Assembly (NCBI GenBank): GCA_000708835.1
Contig: DF237004.1
Location: 131,480-195,479, forward strand
DNA length: 64,000 bases
From: Klebsormidium nitens
Lineage: Eukaryota; Plantae; Klebsormidiophyceae
Direction: 5' to 3'
The position numbers were made by a program, and so were the translations under genes. The notes below the pieces were generated by a model. The model saw nothing but the letters and a program-made list of their open reading frames with translations, ran no database searches and was not told the origin of the DNA. Positions 1 to 64,000 of this stretch are shown here, piece by piece (position 1 is the first letter of the stretch; each line of letters begins with the position of its first letter).

Positions 1-2
1 AG

Positions 3-2390
3 GTTAAGCGGCAGAAGAGTGAGGGTGCGGCGGATGATATTAGCAAGGAGAGGGTCACGGGGTGGTCCGAGGACAGAAGTTTCCGGGGGAATAAGGGAAG
101 GTCTCCTGGGAAGAGTGAAAGCGAAGGGAGGGAGAGCGGGGGTTCGAGCAAGCGGGAAACGAGCGCCGACAGGGTGCAGGACTTCCAGCGAAGCCCTGCG
201 GTCGGTAAGAATGTTGACATTGAGAAGCAGCCCAGGACCTCTGATGGGGACCGGAAGCTGACGGAGAAAAAGGAGGAAGGCTTGAGTAACGATCGAAGGG
301 GTAGCGAGGACCGCAGAACTTCGTCGGTCAGGGCAGAAGCGAACGGGGAGGCGGACAAGAAGGTCTCGGGTCGAGATAGCTCGGAACCGCACAGGAGCGC
401 TTCTCGCAGTTCCCACGAGTTGCGGAGGTCTGAAGAGGGCGACCGGTCGACCAAGAGAAAGAGAGAGGACGACGCCAGGGGTTCGGAGGAGAGGGAGAAG
501 GAAGCGAGGGAGAAGGAGATGAGACACCGGGCGCTCCAGATTCTGGAGGCGGGCCGGCACAAGAAGCGGAAGGAGAGGGAAGAGCAGCGGAGAAACGACC
601 CCGGGGGGCATGAACCGGGCACGTCGGGGCGCGAGGGTCATCGGTCGGGTTTGCAGGGGGTGAGGAAGGACGGGAGGGACAAGAAAGCCCAGCGAAACTA
701 TCGGCGCCCCTCGGAGTTCGATGACAACGACGAGCGGTCTAGGAGTCGGAGCCAGGGGAGGGGCGATAGTTCCGAAGAGCCTCGACGGAGGAGCGCGGAT
801 TTATGGGACAAGCGCCCGCTGCCAGAGCCGAATGGAGTGGGAAGAACCGGGCGGGGCGGCCATCCAGTTCGGTTGGACGAAAAGGGCGATAGTTTCGAGC
901 GTTCTCGGGGGGGTTTGTGGGCTGACAGGGGCAACAAGCTCGGAGACGGGCACACACAGCCAAACTCTCGACGGGTGGTCGTTGGGCTTGGTGCGATCGA
1001 ACGAAGGCCGGACCTGCCGAGGTTTTCCGACCGGGACAGGGACTTCAGTTCGAGCAGAAACGCAGCACGCGAGTCTCCCGGGCCGCCGGGGTTTGAGAAC
1101 AGGGCCCCGGCGCCAAGGCCCCGTTTTGGGGGTAATCCGGAGACTTGGGTGGGGCGGCTTGGAGACCCCGACCGCGCTGATGGGCTGCAAAGGAGCGGAA
1201 GCGGGCCAGTCGTCAGCATTGGGGCGAGGCAGCCTTCCAAGTAAGTTCTGGCTTCTGAGTGCCAAGTTTGTGGTAATATCGTCGGCTGGAAGTCAGACTT
1301 CTGTGCTGTGTTGCAGCGTCTTGTGCAGAATCGGGGCGAGGGGCTTTGAAGCGTGATATTGTACCGAGGGGGTTTTGCAGCGCGATCGTTGTACGCAAGT
1401 CTGAGGTGCTTGTGTCGCCAAGTTGGCCGATATGTCAGCCGTTCAATCATCGAGCAAGTTATCACTGCACGCACGAGCTTTCTTCTATCTACTTGTCCGA
1501 TAGAATTTCTTTGAAAGTAGAGTCTGTGTATATCCAGCGTCAGTATGCAACTGTGTTGACGTGCCATAGCTCCTCGTTTTAAACTACAAAACTTTCAAAG
1601 ACCTCAAACTCGTCTCGATTCCCACTGTTATGTCCCGTGCAGAACGCTTGCTGTGAATAATTTGCCGGAGAACATCAAGTCAGGGCGCATTCTGGACATC
1701 TTCAACAAGTACGGGCCAGTGCAGGTAAGGCGCTGCCAACGCCTTTTCAAACAGTCGCAGGCACCTTTCAACCGTCTCGGAGAAATAGGCAGATGACTGC
1801 GTGGGACCATCTTTGGTGGGCGTGGATTGCTCTGTGTGATCGGAGCGAAGGTGCTTGCAATGGGTCGGGAAGAACGTTCTTTGATCCACGGGATCTTGTG
1901 GTTTGCTTCGGAAAAAATGCCCCGAGTTAGATCCCCGAACTGTGAGGCTGCCTCAACCCGCATTTTCCAATCAATGCACGTCAGCTGCGTCTTCTGAATC
2001 CACCGCATTCTTATCATCTGCAGCTAGTGCGGCAGACAGGGAAATCATCGGTCGAGGTCACTTTTCGAAGAGAAGAAGAGGCGAAGGCTGCACGCGCAAA
2101 TGTCCACAGGTAAGTGTGAAAATTCCACGTCTAATTCCGCTTGCTTGATTTCGACATAAATCTGACAAGAAGACTTTCCTTGGAAACCGTCAGATAGTAC
2201 TACCTTCCAAAGTCGGCGTCTCCCTGTTGTTGATGGTCCTGTCTTCCAATCACTCGGTGCAAGTCTTTTCAGGTGTGTTGACTTGTGACGATTTTTGTTT
2301 TTCGTGACCAATTTTGTTCTTCTTTCCAGGATGATCAAGTTGGAGGGCAAGGAGGTACTGGTAGAGTACAAGGCACCAGTCTCCGCATAG
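3..2390 (+). CDS. Arg/Glu/Gly-rich protein with C-terminal RRM domain, 5'-truncated at window start; exons ~3-1240, 1317-1352, 1643-1724, 2024-2109, 2330-2390
   Basis: The frame of ORF 174..1244 stays open back to base 3. Four GT-AG introns join in phase to give ...TLAVNNLPENIKSGRILDIFNKYGPVQLVRQTGKSSVEVTFRREEEAKAARANVHRMIKLEGKEVLVEYKAPVSA*, an RRM pattern (RNP2-like LAVNNLP, IF..YGPV, VEVTF...EEA..A, L.GK.V.VEY). Confidence 0.75.
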
Positions 2391-3543
2391 CATGTTCTGG
2401 GCTAGAACCTGACGTTATTGTCACGTCAGGACTGTCGTAATCGAGCAGCTGATTTTCCCACGCTTTCAATCAAAGCAGGTTTCTCTGACGTGGATCTGAA
2501 CAGTGATCACAACAAAATTCATTGCGGGTTTGCCAGCATCACCCGAGTCGCTTTCGTTGCTAGCCAACTCTGAAACCATGGACACACACGTGCAGTGCAT
2601 GTACATTTGCCCATCAGTGAGTCTTGCTGTTCATTAGTTTGTATGCAAAAGTTCCTAAATATATGGCCTCGCGCGCGGCATCCTCACTGAAGGCCTGCAT
2701 GCCCTTCCAGAGTGCTTTGTCCTTATTGATGATTCTATGAACAGAAAATTCCCATATGAGCTGTGTGCATGACCGTCGATCTGGGTCCGGCCATGTGCAG
2801 TGGCTAGGTTCAATGACACATACGTGGGCGCTGGGCCCGGCGTTATGTACGAACTAGAGGTAACGCGCGTTGGCTTGCGCAACATTTACCTACATTTGTT
2901 AGAGGCTGCCACATATATACATAATAGCCTAGCTACGTCCCGGCCAGCTGGCAAGCCTTATGATCATACATGACAAACATAAATATCACATGTTGCATGG
3001 GCTCATGTAACCTGGCGTGGCATGCAGCGATTGCAGTAATTGCTTGCAGAGGCCACCGCCAGACCAGATTGATTAATCTACCCGGATCGGGGCCAGGCAG
3101 TGCTCTGAGCCGGCTGTATGCAGTGATGCTTCTAACCTTCGACTTGATACAGTACGTCAGCAGACAGTACGTAGCTGCTGCAGGCTCGATCATATCACTT
3201 CATGTGCACATGCTGCTCCCAGCAATTAAACATGGTTGTTTGCATGGACTGAATGCATATATTCACAAACCGCAACGTTGAAAATTTTGCCCGTCTGCAC
3301 TTGGTGACCACATTGCTATTTATGCACTATCTGACATATGCGTGCTTCAGACTAGACTCGACTAAAAAAGCTAAAAGTATTTTAGGCGGGACTATTGACC
3401 GTCGGCTTTGCAAGTCATCGCTCCTTTGCTAGCGTAGGCCGAAATAGGGGCTTCGGTTTCCCAAGCAAAGCATCTTCGCAGTCCTCGTAAACGTCCGCCC
3501 CTAGCTGCGAGCAGATACGTCCATAAGATTCATTATCGGTCAG

Positions 3544-6477
3544 TCAATCGTGGCACTCAAGCTCCTGTCCCATTCGATACAGAGTCGTACGATGGCAACA
3601 GCACATCATGAAAAATACAAGGGCAGTTTCGATCCTAGAGTTGGAGCTTTACAGACGCCAAACATACTTATTGGCAAATGCAGACTGCGGGCGCCAGTAG
3701 ATTGAAAAGCTCTTGTATCAATGACGCCACCATGACCTAAAAACTGATGCGCTTCAAACAAGGACTCACCTTTACATGGCTGAACGTATGCCCAAGCTCC
3801 TCATTCTTCTTGGCTACCAAAGAAAAAGCTTCTTTAACTTCCTCAAGAGCCGCCCCATCCCTCAAAGCGGCCGCTTGTGTGATCACGTTTTGTGACCCTG
3901 TGCTTCCCAAGGCTGCGTTTCTTTGCTTCCAGTATGCCTCTATATCCCTCTGCTGAACCGCAGCGGTTGTTGCTGGTTTCTGCACACATTTGCAGTACCA
4001 CCCATGAAATGCAACCCCCCCCTTCTTGAGGATCTTCTTCAATATTCTCTATAGATACCCGCAGACATATCAGTACTTCTATTGAAGATCCGATTGCAAT
4101 GGAACATACTGAAAAGTCCGTTCGTTAAGCAGTTTCCTCGTGGTAATGTCTACTAGATCATTGGTGTTTGCTTAATAGTACTAAGTGTCTGATCCCAACA
4201 AATCAAAGCATGTATTTGAATTGGATTCGCCGCCCCGCCTAGTAATAGAACCAAATCAAACATTCCTGAGGAGATGCTACTTGTAGGAGCTACATTCTCA
4301 AGGCTTTTGTGCTGTGTCAATCAGCTTGTAGCCTACAGCAGTTTCTGAGATCCTAATGGTTGTACACAGCGCAGTGCTCTCTTTAAGGAGGCCTCCACCA
4401 ACTTGTGCCAGATTGCACGGGCTAGACTCGTTTGGAACGACATCTGGTGTGCCTCACCTTCGTTTCGTAATCCATCTTCTTTTCTGAAGGAGGCCGACCT
4501 GAAGATAGTTGGGAAGCCCTGTCAGCAATCGGATCAGTAACAAAGCAGGAAAGTGGTTGTAGCGATCAGTTTGAGTCTGCAGATACTCCCAAACTGTTTG
4601 AGTCTTCAGCAAGTGTAGGACCTGCTTCTGGGTCGAATCTGCAGGGGAAGCACCCTCTTCCATCACGTACGTAGGCAAAGCAGTCTCCGTGGACCCCACC
4701 CCACCAGACCATGTCAGGCTGTATGCTTAAACCAATGGATTTAGGAAGATTGCTACCTTGGATTTTGTTCCCAGGTTAAGCATGACGCGCTCGTTCAAGG
4801 TAGTGTACCTAACAACAACTGTCTACAATAGCCGTTGAAACTGCTCGTCCTTAACATACTGTGTGAGCAACACAGTCACTGACGTTCGGTTCTCTCTGCG
4901 TACTCACCAATTCAAGGTAGCTCGTGCTTTAACCGCTCACCTGGAACAAGAATCTTGTGCAGAGCTGGCCTCCATGGTTGCATCTTGGTTGAGCTCTGGC
5001 AGCATTCTCTGCGAGTCTGTCCAATCCTAAGAACCGAACCACCGACTTTATGCTCCTTGAATTCTTTACAGCCGTCAATTAGCTGTCGATGAGATACGCT
5101 ACCTAACGAGGAGCAACTTGCCCAGCTTGAAAGCTGGCCTGCAAAAGTGGAAAGCTTGTCATCACAGTCAATGCTTGCCTGAGTGTGGAGCTACGAGCTC
5201 AATTCTTGCTCAACGCATTGCTCAGCCGGCGACATTTCCCTGATACTCTCTTTTGCAATGCAGATGGCGAATTATGGTGGCCTTTGCGACTCTACTCATT
5301 GCTTCAGATAGACATGCTTTCGAGCTGGACTCAGCAACTTCTGATATATAAGGAAACAATCATGCTGACCAATGTGGAATGGGGTGGTACTGTCCAATCC
5401 AGTCGCAGCACTACATGGTAGCTGAAGTAGGTTAGCGTAGGACCTTCCACACACTTACCATAGGTACCTATTTACGGAAGGTGTGGGTAGGAATACCGTG
5501 CCTACGTGAGGCTACTCTACAGAGTACTGTAGCTAGGTTCGGCCGGCCTTTGAGGTTTCGGGATTACCCGTCGGCTGATTCGAAATGCTTCTATGGCCTA
5601 GTTGCATTGGTAACGCTTGGTAGAAAAGTGCCGGAAGCATTACTTATCGCCTGCGCGCGCGAATTGATAACAAGTCCTAATTCTTACAAGTCATGGTTGT
5701 GCACGGAGCTTTTGGTATTGAATTTACGAGGGGCGCATTCCAAACTTGAAGTGAGGATCTAGCAGATTTGTCTCAAACAAATTCTTGACGTTGGAGAGGA
5801 TCGTCTCTGATGTTACAGCATTGCCTGCCATGCTCAGAAGTCCATTTGATCGAAGTTCTGCCACAAAAATCACTGCAGGCCACAGTAGGTCACAGAAAAA
5901 GGGGACAGAAAGATCTATCGGAGAACATTGAGAGAATTTTATGAGGGGCGGGACGACTGGAACATAAAGGGACCACACAGTGAAGAGTGTAACGGGGAGC
6001 AAATACAAGGAGGAGTGTCGCAAGGGGCAAAAGGGCGTTCCTGCTTGTCTGGCACCTTGTGATCAGTTGCGTCTGCTTCAAGAACGGAACGTATGTAGGC
6101 CATAAGGTGCAGGAGAACAGGAGCAAAGAGCTTCCAAGATGGTAAGATTGAACGTTTGAGCCGCTTCAATGGATCTGCAGACAGTACACGGAATGCCGAA
6201 ATGTTGAGGGGCACGCTGCACTCGTCAACGCTCTTCTTTAAATCAAGGGGAAGGGCACCGTGCTGCAACTTTCATCTGAATCTGGTCATCGAAAGCTCTT
6301 TAGCAACAGTTCTGCATCCAGTCGTCCAAACTTTCAAAGCCATTCAAAGGCAGGGAATTGTGACGAAGGAGATGCAAAAGCGCCCAAGCAATCTTGCAGA
6401 CGATAAGATACCTGCTCAAGATCGCGCTATACATTTGACCTTTTGTTCTGAGCACCTACATCCCAGATGGACGCCAT
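3544..6477 (-). CDS. Putative multi-exon gene or pseudogene of unknown function, divergent from CFAP45; model incomplete
   Basis: Phase-compatible exons 6477-6456 (MASIWDV) and 6174-6056 (DPLKRLKRSILPSWKLFAPVLLHLMAYIRSVLEADATDHK). Exon 3979-3770 is bounded by CAG and GTGAGT (KPATTAAVQQRDIEAYWKQRN...HTFSHVK); an acceptor at 3564 follows. Middle exons could not be resolved. Confidence 0.35.
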
Positions 6478-6557
6478 GCTTAGCTCTTTTCAGGAAGTTT
6501 GAATCTGCTGTGCCTCAGCATTGTCAGCATTCTGACAACTCTGCTTGTCCTTCCTGA

Positions 6558-9500
6558 ATGAAGCCGGCCTCCGTGCGCTCCGACGCTACTCATGGGACGC
6601 AGCGGTCGAGCAGCTCCAAGACGCAGGGGAAGTACAAAGTGGTGAGAGCCTGGTTGACTACCAGCATGAACTCCCCAAGAACAATCGGGGGTCTGTAGTT
6701 TGGCCATCATCAGCTATTTTGTGCACATTCAATCAATGAACTTTGAAAGGAGATGCAACGGAAAGCAAGCAAGATATATTGGCAGTGGAAGTGAAAGGTG
6801 GAGGAGATTCTCCTAACAGTTGACAAAAACTCAATGCTTGCCTTTAGAGAGCGTCAAAGAAGACACTGCACGACTGTAACGTCCTTGCCTCTCACGAGCT
6901 TTGTTGCACTGTTGTCAGATCTCAAGGTCCAGCACTGTGGACGAGTCACTGTTTGGAAACAATGGCATGCCGGTGGTCACACGGAGCCCCACAAGAAAGC
7001 AAAAGGAGAACCAGGTAAGCAAGCTCAGGGTGCGCGCAATGAGCTCCCAAACCAATTGGTAAGCTGCACCAGCTGTTGGTGAACAGAGGCCTCCTGCTGC
7101 AACCTAAGCTTATACGGCCATAAGTCAGTGAAACCTTCCTGGACCAGCATCAACCAATCCTGAACCAACAAGCGAGTTGACAGCCTGCTGATTCAAAATT
7201 GAAGCTGACTTATCGAGAGTAGAATGAAGGTAACCAAAGTAGTGTTTTAATGTTGCTAATCTGTGGACAGAACGGATGCTGATACCACTTCTTGAAAAGA
7301 GCACTTGAGCTGCCTCCTCACCTGACACTCGAGTTTAAAAACAGATGATATATCCACACTGCAACAGGAAAACACGCGGAGTCGAAAAGGGGCAACTCAA
7401 AAGGAGGACACAGACAGCGTTCTCCTAACGAAGGGTGACATTCAGCGAATCAAGGTGAGAACGGTGTCCTTTACTTCTGCAGGATGCGCCGGCTGGGAAA
7501 CGACTGTCGTTGGGTAGGCAAGTCGTTTGTGACATCCAGTCAAAAACTCTCATCTTATCTCACTCGTCTGCTTTCGGTACCGCTCAGCTGTTGAATCCAG
7601 CTTCTCATGTTTTTGATTTATAAGTGCTAAAGGGTGGCTTCTCATCGATGTAGGGGACAGGGCTCATCACGAGCGCAGAAGAGAAGGAGACACTAAGATG
7701 TATGCACGAGACGCAGAAGGAGCAGGAGCGGGCGGTGTCTACCCAACGAAAGAACGCTATGCTCAAGGTGGGCCGAGTAGAAACCTTCCCAGAAGTCCTT
7801 GCAAAGCTGCCGCCTGTGACTCTGACGCTTCAGATGAGATCGTCAAGTCGGACGGCTGGAGATAGAGGTCTGCTGAACACTTTCATCGATACAATCAGAA
7901 TCTCATGAACGCGATCCAGGTCTGGTCAGCTTCTGATGAGTTAGGTTCGCTTGATTCTGCTCGTTTATACGAATTGAGTGTGCTGTTTGTCAAGTATCCA
8001 AAGTCTCTCAATCCGGTTCTGTCCCTTCTGGGCTTGCAGATGGAGGAGGAGAGGCGGAAACGAGCGCCGCTGACAGAAACAGACCGGCTGAAGCAGGAAG
8101 AAACGTCCAGGTAAGATATTTCTATGCAAGTACTTTTATGTCGAGGCCTTGATAGAGTTGTTTTGCACGCTGCCGCGTGACCATCCGAAAGTTCAGAGGT
8201 TCCTTTTCGTGGCTGTCATGGAGCGGACTGAGTGCATTTTCTTCAATGCTGCTACTCTGCAGTGACTATTGATTGGCTGTTGAGCATGTGCAGTAGATAA
8301 AACATAACGGCCAGCATCGCAAGCAGCTAGGCGAGGTTCTGACGAATTCTTACTGATTGCATAAGTTCGTCTCAACCAGCGCCGGCTCTACTACGGCGTG
8401 CAGCATGTGTAAGGCCCCACTCAGCGGGTTAAAAAGAGGCTCCACGAATTGTTCAGGGTTTGTTCAATCCACCCTTTCCCGATGCAGCATTCTGTCGGCC
8501 GCCAACCAGCAGCTAGACGAGCAACTAGACGAGGTGAAGCGGATGAATCAGATGATGCTCTACTCCAAGTGCATGACCGTGAGGGACAAACAGATCGAGG
8601 AAAAGGTGCGTCCGGCCATCTGAACGCTTGTCTCATCGATTGTTCCGATGCTCAAGACGAGGTGATATGTTTGAAGGTCCAGCACCTGCTCTGCACCTAA
8701 GTCGAAGTGACTGGGTCTCCAAAACCCTGAGCGCCAGCAGAAACACGTTTCTTCCCAAAGAGACACTTTCAAACTGTTTTCTTAAGGGATGACATTCCTT
8801 GATCATGCTTCTTTCAAATGTGGCTCTTCGGATGACAGCTTCTTACCTAAAACTCTTAAGGACCCAGGCTGGATGGTTGTTCCGTTATCATACCTCCCAG
8901 ACCTGTTACTGACATGTTGATTCGGATATCATTCGGTTCGTTCCAACCGCCGCTTCACATGTATCTCTGCTTTCGAATAGAGCTGCACGGATTGGTTCGT
9001 TTATCTCCTGGCTGGCCTGTACAAAAGATTGCCGTCCTGTAGTGATTGGAAACGGTCCCGCTATCGTTGCAGAGAAGAATCAAGGAACAGGAGGAAGCAG
9101 AGACTCGGCGTCTAGACGTTGCAATGGAGGCAGATCGGCGCAGGGCACTTGAGGAATACGAAGAGAGGGAGAGGAGGCGCGTCGAAGAGTTCAAACAGGG
9201 GAAGAAGGTCATCGAGCTTCAAATCGAGGTCAGTGCACTCTCAAAGCCGCGATTACTCGTTGTGGATTCCGAAGACTTCGGCCTTGATTTTTGTTCGTGA
9301 GTCGGGTTTGGAACGTACTTCAGGACCTTTCGGGAATCGTGCGACGCACAAGGATAAAGTTTAACACCTATAAGGATCTAAGAGCTATAAGACACGCCCG
9401 GGGAATGGGTGGGTTGGTATGGTGGTTAGGGTGGGTTCGGGTGCCAAGCGCGTCATGTTTGTTGGTTAGGTTTCTACTCAAATTGCCACCCCGAGTACTT

Positions 9501-12500
9501 TCTTACGGGTACTAGATCCTTATAGGTATTGAACTTGATGGGTGTTGCGACGCCAAGGATATGGGCCCATCTAAGCACAAAAAAGCTTACACCGATGAGG
9601 ACTGCTGGTGCTGAAATTGCCAGGGGATTCTTGAAGTCTGTTCGACCCACGGGATGCATTGCCATTAAACACAGGCGGCAAAAGGCCGGTCCTGAAAGGT
9701 CGTGGCAAAAGACGACACGTTTCCACCGCGAGCGCCTTCTTACGCTTCGATTGATATGTTGTACAGTCCTCAGCTCTGAGTACAGAAGATGAGGGCCGGG
9801 AGCCTTGCGAAGTGATCTCTCTTGACGTGTCGCCGTGCGGGATGACCGGCAGGAAACGGGCTATCCAGGTTTATCACAAAACTCGCAAACTTTTCCTTCA
9901 AAGCACAAAAAGTCAAGCGTTGACAGCAATTCACGTTCTAGAAGTACGAGCTTAGATACCAGGTGGCATCGAAGGCTAGTTTTCCACGATTTAGCACGAT
10001 TTAGCACCAAATTAGAACAAATGCTACCGGCTGAGAGCTAACCCCTCTGCGGGTTATCTCCTTGGTTCCAGGAGCGCAAGCTGGAGCGGCAGCGGCAGGA
10101 GGAGCGTCCAGCCGTGCCCGACACGATCGAGCTTGAACGGAAACGATAACCCCAGCGGTTCAACCCAACAATAGCAAACTTTGAGCTCAAGCGTCACGGG
10201 TGAATCGCTAACCCCCTAACGGTTATTTTTCAGGAGCGCGAGCTGGAGCGTCAGCGGCAGGAAGAGGTCCTCGCGCTGGAACGCCAGGCCGTGCTGGACG
10301 CGATCGAGCGCAACAAGGCGGAGGAGCTGCGCCAGATGCAGGAGCGGCGCGACGCGGGCGCGCGGCTGCTGCAGGCAAGCCTGCGCGCGCGGACCGCAGA
10401 CTTGCTCCAATGGCACTGTCACAGCGGTCCGACGTGTAGTTTATGAAGTGCAATCAAGAGGGCGACCTGAACTTCAGTCTTAGCATCACATAAAGTGTTG
10501 GCTGCTAACCAGGCTGATTAAGAGACTATTCTCCTGTGTTATGAAGCAGATTCGATGCTAGCTTTGACATTGTGCCGCCCAAGTGTGTTTATTGGACGTT
10601 TCACCACTTCCTAACCACCCATCAAGAACTCAGAACCATTCATGTCAAGGGCGAAAAAATCAGAAGCAAACACGTGTCCAGACGTCTGTTATAACGGAGA
10701 GATCTGGACCGTCCAACCGTTATGCTTGACAAACTAGACGGTAGTGACAGCAAAGACTTCTGTCCCCAGCATACTGGCAACGTTCGCTTGAACCAACAGT
10801 CACTTGAAATAAGATCCAAGTCACCGGGAAAACAAACAAAAAAACCTAACCCAAAAGATGACGCGCTCCGCACCCGAACCCACCCTGACCACCAGCCAAC
10901 CCCATCCGTCTCCCGGGTGCCTATCTTAGTTCAAGCGCCTGATAGTTCAAAGAACGTTGCCAAACTGTCCCCAGCCAGCTCTCAACTCTGCGGTCCGCCT
11001 GCAGGAGGTGTCGCGCAGCAACGCGGCGCTGATTGAGCGCAAGAAGGCGCTCGCGGCCGCGGAGCGCGAGGAGGAGCTGCGCATCGCGGCGTACATCGCG
11101 CAGAAAGAAGCGCGCGAGGCGCAGGTCGCGGAGGAGCAGGAGCGGGTCAAGAAGGACCGGGAGCGCGAGGTGGCCAGGCTGCGCGGGATGCAGGTGCGCG
11201 CGTTTTAAAAAACATTGAGGAGATGGGCTGGTCGTCTGTTTTGTGGCTCTCTCAGAGCCCCTCAGAATCGACGAGAGGAAGACCGCTGATTGAACTCACA
11301 GAGCTTCAAAACAGGCAATCAGATAGAGGTTAGATGCATCCTGCAAGTGATCTTTGGGGGATCAGAGTCGAAGAAAGGATTGTTGTGGAGAAGATTGCAC
11401 TCGTACAGCGCCGGAGTAATATGAGCAGTCATCGTCCGGGGCAACCCAAGTACGCCGTCCTTAAGGAGCCAAGGAAAAGTCTTTCCAACATTTGGCTTCA
11501 CAACCTTTCTGCAGGAGAAGGCCAACGACAAGCAGGCCGAGATCGACGCGCTGCGCGCGCAGCGCACGCAGGAGGCGTACGAGCGCGAGTGGCGCGCGAA
11601 GGAGCGCGCCGAGGCGGAGCGCGCGCGGCGGCTGAACCAGGAGCTCGCGGAGGCGCGCGAGCAGCAGAAGGTCCTCAAGATGAAGCAGCTGGCGGACTAC
11701 GCGCAGGCAGAGCAAGCCGAGTTCTACAGGATCATAGCCGAAAAAAGAGGTGGGGACGATAATCTTCTCTGGTCTCTCGAGGGTACCCGGCATTTTCATA
11801 GTGCCTGATTGTCATGACGCTTACAAGCAGAGATTGAGTAACTGCGAGCGTCGTGTGGAATGTGATTGGTCTGGATACTGCTTCAGATCAGCTGAAGTGA
11901 CTCCCGTTTCTTTTAGGCGCGTTGGCAGTCGAATCGAGAACTCTTCGCGCCCATAAGACGAGACTTTCCGACCTGCGGGGTGGTGAAACACAAACGCGAA
12001 AGGATTCTTATCAGATCCGTCTACTTCCTCTCCCCTGATTCGAGAATCAAAGCGACAAGTTTTAAGGGCTGTGTCGCTCTAAATTTCACGTCTAGGCGAA
12101 CCGTTTCCATCGACCATTGTACAATCGCCTATCCACCTTTGGACTGACCACACACTTTACCTTTCCATCGCCCCTCCATAATCAATCCCTTCTTGTCAAT
12201 TCTCCGTATAACCTCCTGCTCGCGTGCAGAGATGGAGAAGCGCGAGCGCGAGCTGGAGCAGCAGGCGCAGCGCAAGGAGGTGGAGCACAAGGAACAGCTG
12301 AAGCTGCAGATCGCGCAGCGGGAGGAGGAGCGGCGGAGGGAGCGGGAGGCGCACCTCAGAGAGGGGGATAAGATCAAGCAGAAACTGCAGGCGGAGAAGG
12401 ATAAGCTGGAGAGGATACGGATGAAAAAGCTGCAGGATCTGGAGAAGGAGGGCGTGCCGGAGAAGTATAGGGCGGAGCTCATGACGAAGAAGCTCATGAA

Positions 12501-12504
12501 GTGA
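6558..12504 (+). CDS. CFAP45: Cilia- and flagella-associated protein 45 (FAP45/CCDC19), 11 exons: 6558-6641, 6919-7014, 7368-7454, 7654-7767, 8040-8110, 8488-8605, 9073-9228, 10234-10374, 11005-11193, 11515-11749, 12230-12504; 521 aa
   Basis: Exons join in phase (1566 nt). Recognisable FAP45 motifs: YKV/ISRSSTVDESLFG, VLLTKGDIQRIK, EVKRMNQMMLYSKCMTVRDKQIEEK, VARLRGMQEKANDKQAEIDALRAQR.QEA.EREWR.KER, C-terminal LEKEGVPEKYRAEL. Intron 8 needs a GC donor (CAG|GCAAGC at 10375). Confidence 0.95.
9341..9561. mobile_element. Small element in CFAP45 intron 7: 27-bp inverted arms (9354-9380 / 9513-9539) around a G-rich core, flanked by ~16-bp direct repeats (9341-9356 / 9547-9561)
   Basis: ATAAAGTTTAACACCTATAAGGATCTA versus the reverse complement of TAGATCCTTATAGGTATTGAACTTGAT match at 24/27. 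Direct repeat GCGACGCACAAGGATA / GCGACGC-CAAGGATA. The core recurs inverted at ~10845-10930. Confidence 0.6.
10037..10149 (+). repeat. Degenerate duplicate of CFAP45 branch point, acceptor and exon 8 start, ending in an in-frame stop
   Basis: GCTAACCCC..GGTTAT..CAG|GAGCGCAAGCTGGAGCGGCAGCGGCAGGAGGAG matches the real GCTAACCCC..GGTTAT..CAG|GAGCGCGAGCTGGAGCGTCAGCGGCAGGAAGAG at 10207-10266. It reads ERKLERQRQEERPAVPDTIELERKR*. Confidence 0.85.
10845..10930 (-). repeat. Second, inverted copy of the G-rich core repeat, in CFAP45 intron 8
   Basis: The reverse complement GGGTTGGCTGGTGGTCAGGGTGGGTTCGGGTGCGGAGCGCGTCATCTTTTGGGTTAGGTTT aligns to 9411-9473 GGGTTGGTATGGTGGTTAGGGTGGGTTCGGGTGCCAAGCGCGTCATGTTTGTTGGTTAGGTTT at roughly 80-85% by eye. 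Confidence 0.8.
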
Positions 12505-13758
12505 GTTAAATATATGTTGTGATTAATTTTAGCCGCGGCTTGTAAGTGGGGCGTTCTGGAACCGGTATTTATGCTGGAGACACGGATTCCTTTTCTGAAT
12601 GTTGCAAACGGAACAAAGCCGGTAGCCCGGCCAATAGAAGAGAGCTCGAGGATGTTGAATCTTACCAACTAATCTCACGGTTACTTCTACGTTTAGTGGC
12701 CAGAGCAAAATCAGCTCGATGTTGAGGTTGAGGTTTAGTGGCGATTGCTGCGGAAGCTATCTCAAAAAGCACATTGTCACGACTGATGTGATTACATGCA
12801 TTCCTGGCAGCCGAATGGGCAAACGTTCAGACTCACTCATTCCACTGCAAATGGTCAAATTCGGACAGTTCTCTTCAGATACACCATGATTTGTTGGACT
12901 TCTAGCTCGCCACTTTTACCAAAGGTGACGTGGCAACAACGTGTCATCACTGAGGAGAGCGCAGCTGAATTAATAGATCTTCCCCCGATCTTCCACTCAA
13001 AAGAAGGTACCTATGACGTTCGGTCTGATTGACCTCAGTGGGCCAGGCGATCCGTACCGTAGAAAAACGAGATGGCTGGGGGACAGGACGATATTGCGTC
13101 GCAGTCGACTTATTTTGGACGTCAAAAAATGGGTGCTTCAGTTTTGTTTCCAACCGGTTTTGCATAGTTTACATCAAACCCGACCCAGTACCCTGTCCTG
13201 ACGTCGCCATCACTGAGCTCCCCGAGGCTAAATGTTGCAGACTGCGGTTGTTATGTGAAGATTGGACGGCTGCGACGCGGATTCGGCCATCTTGAGCCGC
13301 CTTCTGCGGTCCACCTTACACTGGCGGGTTGGTGGCCATGATAAATCGGTACTTTTCCTCAGGCATGTCAACATTTCTGCTGCTGTCGAGTCGGTTGGAG
13401 ATGTTGGTCGGCGCATGTGCCGTAAGAAAGGGATCTTACGGGCTTCCAAGTTCCAACCCACCCTTTCACCCTAAGTCACCAGTCTCCCAGTCTTCGTATA
13501 GATAGTATTGAAGCAGTACGTTTGGCAGATATAGGCCATGTATGACTACCATCATTGTGGCTATCATAGCGTATATCATTGATCTCATCGTCAATCACAA
13601 AATGTGTATACCGCAAGCACAAACTTGATCACGGACGCTTGTGCACTCATGAAAAATATGGTTGCGCGATCCATAACTAGCGAGCACTTGATCCATTGAA
13701 CGCGCAAGGTTTGGAAATGTGATAGGCACGAGGTACACTTTCTCCACTTTCTTACAAT

Positions 13759-14384
13759 TTACCAACCCGTCTTCAGCTTTGGATATAATTGCAGATTTCC
13801 GTCACTGGTTATCAGCCTGAAATCGTATCTCATGGCTTGCTCCGCAATTGCCGCATCGAAATAATCGGTTGCGGCCTTGCCAGGCAAAGCCTTCGATGCC
13901 CTCAAGGTGGTAAACCCAATGACGTCATCTGCCGTGACCTCATCAAAGATGGCCACGTTCCCCGTCTTCTCCAGGAAATCTAGCATAGCAACCCCCTCCA
14001 GAACCTTCCTCCCCCTGTCCATTACTACGATTCGACCTGAGCGATAAGAAGTCGACCTCAAAAACGACCGGCAACGACACGTATACATTCGTGAGTTGTT
14101 CAAGGAACAGCCTCGTTTCTTTTGACATCTGATTGCTAAGACTTTCCGGTGGTTTTTGCGAATCTGCCTTGGGCTCAATTTCAACCGTTGCAAAAACAAA
14201 TCTGCACATGAGTCAGGCAAAAGTTGATCAGGCAAAAGTTGATCAAAGTCACCACAAAGTGGGCATTGAAGTTTTAGGAGTTTGAGGGCAGCAACCGAGG
14301 CCACGAAAGACAGAGGACACCTTTACGAATTGATCATCGAACGATGTCCCACATTAACAAGCGCAACTCAAAAAAGGCTCTCAT
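13759..14384 (-). pseudogene. VapC-like PIN-domain ribonuclease (COG3744-type), frameshifted, with a probable intron at 14320-14129
   Basis: The C-terminal frame ends AATDYFDAAIAEQAMRYDFRLITSDGNLQLYPKLKTGW*, like DPFDRLLIAQA..EGL.LVT.D..F..Y....LW. A second frame gives MSKETRLFLEQLTNVYVSLPVVFEVDFL, joined by a shift at ~14044 to RSGRI. An upstream ATG at 14384 reads MRAFFELRLLMWDI, in register with MRLLLDTHALLWWL. Confidence 0.7.
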
Positions 14385-15772
14385 AAACAACCGCAACGTG
14401 ATGTGCTGCATGCGACCAGCTAATGTAGTCCGAGTCGAACAAGCAAGTCGAAGCACGCTGCTCGGAGAGCCTTCTGATCGCTAGGCTCAAGTTGGGTGGG
14501 GAGCTAGAGACCAATCCAGAGCAGACAAGTTACCTGTGAACTAAAACAACAAGACCTTTCACATCCAGCGGCTTCACATATCGATTTCAAGCCCATCTTC
14601 TTCTCATGAAGTGGGGCAAAACGAAGGACCAAGAACACAGAACGACCAAGAACAACCGTCTTACCTTAAGACTGCATTCGTGTCTAACATTACGCGACTA
14701 CTCTGGGGCTCCTTCCACAGGTCCGGCCCGCTCAAATGATTGGTTGCTGCATTGGGGGTTTCCGTCGCCGCTCGTATTCTCCCCGCCGACCTCCTCGTTC
14801 GTGGACTCCACACACCGACGTCCCGAGCTCCAATACTCGTTGCCCGGGACGTTGGCCACCCGAGATCGAATTGCGTGTAAGCTCAGCGAGAAAGGATTGA
14901 ATGCAATTCAGCACGGCTTAGCAGGTGCAGGTAGCACGTGGGAGGTGGCATGTGCCCCGAGCATATTGAAAGCTCGTTTTACATGAAATCGAAGCCTTTT
15001 TTGAGTAAGATTCTTTCCAGACTCTCACTTCTCATTTACCCATAGAAGGGCAGCAAAGACGACTGATATAGAGACAAACTCCTAAATTCTCAAAAGTCGA
15101 ATAGAATTTCCAGAAACTGCGCATCTGACCGAGAGCCAAAGTTAGGCGGGCGATGGTTAAAGTCGGTTCAAGCGCTTTCTCTCAATGACCTTCCTAGTAA
15201 TTGATAAATTGAGAGATCAGAGCAATTCCAACAAGGGGGAGCAGCATCGAGGATGCGATTAAACAGGTGTAAGGCCACACGATGCAGTCTTGCATGATAC
15301 CCTGCCAAAAGACTCTTGGCGATAACTGGAGAGAAGCGTTTCTGAGGAGTATGTGACGGCAGCGGAGAAGCAAAAAGACGGCAACGGAGAAGCAAGAAGA
15401 ACTCAACTCTGCAGAGGGAAGACTCGAAACGAGACATCTTCAAGGTAGACAGCGCATGTGAGTCAGCCGTTGTTTGAAAGATTGGCAGCTCCAAAGAGGT
15501 TGCTTTACAAAAAATTTGAGAAAGGTGTTGTACTGTTTCTGGACTGGAGTTGAGGCACACTACGAATGTTCTGAAGAGATGAAAGGGACTCAAAGCCTGG
15601 TGGACATAAAAGCAAGATTATGAAGATGGAACCGCAAACACTTACATAAGACCGCCGTACAACATTCAAATATTCTGCACCTTGCTGGAGGTTCTCCTAT
15701 TCGGGGTTGCTTCTGTTATTGTGCCCAAAATGGACACAAACGATGATGAGAAACGTCTAGAAGGCGACTTAC

Positions 15773-16572
15773 ATAGCCCACATGCTGCCGCCGGTAGATG
15801 GGGCGGCCGTCCTCGTTGAACCCAATTGGCTTGGCGGCGAGCTGGTCCTCGCGAAGACGCCTTTCGATCCTCTCAGCGGCTACAACAGCAAGAGAAAGTG
15901 CATCAACAATCTGCGAGAGTTGCACCGCAAAGTGGCTGATCACTGTGACCATGGAGATCTACACCACATAACGTAAGGTAACGAGGTGCTGAGTATGAAA
16001 AGGTTCTCTTCTTTAATTTTCGAGCCTAACTTGCTGCTGACAGCACGTGCAAACCCACGTGCAAACCCACAAGCATAGCGCCAGAAGTCCACGCTCAAGC
16101 ATAAAATTTGAGGCTATCTACGAAACATACACGTTTCTTGTAGCAGTAAACGAAGACAACCGCATGCCTAAATTGACTTTGAAGCACAAGCCCACCTCGT
16201 TCTTGCCGCGACTTGTACATGTTGCCGTCATTGCCTCCGGGCACCGCTGAAAAGCAGAAGCCAGAGTATTACATTGAATCTTTTGTTTCGCAGCAGGCAT
16301 TCGCAACCCAGAGAAAGAAAAGATACTCATACAAACAAGTAAGGCGGGCAAAGATCAAGTGCAGCGGACAATCTCAACCTCATACATTTGATGCATAGGT
16401 GAGAGAGAGCCTTGAAATACTTTGTGGTGCTTGACTGGAGGATAAAGATTGTGAAGCGTCACATAAACCGTCAGATTCCACCAATTCAATGGCCCTGCTT
16501 TGAGATGCCTCGAGCTTGGTTTCTCACCATTTGCTGTACTGCCGCCATCATGCCGGACACCGATGTGACGAG
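15773..16572 (-). CDS. Partial spliced gene of unknown function (three internal exons 16572-16528, 16246-16196, 15910-15773); ends unresolved
   Basis: Each exon has a CAG acceptor and a GT donor and a length divisible by 3. Joined: LVTSVSGMMAAVQQM|RCPEAMTATCTSRGKNE|IVDALSLAVVAAERIERRLREDQLAAKPIGFNEDGRPIYRRQHVGY. Further exon-like pieces lie up to ~17300. Confidence 0.45.
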
Positions 16573-17804
16573 CTGTTGACAGATGTAAATATCAGTGGTG
16601 CAATAAGTTTGCCGTAATCATTGTGATGCAGATTCCAGTACTTTGATTCCGCTTACACAGCGGGTCAGAGCAGCCGGGCTACTCTCTTCTGATTGACCGT
16701 ATGTACGAGGTGGCCAACCTCAGATGAAGCAGACAAATGTCACATGTGAAGCACCTCAACTAAGTCACATTGGAACCCTTATCACACATTTGCATCTCCT
16801 GCATGCAATCCTACTGAAATCGGCAAGAAGTCTTACTTGTCATACGCGGACTCTCTTCTTTGCAGCTCCTCACAGTGGCACCAAAGGCTACACCTGCAGC
16901 ACCATGCAGCAAACAAAAAAACACTACAACCCTTCACTAGCAAGCGCACTCAGTCAATGCTTATGATTGAGATTAATACTCGAGTAAGGCGTGCAAACAC
17001 ATGGTGGCGATCAGGACATGATACAAGCACCGAAAAAAGTCGTCCAGTCTCCACCATGTTCCATCCTCCATCCAGATCTTACAAGATTGAATGAGAAGCA
17101 CACGATGCAAGTTAACCACCAAAACTTGAACATGCACTAGCAAGAATTTGAAGCTCAGAAGCATCCGCATACTTCCCCAGTCCAATCTCTTCTGCTCCAG
17201 TTTCCAGCTATTCTGGACGTTCAGTGCACTCACTGGTGCCGCTCAATGGCAGGGCGAGGCTATAAGCGCTGGCGCTCATGACGGAATTCCTTCTCTTGGA
17301 CGTAGAGAATCGTGATAAGAACCTCACTAAAGATACCCTGCAAGCTACTTTCCAGCGCCTTCGGACACTGACAGCTCGAGAGCGCCCTGGTGGGAATTGG
17401 GAAGCTCGAGCTGATACCCTAATTTGCACATTGAAATCTGAAGGGTTTTGCAATACCTAATGTAGATCCGAATTGGAGAGGCAACCTGACCGGGTTACCT
17501 TTAACGATGTTTTCTCTGGCCTAGGTACTAAGTAAGTCTAAACCTAAGGCTAAAGAGGTTACAGGATTGTAGCAGGATTGGTCCGGCTAAAGTGGTCAAG
17601 CAGCTAAGCTGGAGCTTGACCGTAGCTTGAGCATTTACTAGGGTTAGGGTTAGCGGCATTGAGCGAGTCACCGTGAGGCTTGAGCTGCTGTCTGAAGTCA
17701 CTGAATTGAATCCGCCATTTGATCGTTCCAGGTGTTCGCCTTCAATAGGCTTTGAGGTCAAAATCCACCCACAATCGTCTGCATTCGCAAGTCTGACAAG
17801 CTTT

Positions 17805-20800
17805 ATGGCCCAACAACATGATGCCACCACTCTTCTTCAGCATGCGAGTGGGGCCTGGGATTTGAGACTGATATCCATAATTTCCACTTTAACCCCTCCC
17901 CCAACACAGAGCTGAAAGTTTGTGCCACTGCACTGGTGCAGACCGCATTGACCACTTCACTGCAGAGCTTGATGCGATGCTCCAGATACTTCAAAGCCCC
18001 ACAGCTAATGACACGGGCCAGCTAAACTCTCTGCTCGCGACGTTGCAGTTGGCTTTGAGCTGCAAGGAGCTCCGCGCCTCGTGCCCCTTCTCGGACCCCG
18101 ACTCATTCGTGTGGCAAGCGACAGTTCAAACCCTGGCCCCCGGGGCGGCTTGCAGCCGCCTCTTTTGGCGAGCAAACCGACAGAAGCTAGGCAGCTTTCT
18201 AAGTATTCTCCATGAGGTGATTTTAGCGCCTCACCATCGGGTTTCCCTTCGCGACCACTGGCTGTGAAAACGCTTCTTAGCCCAGCACTTGGTTACATTG
18301 AGCTTGAAAGACAACTAGGTAGTACGTTTTAGGCTTATCAATGCTCTTGCCTATTGAAGATCCAGGGTGTGTGGTGATAATACTGGGGGATCCCCCTCAG
18401 GTATGACCCTGGGGATAGGCGAAATGGTGGCTTTAGCATAGCTGCCTTACATACGTAGAACTTGTGGCTCTCGTGGGTGGCAGTTTCGGCAGCTAGCTTC
18501 TCATAAGTGATGGTCGAAGCAGTTCAACGACCAAGATGATTTTGTTGCACACACATCACTAAGATTGAAAGCGAGCGGCTGTTGTTGGATTGGGAACCAC
18601 CCCTGAGCTTTGAAATCGGGTTTTGGTTCTTGAGGGCTGACCTAAACTCAAAAACCCAAAACCCTTGGAATTGTGAAGTGCGGAGCCTTACGTCTGCTTG
18701 TTCCTGGCAGGCACAACCTGCTGCAGCTCAAAAGGCCAAGGAAAGCTGGCTCGACTGCTTGAAAAGGTGCGCAATATTGAGTCGTGATCTTACGTGTGAT
18801 GTTCTGATCTCAGTGGTCCCCTTCGACGTGAATTAGGGCTCACTTCAATGCAGTCCTCCATAGCACCAGTCAAAACACTTGATAGAAGCTCGTTTCCTTT
18901 TGATTACAGCTTCCTACCCGTTCTGTGTGTTCCACCGATTGTTTCTTGCATTGGTTTCGACAAATTCACTTGCTTTCGCAAATGAATAACCCCTTGCGCT
19001 TTTAGCTGCTGCGAGACACTGGTCATTAGTGTAACACTCTCTTTTGCAGTGTCCTTTTGCTCGAAGGCAGCGCTTGGAAACCTCTGCCGCTTGTGGATGG
19101 TTCGGCGGCGCCTTCGGATTGGACACTTAAGGTCAGTCTTCCAGCTCTCCTAAATGTCTTGTAGATCCCTCTCCAGCTCTCCATATTGTGTTTCAGATTC
19201 CTTTCCAGCTCGTCTACTACGCAAGGCTCGTTTGTTAGACAATTCACATCTCGATAGTTTTCCAGGGTTGTTGTCCGCTTTCCTTAAGCATTGACATTTC
19301 ATCCAGCGGTGGATGACCCTTTCTGAAAGGCCAGACTGTAAGGAACCTTTCATCCGTATTTCATCCGTCCCTGTTCTGACACTTGCCGGAATTTAAGACT
19401 AACCCAAAAAGAGAATTGGAAAGAAGAGGCAGTGCACTCTGTTTCGATCCTAAATTGCCTCCCAAACGTCTCCGTCCCCCGTTTAGCTTTGGGGGGGAGT
19501 GTTCGTTTCTGACAAAAGAGATTTGTTCGACTTTTTTGACTTTTAATTTTTCCTACTGAATCGAGCCGGCGACCGAAGCACAAGCCCCGCTCATCCTGTT
19601 TCTCTCTCGGACCGCCACAGGATGACGTCAGAGAGGCTACTTTCTACGAGATCGAGTTCTGCTGCGCCATTCTCGTCGCCGCTGAGCTTCGTATTCCGTT
19701 CCGTTCGTCCCGAGCCCATCTCCCGACCGGAAACGGAACGGCACAACTGCCCGGCACAGCCTCCCGGGCCAGTTCACCCGCTGAGGAGAGCGGGAAGCCG
19801 ACCGCGCAAGGGGCTGACCGCCAGGAGTTGGTTGACGTCATTGCCTGGGTGAGCGGCAGAGATGACGTCAGACTTTGGTGTGCGGTCAAATTGATGCCTT
19901 TGCATGAGCCAGCTTTTATGGAGGCGTACTAGAGTAGAATTGACCCGTTGCCTCATCATCAACGCTCTTCGGGGGCTATCTGGCAGGTGACTCAGAGAGA
20001 GCTGCTGTGAGCTCCATTTCCGGATCAGTGCCCCATCTCCTTTGGTTACAGGCTGCAAGCTGGTCTCGAGCCGCTTGCAAAGACATTCTCGCCCGTCTGT
20101 TGTATCTGTTCTGGGCCCCTTGCTCGCCGTTCGAATTTGCCTTCTCCGCCTTCTCTCATCGAGTCGCGTGCATGACGAGTTCCTTCTTGTGAACGACTTA
20201 ACATTGTCAAATATCTATCAGATTATTTGTCGTTGATCAAGTTCTCGTTTGTGTTCGACCGCCTCGCCGCTCTTTGGACCAACTTGATACTTTTGCTCTG
20301 CTCATCCTTAAGACTGCCTGCTGACTGCTATGCATCGGGATCGAGATTCCTCTCCTTTCATTCTGCCGCTAAAAGCCTTTTGGAAACCAAACCTGATCTT
20401 ATTCTAGTCTCGACCGTCGATCCCCATCCATGTGTACTGCTTACCGTCGATTCAAGCCTGGTTTCTTTCCTCACCGTCGATCTGGCTTCACAGGCATACT
20501 CCCTGGCGCATGCGGTCTCAGCACACCAGCTCGAGGGCCAACAGCGCCTGGAGGCGGTAAGCTACCAAACCCGGTTGTTCACCCGAACTTCATTCTCAAA
20601 CTAGGGGTACATTTCTGCCCCGAAGATTTTCATAGGTCTGTCATTTTGAGACTCGCTCGTAGCAATTATGTCCAGTATGGCGTCCTGAGATTCCAATGAC
20701 CTCTTTAGGCTGCTTGACCCTGTGTGCACTTCCAGAGAATCTTGAGCTTCTCCCTAACACACAAAGCTGAGCCAGGTAAAAAAAGAGTTCAGCTTCAAAG

Positions 20801-23800
20801 AAAGCCCATCTCTGTGACACTTCTAATCTCCAAGACTCAAACTCACTTTCAAATCTGTCTTCTGCAGATGTTCGTTCACGTAATGGACGTATACGTCATC
20901 CCCGGTTTGGTCCTCCTGCTGGCCCAGAGGGAACCCCCTGCCAACCGTGCTGCGGCTGAAGCGATCCTCCACAGCGTGCGGGCGCGCGCGTGCGCACTGG
21001 GCTGCGCGCTCTCTGCGGTGTTTTCCTACCTGGACGTTGGGGGCGGTTCTGGTGAGGCGTCGAATGTTCCCCTTCCTACTTTATTGTTCTTATGTGATTG
21101 GTCGTTGAGCCATCGCGTTACTTGAATTCTTCAAGTTCTTAGCAATCAGAATCTTGCATTAGCAGGATTGCCATGTCTTTGTTACCTTTGAGGTTCCTCC
21201 TTGCGTCCCTTTGCTAGTTTCCGGGCTTACTCTCTGTACCATTGTTAGCAACTCACTTCGTGTCACAGTACTTTTGGTACATTTGCGGCACTACAGCGGC
21301 TGGTTAAAAGCTCCTCAGAACACTTTACCTGGGCTCTAAATTCTGGCGACTGTCGGCTTGTGAAGCCTCACGAAAGGGCTGCGTTTATTTATCGATTCGG
21401 TCCGACCGTCCGAGCGTCCAATATTGACGGCTGCGACCGACTTGCAAATGAGATCGACGGCCACGGCGGTTTGCACTGTCGAATTTTCAGCGGTGCCCAC
21501 AAGCACCGCCGAAATGTCACCCTTATATATTGGATTACCAGAGGCCGGAACATCCGAGTTGATAAATTTCTAGAATTTCTTATTGCCGTGAAAGACCGGC
21601 ACCAAATCCAATCCCCAAAATCCAACAAATCAACAACAAATCCACAAAAACAAACAATCAAAATAATCAACAACAAATCCAAACTCCCTGCGGGGAAAGA
21701 AAAAAAAAAAAAAAAACCAACAAATCCAAACTTCACAGAAACAAAACCCCACAAAAACCACAAAATCAACACTCACAAATTTAAGAATTTCTCGAGCATC
21801 TTTAACCTTGAAAGTAAAAGCCCTACTCCGAATACAGAAGCACGTCTCAACAGAAAACAAATTGTATTAATGTGAAAGAAATCAGTAGAATGGATGCTGA
21901 TTACATGGCCAGCTCAACATACTCGACGTATCATTGCTAAGTGTGGCCTCAATATCGAGATTTCTTGTAGTTACATTCGAAGCACAAGTGAAAGTATTGC
22001 AGAATAGCAGGAGAAATAACACTTTGTAACACCCACAAGAGATTAGGTTGACGAGCGCACCCATTGACAAGTACGTTAAACCCATAGGCACCCAACCAAC
22101 TTAACCTTTTCAAACCTCAAATTGCCATACCAGCAACACCGGACCCTCCCTTCATGCTTCAAGGTATATCTGTTCTTGAAGTTTCTGTCACCTACACATA
22201 CATTGCTCTTTTTAAACCATCATCTCTGAAGCCACGCGCAATTGTTGAGCATATGGTCTTATTTCTCAATTGTCCTCATCGTTTGCAGCCGCGTTTAGCT
22301 CGTGGGCACAACCAGGCCTCAAGCCCCACTCAGGGCTCTTTCCCCTCTTCGCCGCTCTCCTAGTCGAACGATTCCCGGGCTCAGTACTTGCACGGGGAGT
22401 CTTTTCCGATGCAAAACCTGCTGACGGTCTATCCAGATCGCTGGAATGGGCAACCGGGGGATCTGCCACCGCTCTAGTTGCCACAGTCTTGCAAGCTATT
22501 TGGTGAGATGTGTCTGATGGTTTTAACCTAGTTTTAACCTCGCTAAAATTTGCTAAGGACCGTTCTGTTCTTCTTATGGCGAACTGTTGTTCTGTATTTG
22601 CTGTTTAATCGGAGGCTGTGATCCTTCGAAAAGGGCCCTTGAAGTGGACGACGTGTCTGTGTATGGGAGAACTCACAAACAGCATTAAGCATGTGGCGGT
22701 GAAAGCGGAGTTGCTCGAGAAGTTTAGCAGCCTCTTTTAGAGCCTGGCCAGTGCTTTTCATGTTTACAATGTTTACAGTGCCCAGCTCAGAAAGGCATGG
22801 CCCGGAAAGACTCACCCACTTCTTTGTTGCTCATCGTTGTTTTGTAGCCCTTCACTGATAATTGTGCGCTTCGAGCGAGAATAACTGCCAGATCTCGAAC
22901 GTGTTTGTGCCCTCTCGACTTCGATTGACTTCTCTCTCCGTTTCAACGCCATAATCTTCTTCCGTGTTGCGTTGATCTTCATCGTTCCAATCCTCATCGC
23001 TTCTGTAGGACCTGAGCTCTGTCGAGAACCTTCTGGAATCTCACTGAAACCCTTGCCTTGTCCGTCTCGCAGCCGAGAACACTCCCACGATTTTTCGGGC
23101 CGCCTCGCTTTGAGCAACACGCAACCACTGCTCGTATTCTCCCAGGTATGTGGTGGTCGAGTTTCTATCTTGCGAAGTTCATATCCTGTCTAGTCGCAGT
23201 CCGCGTCCCATTTCGTTCTTAATCCGGATCTTAAGGGAGTGGGCCACACTGCGTGAATTCTATGTCCTTTGAGTGCGCTTGGGGGTTCGCTCATCAATAG
23301 TTCGCCGCTCAGTGGCCCCGCTGAATCCTGCTTCAGATAAAAGCCAACGTCGATTTACCATGGCCGTTCATCAGCCCAGTTCAGAGAAAACCGCTTTTGG
23401 GGGTCTCGTGTTATTCACTTCTATACTGATGACAAGGCATTTCATAATCACAGGGTTTCGAACCAACCCATGAGACCTGTATGCCGAAAACAGGACAGCA
23501 GGCCCGAGTTGTTTGTCTTTCCAACTCTCCCTGTCGGACTGGGCACCCGAGTACATCTGTTACACNNNNNNNNNNNNNNNNNNNNNNNNNNNNNNNNNNN
23601 NNNNNNNNNNNNNNNNNNNNNNNNNNNNNNNNNNNNNNNNNNNNNNNNNNNNNNNNNNNNNNNNNNNNNNNNNNNNNNNNNNNNNNNNNNNNNNNNNNNN
23701 NNNNNNNNNNNNNNNNNNNNNNNNNNNNNNNNNNNNNNNNNNNNNNNNNNNNNNNNNNNNNNNNNNNNNNNNNNNNNNNNNNNNNNNNNNNNNNNNNNNN

Positions 23801-26800
23801 NNNNNNNNNNNNNNNNNNNNNNNNNNNNNNNNNNNNNNNNNNNNNNNNNNNNNNNNNNNNNNNNNNNNNNNNNNNNNNNNNNNNNNNNNNNNNNNNNNNN
23901 NNNNNNNNNNNNNNNNNNNNNNNNNNNNNNNNNNNNNNNNNNNNNNNNNNNNNNNNNNNNNNNNNNNNNNNNNNNNNNNNNNNNNNNNNNNNNNNNNNNN
24001 NNNNNNNNNNNNNNNNNNNNNNNNNNNNNNTTGTTTTCTTTCGTTCTTGCTCACCCACTTTCCGTGACACCCTGCACTCATTGCCCAATGGAAGATTCTT
24101 CAAAAAATCAACGGAAGGTTTGGGGCTCCTGTTCATCTCATCCGCAGCTTCGCATAACGTATCCGTCACTTTTGGTGCAGTTGTTCAAACAAAAGGCGGA
24201 CGCCGTACTCGGGGCGGCTGGCTGGCCCGGTACTTGCCCCGGAGTCCGGTCAAGCAGCGGCGGACCGGATGGCAGCGGAACAGCCGGAACGGAAGACGGT
24301 TTGAGCAACGAACTTCTTCCCATGGCGGCACACATAAGGGTAAGGTCTTGCGCTCGGCCGAACAGCTGGTGTTAATCAGGGCCTAAGCTGAACATTCTAT
24401 CGACCTTTGCTCACAACGAGTACACGTTTCTCAGAGGCTCATGGACGGAATCTGTACCGAACTGTGTTGTGTGGAGGGATGCGGAACAACAGGGAGGAGC
24501 CTACCATCCAGTCTCTATTGCGTCAGAACATGAGCAAATTTTCGGCGGACACTCTTCCTTGCACTTTTGAGGAGCTCAGGGCTTGTTTCTCTATTTTTTG
24601 CAGGTATGGTCCGATGAGACTCAAAGCTTCAAGACAGCGTCCCTGCCGGTACGTCACCAATGCGTCACTCCACGTTATTTTCTTCGAACGTGGGACCCTA
24701 GCGTATGCGAGTTTGGATTGCCGCAATTTGAACCAGGGTTAGCTGGGGTTTGCAGGGGATCAGATTTGTGTAGGAGGCGAAGTCGCAGGTTTGCCACTTC
24801 TGGGTTGCACTCCGTTGCTTAAAAGAGGCTAGTCTTGAGTGATCCACGTGGCTGTCACGGCGCCCTTGAACCTGCAACACCAGCTTTAGATTCGCCGCGA
24901 GATTTTTGCACGTGCAGATCGGGGCGACGAGCCGCTTCATGATATATGCTTCTTGGTCGCTTGACGCGAGCGAGCCGGCCAGGCTTTCTTTAGCCACACC
25001 ACGATCATTGCTCCGTTCACTTTTTTTGTCCTTTCAATGCCACTCGGCATTTGCAAATGACGTCGTCAATGAAACTGGACCCTTGATATTGACGTCGTCA
25101 CTGCTTCTAGAGTGACCTGTCAGCCGTTTTTTGCTTGGGTCGCCCTTCGAAAGACCCGCAAATAACTAAGCTGCTAGTATTCGACGTCGCTGCAGGGCCT
25201 CTGCGTACACGAGAGCGCGTTTCTGCTCCGGACGCAGGAAGCGGTCCGTATGTCCGTTCTGGCGTCCGATTCCAGCCCGCGAAAGTCGAAAGACACCCAC
25301 GATTCACTTGGAAAAGTCAGAGGCTTCGACATGCTCCATAAGCTTACAGGTGGGACCTCGCGCTGCCTCATTCTTTTTCCATCCGCACCTTTTGCTTCTT
25401 CTCTTTCCTTCTCCGTGCAATTCTTGCTGCCGCTTCCTCGAAGCCTATCCCTATTGGTTTCCATCCTCCGCAAAGACGAGCAGCCGGGCTTCTTGCTTGA
25501 GTGTCTCCGTTTCTTGTCTGCTGCCTGCGGGATTGAAAGCCGCCGTGTCTGAGTTGTGTGCGGCATCTGCAACAGCTTTTTCTGGAAGCTTTTCTCAACG
25601 TTTCCGTTCTTTCCGTTGTCCCGTCCGGCGACTGGTCCGAGCCCCGGGCTAGCAGACTGTGTGCGCAATTTGAGGACGTTTCGAAACTCCCAAGTTTCTA
25701 TCTCTCCTCAAACGGCAACTCAGATATTCTTCCAAGATTATTTTACGATCATTCGCTTGCGACACGTGCTTTGTAGGAATCGAATGATTGCTCGGTCGTT
25801 CATACGTCTGTCTTCGTTTTCTGCAGGTTCACTTCCCCTGCTTGGCTCGCGGCTCCGTGTTGCGGGCGTTTGCGACCTACTTCATGCACCGGGCTTGCTC
25901 GGTTGACGACTCGGTTCCTTCTACCGGGGGCCCCGTTGTTCCATTAGACTTTCTCGTAGGTATGAATCGGGGAGGATTGGCCCCTCATAGGCACTGGAAT
26001 CTTACAGACCCTCGCGCACCATTCGCGTCGCTGGTAAGGGACACCGCAATTGGGAGAAAGAAAGGTGAGAAGTGCAGTAGTTTAGATGTGGTAGAGGAAG
26101 AAGATAGGCATGAGCATCCGGATGTTTTAGGCATGGCTCTCAACTTTTTTGGGGTTGCGAAGATGCTAAGAAAGGATTCGCGGATCCTTGGGACAGGTTT
26201 TGAGCGGCCGAGGGGAAGACATAGCAGGCGCAGCTCGGAAAACGAGCCCGCTCTAGAGCTCTTGCTGGGTGTAGATCGGACGAGTAGGCCGAACTCTAGA
26301 AGGACGTCACGCGCGGATCGTTAGATGAGTTATAGCAGCCGCTGATGGATTGCCGCATTAGCGTCCATCCTCCGGTATAAGTGCTGCACAGAGTCGTCAA
26401 AACGTAAAGAACCATTTCACCGCGTCAATTGGTTTTCGATACCAGAATAGATGGAGGTGCACACTGCAGGACTGATAGACAAGACCGCTTTTTTGTTTGC
26501 GAGCGCAGCCACAAGGAATGTTACTGCAGGAGATATGCGAGGAATCCGGTCTAAGAAACAGGCCGGACTTGATACTCAAGCTAGCTAGTGCCGGGACTTT
26601 GGTCTGATTGTACAAAACATTTATGTTCACACCGTGAAAATCAAGCGGATCGTTTGATTGCCGGCGACTTTGTGGGATTCCGTTCGCGCGCGCTGCCTTG
26701 ATCATTGAGTTGATGTACATACTACAGTCCCGTCGACCTCAGGCTGCTTGCTTGAAGCTTCAGTTCGACTGCTTTTGTTTCCAGAACATTTTTGGACATG

Positions 26801-27028
26801 TTTGATTCCGGCCAGCTCATTAACAAGTCAGTCTCTGTAATCAAATCGCGTCTCGAGATCACAGCTTTAGCGCGCCGACTACCGGGACTGGCTTTGCTGA
26901 AACCCGGAGCCGTTCATGAATTAATGCAAGATCGAAACAAGCTTTGCGCCCTTGTGCACTCCTTCCTTAATCCAGGTTCTGTTTTAGAATCTGATCGCGA
27001 CTGCATGTGTGTGGCATGGAGAGGCTAA
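17805..27028 (+). CDS. Uncharacterised long multi-exon protein, probably alpha-helical; start, stop and some exons uncertain; spans the N gap
   Basis: Phase-compatible GT-AG exons: 17942-18216 (RIDHFTAELDAMLQIL...FLSILHE), ~18710 (AQPAAAQKAKESWLDCLK), ~19050 (VLLEGSAWKPLPL..DWTLK), 19621-19848 (DDVREATFYEIEFCCAILVAAEL..ELVDVIAW), ~20490, ~20870 (MFVHVMDVYVIPGLVLLL), ~22290-22500, ~24180-24340, ~25200, ~25830, ~26870 (ALARRLPGLALLKPGAVHELMQDRNKLCALVHSFLNP). No family recognised. Confidence 0.6.
21601..21780. repeat. A/C-rich, nearly G-free low-complexity tract with a poly-A run
   Basis: No G on the + strand from 21601 to 21689; an A run near 21700-21716; then again almost no G to ~21780. Confidence 0.9.
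23566..24030. other. Assembly gap (465 N)
   Basis: Run of N. The ORF-track entries crossing it are artefacts. Confidence 1.
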
Positions 27029-27577
27029 GTGGTCGCATGCATGTTCTAATGCATGCGGGTTCATGTGGGCCGGCGGCGGAACTCCTCAGCATATCATCTT
27101 CGGCTGGCCTTATCGGGACTTTTCGAAGCTTTGCAAGCTCGGCCGTATGTACAGATTAGTAATGATCGGTAAGGGGACACGCAATAGTAGATTCATTAAA
27201 GTAGGTGTCTGACGTAACAATCATATAAGGGTCGGACTTGCTGCATATTGGGATGATGGTTCATCCGGTTCCGTTCTGAAATCATGTGAAAGGTTCGAAC
27301 CAAAAAGGACCTGGAGCGAGACGCGCTTGATGCAAGCTAGCCAAAAGTCTCAGATGCCATGCTGATCCAATGATCCCGCAAAGAGCGCTTTAACTCGTAG
27401 CGCTCGTTCGATCAGAATGTCAATGTTACAGGAAAAAGAAACAACGGAGTAAATGACCAAAGGGACCTATCCAGTGTCCTATGGATAATACCTATGCAAG
27501 CATGTGCTGTCAGGACTCAAAGGAGAGTTTTCGAACATCGCGACTTCAGTTTTAACCGAATTGACTAACATTGGTTA

Positions 27578-30500
27578 TCAAACCATCGAAGCTGCCGCAA
27601 TCAGAATGCCGCTGAGTACGATACTTGCGCTCAAGGTCTTTCCGCTGCCTGCTGCTCCACCCGAGGTTTGTGCGCCGACGTCACTCGTGTTCGCTCCGTT
27701 GGGAGGGGGAGGAGAGGGGTCCGTTGGGCTGGGTGTAAGCTCAGGGGTGGGCGTCGCTGTGGGAGACGCTGGCATGAGCTTTGGCGGAAGCGCAACGGTC
27801 GGAGGAATGGCCGAGCAGCTGGACAGAGTGAACTGCGGCTGATCGTCCGTGACGTTGGTCGAGCACTTGGAGACGGGAGCGATGGAGTTGAACAAAGTGG
27901 ACGTGAGGCAGCCGCACGTGCCGTCAAAGTTGAGGCAGGGCGCGTACAGCCTCTTGCAGCCGCCGGTGGAGAAGGAGAGGATGTCGACACCGCTTGAGAT
28001 CCCGTCCGTGGCGTCGTGTAGGAAGAAGGCGAGGTCGGTGGAAGACGATTTTGCGAAGACGCCAGCGTAAGCGGTCCCAGGCCGGTTTGCGGTGTCGTAA
28101 GCGATGACCATGGTCGTCATGGTCGAAACACTCAGTTCCTGGAATGAACAATGATCAGGAAATACATAAGAAGCACGCCAAATTTGTTCGCCTAGCACGT
28201 TCATGAACCGGAATTCCTATTCTGAGCAATCAGCTCTGCCTTGAATACCGAGAAACGGTGAGTTCTGTGCTGTACAGCTGCTTCCAAATCAGTGCGAATC
28301 TCATGCAGCGAATCAACGGACCCCAGGAACACCTACTATCGGATGCTGCATACCTCAGATATAGCTCCTGCATAGATTGGCTTGGAGGGGTCATTTGTCA
28401 ACAGATAGACCAAACCATCTCTGTCGTCCACAGAAACGCCTCTGAAGGTCTGGTTGAAAGATGACTGGAGCCACGAAACAGAGCCACTCGCCACTTCTAG
28501 CCTGCAAAGCACAATTGAGAAAGGGACTTTTAGTAAGTTTTGACTCAACAAATGAAGATCCTTGCCTGAAAGCCTTTGTGTTCTCAAGTGAAGTGTGGCG
28601 AAAGACGATAATGCTTTTTCAATCCTTGCTTCATCTACTCTTTCAGTATTCGTGCTAACGGGGAAGTTCAGACGTCCAGGATCCGTACTATCACAGCACA
28701 GAATTAGGTATAAACCACGATGGATCAATGTAGATTCCGCAGTGAAACTCACCGAGCCGCAAAACTTGTCTTTCCAGAGCTGGCATTCCAGCTACTGTAT
28801 GAGCAAGCTGCGACGTAAAGATACTGCGCACTTCCTTCCATAACCACGCTCATGTAATCAGAGGTAGTTGTATCTGCTGGTCCAAGGTCTACGAAGCTCC
28901 AAACGTGTGTATCTAGATTGACCTTCAGCACCTGCAGCAGGGAGTATTGCTTTGAAATGTATGCGGATTCCGATAGATCTTGCACTTCGAAATTCATCCA
29001 AGCAAATCCTCTTGAGGTCCTGGTGGTTCCGAACGGCCAGCTTTGAAGCTGGCATGTTGATTGTGTTTGATACATGTGAAACAGATAGCGACATAGAAGC
29101 GTTCAGAAATCATGTACCTCACCTGAACCTTTCCACCGGACCGGTTTGCATCCTGAGAGACGTAGAAGGCGCTTCTTCCAGGAACATCGAACGCGACTCC
29201 CGAAACGAATGGCAAGAAGCCCTTCGGCGAGAGCTTAGGCCCAGGAGCTGGGTTGCTGGGGTCCGAGAGATCATATAAAGCAAGGGTGGATCCCATGCAA
29301 ATCCACAAAGTCTTTGTCAGCGGGTCATAGGCGATGCTGTTGAACGTTTCTCGCGAACGAAGGTCTTGAGATGGTCCGAACACTGTCATTTGGCTGCCTG
29401 CATCAGGAGAAAATGGATTGGATTCTGCAGCCTGAAGTTTGCACAGCTAGGATTTAGGTGAAAATCTTGGACAGAAAAGTGCAAAATTCACACAGTTCAA
29501 TTCATTGCTTTGTTGTGACTGCCAGAAGCTGCTCAAAAGCTCTTGTCACTAACCTGCTTTGAAGCTTCAGACTTACTTGTATAGTTGACGATTGACAGCA
29601 TGTTGCTGAAGCTTGATGGGGATCTTTGAATAGCGGTCGCCAGATAAGCGAGTCCTCTGGCAGTATCCATGGCAAACAGCTGAGCTTCATTGGGGGTGGT
29701 CAAGCTGATGGACTCATCAGGACATCGGAACACGTTGCTTTGATTGAGGCTAAGAGATACTGGGATTCGCCAAAACTGCAGGAAAGAAATATACACGAAA
29801 GCAGATTAGATTTCTAAGGGATTGGAAGGCATCTCAATGAATGCAATGAAGTTGAGTCCCAGCAACCTGGTCATAATGTCGTATTTCGAGCTTTCGAAGC
29901 AGCTTAACAACGATCCAAACGATGTTTGAAGAACGATATCTGCCTCCAAGATCGTTCAAAATTCGGGATTTCAACAGTTTACCTGTTGGTCGATCGCAGC
30001 AAAGAGATACTCTTCCGTTTCATCCAGAAACAGATTGCCGTACCGATTTGACCTGCAAGCAAACCACATGAACTCTGTTACCAACCTAGGTTCCGACCAG
30101 AGCAACCTTTGCAAACGAAAACCAGCGCAGAACAACCTAGCGTCTAAGTTTTACTGTTCTGAAACTCGATAGAAGGTCACAAGAATGCAGCAGTCCTCCT
30201 TGCTGAACCAATTTGAAATGGATGAACTCAAAATTTTGGGCCTCATATGAATACTCACGTATCGTGCATCTGAAGGTCGGAAATGACGGTGATCTGCGCA
30301 GCGAACCACCAAAGAAGCGTAAGCTCGCTGGTATACATTAGTAGAAGGATAGTCCAGAAATGTTTGAATCTTCTCATTTTCTTCTTTATCAATGATAGGT
30401 AGCGTCTCCCGATCTGACCTCTGCTACGCTCCTCTCATGGTTACATAAAATCAGTAACATTTGCGCGCAGCAGAGCTTAGGCAGGATGTTTCTTTCTGAA

Positions 30501-30928
30501 TTTCGTTTAGCTTGTTGACTGCGTGACTTGCCTTGCTAGGAAAATAGGCTCTCTCTCTGTGCACGGTAGAAACAACTAGAACATTGTTTCTCCTGGAAAC
30601 AACGTCGTGGATCTCGCCACTTTTACAACCATTCGGAAAATCTTGGAATTTGGAGGTTGGGGGTAGAACACAGAGCTCCCTGAAAGATACAAAAGAACAA
30701 GGGGACAGACAATAGGTGTCTGTTGCTTGGTTCTTCGGCTGGTGGCACCAACATAATGAAAAATAGGTCCTTTAGCCCCAGCTTCTAGAAACAACGTACC
30801 TGATTTGCGGATCCCCCTGGCAGGCATCCAGGAAACGCGTACACAGATTTAGTGGCAAAGCTCAAAAGACCGAGAAGAGCCAGCAGAGCTGAAGAACAGG
30901 AAAAGCGCTCATTCAGCCAGCCAGCCAT
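27578..30928 (-). CDS. Secreted, probably GPI-anchored surface protein, paralogue A (signal peptide, beta-propeller-like repeats, Cys-rich domain, Pro-rich stalk, hydrophobic tail); multi-exon
   Basis: N-terminus MAGWLNERFSCSSALLALLGLLSFATKSVYAFPGCLPGGS. Repeats such as FAMDTARGLAYLAT and FNSIAYDPLTKTLWI. C-terminus GGCKRLYAPCLNFDGTCGC...PSPPPPNGANTS...SGKTLSASIVLSGILIAAASMV*. Colinear with paralogue B. Confidence 0.8.
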
Positions 30929-32256
30929 CCTGCGAGCTGTAGGAGTCGTCCTTTCTGGTCCCCACGCTTCGACCTTCCAATTAGTATCCTGGAAGGCTCT
31001 ACCGTCTCCACAGCCTCGCACTAGCGCAAACAGAAGTTCCAGTCGTTTGGTACTGCTCAGCCGAGGCAAGACTTGATACAAGACAGCCGAAACCCACTGT
31101 GCCAGAGGGCGCACTAACACGAATTCAGCAATGATCGGCCTTTCAGATGGGGACCAGAGGGGCGCCCTCGCCCGTCCTCGCTCGAAATACCTTGTTTTTC
31201 AAGACGAATAAAAATGCTAGATCTTATGTGGCGGGAAACAATCTGCATACAGTATTTGCAATCCGCTCTGAGCAGTCTGAATTTCAAGCTTCAGGCCGGG
31301 CTCAGTGACGATCCGCGGCCGCGCGCCGCGTCGAAGCTGGTGACTCACTAGCTGGTGGTCAACACCAGTCTATTTTGGGTGAGACGCTGGCATGCAATCG
31401 GTAGAGACCCGAACACCCTCGCGCCTCGTAACTACGTCAGCAAAAAGTTCTTTAATAGAGGGGACCACTGACGGTACACTGCGTCCAAGGCTTCATCATT
31501 CATATTGCAAAGCCGTTATGTAATCATTCCTATCTCAACTTCTGCCAACCGACACGACACATACGTGTCTGCAAGCTTGGCTAGAAGGAGTAGCCTGAGA
31601 TTCAATCCCCTTAGAAAGTACTCTTATAATAATCTGTGACTCTCCATCAAGCGCATCATGCACTTTGAGACATGACCATTACGTTCGTAGTATGCCGCTT
31701 TGAAGCTTCAAGATTCATTTAATTGTAGCCAAGATAACTTATGATAGGTGCATTGTCTACTTCGAAAACTAGCAGGCCCGATAATCCGAATGGTGACCAG
31801 CTTTGTGGTACTCCGGCTAAGCTCGACGACCCCGTCGAACTGAAGGAGCTAGATCATACTCGGAATCAAACGTTTGGCATCACCCACAAGGATAAAAATG
31901 AAATTTCCGATGCGACCATACGGAGTCATCACGATATAAAGGCTCGCTATTCAGATCAAGCGAATGTCAACCGCTAATTTGATTTTCCTAGAGTTAACAG
32001 ACTTCATAACGGACACGGAGGGCAGCTCCTCCCGTATCGTCTTGACGTAGGTGTCTCAAAAAAATTCCGGTGCGAAGGTCAGCCTAATGGCAGCGAAATA
32101 TTGATCCGCCCTAAACTGCACGAAGTATGTTTCTTCGAATGCAACCCGCTGCACTTGGCCACTTGCTCTTTCTACCACCAATTGTCACAACCTCGGATTA
32201 ATGGTCACAAAGCCTCCGTTTTTCGTTGGTTTCTCTTCATAGAGACGACCTCCTCC

Positions 32257-35200
32257 TTAAAGCAGAGCAGCGGCAACTATTGAGCTGCTCATCACCAGGA
32301 TGCCTTTGGATACTTGGAAGCCCAGCGAAGCTGCAGACTTTTTAGCCACAGTGCCGTTGCCGCTGCCAGCGGGTGGGGTCCCCGAGTTCTCCTGGCCGGA
32401 GCCCGGTGCGTTCGTTCCGTTTGTTCCGTTCGGCGAAGGTGCTGGACCCCCTCCCGGAACCAGCCCCGGAGCAGGCGCGGGAGCCGGAACCGGAACGGGA
32501 GGCGGTGGGGTGAACACCTTGGGGGGAGGTGGAAGAATGGGCGGGCTAGGAGGGGCCGGCGGGGGAGGAGCCGGGCACGTCGCCAGGGTGAAGCTTGTCT
32601 GATTATTGTCCGTGGTCGAGCACTTGGCGACCGGGGTGACCGCATTAAAGAGGGGGGAAAAGGTGCAGCCGCACGTGTTGTCGGGGTTTAGGCAAGGGGC
32701 GGCGCTCGCGCAGCCGCCGGTTGAGATGGACAGAATGTCGACGCCGTTGGCGACGCCGTCTGTGGCGTCGTGCAGGAAGAAACCGAGGTCGGTCCCTGAA
32801 CCGGACGCGAAGACGCCCGTGTATGCTGTCCCCGGCTGGTTGGCGGAGTCGTACGTCATCACCACGGAGTGCGTTGTCGAGGTTCCGAGGGGCTGGACGG
32901 AAAAGGAACTGTTGGATGCTGTCCGCTTCGTGCCAATCAGAGAGCACGTTTCTACTCAAGAACATCGGTTGCAACCTACATCAACTTTCGACAGTGAGGA
33001 GAAAGAAGGGAGAGAAACACATCAGCAAGCAGTCCGAGTTCAAATTCTCACTGGATTTCGGGGGAACTTCAATTCCGTTAGAAACTGCAGGGCAGAACAG
33101 CATCGGTTGCAAGTCACGTGCAGGGTGTCCCGTGCCGAATGAAAGGGCATGCGGTAGAAAAAGTCAAGCAATCCAATATCAAAAGCCTTGTCTCAGTATG
33201 GCGATGCGTGTACTTTTGTCGAGAAGCTCACGTTGGATGTGTTTGCCACGTAGACAGGATTTAAACGGTCGTTGGTTGAGAAATAGACCCTTCCATTCTT
33301 GGAATCGATAGCGACTCCTCGGTAGTTGTTGGCGGGAAGAGAAAATATCGATGATTGCCCCTGTGCATCAACCCTGTGGAAAAAGTACGTGAAGTTGGTA
33401 CCTTGATCCGGTTCCCTTTTGGCGCTCTGAGAATCGAAGTGATAGCTGTTCTTACGATGGAAGTTCTGAGAATTCGGCATTGCGGTTAAATGTGAATGAG
33501 CACGAGTCAATATGGATGACAAGAAGGCAAAGATGGGGGAAAAAAAAGGGGACGTAATCGTCGGTCCGTACACCTGCTCACTGTCATTTTAGGAAAGTTC
33601 TCAATGTCTGAAGAATCATCTGATGTTCAAGACTTGGACGACCGCGGTCGAACGGTTTTCTAAAACAGACTCGGCCTTACCGTAGAGCAACCGCTGCTTT
33701 CCCACTGAACGAACTGCTGTAGGTGCAGCCAGCAGCGTAGACTGCCTTCGTGGAGACATCGACCGCCATGCTTACGTAATCAACTGCAGACGTGTCCGCG
33801 GCCACAAGGCTCACGTAGGTCTTCTGGCGAGTGTCCAGGTTGACTTTCAAAAGCTGCGGCCAGAATGAGAATGTAACCTGTCAGTGAATGCTTGAAACAG
33901 CGCAAAAGAAAAGTCTGTGAAATTGCAGTTCGTTTAGTAGAAGCCGTGTGCACGAAGATGTCTCTACAGCGAGCAGGCAAGGGATGCGTGGTGCATTCTT
34001 GTGTGCGAGTCAGTCTGCTTGGAGATGGTCTGAAACCTGATTAACCTTTGGAATCACTATTACCTGCGACCTTCGAAGAGAGCAATCGGTTGAAGAGCAA
34101 GCAGAAAAGCAAAAGTAAAACCGCTGTACTTGCAGGACTTTCGGATGGCTGCTTATGTTTCCTGACGCGACCACGCGAAAATGGCTACTGATCGTGATTG
34201 TTCTTCAAGAGCTGAGCGGCATTCTGAGTGATGGATCTGGCGAGATCTCTCCTCGCTTGCATCGGGACTGAAAAGTAAAGTCATCGGGCCTTCGTTCGGA
34301 AACATTACCTGCAGGACGCCGTTTACTCTATCGGTCTGGGACAGATAATACCCGGTGCGTCCCTGGATATCAAAGGCGAAGCCCGCTGGCAGCGGTGCAA
34401 AACTAGTGGTAGTAACGACGGGCCCTGCGACTGGATTCGTGGGGTCCGACATATCGTAGAGCACCAGATTGCCTCCAAGTGACAGCCACAGCATCTTGGT
34501 CTGAGGGTCGTACGCGATGCTATTGAAGTCCGCGGTCGTGGACAAGTCCAGGGCCGAGTTTCCAACGAACGCGAACTGATCACTACCTGCAGACGAATTG
34601 ATTATATTATCGATTGCCACAACGGGATGTACCTAGTACTTTTGCAGGTCAAGCGAAGTCCCTGGCGAGTTTCCATTGCAATCAGCTTCAGGTGCGTTCT
34701 ATTGACCTTGCAGTGCTTGAAATCTGTTGATACCTCAACGAGTACATGTATGACTTCACAATATTCGAAGAGCCTGCTTGAAATTCAGCCGTCTCGCTCT
34801 TGATCACTTGCTTACTTGTGTAGTTTAAGATTGTCACTTTCATGGCAGCTCCCGTTTTCGTTGCCAAGTATGCAAGGCCCCTCTCAGGGTCGATTGCATA
34901 GCGTTGCACTGCGTTTGCCGCCGGCAAGCTGATGGAAATATCGGGGCACATGAAGACGTTGCTCTGATTCAAGTTGAGAGAAACTGGGATGCGCCAGAAC
35001 TGCACAAGAACGAGAAGTTCAAGACGCTGTACGACTTATATAGGGCAAACGCTGAGGATCTGGCGAAGAAGGGCAGCCAGCAAGGCTGCCTGGTTCGAAC
35101 GTGGGAGTTGGGTCTACTGTGTGCAGTCGGTGACAGATCTGGAGTAAAATCAACTTTGTCCTTCCAAGTTTTAAATCCAGATGTTCCAAAACAATACGAC

Positions 35201-35547
35201 ATTCGTCATAGCAATATGGTCTGCATATGAGTGGACTACTTCTCTATGTCCTGCTGGCCTGTAAGGTCGTTACAAGATTCTACCAAGCTAAAGAATTGCT
35301 TGCTACTTACTTGTTGTTTGACAGCCGCAAAGAGCAAGCCATTCGTTTCATCGAGGACGAGGTCCCCATAGTATCCTAACGTGTCATGAAACTGCAGGTC
35401 ACTGATAACCGTGATGGCGCTGGCAGAGCCACCAGGCTGGCACCCAGGAAAGGCGTTCGTTACTGAACAGCCAACGACGACCAGTACAATGCTGAGAAGA
35501 ACCTTCGCAAACAAACCATCTGAGCGCATTCCAGACGGAGCCGCCAT
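32257..35547 (-). CDS. Secreted, probably GPI-anchored surface protein, paralogue B; multi-exon
   Basis: N-terminus MAAPSGMRSDGLFAKVLLSIVLVVVGCSVTNAFPGCQPGGS. Exons FWRIPVSLNLNQSNVFMCPD.., FNSIAYDPQTKMLWL, LLKVNLDTRQKTYVSL. C-terminus CPAPPPPAPPSPPILPPPP...SAASLGFQVSKGILVMSSSIVAAALL*. Confidence 0.8.
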
Positions 35548-37260
35548 CTTGCAAGTTGCAGACGAATTTGCAGAATGTTGCGGCTTCAGACCAGCTTTCC
35601 TATATTCCTACGTCTTCAATTAGTTCTTTGCAATGCTGTCCTGTACGAGCCCTCCAGCCAGGGACCTTTCAGTGCTTTGACAGTCCTCGGCCTCGTCAGG
35701 CCACAATCACTAGGAATGTGGAGAACCACTGAAGGTCTTCCGCATCGCCAGTATTCATTTGACTAATTCTCTGCCTGCTGGCATCACGAGGCTAAGGTAT
35801 GTTCGTTCGCGAACAGCAAACTACTCTTGGCATCAGTCTTGGCTGCCAGTGCCGGAAGACGGCGATGCGAAAACGACGATAAATTTTCGTCCTGCCGAAG
35901 CGTTATGCAGACGATCATCGCTCGCGAGGTGATTGATTGTACCTACCTACTCTCTTGAGCGACAACAGATTTCGAAATGGTACGAGCGCCTGCGAAGATC
36001 GGACGGTGAAGAAAGTCGCATTGCCCAGTTGAACGGCTCGGATCGTCACACCAGGCTTACAGACTGCAAATCGACTCAACTTTCAGTTGGTCAGTATCCT
36101 ACTAAATTTCCCTCCGTGTCTAGCTACAGTAGGTAGGTTGCTTTCCCACTTGAGACTGCCGCTCACCGGCCTTGAATCCATTTAACGTGTCCCTTCCTGC
36201 CGGCCAGCTTCTGAGATCACTGATGCACGCCTCTGTATTCTGTGGTTGTAATTTGTAGTTGGTTAGCTTTTCCAACTCCAAGTCAAAGCAAGTGATCCCT
36301 TGCATCTGGATCCACTGTTGCATGGGTCTTCCCGGGACCGAGTTAAAAGAGACAAGGAATCAGGTATGCTGTTGTGAGTAGCGGCGCTGCAATAGGCAGT
36401 GCCAAGGTCTATCTTGAGTGCGGCAAAAAGGTAGTAGGAATGTGAACATTGCTGCGGATGACTTGGAAGTGAGGTTGAAGTCACCAGGGGCAAGGGAATG
36501 GGCACAAGGAGGACAGGAAAGTAAAAGTTCTCTATGAAATCTTTGGAATTAAACCTAAAAGGGGTCTCCAAGCCTATGCATTCAGGCACATAGGCATTGC
36601 AAGGGGCAGCGAGCTTGTGAGCAATCATGAAAGGAAAGGGAACGCAGTCGTCCACAGTGTCATCGCAGGTAAGAATCCTTCAGAATGTGGCTTTGATTGG
36701 TATTACAAGCAGCAGGACCTTGCTCATCGTGAGAACCGCATCCTGATAGTGGGCAGCCCCATGCAAGGAAGAGGGAACAAAGATAGCCATGAGCAGGTCG
36801 ACATTGCTCTCTCCAGCAGTCTGCAATGTATCAACTGGCATTTTGCTCGGTAAATGCTGCACAGCATTGGTGACAAAGCGGCACAGGCCTTGCGTACTTG
36901 CGCTATATGGCTGCGGCAGTGTGCTTGCCCAGGCTGTGAACCAAGCTCACAGACATCCTTGGAGGCTCCTGCTTTGGAAACTTATCAGCATGCACGAGGA
37001 CCCTCTGGGCCAGACAACCTGAGCAGGAGGATATGTGGTTTGAATGATTCCCCTGAATGAGCACTTTGTCTGCCAAAGGGCCTGGTTTCAAGACAGGCAA
37101 AGTAGAGACCCCACGAAAGCAAGGAGACAGCATTTGCACATAAAGGACAGAGCAACATTGAAGTGCATGTTTGAGACAGCCTTTCCTTGAATCACCGGGC
37201 ACCCCTTTTGTGAAGCAGTTCAACATTCTTTGGTAAACTTAGGAAGTCTTTTGGCAGGGC

Positions 37261-40200
37261 ATGTCCCGGTCTCTGGCGGAAAGCTTTGAGCGGGTGGAGA
37301 AGACCATGTCGTTGGGGGCCACTTTCCGGCAGACGTCTCCCGATCGGGTGGGCATCTCCGCAAAGGCCCCGCAGGCAACGGCTAAAGAAGTGGTCCTGAA
37401 GCGGCAGCTTTCAGACCTCTCAAAGGAGTTCAATGCCCTGGACAAGCAGCATAACAAGGCTACTACGAAGGTAAGGCTGTGCGGCAGACCCAAGACTTAC
37501 TGGCCAACGGAGGGCTATTCATACACGGGGAGATGGGAGATGTGTAGCCACAAAGCGGGTAGGCGTCAACATAACACGTGTCCCGCTACCCAAATGTTGG
37601 AATCGACCTTCTGGTCTTGGCAGCTCAGACCTGAGAAGAGACTAGATGGGATGCACGGGTGTGAGCAAAAGCAGCTTGGGAAATACCTAAGGATCGTCAC
37701 GGAGGTCTGACTTTTCTCAGCCTGACGAATTCATTTTCACACTAGCAACCCCGGAGTGCTAGACAGAGTCCAAGAATACTTCAATGGCTGGCCAGTGAAG
37801 AATGGCATCACTTTCCACCTCCGTGCAGTATGTGTGGTGTACATATCGTGTAACAAAACACGTCTGTAGATAGGCCTGGGTTCAGACCCACACTCCGCTT
37901 CTCCCCAAGCAGCTGGACAAGATTTTGATGAGGGAACCGATTAAACAGTAAATGGTAGATCCCCCCTCCTCTTCATCTTTGAACAGAGTACGCGTTTGTG
38001 AAAAATTGGACAAGGGCAGGGCGTGATCTCATCTTTTGGTTGCCTGTGCAGCTGGACGAGGTTCTAGAAGAGGTGAAGCGGCTGCGCGCCTGTCACGATG
38101 ACAAGGAGAAGGAGGCCCTGTCTCTACGAAGGGCACTGGAGCGGCTCCGCCTCGATAAGGAGGAGGAGAGCGCCGCCCTTGCGACCGACAAGGCCTACAT
38201 CTGCAAGCTGGAGGCCAAGGTGGCTGCCCAGGCAACAAGTGAGGCCCTACTGAGAGATGCTCTGATCAGAAAGTGGCAATCCGTGGCACCGCCTTCTTCA
38301 ATATCGCTGCAACGTCAAGGAAGAGAAAAGGGATGGTAAACGAAGACATATGTCTAGCTAAAGTCATCATTCTCTGCCTATTCGAACTGGCGCCTTAATC
38401 TTCTGTAGCGCTCCTTCCAGCCTTACACGTCGCTAAAGGCTGGCGAGATGTTGCGAGTCAAGCTGCAGTTTCAGCACCCCACCGTAAGGTCTTTCAAGGC
38501 GGAAAGGTCTGGCTACTGGACGGGGTCAAATGCTAACCTGCGAGGGTTTGCGCACAGGCCTGGAGCAGCTCGAGAAGCACTCAGCGCTGCGTGCACGCAA
38601 CAAAGAGCTGCAGGAGAGTGTCCAGAGCTTGCACGCCGTGCTGGCGTCGACCGAGGCGGAGCTGGGGAGCCGGAACGAAGAGGTGAGGTGGAATCTGCTG
38701 CTTGCTTCTGAAATGCACAAAATTCGAGGGTGTAGGGGAAGTGGCTTCGACAAGGAAGATGGAAAGCGGGCTCGTGAAAGTCTCTTGAGTAAAGGTTGTC
38801 CGGGGAAATTGCTTTGCGAAGAGGAGGGCTTGGATAGACTTTCGAAGGCAGGACTTCCAAGAACGGCGTCGTGACGAGGAGCTTTACAGAAGGCTTCGAG
38901 GATGAGCATTTGAGGGGAAAGTATCCGACGAAAGAGGAATCTGAGAAGAGGAGAAGAGCAAGACACATTTCAGCCGGCCTTCTAATCTCTCAAGAAAAGC
39001 CTTTAATTTACTTGCTTACCGACAACGTGTACAGTGGTACGTGCAGCTTCTGGTCAGTTGCTGTTCGGAGCAATCGCTGACGCAGTGTTCCTTTTGCGCC
39101 TCTTCAGATTGAGAAGCTGCACATCGCGTTGAAGGTGCGGGCGGAGGACCTGCGGAAGGGCGGCTTGTCCGACTCGAAGGTACACAGCTTCTGCGGACAA
39201 TCTTCTTCGCCTTATTGGCATGTATCTCGTGATTTATTCAATTCGCGTTCAGAACGTGGACACTTCAAGTTCAAACGGCTCAGCTCCTTTTCCTCGTCTT
39301 CTTGAAGACGCAAAGGTGCTTCCAGAAGTCGCTCCTTTCTGTACGTGTTCCTGCCCGAAGATAACAAGCTTCTGAAAGTGATATCCTCTTGTTGTGACCA
39401 AAAGCGAGATCAAGGCATTCTTAGGACCCTGTCAGCCCGCTGCTGGAAGTCACCACATTTTCGCTTAACCTCGAACATGAGTGCCCTGGCTAACGTCGCC
39501 ACAAACCTCCTCCCAACAGAGCACTTCCATCAGTCAAAATATCCAAGTCGTTCTACCCGCTGAAGGCAGACGCTGGCATTGTTTTCTTGGTCGAACCAGC
39601 ATTAGCTGACCCGCTCACGTGTCGACGTTCCGTGCAGCCGAGCCTGCTGTTGGAGCTTGCCAACGAGCAGCAGGAGCGGATGAACATCGCGCTCAAGCTG
39701 GCGGAAACCGTGCAAGAGAACAACAAACAGCACGAGCAGGTATGACACCGCCTGAAAAATGCAGAAGCAAGGCGGATGCAAGGCCTTCGATGCATCTTTA
39801 ATCAGACTGACGTTGTTGAGTCCTGACGTCGTTCGAATTTAAGCTTCAGATACGAGTAATGTTGAAAGGTGTCACATGTTTGGGTTGGGAGAGAACAAGC
39901 TAAGCACGGTTTCCAAGTTTGCGGTTTGCAACAGTCCTTTCCCGATCATTCTCCAGAACCTCTCCGAGCAGACGTGATTTGAAACTGCTGTTTTTTAATT
40001 CACCTTGTTCACTATGCCCTTGAGGTTGTTCCTGAAAAGAAGGTAGGCATCACACGAGCGCAAAGATTGCCGACGAATCGGCGGGTCCTTTGATGAAAGC
40101 TTGTGGACAGATTGAGTGTCAGATTGGGGCAGCTGCATGATCCCAAAGCCTATTGAGCGCGCTTCTGGAAGTAAAAAGCTGAGTCTCGATTTCCGCACCG

Positions 40201-43200
40201 CCTCCGCAGATTGAGATCCTGGCGGAGAGGCTCAAGGCCAAGACCGCGGAGTGCGAGCGGACGGCGAAGGAGGCGGACGACAAGTACCGGACGCTGCGGC
40301 AGGAGACCCAGAAGCAGCTGCACGCGTTTGAAAACGAGGTGAGGCTCGACGAGAGGTCCAATAACTGCTCTGTGAGGTCCTTGAGAAAATGCGTTCACTG
40401 AAAAGGCGATTCCATCCGTCCTTCAATGTAATTGTTGGTGAGGTTCTTCTATATTCCTGAAGCCTTTGTTTTGACGGATGCTTCGAAACGGTGATATGAT
40501 GCGACGCGAAGAAGCTGAATAAAGTCTGCGAAACGTCCTTCCTTCGCAGGAGGAAACCTCAGGAACTTGGTGAACATGTTGACTAGTATTTTGAAAGCAA
40601 ACTACCATCTCGTGAAGGTTAAGCAACCACTCTTGAGACATAGTAGTATGCTTCCTTCACTTGCGTTTAACCCTTCACTCACCCGTTAACGCAGGTCGCG
40701 GACCTCAAGACACGTGTCCAAGACCGCGAGGCGCGCACCGTCGATCTCCGGACCGACCTGAGAGAGGCACGTGCCGAGAGGCAGAGGCTCCAGGAGAGTT
40801 TGCAGCGCGAGCAGCAGAACGCGAGCGAGCGGAGCGCGCACATCAAGGAGGGCGAGCGGCGTCTCGCGGACGAGCAGGCGCGCGTGAAGCAGCTGACGGC
40901 CGCGCTCGCGGCCGCGACGCAGGCGGCCGAAGAAGCTAGAAAGTGAGCTCGTCTCTTCTCGTCTGCTTTGATGGTACGGTTGGCAACGGTAGACCGTCTC
41001 GGGCTGAGCTTCTCAGCCTAGCTGTTATGCTGCGATAATGTGATACGAAGAGCACAGCTTTTTGGGGCCAAAGGACAACATTCAGCGAAATCAGCGTTCA
41101 AAGTCAACAATTTTTGAAATTTTTCCAAAGCATCCGCCAAGAATCCGGTCAATCGCTCCGCGTTGGCCTGAGCTTTGAGTCGCTCACTTGCATCGGCGTT
41201 GTGGATCAACGGTTGCTGTGATACATCTCCATGAATTGGAGTGGCGGAGTGTCGACCTTTCGTGATAATATCGGGCTTCTGTGATAGTAACCCTATAGTA
41301 AAACTTTGCTTAAACCTGCTATAAAACGAACGAAATCTGTGGTTGTTAATGAAGTACTCCGGTGTCTGTCCAGGACGGCGAAGCACAACATCGAGGAGCA
41401 CCGAGTTGAACTGGCGGCTGCTGTACAGAAAGAGGTTCGTTTTCATTCGAGTTGCCTTAAAATTGTGAATTCATTATTTCAAGTCGTATCGTATGTGTTC
41501 ATTTGCGCCGCTAGAGCACACTTCTGAAGAGTGATTTGAGGCCGCTTTGAAACGAAAGGACCTAGTAAAGAGATTCATCGGATTCCATAACGTTGACACG
41601 AAAAGAGTCTAGAACTTGATCTTGTTTCGTTGCAGACAAAGCGAACGGAAGAGGCGAAGCAGCGGATCGCGGAACTGGAGGACGACCTGGAGGATTGCAA
41701 GCGGCAGATGCACGTAAGCGTCTCTTCTACTGCTCCTTGCATGGAAATTTGCTGATGCGCTTGGTTCTCCACCCAAGGCCACTAGGTTAGGCAGAGCAGT
41801 AATGTCCATATTATTGAAACAGCAAGACCAGCCGATACCGAAGACAAACAAGCTCGGATAACAGGAGAAGTCTCAAGTAGAGAAAATGGCGTCGTGGAGG
41901 TCAACAGAAGCTGCTTGCAGAACATCCTTCACGTTCCATGAGCTCCCACTGCGGCACTTTTCCTCCGCTTCGCTTTTGCTCCTCTCGTAAGCGATCTCCT
42001 TTGCACGTTCTGGGCACCAAAAATGTAATCGACGCGCCGAGTATCCATTTCTCGTACTTCGTTACGAGAAACCTTGGGAGGCCTTAAGTTCGTTCTCTGG
42101 ATGTCTCGTTCACAAGGCAAGAAGGACGCAATTAGTGGACCAGATTCACCGCCCTCAAGTATGCAGCATCCGTAAGAAATGACTCAATTCCCACTCTCAT
42201 CTGTACAGATGGCGGTCTCGATGGCCAAGAAAGAAGCGGTGTCCGACCTGGAGAAGACGCGCGCGCGCGCGTCCGAGGACCTCGCGCGCGCGCGCAAGCA
42301 GATGCTGGCGGACCACGAGCAGGTGGTCAAGCAGCTGACCAAGGACGTGGACGGAATCCGGCGCGCGCTCGCGGCGGAAACGGAAAAGGTCGCCGAGCGC
42401 GAGCACGCGCTCGCGGACCTGCGCCGGCGCGAGCAGGAGGCGCGCGAGGAGATCAGCGGGCTGCACGCAGAGCTGGACCACTTCACGGAGGTGGGAATGA
42501 GCCGTGCTCGGCTGACTCTTTTTTGATGCCTTGTGGGCTGCAGACCCTGTTGGTCTTCGACAATTTTACCACAGAATCCAGTCCTAAGGAGACATGCATG
42601 GATCTTCACAAGTCACCCAGAATGTGTAGCGCTTAATCAGGTAAGGGAAATGAATGGGAGCGAAGACAGGGAGGATCATGGGGATTGGGGTTGATCCGTC
42701 CCCCTTCTCCTTCCACCTGTTTCTCACGTTGATCTTTCGAGTCTCGTTACTTTCTTGGCACTAGAGAGTTCCGAGCAATCTCTTCTTCCTTCGTCTTGCA
42801 CGGGAATATGACTTCCATGCTGCAAGAAGAGGAAGAGGAAGAGGAAGAGGAAGAGGAAGAGGAAGAGGAAGAGGAAGAAAAAAAATCTGTGTCTCGAACT
42901 CTTCATTCACTGATTCTTCGACATCATGCACCATCTCATCCCCTCCAGAGGCTGAAAGCTGCTTTTCTTCTCTCTGCTGATCGTGATTACAAACAACCAT
43001 TCTCGGGAACCTTTTCCCCTTTGCCAGTAACGGGAGTTTGTTTTCCAACCGCCCAGGTCAACGGCGAGATCCAGAGCGACGCTCAGGCAGAGCAGCGCCA
43101 GAGACTGCGCGAGGAGAAGCGCGCGTCAGCCTTCGCGCACCAGGTGGCGTCACTCGAGGCCCAGCTGACGTCAGTGCGCAAGGAGAAGGCGGCCAGCGAC

Positions 43201-45906
43201 AGCGCGCTCAAGGTCAAGCTGGAGGAGGCGCTCGAGGAACTTCGGGTGAGTCGCGCGCGCGCGCCCCTGTAAATCGAGTGCCGCCTTTGAGCAGCGCTTT
43301 TCAATGCAGCCAACAGTGGTACTAGCCCCACTCTGGTCGCGAAGAACTGCCTCACTCTATTCTGAGTGATCGAGCATGCTGTTTGGTTCAGCAAACAATG
43401 AACTTGAACAGCAGATGTGGGCATCGGTAAGTTTCAGCAGTAGTTTCGACTGAGAACCACTTGAGGCTTTGGTGCTTGCTCTCCAACATTTTGTCGTTTG
43501 ATGACGTTGCACTCCTACCAATCAGTGCCCGTTGAAATCTGAAGTTGAGTTCGTTCAGCGCCCGCAAAACATGATGGTCGCCTTCGTTTCCCACTTTTGC
43601 CCACACCTCACGCGCCTCCGCCGCCGTTCGCAGGCGACCATCGAGGAGCGCGACCAGGCCAAGCGCGCGCTCCAGGAGACCAAGTCCAAGACGCTATCCT
43701 CCTCCACCAACCACTCCACTCTAGTTGCCGAGAACCGGCAGCTGCGGCAGCAGGCGGAGGAGCTCGCGCGCGCGAAGGCCGCCGCGCAGAAGGCCGCGAG
43801 CGACGCGGCCGCGGGGCTGCGCGTAAAGCTGGAGCAGGCGCAAGTGCAGGTGCGCGAGTGGGAGGCGGCGGCCGCGCGGCTCGAGTCCAAGAACGAACGG
43901 CTGCAGGTGAGACGGGAAATAAGCATATGCTGGTGGGAATAATAATAGCTGCATGATCGCTTGGGACTCTCTCCAGTGGGCGCTTCTTCAGCGGCTAACT
44001 TTCGTCGATAAAGAGTCGTTTGCGCCCGAGTCGTTTGGTTTTCCACATTGGAGATGCCCGAACTCAGACTGGGGTTGATGAGCGTCGATTGAATCCGGCT
44101 TTAGATGCAAGTATGCAGATTGTCTCTCGACTTAATCTTTCTTATGTCGCTCAGAAGTACAAACCGACAAAGCGATTCCAAAGCCCCATGTCTCTCTAGC
44201 TCAAAAAGGCAGCTTCAATATCTGGGGTAGTCCATTAGAAAAGTTCCAGGTGTTCTTAATACTTAACCACCGAACCCATTGCATCCAGGCGCTGGTTGAC
44301 GCCGAGCGCAAGGGCAGCGCCGCCCTCGCGAAGCAGTGCACTTCGGCCCTGCGCGCGCTGCACACCACGTCGCCCCCCCACCGCGCGCCCGACTACGCGC
44401 GCGCGCGCTCCTCGGACGGCGCCTTCGCGGCCGCGTCCGAGGGCGCCGTCCGCCGGAGCCCGCCGGAAACGGTCGAGCCGATTCTCCTGAACTCCGAGGC
44501 GCGGGATCTGGAGCTGGGCTCGGAAGGACGGAATTCCGCTCCGGCGAAGGGAATCGCCAGCCGCTTCTACGACTCCATCGACGTGGGAGACGCGTGGACG
44601 CGACACGTGTCCGTCGAGGGTACCTTTGGGCGTCCGGTGGAGACTCGCCGGACGGAATGGAAGTCATACGGATCGGACGAGCAGGTGAAACAGGTCGTCG
44701 TTTCAATAGAGCCGCGCTACGAGCGGCGACCGGATTCTAGAGCCGAGACGCCCGCCTTTTCGGACGCACCTTCGGACGGCCTCAAAGCAGATCCGGACGC
44801 TCTAACAAGGGAGATGTCCGGCGATGACGTCGCTGGAGTTGAAATTCGCTCGCGCAGAACCTCGAGGCGTGCTTCCGCTGGCGGAATGTCGGTGTCTGAA
44901 AACGGAATGGATGAAGACCGTCCGGAACAGGGGCGTCCTAATGCGCTCGAAGCTCTCTTGAACGACTTCGACGTTGATAACGCATCCGCTGACGGCGAGA
45001 GCAGCCGGCGCTTCTCACGAAACGGAAGGGCCAGCGGAATGGCGGAGTCCGCCGGAATGAAGAAGCCGGCGCTCAGTTTGGAGGACCTGGCGGACCTGGC
45101 GGAACCGTACTCGCCGCCGGTTTCGGACGGCGGAGCGTCCGAAGGCAATGGGGAGCCGTACGAGGTGGGTTTTCGAACAGAAAAAATAAGTTCGTGGTTG
45201 AGTGAGTACAGAAATTGACATCAGCTGGTGTTCGCCACTTGTGAAGTACCTCTCATCCTCTCTGGGCCGTACGTCAACAATCAGGATGAGAGCCGGGGGA
45301 GGAGAACGGCGGGACAGTTTCGAAGCCAAACAAAAGACCAGGATATGTTCAGAGGTGGAAACTCGTAAAGCGAAGATCACGAACGACTACTGCATGTCGA
45401 AGGTTTGGGAAGCGTTTGATTATTACCAATCTGGCGTCTGGCAATGCTTGTGGTGCCTACAATGAGTCCCTGGCGTCAAGGTCAGGGTTTTGACTCTTGA
45501 AGTTCATCTTTCCAACTCACCTTTAAATGTTTACGATAACCCACAGTGAACTCAGACCCGCACTTTCAAACCGCACCCAGATATGCGGGTATCTGGCTTT
45601 CACATTGCTGTTCTTGAAGCCTGTTGTTGAAGCAAATCTCTTTTCGTCGTCTTAACTACTGAGATGCCTTTTTACAACACGGTGGAAGTCTTGGCTGGAA
45701 AGTTGGTCAAGGAACCGTGTAGACCCTGTACAAGCTCCTCATCTCCCGCCCGTTCTTTCTTGTAGATGGGGCCTGAGGACTCCGAGTCGTGGAAGCAGGT
45801 GAACAGGATTGCGAAGGTCGCGGCAAACGGGTCTTCCCGGCCGGCCAGCTCCCTAGGGCTGGAGACGGAACGGAGTCACATCCCGGACGATGACGATGAG
45901 GCTTGA
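37261..45906 (+). CDS. Long coiled-coil protein with acidic/Ser-rich disordered C-terminus, more than 12 exons; the true start may lie upstream (~36300)
   Basis: In-phase GT-AG exons with heptad-like E/K/R/L/A composition (LDEVLEEVKRLRACHDDKEKEALSLRRALERL; IEKLHIALKVRAEDLRK; AKQRIAELEDDLEDCKRQMH; large exon 44289-45164; last exon ending DDDDEA* at 45906). No specific family recognised. Confidence 0.8.
42829..42876 (+). repeat. (GAGGAA)8 microsatellite in an intron of the coiled-coil gene
   Basis: Eight perfect hexamer units followed by an A run, between the donor near 42490 (GAG|GTGGGA) and the acceptor near 43056 (CCCAG|GTCAAC). Confidence 0.95.
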
Positions 45907-47621
45907 CGTCATGCGAAAATATTTTTCTGCGGAGACCGTCAAAATGATTGACCTGAAGGGTGCGGCTTTTACTGACTGATATGTTGACCGGTTGAGTAGC
46001 ATCCGTCCCATTGGAGATAATTGAGGGACAAAAGCAGACAGTAGTCAGGATACCTTAATTGCACAGCGTAGTCGGGCAATTGCCAGCTCCTGCGTATGAT
46101 TGCAAGGAGCTCACCGAGATAAGTCTCGACGGTCGGCTGCGGCCAATCAACAGGACAGGGAACAGCTCAGTCGGACACTAGCTCATAGTGCAAGCAGAGA
46201 GAATAAACAGATAAGGTAGTGTATACATCGAGCATATGTGCAGTCAGTTTACCGCACAGGAAGCTTCAACCTTTTCTTGGGAATAGAAGGATACCAGGTT
46301 GCGACAGCGGAAACGAAGCTCTCAATTCAGCTGCTAGGGAGCTCTATGGTTCCACATGCTGGGACGTTGCCAGTCAACCGGAAACCCAACATCGCTGCAC
46401 CAGAGATCTGCATGTCGCCATGCTATGCAGACCGGTACATATGCACAATGCATATCGGGTTTCCAATCTGGAAACCAGCTCACCGATCTATGTGTCAAGC
46501 GCGCGCGATTGCCTGTTCACAAGTGATTCAAAGAAGAAATGCAGATTGATTGAGCTTCAATTGAGACTTTAGGTTACATATTTGCCCTAGAGGTGTACCT
46601 GGATTTCTGCAGGCTTGCATGAAACTTCGTGGCGCGTAGCTGCTATACGCAAACCTTGCCAGCCTTTGCATGATCGGAGCCTGTGCACTCGACGATCATC
46701 ATGTTGGAGGACGGAGGCCTCAGGCTGGCCGTTGCATAGATGTGGATCGTTGCTAGGCTGCATGCATACGCAATGCATTGACCGGACCGACATGTCCATA
46801 GATCCCGGCAGACCGTCGGCCCTCAGTGCAGTGCAGTGCCAGCCGCCGTACGTGCAAGCCCACATGGCGGCCGCCTGTTTAGTAAGTATTTGCAGTGACT
46901 GCCGAGCATGCATCCATCTTCTTGTCCGACGTCGGATCAGGGGCGGCGGAGTGGATCAATCCATGTTTTGTGATGGATCAGCGGAACTCAATGACATAGC
47001 AGCTCCAGTCCAAAGTTGGCTCGCTTGCGGCGCGGACGCCCAATACGGTAATTGGTTGGACAGTGCTTCAAGCACACGGCGTGATCATGTGAGATTGTTA
47101 TACTCCTATACACTCGAGGCGTGTCTGACGCCAGGAGCAACTAGCTACAGCACCTGCATAATCATTAATACATGAGCATAATCGACAATCGAGCTTTGCA
47201 CCCTGATCCAACACGCCTGACGCCAAGTGCAACTGAAACGGGCACATGTCTGTCATCAACGTAGTCGTAGCTGCATACACACGAGTCCTCTTTCTTGTAG
47301 GACAAGCAAGACCAGCAATCAGTGGGATGTTGAACAACACCGTAGCTCGGCTCGAAATATGAGCAATTCCTTTTTCCCAGCAGGTCGATATTGACCCGAA
47401 CGAATGCCAGTGGCCTCAAGACTGGTGATAGACTAAGACTGTTGCTGTGCTCAAGGGCTGTGGTAGGCTGATTTGAAAGATCAGAGAAGGCATTGAGGCC
47501 AAAAGTGACAACTTTTGGACGTGCAAGACAGCTCTACGATCCAGCCAAACACATCAACGCCTGCTTTTGGCACGATGAACGAGTTTGTTTGTTCAGTGGT
47601 TTTCAAACGTCAAGCTCATCC

Positions 47622-49116
47622 CTATGGTTCCGACTCTGCTCCACCAACTGCAAAAAACAACGACGCCATGAGAAACTTACAATAAGATCAGCAACACAAG
47701 AGCCGTTTGGGGGCGTGAGGATACAAGATGTCGTTTCGCGATAACTCAAAACGTCAGGTCATCGTCAGACAATCCATCAGGCCCTTGCGGCGTTTTTTGA
47801 CTACCTATCCCTTAAGCCAAAAAATCTGTACACATCCATTGAGGGCCCCGAGATGATCGCACAAAGTGTGTTGGATAATCATCCTTCATCAATCAGAACG
47901 ATGTGACTGAATATCCTACCGACCAGAACAGATCTTCGCCACAGAAAGCAGTGCCGCCGTGAGCCGCAAATGACGCCGGCCAGAGGCTGTAATCACTTCT
48001 TTTTTGAGGCGCTTTTCGCGACCCCGTGTGCAGATGCTCGTCATATAGCCCTAGCTTCTCTCATTATAGACAAACCCAACCTTCCGCTGCACGTGGCCCA
48101 CCCCAATTGACCCAGCCCATGATTGAAGTTACCCGTCAACGTAAACAGTCCTGTGATCACACAAAATTTGCTGCAACGAGTAACGTAGGCACCAGTGCTG
48201 TGCACCAGGCAAGCGTGGGGCCAGCGGCTCACCTTGGAATCGCCGCCTGTTGGCTTTCTTGGACTCCTCGATCTGCGCCTCAAGCTCCACCTTCGTCTTC
48301 TCCTCAAACTTCACAATCTCGTTTGCACACACGGCCCCGAGCCCCGCACCCAGCACGTGCTTCCACGGTTCTGCAAGGGGCGAAATGGGTTGGTGTCCAA
48401 AGAATGCTACTGACCCAAAGAATGCTCGAGAGCGCAGGAGTGGAATTAATTGGGGTGCCTGAAAATTGGATTCAACTGCACGTCTAGCGCAGTTCGAAAA
48501 ACGTCTTGGCCACTTCAGAATGCTTCAGGCTACTTCAGAATGCTTCAGAACTAGAATGATGCCCTTATGACCCGATCGCTGGGTGAAGTTGTGAGAGGAA
48601 GGAGCTCAGACATCAATTCGTCAAGCCCGCTGCTTTCAGGTGCTTGCTTTATCCTCCAACCGAGTGGAAAGTTCCCAATGGGATGGCAGATCAGCTAATT
48701 AACAAAGTTCAGCACAACCCGCCCCCATTGCTGATAACCTGAGCGCCTCACCCAATTTTAGGACTTTGTTACGTTGCTATCGCTTGATACATTTTATGCT
48801 TTGACGACTCTGCTATTATGGTAGTGGAATAACGAAGCACACAGCCTGATAGTGACTTTCAGCTTGCGTCGGAGTCATACTTTTCATATGCAAAGCAGTG
48901 ATAAGGCCACAGGTCTAACAAACCTGTGGCGCAATGTCTGCAGCAGAATCCGTCCAGATTCTTAGCAAGGGACTTTGCTCAAATGGAAAACTTCTCAAAA
49001 TGTTGTCTTCAATCCGTGCACTCACCCCGCATGGCCGGCAGCTTCCGGACGGCATTGCTGTAGAATTGTACCCCCGCACCAAAAAGCGCCCCGACTAGGG
49101 TTGCGGTGGCGACCAT
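47622..49116 (-). CDS. NDUFC2: Mitochondrial complex I accessory subunit B14.5b (NDUFC2), plant type; exons 49116-49026, 48370-48233, 47647-47622 (last exon tentative); ~84 aa
   Basis: The spliced product MVATATLVGALFGAGVQFYSNAVRKLPAMREPWKHVLGAGLGAVCANEIVKFEEKTKVELEAQIEESKKANRRRFQ matches the plant B14.5b pattern (T.VGAL.G.G.Q.YSNA.RKLP.MRHPW.HV.G.GLGAV..N...K.....K..L.......R.AN.RR). Confidence 0.9.
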
Positions 49117-49937
49117 ATTTTCAAGGATCTTCAATCCTTTGTCAGAAATCTGTGACGGGCACGTCAAGTTACCGACGCCAGACTCTGGCGCCCCAAACCA
49201 AGGCTCTTGTTGATTCCTACAGCAGAGTGTTGGAATGGACTGCTAAGGCTGCTGCCTTTCTATTATGTCAGCACATTTGAAATCCGGTTTGGCCCTCTGC
49301 AGGCCAAATGGCCAAGGACTTCGTTGCCCACGTTCGAGATCCAATGAAGAACAACTTTACAAATTGCCGATGAGATCCTGAGATTTGCCCTCAACCACTA
49401 CAATCAAAGGCGCCCTGTAACAATGGTAGGAAAATCTTGCAGGCAGGGTTTGGCAAGGTCCAAAAGATGGATTGTTGCATACAGAACCCAAAATCAAACG
49501 GGAGAAGGCGCGCCGCTCAAGCAACAGAAGACCAGCAAATGTGCTGATCTTGAAGTTGAACTTGAAGCGCAGCTAAAGCTTTCAGCAACTCAGAACTAGA
49601 CTGAGCAGAAGGCCGGCAATGGTACTTGCATTAGTCCAAGCTGTCGCTTACCATTACCACCTGCAAATCATTGCCAGCTCAGCCTCATGCAGGAGTTCGG
49701 ACTTTTTGAGATTTTAGGGTTTGTCTTTGAAGGTGCGACACCCTATTAGTATACGTGGGGCCCAATGCGCCTCACTCGTGAGAGAAGGGCGTCATTCAGA
49801 AAAGTTTCTAAAGGATGGTGCAACTTCCAGCCATCGGCTGAAGGAAGATGCGATCCCCTGTCCAGAAAGAAAAGTTTTTTGAGAAAGCAAAGCCCAGGTT
49901 GCAGCATTCACTTTGATTGAGTGCTGGACCAGCCGCC

Positions 49938-52900
49938 ATGTTTGAAGGTTTTGTGTACCAGCTGCTCGCCGGCTACTTGGGGCACTATGTCAAAGACATT
50001 CAAAGAGAGCAGCTCCGCATTGGACTTTGGAGTGGTGAGTCATCTCTGAATGTTACACTCCTTTCTAGCTTGAGGCGAGAAAAACTTCTTTGAACCCAGC
50101 ACTTTCAACAAGTCCCCCCCCGCACCTCGATCAAAGCCAGGCAAAGAGCAGGGGAAAGTCGATCGTTGTTTCTTCAATGGAGCTCATGTGCCTTCTGCTT
50201 TAAACTCAAACAGCCAGCTCATCAGTCACTTTTGTCCTCGTTGTGAGGGTGTGTCTCAAAATCAGATGCCATGCGATATGTAGGAAGATGTGAAGCGCGA
50301 CAAAGGATGTTTGCGTCAATCTGCAATTTTCAGAGATCTCTGTAACTGATGCTGGTAATCTAGTCACTCTGAATGCTGCGATTGACCTTCCATAGCTTAC
50401 AAGGATTCTTGATCTTCTCGACCACCACTCAAGCTTCCGTGACACACATTGCTAGTTTCTGCTGCCCTTCTATCTGGCGAGCTTGGTTGATTGCTTGATG
50501 ATGAATGAGGCAATCAAAGTGTCCTTTCTTGCAATCTGGGGCACACTTCATGCAGGCGTGGCACTCTTGGAAAATGTCGAGATTCGACTGGAAGCATTTG
50601 ACTACCTGCAATTGCCATTTGCAATACAGTCAGGTAGGTCTGAAGGTCCCCTCTTCCAAGTTATGCTGGCTTCTCCGTCCTGTCTCCAGATTTGGCTTTG
50701 AAAGTCATCGGACTTAGTGGGGGCTGGGCATGACAATCTGGGTCAAGAAGATGTGATGCGAAAGGGCCTCTGCAATTGACGCCTGGGCCTTGCTGCAATT
50801 TAGCAAAAGTCCTATAATGATGAGTTGCTGAATGTCAATGGGAAACGATTGCTAGTAAGTCATACAAAGTTTGTACTGTGGTTGAGAGGTTCATTAGAAG
50901 ACAAACGGACCTCTTCGCTTCATGACCTGTACTTACCACAGCAGATCTGGCTACATTACATTCAAAGACTGTGTCCCGCATAACTAGCTGCTTTCACCGT
51001 ATCTCTTGATCTCTTGATTCAGAAGCTCTCCTTGTGCTGCCAGACTAGATTCCATAAAGGGTTTCCATGCGCATGTACACGAAGGACAGAAGCAGTGTCT
51101 TCCCATGGTTCGTGACAAACTGCCAAGTATAGTAACAACTGAGAACGATGTTTCAGGCACGATTGGCAAGCTGCAACTGCAAGTCCCCTGGAAGCGCCTT
51201 GGCTGGGATCCCATCATTGTTGCCCTGGAAGATGTGGTAGTCACATCAGGTCCTCGAGAAGATGCTGAGGTAAGGGGAAGATAGAGCCTTTTCTTTTGTA
51301 GGTTGAGAGAAAAGCTTGTTTCTCTTTTTGTTTGAATTACGGTCACAGTCTTAAATGAAGTTCTGAAAGCTTTCAAGCTCAAGGACCACGAATTGTGCTT
51401 TCAGGCTCCAGGATCCTGTAACTCGACTAGTACCAGCTGGGAATTCCAATAAAGTGAGCGAGGACATGAGACAGCAATGTGCGATTTGAGGTCTTCAACC
51501 CTTTTCTGACGGCCCATAGAGCGAAGCTTTCTGGTTGAATATTTCGAATATTCCCCGACTGTTACACCCATCGTTTAGAAAGATGGTCTTCCAATGATTC
51601 CCTTTCGTGATTATCTCCAAAGCCACTGACATTTCGACGAGGGAACTTCAGAAGATTGAAAGAGGTAAACTCCTTTTTGTGACAGTGGGAGGCGGGCCCG
51701 GCAGAGAAGCGGGCCCTTGCAGCCAAGAAGGCAAAGCTGGCCGCGGCGGAGATCCGGAAGCTGTCAGAGCGCGTCTCAGGTACCAGACCATCTGTCTGGC
51801 ACATCTCTCGTTCTTTGTTTCGCAGCTGTTAATCAGAGAGGCAACGGACACGTCAAGCTTTTGAAATTCCCACCCAGTGTCATCTCATTTGAGAATGAGT
51901 TTGATCACGAGATCACGGCCGTTCTAAGCTTAAAAGTGGCCTGATCACTTCGCTTGAATACGATGCGGGAGGAGTAATAATGTGTGCATCACCTGATTCC
52001 TTTCATCGACACTTCAGACAAACAATTGCGCTGGGCAGCTGATTAATAGGTTCAGCAGAACCTGAAACGTAGTGTCAAACGTTTTCACTTACGGCATAAA
52101 TTTCGCGTGGAGTTTTGGCAGGACTGGAATCTGCGGTGCGAAAGGAGTGGCAATTGTCGATTTGAATCTTACGACAAAGCAAACGACCCCCACGGCATGC
52201 TCACGCTCAACCTGCGTATGCAATCTTAAAATTGAGAATGGAAAGCATCTGGCCCAGGTTTCGGCAATCGTTGCAGTTGCTCACCCTGATTTTATTCTAA
52301 CCTTGTTTTGCAGAGGACAAGTCGGGCCAGTCCTTCATGTCCTATCTGTCCGCAAAGGTACGGACGGGCAACGCCTTCCAATTATCAACATGCTGTCCAT
52401 ATCGTCTGACATGACAGAACTCGTTGACCGATGCACTGTGTTCGCGTCACGCTGCAAGAACCCTCTACTTCGTGATAATCCAGCTTTCGAAATGGAACCC
52501 CGGGAGAATGGATCGAAGAAGTCGCTCGGAGGAAAAAAGATGTTGCACTTTCAAATGGGTACTGCTCATCTTTGGATTTACTAGCCTTTTGGCTAAAGGT
52601 AAAGATTCGAAGTACCGTTCTCTCTGCAGATCATCGACAACGTACAGGTTGCCGTCAAGAACATCCACATCAAGTACGAGGACCCGCATACGCACCCCGA
52701 GGTGAGAGCTCTGCGTTATCGCGTTTCGCCGGTTGACAAAGTCTTTTGAATACTCTGGTTCGAGATTGATGGGGAGATCAACAGGCCACAACTCCCAGCT
52801 TCTTGTCGGAGAAAAGCGAGTTTTGCCGGCTTTGTCTGCTCAAATCTTCGGGAAGTCGTTTTTCATCAGGGCCAACTTAGCTTAAGCATTGCGTTCCTGT

Positions 52901-55900
52901 CGCCTCGAGAATAAGACGATTGTGCTACGTGTCATATACTAGATCCGGAAGTTGTTGACTTCTCCTATTGTCGTTTGCACCAGGGCCCCTTCTGCTTTGG
53001 CATTGTGCTGTCGGGGCTAAACCTGCGGAGCGCCGAAGGATGGCAACTCTCTCCTACTGCAAGGTGCGCCGTATGCCTGAGCCAGAAAGCTCTTTCTGAC
53101 CCTTGCAACAGTGATACTGCCCTCAGGATATCGTATGTAGAAAGCATTGCCCCTGTTCGGGAAGGAGCAATCTCGGTCCTCTGCACATTTGGAATCCTAT
53201 AGCACTGTCCACCAATCCCGGCTCTTGACATCCCGGGTTGTTACGCTTCTTTGCACGTCGCCATGGCAGCAACAGACGTCGCACGGGTGTCAAGGAAGAT
53301 AGAAAAACAGGTTTACTTTGGAGAATTTGTGAGCGTCCTTGCATACTAACGCAGGAACAAAGCATCCGTCCTTGTTTGAGCGCACCTTCAGACCCGCTTT
53401 CCGTCCCAAGCACCATCTAGTTTGCCATCTGAACTTGTCTCCGGACATCGACTTCGTGTTGATCTGGAACCCCGTTATTTTCCCACTTCGAACTTCCATC
53501 CGAGTACGCGTCCAAATTGATTTTACCCGGATACCCGTTCGGTTTTCCACTCGCATAGCAAAGCGTGTCCAAGTATTTGCCTGACGACCTGACACTTGGT
53601 CCGCACACTCTTCGAACCTTCAAAATGAGAATAGAAGAGATCTCAACAACGAAGAGCAGATGCAGATGCCTGACGGTCGAGAAATCTACAGAAACAACGA
53701 TGAGTAGACACATTGTCATCTCAAGCGGCAGCAAAGGAGGCTATCTCAAGTAGCTAAAGCGGTGACGGCTGTCCGAACTTTGTCCGTACAGCAGCCCAAC
53801 CGCGTCCGGCAAGAAAGGCGCTTCCAACTTCGTGCACAAGATGATCGAGGTGGACCGCCTTGGAGCCTACTGGAACTCCCAGAGCGATCTTCGGGAGAAG
53901 CAGCGCCGCCGTGCCAGGGGGGCCGGTTTGCCCGAGCCTGAGCCCCCCCTGGAGGAGTACGCATACCTAATGCGCCCAGTGGACGTCAAGATCAAACTGG
54001 CGGTGAGGTTGACCCTCCTTTCAGTTCGAAGCCGAAATCTGCTTTCTGCCCTTGAGTCTACAGTCTCTGTAGTCTGGTCAAGATCTTTCTACTTACGGAT
54101 GCAACTTCTTTATAGCTGCACTAGTTTGTCTTTTACCAGCTATCGTGCTCAATCAATCTCGGAAGTTACGTGTCTTTCGTTGTTGTTGGTGTAAAGGAGG
54201 AGGTGTTTCTGCTTGCATAGCATGTCGTCATTCCTTTTTTGCACACCTCTGCTTGATGAACCACTCGATTAGTGCTGCGCTTCTCCTCCTCCCGACCTCT
54301 ACGGTTTCTTATTGCACCTATTCACACCGTTTTCCTTGGTGCAATACTGGGCTCGCTGACGCGAAGGAGGTGCTCACCTTGCTATGAGGTTTTCCTGCCA
54401 AAACTCTCGGTCTCCGTTGAGGTCGAGGTCGTGGTGTGTGCAGATCAACAAGAGTGCCGTCCTGGACAAAAGCACGCCACAGCACAGCGTCTTGGTCGAT
54501 GTCGAAGGGCTGGTGAGCGTCGTTCTACTTTAAAGAAGATGTATGTAACTTGATCCTCCCGCATCCAAGTTTGCTACTCGTCATGTCGTATTCTGGCGCT
54601 TCGCCTTTTGTGCTCGCATCCTTCGTAGCCGCACGTCTACTCAATCTCCTCCTGAAGTCCCAACCCATGCTTTTCGAATTGTATCGCATGAAGAGCAGTT
54701 CTGAAACGATTCTCGTTTTTTTCTCTAAAACTGTGACTTCGGTGGCCGCAGTCGTTCGCGTTGGAGGAGCTTCAGTTCCAAGAGATGCTGCTGCTGCTGG
54801 ACGCCATGTCGATATACGACCTGCGAGAAAAGTGAGCGAGCCCGCACTTACGTTCCGATTCGCATCCCGTTCCTCGGAATCCTGTGAGCTTGCTGTCGAT
54901 GTGTCTAAGGCGGTTCGAAGCGCACACGATTAAGGGTTTCACGCACGAACGATTCTAGAAAGGTCTCTGAATTTCGAACGCAGAGGCTACAGGACTACAG
55001 GACTCGCGATCAAATTCGGACGGTGTTTGAAATGTTGGCGCGCGTCTTGTGTAGGAAAGATAATGGTTCAAGTTTCAGGTGCCTTCACGACCTTGTTCTT
55101 GCAGCACCAGGTTATCTTTATTTGCGCAGGAAGTAAACAGTGTTTCAAAAGGCCTTCTTTCACGGTTGGGAAGCTAGACAGCGGAACTCGAGTCGAAGCT
55201 CTTCCGTCACCCACTGAACGGCTGTCTTTCCCGCCAGGTACGGCAAATATCGCCCCAATGCCGAGCTGATTGCGCGCCCTAGGGGAGGCACGTGGCAGCG
55301 TGCCTGGTGGCAATACGCTATCAACGCCGTCCTTTCGGACATCCACGCTAAGATCTACCGGCCCACGTGGCGCTACCTCTCGTGGCGCAGGTGAGCCGCT
55401 TGCTTGCCAATATCTGGTGGGAGCTTAGCGCTTGAACTTCTGACCCGAGCTTTCCCCTGACGATGGGTCCGGGAGCCTGTATCATGAAGGAATGCCCCGT
55501 TCTTCCTTAAGAGCGTGGTCGGTGAAGGATTCGCTCAAGGTGTTCCGCGCTGTTGACGAGAAGCCAATGGACGGATCGTCGGGCACACGTATGCGCGAAC
55601 AAGTAGAAGAGATTTGCTTCATACTGACTTCTCGTCCGTTGCGCAGAGACATGCGGAAGCGGTACGTGGCCATATACAAGAAGAAACTGGACCGAGTGAG
55701 GCACGGCCAGGTGAGACCTGCTGGACTTAAAAGCCTCCAGTCTTCTGATTCTCGTATGCATGTATTTGCAAGTTAGCGGTGCGAAGGCTCCTTGCAATGT
55801 TAAGTCCTCCCGATAATAGTTTCTAATTCGATGGGCAAAGAAAGGGGCTCCGCTCGCCCAATATGCAATGAGTCATTTGCTTGGGCATTCTTCCCTTCCT

Positions 55901-58900
55901 CAACCCTCGATCAGGTCCACAATTAGTACACTACTTTCCTTTACACCCCCTGACCTCAAAGAACACACAAGCTGCTGCGGCTGAATCAGATTGATAGAGT
56001 GGTCTTGAGAGGCAGAGGACTCTTAAGTGCCGTAGTTTTTCTTTTCAGTGGTCATACTCCGAATTTTTTCTAGACTTTTTTCTGGTCCTTGTGCAGGCAC
56101 CCGACAGCGTAGACTCGGCGCAGTTGGAGAAGATGGAGGAGAAACTAGACGTGGAGGACATCACCTTCTTCCGCTCGTGGGCGGAAGGCCAGATGAAGGT
56201 CGAGGTGCGGCCGACAATGCCAGCTTCTTTGGCGACCCATGCTTTCTGTCCTTTACAGAGTTGGAAGCTCTGGTTTTCAATACGGGGGTCTTTACAAGGT
56301 TCGGGTGAAAATATGAGTCGAAGTCCTCGCCATCAAGTGTCACATCGTGAAATCCACTTTTTGCGCCTGATGGTATCTGCATCTAGTCCACCAGCCGTTT
56401 CCGAGTTCTCATACTCCTCACTTTCCATCCACAGGCAGCACATTTGAGCCGTCAAAGGAAGCTGCACAATGTTTGGGGTAAATGATTACTGCTTGCCTGA
56501 CGTCCTTTCAGTTACCTCCTCTCCCCGCTTCTTCGGTGGGTCTCCAGCGCCAGAACGTCGAGTTCGCTTCGGTCAGCGGCGTTGCGCTCTGGGAAGAGCA
56601 CCCCCGAAAGCTGACCGCTAAGCACAAAAACGAGATTCTCACCTTTCCTTTCCTAGCGATGGGTCATGAGTCAGCGATGGGTCACGAGTCTTCGAAATCT
56701 CAACTCTCTGCAGGCAGCTGCACTGAGCCGGCGCGAGAGCGCGGAGTCCCCGGGGGCGGAGCACACGCGGGAACAGCAGGGCTGGCTGAGCTGGGTGTCG
56801 TGGGGGCTGCTCGGGGCGGGCGGCTCCTCCATCGACGCCGGGGGGTTCACGGGGGCCATCTCCGACAAGGATCTCAAGGCAAGCATCCTCCGGGTGGTGC
56901 CGTGCCTTTGCTTAACATCTAGCTCGTGTTTGAGCCCTGGCTCCTGTGCGCGTGGTCTCTTGTCTTGTATGTCAACGGCGGGCGGTCTACATCGTGTCGA
57001 GGAGCTCAGCAAGAGCACGATCTGCGGCGCTGCCCTTTGGACCTCTTGAATGTCGAGCAGATGTCGAGCGCCCCACTATGCTTAACCTGTCTACAACAGT
57101 CAAAGTGCCCCGTTTGCAAAGTCTAGATCGGTGAATTATGAGCCGTATGATTGTGAGGATCCAACCCAAGGGATATATGGGGCTAGCGTTGGGGTTTAGA
57201 TGAGTTTGGCTGTAGTTCGCGTGATCATCTGGGCCAGATATTCTGGGTTGTCTTTGTCCTTCTTGAGTAACCTCGTTCAGCTGGTTTGCTCTTGCAGGAG
57301 CTGTACAAGGCGATGGACTTTTACCCGAGTCTTTACGCGGAGGACTCGGCGTGGCCTAAGGAGTATTGCCACACCTCGCTTGCGCTCACCGTCCAGGAGG
57401 CGCTCTTCGCCCTCCGGAGCTCGTGAGAAGCACTCTTGACCCTACTTCGGCTTTTCGCCTTTGAAGGACTCAATATCTCCAAAAAGCATCCCGAAAAAGC
57501 CCATAGCTGGAATGTTCGTTTAGGAGAAGCATTTTGGACCCTTCCTTCAAGTAGCAGCACCCTGAAGACGTGGAATATGTGCCACCGTCGGCAAGCACTT
57601 ATAAGTAACTTACAAACCATTCTTATCTCCTACAGTGCAGCGATAGCCGCTGTGTGTACACATTGTGCGTGTTTGTGAGCAAATGCAGTTCGAGAGCGGC
57701 AAAGAACCCTATTGGAAACACGCCTCCTGCCGCCCCTTCAGGTACTCGAAGCGCGACATCATGCGGGCCTCGTTGCTGTCCGCTGACGTCAGCGTGCGGA
57801 TGCGGCGGGACTCGACGAGCGTGTCGCTGACGCTGGGCTCCCTGGAGGCGGAGGACCTGTGCAGCCCTGGCAGCACCTTCTCGCGCATCGTCTGCCCCAA
57901 GGTGACGTCACCTCGGCTGACGTCATCATCTTGTTCGCAAGCAACCTGCACAATTGTCGCTCTTCTCGTAAGGCTCTGGATGAACGAGGTGCAGCATTTT
58001 TTTAACTCCAAAACAATCTGGGAATCTGTGTGTTTGTTCAGGGTCCACGAGGGCGTATGCTTTTCCTCTCCCAAAGTTTGATCTGCTTCATCGACTGACA
58101 TCGTCAACCGAGGGCGCAATAGTTGCTAATTTCCACTGACTTTCATCCGTTCTATCTGCTTGATTCACAGCATTGGGCGGCGTTGGTACGGACAAATCCA
58201 GCCTGCTGATAGCGAGCTGCATCGAGCACTCGAGTCATCTTTTAGGGGGAGCCGAATTGCGAACGTCACTCTTTCCTTCCTCTGACCTCACACTGATATG
58301 TTCGCTTGGTCACAGGATACGGCGCCGCCACTCCGTTGGAGAACACGCGCCCAGCATGCTCCAGCTGAGCAGCATCAAGCACTGACGTCAACGCTACAGG
58401 GTGTCTGCAGGCGTCAAATGCTCCCTTCACTGACATCATTCCGTTTCGTTCGCTCGATCGCAGAATTCCACGGTGCCGATTCCGCTGGACAGCACGGACG
58501 CGTTCAGCCTGCTGAAGCTGAGCAGCATCAAGCACTGACTTCATCATTACAGGGCGCAAAGATTGCAGACGTCGATGCCTGCCTCCACTGACATCATTCC
58601 GTTCCGTTCGCTCGATCGCAGAATTCCGCGGCGCCGATTCCGCTGGATAGCACGGACGCGTCCAGCCTGCTGAAGCTGAGCCGCAGCCACAGCTACACGG
58701 TCGAGAGCCCGACCGGGAGTTGGGCCAATTTGGAGACGCTCGGACGTACGGACGAGCCCGCGCTGCCGCTCGTCCGGATCGAGGCCGAGCTGCACCCTGA
58801 GGAGCTCAACGTAGACGTCCGCGTACTGGTAAGTTGCGCTTGTCATTCGTTTATCCTATAGTTTTGCAAAGTTGGGTAGAAGGGTGCAAGAGAGCGGAAG

Positions 58901-61900
58901 AGGAATGAGTGGTGAGCGAGGTCGAAACGCGATATTTTGTGCAAGAAAGAGTAGAACGGCGATGAACATATAAAGGTCCAAGATTCGAGCCTTTCACTTT
59001 TGGTTCATTGGTTTAAGCAAGAGAGCGAAACAGACAACAATACAAGGAAAGAAAGGGAAGTAGTTCGGCAGCGGCTGAAGATTGGTCGAATGAGGTAGGG
59101 TGGCTTATTCTAGAACACTTGGTCTGTAACAGGATTTACAGCTTGGCAATTTCGAGGCGACAGAACACGTGCGCATCTCATTTGCAGGTCGCCATCCAGC
59201 CGCTAGAGATTGTGTACAGCCCGGCTTTCATCAAGAGGGCGGCCATGTTCTTCAACCACCCCGCCAGCATTCAAACCCACCAAGAGCTGGTAATGAGCGC
59301 CACCTGCCGGCACAGCCCTGTGTCCGTATGCGATTGAACTACTTCCCTGCGAACCCTTTGTTCAGTCGTTTCAGTGCAGAGGGGATGTCGAGGGGGAAAG
59401 CGGTCGTTTAAATGTCAACTGCGACGTGGAATCATATCTGCGTACGTACTTCCTTACTTGCCAATGTGAGATCCTGTCTGCTTACGTCCTTTGCTACTCG
59501 CCGCGTGTTGTCTCAAACTCAATCACTTGGCAATCTAGACAAAGTCTTTGGGGCTGCGATCCAGGCTCTGGAATGCGGCGGATGGGCCCCTCTGTTACTG
59601 AACGACTGGACGCCCTGCCTTTAAATATGATGGACTATGCGCTTAGAGCTTATCTGGATGACTTGCAGGTCGTCTCCGCTCTAAACGGCCTGGAGAACCT
59701 CCGAGCGCGGACCATCTCCAAGGCAGAGTGAGTGTCCAGCTTCATTCTTTGAGTCCACAAATTCCCCTGATCCGCAAGATTTGCACCGAACCTGGATGCT
59801 CTGTTGTTAAAGTTTTGTTGGGTGGTATTGTTGCGTGCGGCAGTCTGTGCGATTCTGTACATCGACCCCCCGTCCTAAAGGAATACGCTCCCTCGAGCTC
59901 CAAGGAGGTATCACTGCCGTCGACAAAAATAGGCCGCCTGATAGCTAGGTGCATCATACAGTCATCCGAGCGACGGTAGTACCGTCGGATCATTGGAGTA
60001 CCTGTCCTCGTATGTGAATCTTCTGAAACGCATGCCACTGTAGGTACGTCTTCTCGACGCGGATGCGAACGTCGTTCCAGATCAACGTGCACGCCCCGCT
60101 GCTGATCATACCCGAGGCGGGCCAAGAAACGGGCTCTACTCTGCTGGTAAGCGCGAAGGAAGCCAGGTCCAAACGACGAGCGGACGCATATTTTGCTGAT
60201 TCAAATCACTTTTCGAAAGTGGCAGCCCTTGCGCGGTCAACTGTGCCACCAATACTATTTGTCAGTTCCCCCTGCGGAAGCTGATTAAGGGCCGAGACAA
60301 ATTCTCGCTTGTTCCCAAATCGAGGGCGGCCAACCAGCGGCTTTGGTCGACCATTTTTGAACGCCGAACTCTTGATCTTCCTTGAACAGTTCGGAACCCC
60401 CCAGCTCGTACAGCTGCCGCAGCCCCCCCGCTGCCTTGATGACCGTTCTGCTGTCTGTAAGGCTCCGATATGAAGGTTGGAGCCCCGAAATTTGAGCCGC
60501 CCTCGACGTTAATCTGTTTGAGAATCTTTGAAAACCAATACTCAGAATTTAGAGATTTAAACCTTGCCAAATTACTCCAATTGCAGGTGGTGGACTTTGG
60601 TCTGCTCCAGCTTACATCCGGCGTCCAGCCTCAGATGGGCCCGGGCTTTTCTCGGGGCACAAGCGGCGACGGCTCCGCCTCTCGGCGCATGACGGGGCCG
60701 GGCGTCGGGCCATGGTCACAGGAGGAGCTGCGGGACTTGGAGCCGGGCATGAAGCGCAGCGGTAAGAATCCAACTGTATGCTTTTCGAGCTATTAGCAGC
60801 ATTTCGGGGTTCGAGAGCCTGGGGCTTGTAGATCTACGAATAGTTGCATGGAATCCACATCGGTGTCAGGGTGTCAAGCTTCCATTGCACCACGGGATTG
60901 GCGGATGCGCAGCTGGGGTTGAAATGGAGTAGTGTGCAGTTTGAGGGCACAGATGGGGTTCAGGAACTGTGGCGATATCTCCGTGTCATAACCCGAAGTT
61001 TGTTTATCTCTGAATGTGTCGCTGACATTTCGGTTCATCAGGGTTTACCAAAATGATGGTGGTTGGGGGTAGGCTATTGGGATGACTGCCGTTTGACTTG
61101 ATCTTTGAATGCTCCTGTGACAGCGAGCTTCCCTGGGGCGCGGAGGTTGGACAGCTTGCCACGTGGCAGCCCAGACGCCCAAAACAGCATCCTAAAGGAG
61201 ATCACTGACAGCGCTCTCTACGACCGCTTTCACTTCGAAGTGAAGGACCTACAGGTGGGTAGGCAATGAACGAACTTAAGAAAGTGCGTGGCTGCCTCCA
61301 TAACTTGTTCCATTTCGTGCTCACATGAAACCTGTCAATCTAGCCTATTTGGTATTTTGCTGATATTAGAGTTCGCAGATCATGGATCCGCCACTATCAC
61401 TGATACTCTCACTAGCTGTGCATCGTCTTAGAGGATGCCTACTTGGATTCCGCAGATGATAATCAGGTTCAAAAGGCATCTTTTAGGAAGGCAAGAATGC
61501 CTGCCTTGGCAACAAGAACCAGATCCAAGGTGAAAGAATGTGCGGGTAAAGGATGGATCACCAAATGTGACCTTGCACATCCTAAAGCCTATGCCGTCGC
61601 GATTGCGCAGATTGCGGTGGCCCGTCAGTCCAGCGACTGGCGCGCCATTCTGGAGCAGGACGGGTGGGACGCGCGCGTGCACCTCGTCAACCGCTTCGAC
61701 CTCAAGCTCATCATTGACACCAGCTCGCTGCCCTCCGACACCACCATCACGCGAACCAAGGTTGGTGTCATCTCCCTACCTTTCGAAACAGCTCGGTGGG
61801 GAGAGTTGTTGTAAAGAGAGATTGAAACCGGAACAAGGTGTGTTTCACTTGGTAACATAAGAACTTTGTTGCTCCTAATGATCACAAACACTCTGATTCG

Positions 61901-64000
61901 AGTGTTTTGATTCGATGTTGCGGATGGCGTGTGAAAATAGTCTCCAGTCCACCTTGCTGGAGGAGAAGCAGTGTCTGCTCCTTTTCGTCTGGCCACCGTT
62001 CCGTCTTGTGGCCCCATAGCTGCTCTGACACTCTTTCGCAGATCCAACTTCTGCTCGTTTTTCTAGGGACTCCTCTTCGCCAGTAACTTCCACCCATCCT
62101 TTTTGAGGCCCAACAAACATCCCCACACTTTCAAGCCGCATCGCGTGCAGCAAATCTCCCCACTGCTGGTCTGGTCTTTCTCCTTCCGTCGACTTTGCTT
62201 CATCAAATTCTCCAAAGCCTTCTCTTTAAAAACGATTTTCTGCCCCCCCAGATCCTGGGCAACCTCCCGACGGTGTACCTCCACCTGTCCGTCTGCAAGC
62301 TCCAGTCCCTGAGCGCGGTTCTCGACAGCTTGACCCGCCCCGAGGCGCAGCCCACGTCAAACCTTGCGTCGAGCATCCTCAGCGCAACCCCTCCAGGTCA
62401 GTTCCACTGCATATGGGCTTTCTTTCACATTCTGTCTTCCTAGCAAGTGTCTTGCTCTGGTCCTGCTTCTCATTGTTTTGCCAGCAAACGCTTGGTGCTC
62501 ATCTTTGTCTCTGCTCTTGCTCTGTGACGCCGGCGTGCACTTTGCCCGACCTGTCCCGAGTTTGCGTCTCCAAGCACCACTGCTCATCTCTTTGCTTGTT
62601 CGCTCTGCTCTGTCCGAAAGTCCTGACTTGAAGCATCCTAAGGACAGCGAAAATGTGCTGAAGCCACCTCTCTGTGCTGATAATCTTATTCGCCCTTTCT
62701 CTCAGGTCCTCCTTCCGGGCTCCCCTCATTCACACCCCCGCCCGCGCAATGGGCTCTCAGCCCCTACGAAACGCCGTCAGCCGTCGAGACGGGGGCCGCT
62801 CGGAGGAGCGAGAGACTAAGCTTCGTGGAACCCAAGGGGGGGGTAAAGGAAACGGGGGACGCGGAGGGGCAGGCCCCCCTGGTAGAGTTAAGGTTGTGCG
62901 TGGAGGCGGCGGCGGTCGAAGTGAGCCTGGGGGAGGCGCTAGTGCCAACTGTGGTAGGGGGAGGTGGATTCGTGGATGGGAAGGTCGTGCTGCAGCTCAG
63001 CGGGGCCTGCATCGGGTGAGGTTCTTTGGGGTACATGTATCTTGGACAGAAATAATTCTGAATGGTTTGGGAAGACAATGATTGTCAGCAGTTCATCCTG
63101 ACGTCTCTTGGAGACTAGATAGGGGAGCTTTGCTTCGATTAGGTTGCTATTGCACTGTTTCTCGATTGCAAGTTTGCTGAGCTCAGACTCTTCCAGAAAG
63201 TCGAAGCTAATTGGAGGTGTTTGTCAGTTGAGCTCATGACTGAAAGGTGGTTCTTCCGTTTCCTGGAAACGTGCCGACAAGTCCGTCAGCTAGTTCTCGA
63301 CTTCCATTGATCTTTCTTTCAGTAACTTGGTGCGGGAGTCTCTCTTTCAGCTTCGTCAAGAGGGACGTATGCCCCTATGACCTCAAACACGCTGCATCAC
63401 GTAGCTTTTGACACCTGTTCTTCTCTTCTTTCTAGGTTCAAGCAACTGCCGCTCCGGAGCACCCTCGACCTCACGCTGGCTTCCTGTCACATCGAAGACT
63501 TCTCCAAACCCCTGTACAGCGCACAGCGCTTCCTGCTGCAGCCTTCTCCCTCCAAGCAACAATCTCCGCTATCCCCAGACATCCCCAGATCGCAGCAAAC
63601 TCCAGAAATGCGAGAACCCTTCGACTCGGACGCCCCTTTTGGAAGCGACTCCAGCGTCGTTTCCTTTCGTCTTGGTTCCGCTGAGGATCCGGACGGAACT
63701 TCCGTGTCCGAGTTCAGCGTCCGACTTGCGGAGTTTGTCTTCCAATGCAACCGCGCAACGCTCGCCGCAATAACAGCGTTCGCTCAAGCCGTGGGTGCGA
63801 CCGAAGTTCCAGTCACCCCCAATAATGAGCACGCATCTGCCCGCCCCGAGGCTCTCGCGAGCATCGGCGAAGCACCGACTAGTCCAAAAGCCAGCACTTT
63901 TGTAAATAGCAGCTCGCCCTTCATCACTCCGGTAAAACCTGGACTGTTTGATGTCCAGTCGACGGCTTCCGACGTGCCACGTGGCAGGCAGACCGCGGCT
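49938..64000 (+). CDS. VPS13: Vacuolar protein sorting 13 (chorein-N lipid transfer protein, closest to plant VPS13S/SHRUBBY); multi-exon, runs off the window end
   Basis: MFEGFVYQLLAGYLGHYVKDIQREQLRIGLWS|GVALLENVEIRLEAFDYLQLPFAIQSG|TIGKLQLQVPWKRLGWDPIIVALEDV; IIDNVQVAVKNIHIKYED; WWQYAINAVL; LEKMEEKLDVEDITFFRSWAE; VAIQPLEIVYSPAFI; FQINVHAPLLIIPE; LYDRFHFEVKDLQ. Confidence 0.95.
58291..58681 (+). repeat. ~158-bp tandem repeat (two full copies plus one diverged partial) spanning a VPS13 intron/exon acceptor
   Basis: CACTGACATCATTCCGTT(T/C)CGTTCGCTCGATCGCAG|AATTCC(A/G)CGG(T/C)GCCGATTCCGCTGGA(C/T)AGCACGGACGCGT(T/C)CAGCCTGCTGAAGCTGAGC occurs with acceptors at 58463 and 58621, with a diverged copy whose acceptor is at 58315. 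Confidence 0.95.

Follow-up and report, generated by a model that had tools for sequence, protein, structure and literature searches.

Stand-alone VapC-like PIN domains are overwhelmingly encoded by prokaryotic toxin genes. The PIN proteins of eukaryotes, such as SMG6, NOB1, Utp24/Fcf1, Swt1 and the N-terminal PIN domain of Dis3, are larger, multi-domain and universally conserved. The locus described here lies in a 64,000-nucleotide stretch of the Klebsormidium nitens genome (assembly GCA_000708835.1, contig DF237004.1, positions 131,480 to 195,479 of the forward strand), referred to below as the window. It is probably a spliced nuclear gene from a very small and highly divergent family of VapC-like PIN endoribonucleases, with a reading frame that is broken once and with no antitoxin.

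The family is known from four sequences in 15 billion, none of them labelled with a taxon and all with sub-threshold Pfam scores. With the 94-residue C-terminal piece of the window protein (14043-13762) as query, HMMER found three relatives among 1.84 billion cluster representatives, P0001 (E 3.5e-17), P0002, encoded on a 62.5-kb contig (E 8.6e-17), and P0003 (E 7.8e-14), the remaining matches being weak and to long repetitive proteins. P0009, a 233-residue JGI protein from a 1,068-nt contig, falls in the 90% cluster of P0003; its label at JGI, 'predicted nucleic acid-binding protein', is one that genuine PF01850 proteins also receive. A word search with the family profile returned the same proteins and no others, and a word-index search with the C-terminal piece returned nothing. 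No protein from the locus itself appeared in the word searches, at lengths of about 52-408 residues, and the gene therefore seems to be unannotated. Scanning metagenome contigs for the encoding DNA gave no match, comparison of the 12.5-16.5 kb region with the window itself revealed no repeat copies, and a literature search found no description of a PIN or VapC gene from Klebsormidium. In all searches the exon pieces of the window were used as separate sequences, divided at the intron and at the break.

P0009 aligns with the window in three consecutive parts, each in its own frame: residues 18-83 with 14858-14664 (frame -3), residues 81-142 with 14209-14021 (frame -1) and residues 140-233 with 14043-13762 (frame -2) by tblastn. 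The window sequences ...AVLR and FVFATVEIEP... are 463 nt apart, whereas P0009 reads ...FDTSGLLR-FLFAAVEIDPP... without interruption. The minus strand from 14690 to 14659 reads ATG TTA GAC ACG AAT GCA GTC TTA AG, followed by GTAAGA, a consensus donor (AG|GTAAGA, GT at 14664-14663), and the corresponding acceptor is ...catgtgcAG|A (AG at 14203-14202). Joining AG to A restores an arginine codon equivalent to R83 of P0009. We conclude that the interval is a phase-2 spliceosomal intron, its splicing being predicted from the contiguity of one relative, P0009. In the model that we propose (Table 1), translation would begin at the ATG at 14690, exon 1 would run to 14665, the intron would occupy 14664-14202, and exon 2 would start at 14201 and end with the stop at 13761-13759.

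Table 1. Features proposed for the PIN-domain locus, in order of transcription, with positions in the window
Feature	Position	Strand	Sequence and basis
Possible further upstream exon	15775..15825	-	LGSTRTAAPSTGGSMWA; resembles P0009 residues 1-17
Leader, same frame as exon 1	14691..14858	-	Conserved with P0009 residues 18-75
Coding exon 1	14665..14690	-	ATG 14690-14688; MLDTNAVL, then AG, the first two bases of a split Arg codon
Predicted spliceosomal intron, 463 nt, phase 2	14202..14664	-	GT-AG; P0009 contiguous across the junction
Exon 2, part one	14045..14201	-	FVFATVEIEPKADSQKPPESLSNQMSKETRLFLEQLTNVYVSLPVVFEVDFL; 52 codons past the split Arg
Frame break, single base	14044..14044	-	Alignments of P0009 and the other relatives, tblastn
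Exon 2, part two	13759..14043	-	RSGRIVV...DYFDAAIAEQAMRYDFRLITSDGNLQLYPKLKTGW; 94 codons and the stop TAA 13761-13759

The predicted acidic residues of the active site are distributed over all three coding segments. The first catalytic Asp is encoded in exon 1 (codon 14684-14682, in MLDTN), where a BLASTP comparison of 14873-14664 with P0009 (E 8e-12) places LDTNAVLR opposite FDTSGLLR; since P0009 is contiguous over the junction, this first Asp is intact and has not become Glu. The first part of exon 2, 48-50% identical to P0009, carries the second acidic residue, the Glu of FEVD, and the second part, at 63% identity, carries the third, the Asp of FDAAIA, and the fourth, that of ITSD.

Some further features touch on introns. 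Beside the acceptor, on its intronic side, the window has a perfect 15-nt tandem duplication (14213-14242, TCAGGCAAAAGTTGA twice on the plus strand). P0002 has a Ser exactly at the site of the split Arg (AG+A) of the window, preceded by 16 unrelated residues, as would be expected of an ORF caller reading through an intron that ends in AG; this hints at an intron in the same position in the genome that encodes P0002. P0003 diverges from P0009, its 93%-identical cluster mate, past ...AIAEFA, a hint of another intron or of the end of the contig at that point.

The overlapping minus-strand frames reported in an initial annotation of the locus are real, ORF 13759-14304 terminating in ...DYFDAAIAEQAMRYDFRLITSDGNLQLYPKLKTGW and a stop and ORF 13943-14209 containing MSKETRLFLEQLTNVYVSLPVVFEVDFL, and so is the frame break that it had placed near 14044. 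The P0009 matches at 14209-14021 and 14043-13762 abut in different frames, with a joint E of 2e-41. The last homologous codon of the first frame is TTA at 14047-14045, and homology resumes in the next frame with CGC at 14043-14041, so that one base stands between them where the relatives have four residues (TRLK, SRVR, TRIS). Past the break the old frame continues for 33 codons to a stop at 13945-13943. The product predicted from the ATG therefore has 94 residues and lacks the C-terminal half of the domain; deprived by this truncation of its last two acidic residues, the protein encoded by the window copy should be inactive.

The C-terminal half is encoded in a frame that is itself open for 181 codons (13759-14304), of which 87 lie upstream of the break and run past the acceptor into the intron; an off-frame stretch that stays open in this way is unusual (a naive count of stops puts it at about 2%). 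Through an alternative acceptor at 14130-14129, exon 1 would be joined to this stretch in frame, but without the conserved Glu segment.

Is the gene truly broken in the living alga? The same spliced PIN gene might be intact there, with the break at 14044 due to an error of sequencing or assembly or private to the culture, and we judge this to be unlikely, though far from negligible. The conservation of the coding sequence speaks for it. The window copy keeps 14 of the 15 columns before the break that are invariant between P0009 and P0002, and 26 of the 27 family-invariant columns after it, and neither homologous frame contains a stop. Among themselves the relatives share 40-47% identity, and the window copy is nearer to each of them than that, at 63, 52 and 47%. 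The scaffold, moreover, includes a gap of 465 N at 23566-24030 of the window, which points to an assembly of draft quality; it is this gap that produces the spurious long 'ORFs' of both strands at 23411-24386. Against such an error, the break lies outside any homopolymer run, and the four extra residues of the relatives exceed what a one-base miscall could remove, unless the lineage already had a shorter loop. The near-complete retention of invariant positions implies that the break is recent or else an error of the draft assembly: it would have arisen very recently, or in the sequenced culture only, or else be an artefact of assembly. In the reading that we favour, in which the frame of a divergent PIN gene has been broken once, the break would be young, both of its flanks being as conserved as they are in the relatives.

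Conservation extends upstream of exon 1. The leader matches P0009 in a single frame with 43% identity (tblastn, E 2e-8 to 5e-8), is rich in Ser, Thr, Ala and Arg, and contains neither an ATG nor a stop. An in-frame stop lies upstream of it at 14885-14883, with no ATG between that stop and the ATG at 14690, and the leader is what remains of an N-terminal extension, or else a 5' UTR. P0009 has Ala-Phe at the position of the Met-Leu of the window; its PIN domain does not begin with a Met, and its frame is open for 74 codons upstream. The single-frame conservation of the leader suggests that the relatives have a coding N-terminal extension; the window copy would either start at MLDTN or be damaged likewise in its 5' part.

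Still further upstream, the segment listed in Table 1 as a possible exon is identical to the first residues of P0009 at 11 of 17 positions, a weak match (tblastn, E 0.05-0.25 for the whole window), and is followed by a GTAAGT donor with its GT at 15772-15771. When the sequence was read by eye, no canonical GT-AG splice was found that would take this segment to 14858 in frame. A 60-codon ATG ORF at 15952-15773 (minus strand) was considered as an antitoxin-like cistron or as the true N-terminus and was rejected, having no Pfam match, low recognition in the Atlas and no in-frame join. This ORF ends exactly at the GTAAGT donor, in phase 0, and overlaps the segment similar to P0009 residues 1-17, which is read in another frame; joined to an acceptor at 14883-14882, the ORF would end at a stop near 14734, about 44 nt short of the PIN ATG.

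A more elaborate history can be imagined, in which an ancestor of the Klebsormidium-type algae captured a VapC-derived PIN RNase that then gained the intron and, in the Ser/Thr/Ala/Arg-rich leader, a targeting sequence. The result would be a small, fast-evolving algal family, directed to an organelle and free of antitoxin, whose copy in the window has been freshly broken or mis-assembled. We regard this history as doubtful.

The assignment to the PIN superfamily, which we hold to be very likely, follows from several comparisons of sequences and profiles. PF01850 (PIN) is the top Pfam family for the C-terminal piece of the window (E 0.012, 16.6 bits, profile positions 55-117 of 120), and also for P0009 (E 2.5e-3, 18.9 bits), P0002 (E 8.6e-4, 20.3 bits) and P0001 (E 3.9e-4, 21.5 bits). 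All of these single-sequence matches (16.6-21.5 bits) score below the gathering score of 23.6 bits, yet they are colinear, and four members that are 40-63% identical all pick PF01850 from among 24,736 families. The VapC models of NCBIfam match at E 0.017-0.065, and the nearest clusters in the ESM Atlas are bacterial PIN/VapC (0.92-0.93).

Profile-profile alignment extends these matches over the whole domain. A family profile, in which the pieces of the window protein were entered as separate rows and the exon-1 piece, misplaced by MAFFT, was positioned through its pairwise alignment instead, was aligned by hhalign with a profile of 120 PIN proteins (118 from PF01850 and 2 from PF13470) and three VapC/PIN proteins from the Synechocystis plasmids pSYSA and pSYSX. 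The alignment scored 24 (P 0.007) over 127-128 columns, pairing P0009 residues 62-221 with VapC positions 5-138. After column shuffling, 0 of 200 alignments reached this score (mean 12.3, SD 2.3, maximum 21.9) and none covered more than 55 columns. The Asp of the family D-T-[SN] motif falls on the Asp of VapC LIDTN, the Glu of E-[LV]-D (FEVD in the window) on the Glu of the ...igEL motif, and the Asp of F-D-x-A-I-A on that of L-D-K-Q-I-A, while ITSD falls on VTRN, which places the fourth acidic residue at the TRN/SRD position. All four acidic residues (Asp, Glu, Asp, Asp) are present in the window in the canonical order. With single VapC proteins or narrow subfamily profiles, hhalign aligned the short D-x-x-IA...T-x-D segment only, with P of about 0.05-0.08.

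The protein might instead be lineage-specific, with some other or unknown fold and a fortuitous resemblance to PIN motifs. The sub-threshold scores with both Pfam and NCBIfam would be in keeping with this, as would several blank or insignificant comparisons: a family-profile search of PDB sequences found no match, single-sequence searches of the PDB gave insignificant matches only (the best to VapC11, E 0.79), and five cyanobacterial PIN proteins, compared pairwise, scored about zero bits. Structure prediction was uninformative, since the two AlphaFold2 models from six-row alignments were of low confidence (pLDDT 36 and 48); they showed alternating strands and helices, for which Foldseek gave no PIN match in the PDB. 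A chance resemblance is nevertheless improbable, given that four members choose a single family, that the Atlas neighbours are PIN proteins, and that the profile alignment is domain-wide, puts the acidic residues opposite one another and scores above every shuffle. Under the PIN reading, an intact member of the family would consist of about 160 residues forming one PIN domain, and its four acidic residues (Asp in LDTN, Glu in FEVD or LELD, Asp in FDAAIA and Asp in ITSD) would, by analogy with VapC, hold Mg2+ or Mn2+ and cut RNA.

The gene model first drawn for this locus differs from that in Table 1. The initial annotation had started the gene at an ATG at 14384, had placed an intron at 14320-14129 and had proposed a Glu in place of the first catalytic Asp as well as two shifts of frame; such a model now appears very improbable. 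Its N-terminal segment FFELRLLMWDI is loosely like the LLDTHALLWWL motif. The letters quoted for this start (MRAFFELRLLMWDI) are present in the window, in ORF 14334-14456, but they are intronic, and no relative aligns to 14456-14210. This segment lies between the consensus donor and acceptor and is bridged exactly by P0009, and a far better N-terminus, MLDTNAVLR, occurs upstream within the exon-1 match, with its Asp present. The second shift, placed near 14342, is likewise inside the intron, leaving one break and not two. The annotation was right that a spliceosomal intron exists and wrong as to its GT..AG limits. Exon 1 and the conserved leader had both been overlooked, and no sign is seen of the decay that was proposed for the gene, 26 of the 27 invariant positions after the break being kept.

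In other respects that annotation holds. Its identification of a PIN-type, VapC-like gene is borne out by the weak Pfam and NCBIfam matches in four members together with the significant full-length profile-profile match to VapC; when the pieces were compared with PIN profiles, as it had proposed for the repaired protein, PF01850 came top and hhalign gave a significant P value, though every Pfam match fell under the gathering score. The best matches do not fall to eukaryotic PIN families, a possibility that it had raised. The eukaryotic PIN models of Pfam (Fcf1, NOB1, Zc3h12a/NYN) gave no match at E up to 1, and the sole eukaryotic PIN match is of one relative, P0009, to PIN_4 at E 0.075. Its statement that no antitoxin ORF is evident nearby also agrees with our results. 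None of the upstream frames matches a family, and the in-frame stretch upstream is the leader conserved with P0009 and not a separate ORF. In the absence of an antitoxin partner, the locus is not a toxin-antitoxin module here.

The setting of the gene is eukaryotic in appearance. The window is without long ORFs or tRNA genes, and no Rfam family was found in it. A neighbouring gene on the plus strand (10722-12504), which converges on the PIN gene from 1.25 kb away, is GC-rich and encodes a coiled coil rich in Glu, Arg and Lys; its last exon (12193-12504) matches the Trichohyalin-plectin-homology (TPH) domain (PF13868, E 9e-10). This gene has the look of an ordinary eukaryotic one, of ciliary or flagellar type. 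Its GC3 is 0.85, compared with 0.48-0.61 for the PIN exons. Prokaryotic relatives were sought widely: no prokaryotic protein was found at E ≤ 1e-3 among the 1.84 billion representatives, 185,579 bacterial and archaeal species genomes and a set of viral contigs gave no match, and a tblastn search of plasmids gave no relative, its sole match being to an unrelated C40 peptidase. The lower GC3 of the PIN exons might suggest a bacterial vapC on a wrongly joined contig, a reading that can be dismissed, since the coding sequence is split by a 463-nt GT-AG intron, a eukaryotic TPH-domain gene adjoins it, there is no antitoxin, and neither the genomes, the plasmids, the viral contigs nor the bacterial proteins yield a match. 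A prokaryotic origin by horizontal transfer is plausible, as a reasonable guess from the type of domain.

What the locus contributes is in one sense modest: a gene model is corrected, with the Asp-to-Glu change and the second frameshift removed, and horizontal transfer is left unproven. If our interpretation is true, however, a spliced nuclear copy in which all of the catalytic residues are encoded would represent a nuclease of this kind without an antitoxin in a eukaryote, in a host lineage that is an early-diverging relative of the land plants. The family to which it belongs is nearly invisible to standard annotation.

How, then, does the family compare with known PIN systems? It resembles the VapC proteins of bacteria and archaea (FitB-type and other PF01850 type II toxins) in being a single domain of about 140-160 residues, in the order and spacing of Asp...Glu...Asp...Asp, in the full-length profile-profile alignment and in having PF01850 as its top family. 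The shapes of the motifs are also alike: xLDTN, a hydrophobic strand followed by E, D-x-x-IA-x-x-A and LxTxD. It differs from them in having no detectable pairwise similarity to any bacterial VapC and no upstream antitoxin gene, in the spliceosomal intron that splits a codon after the first strand, in some 18 extra residues after that strand, and in its conserved Ser/Thr/Ala/Arg-rich leader and nuclear eukaryotic setting. Among solved structures, the best match is that of P0001 to Mycobacterium tuberculosis VapC11 (PDB 6a7v), which at the E value given above is not significant and serves as a lead only; the D-x-x-I-x-x-L-A...D segment is in register between the two. The consensus of the COG3744-type VapC proteins shows a likeness by eye, in N-x-V-x-VS...E, a basic Gly loop, D-x-FD-x-x-IA-x-QA and L-x-T-x-D...Y, although its N-terminal match had been put on the wrong segment of the window. 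With the eukaryotic PIN proteins the family shares a eukaryotic host and membership of the PIN superfamily, and it contrasts with those large, universally conserved proteins in being tiny and single-domain.
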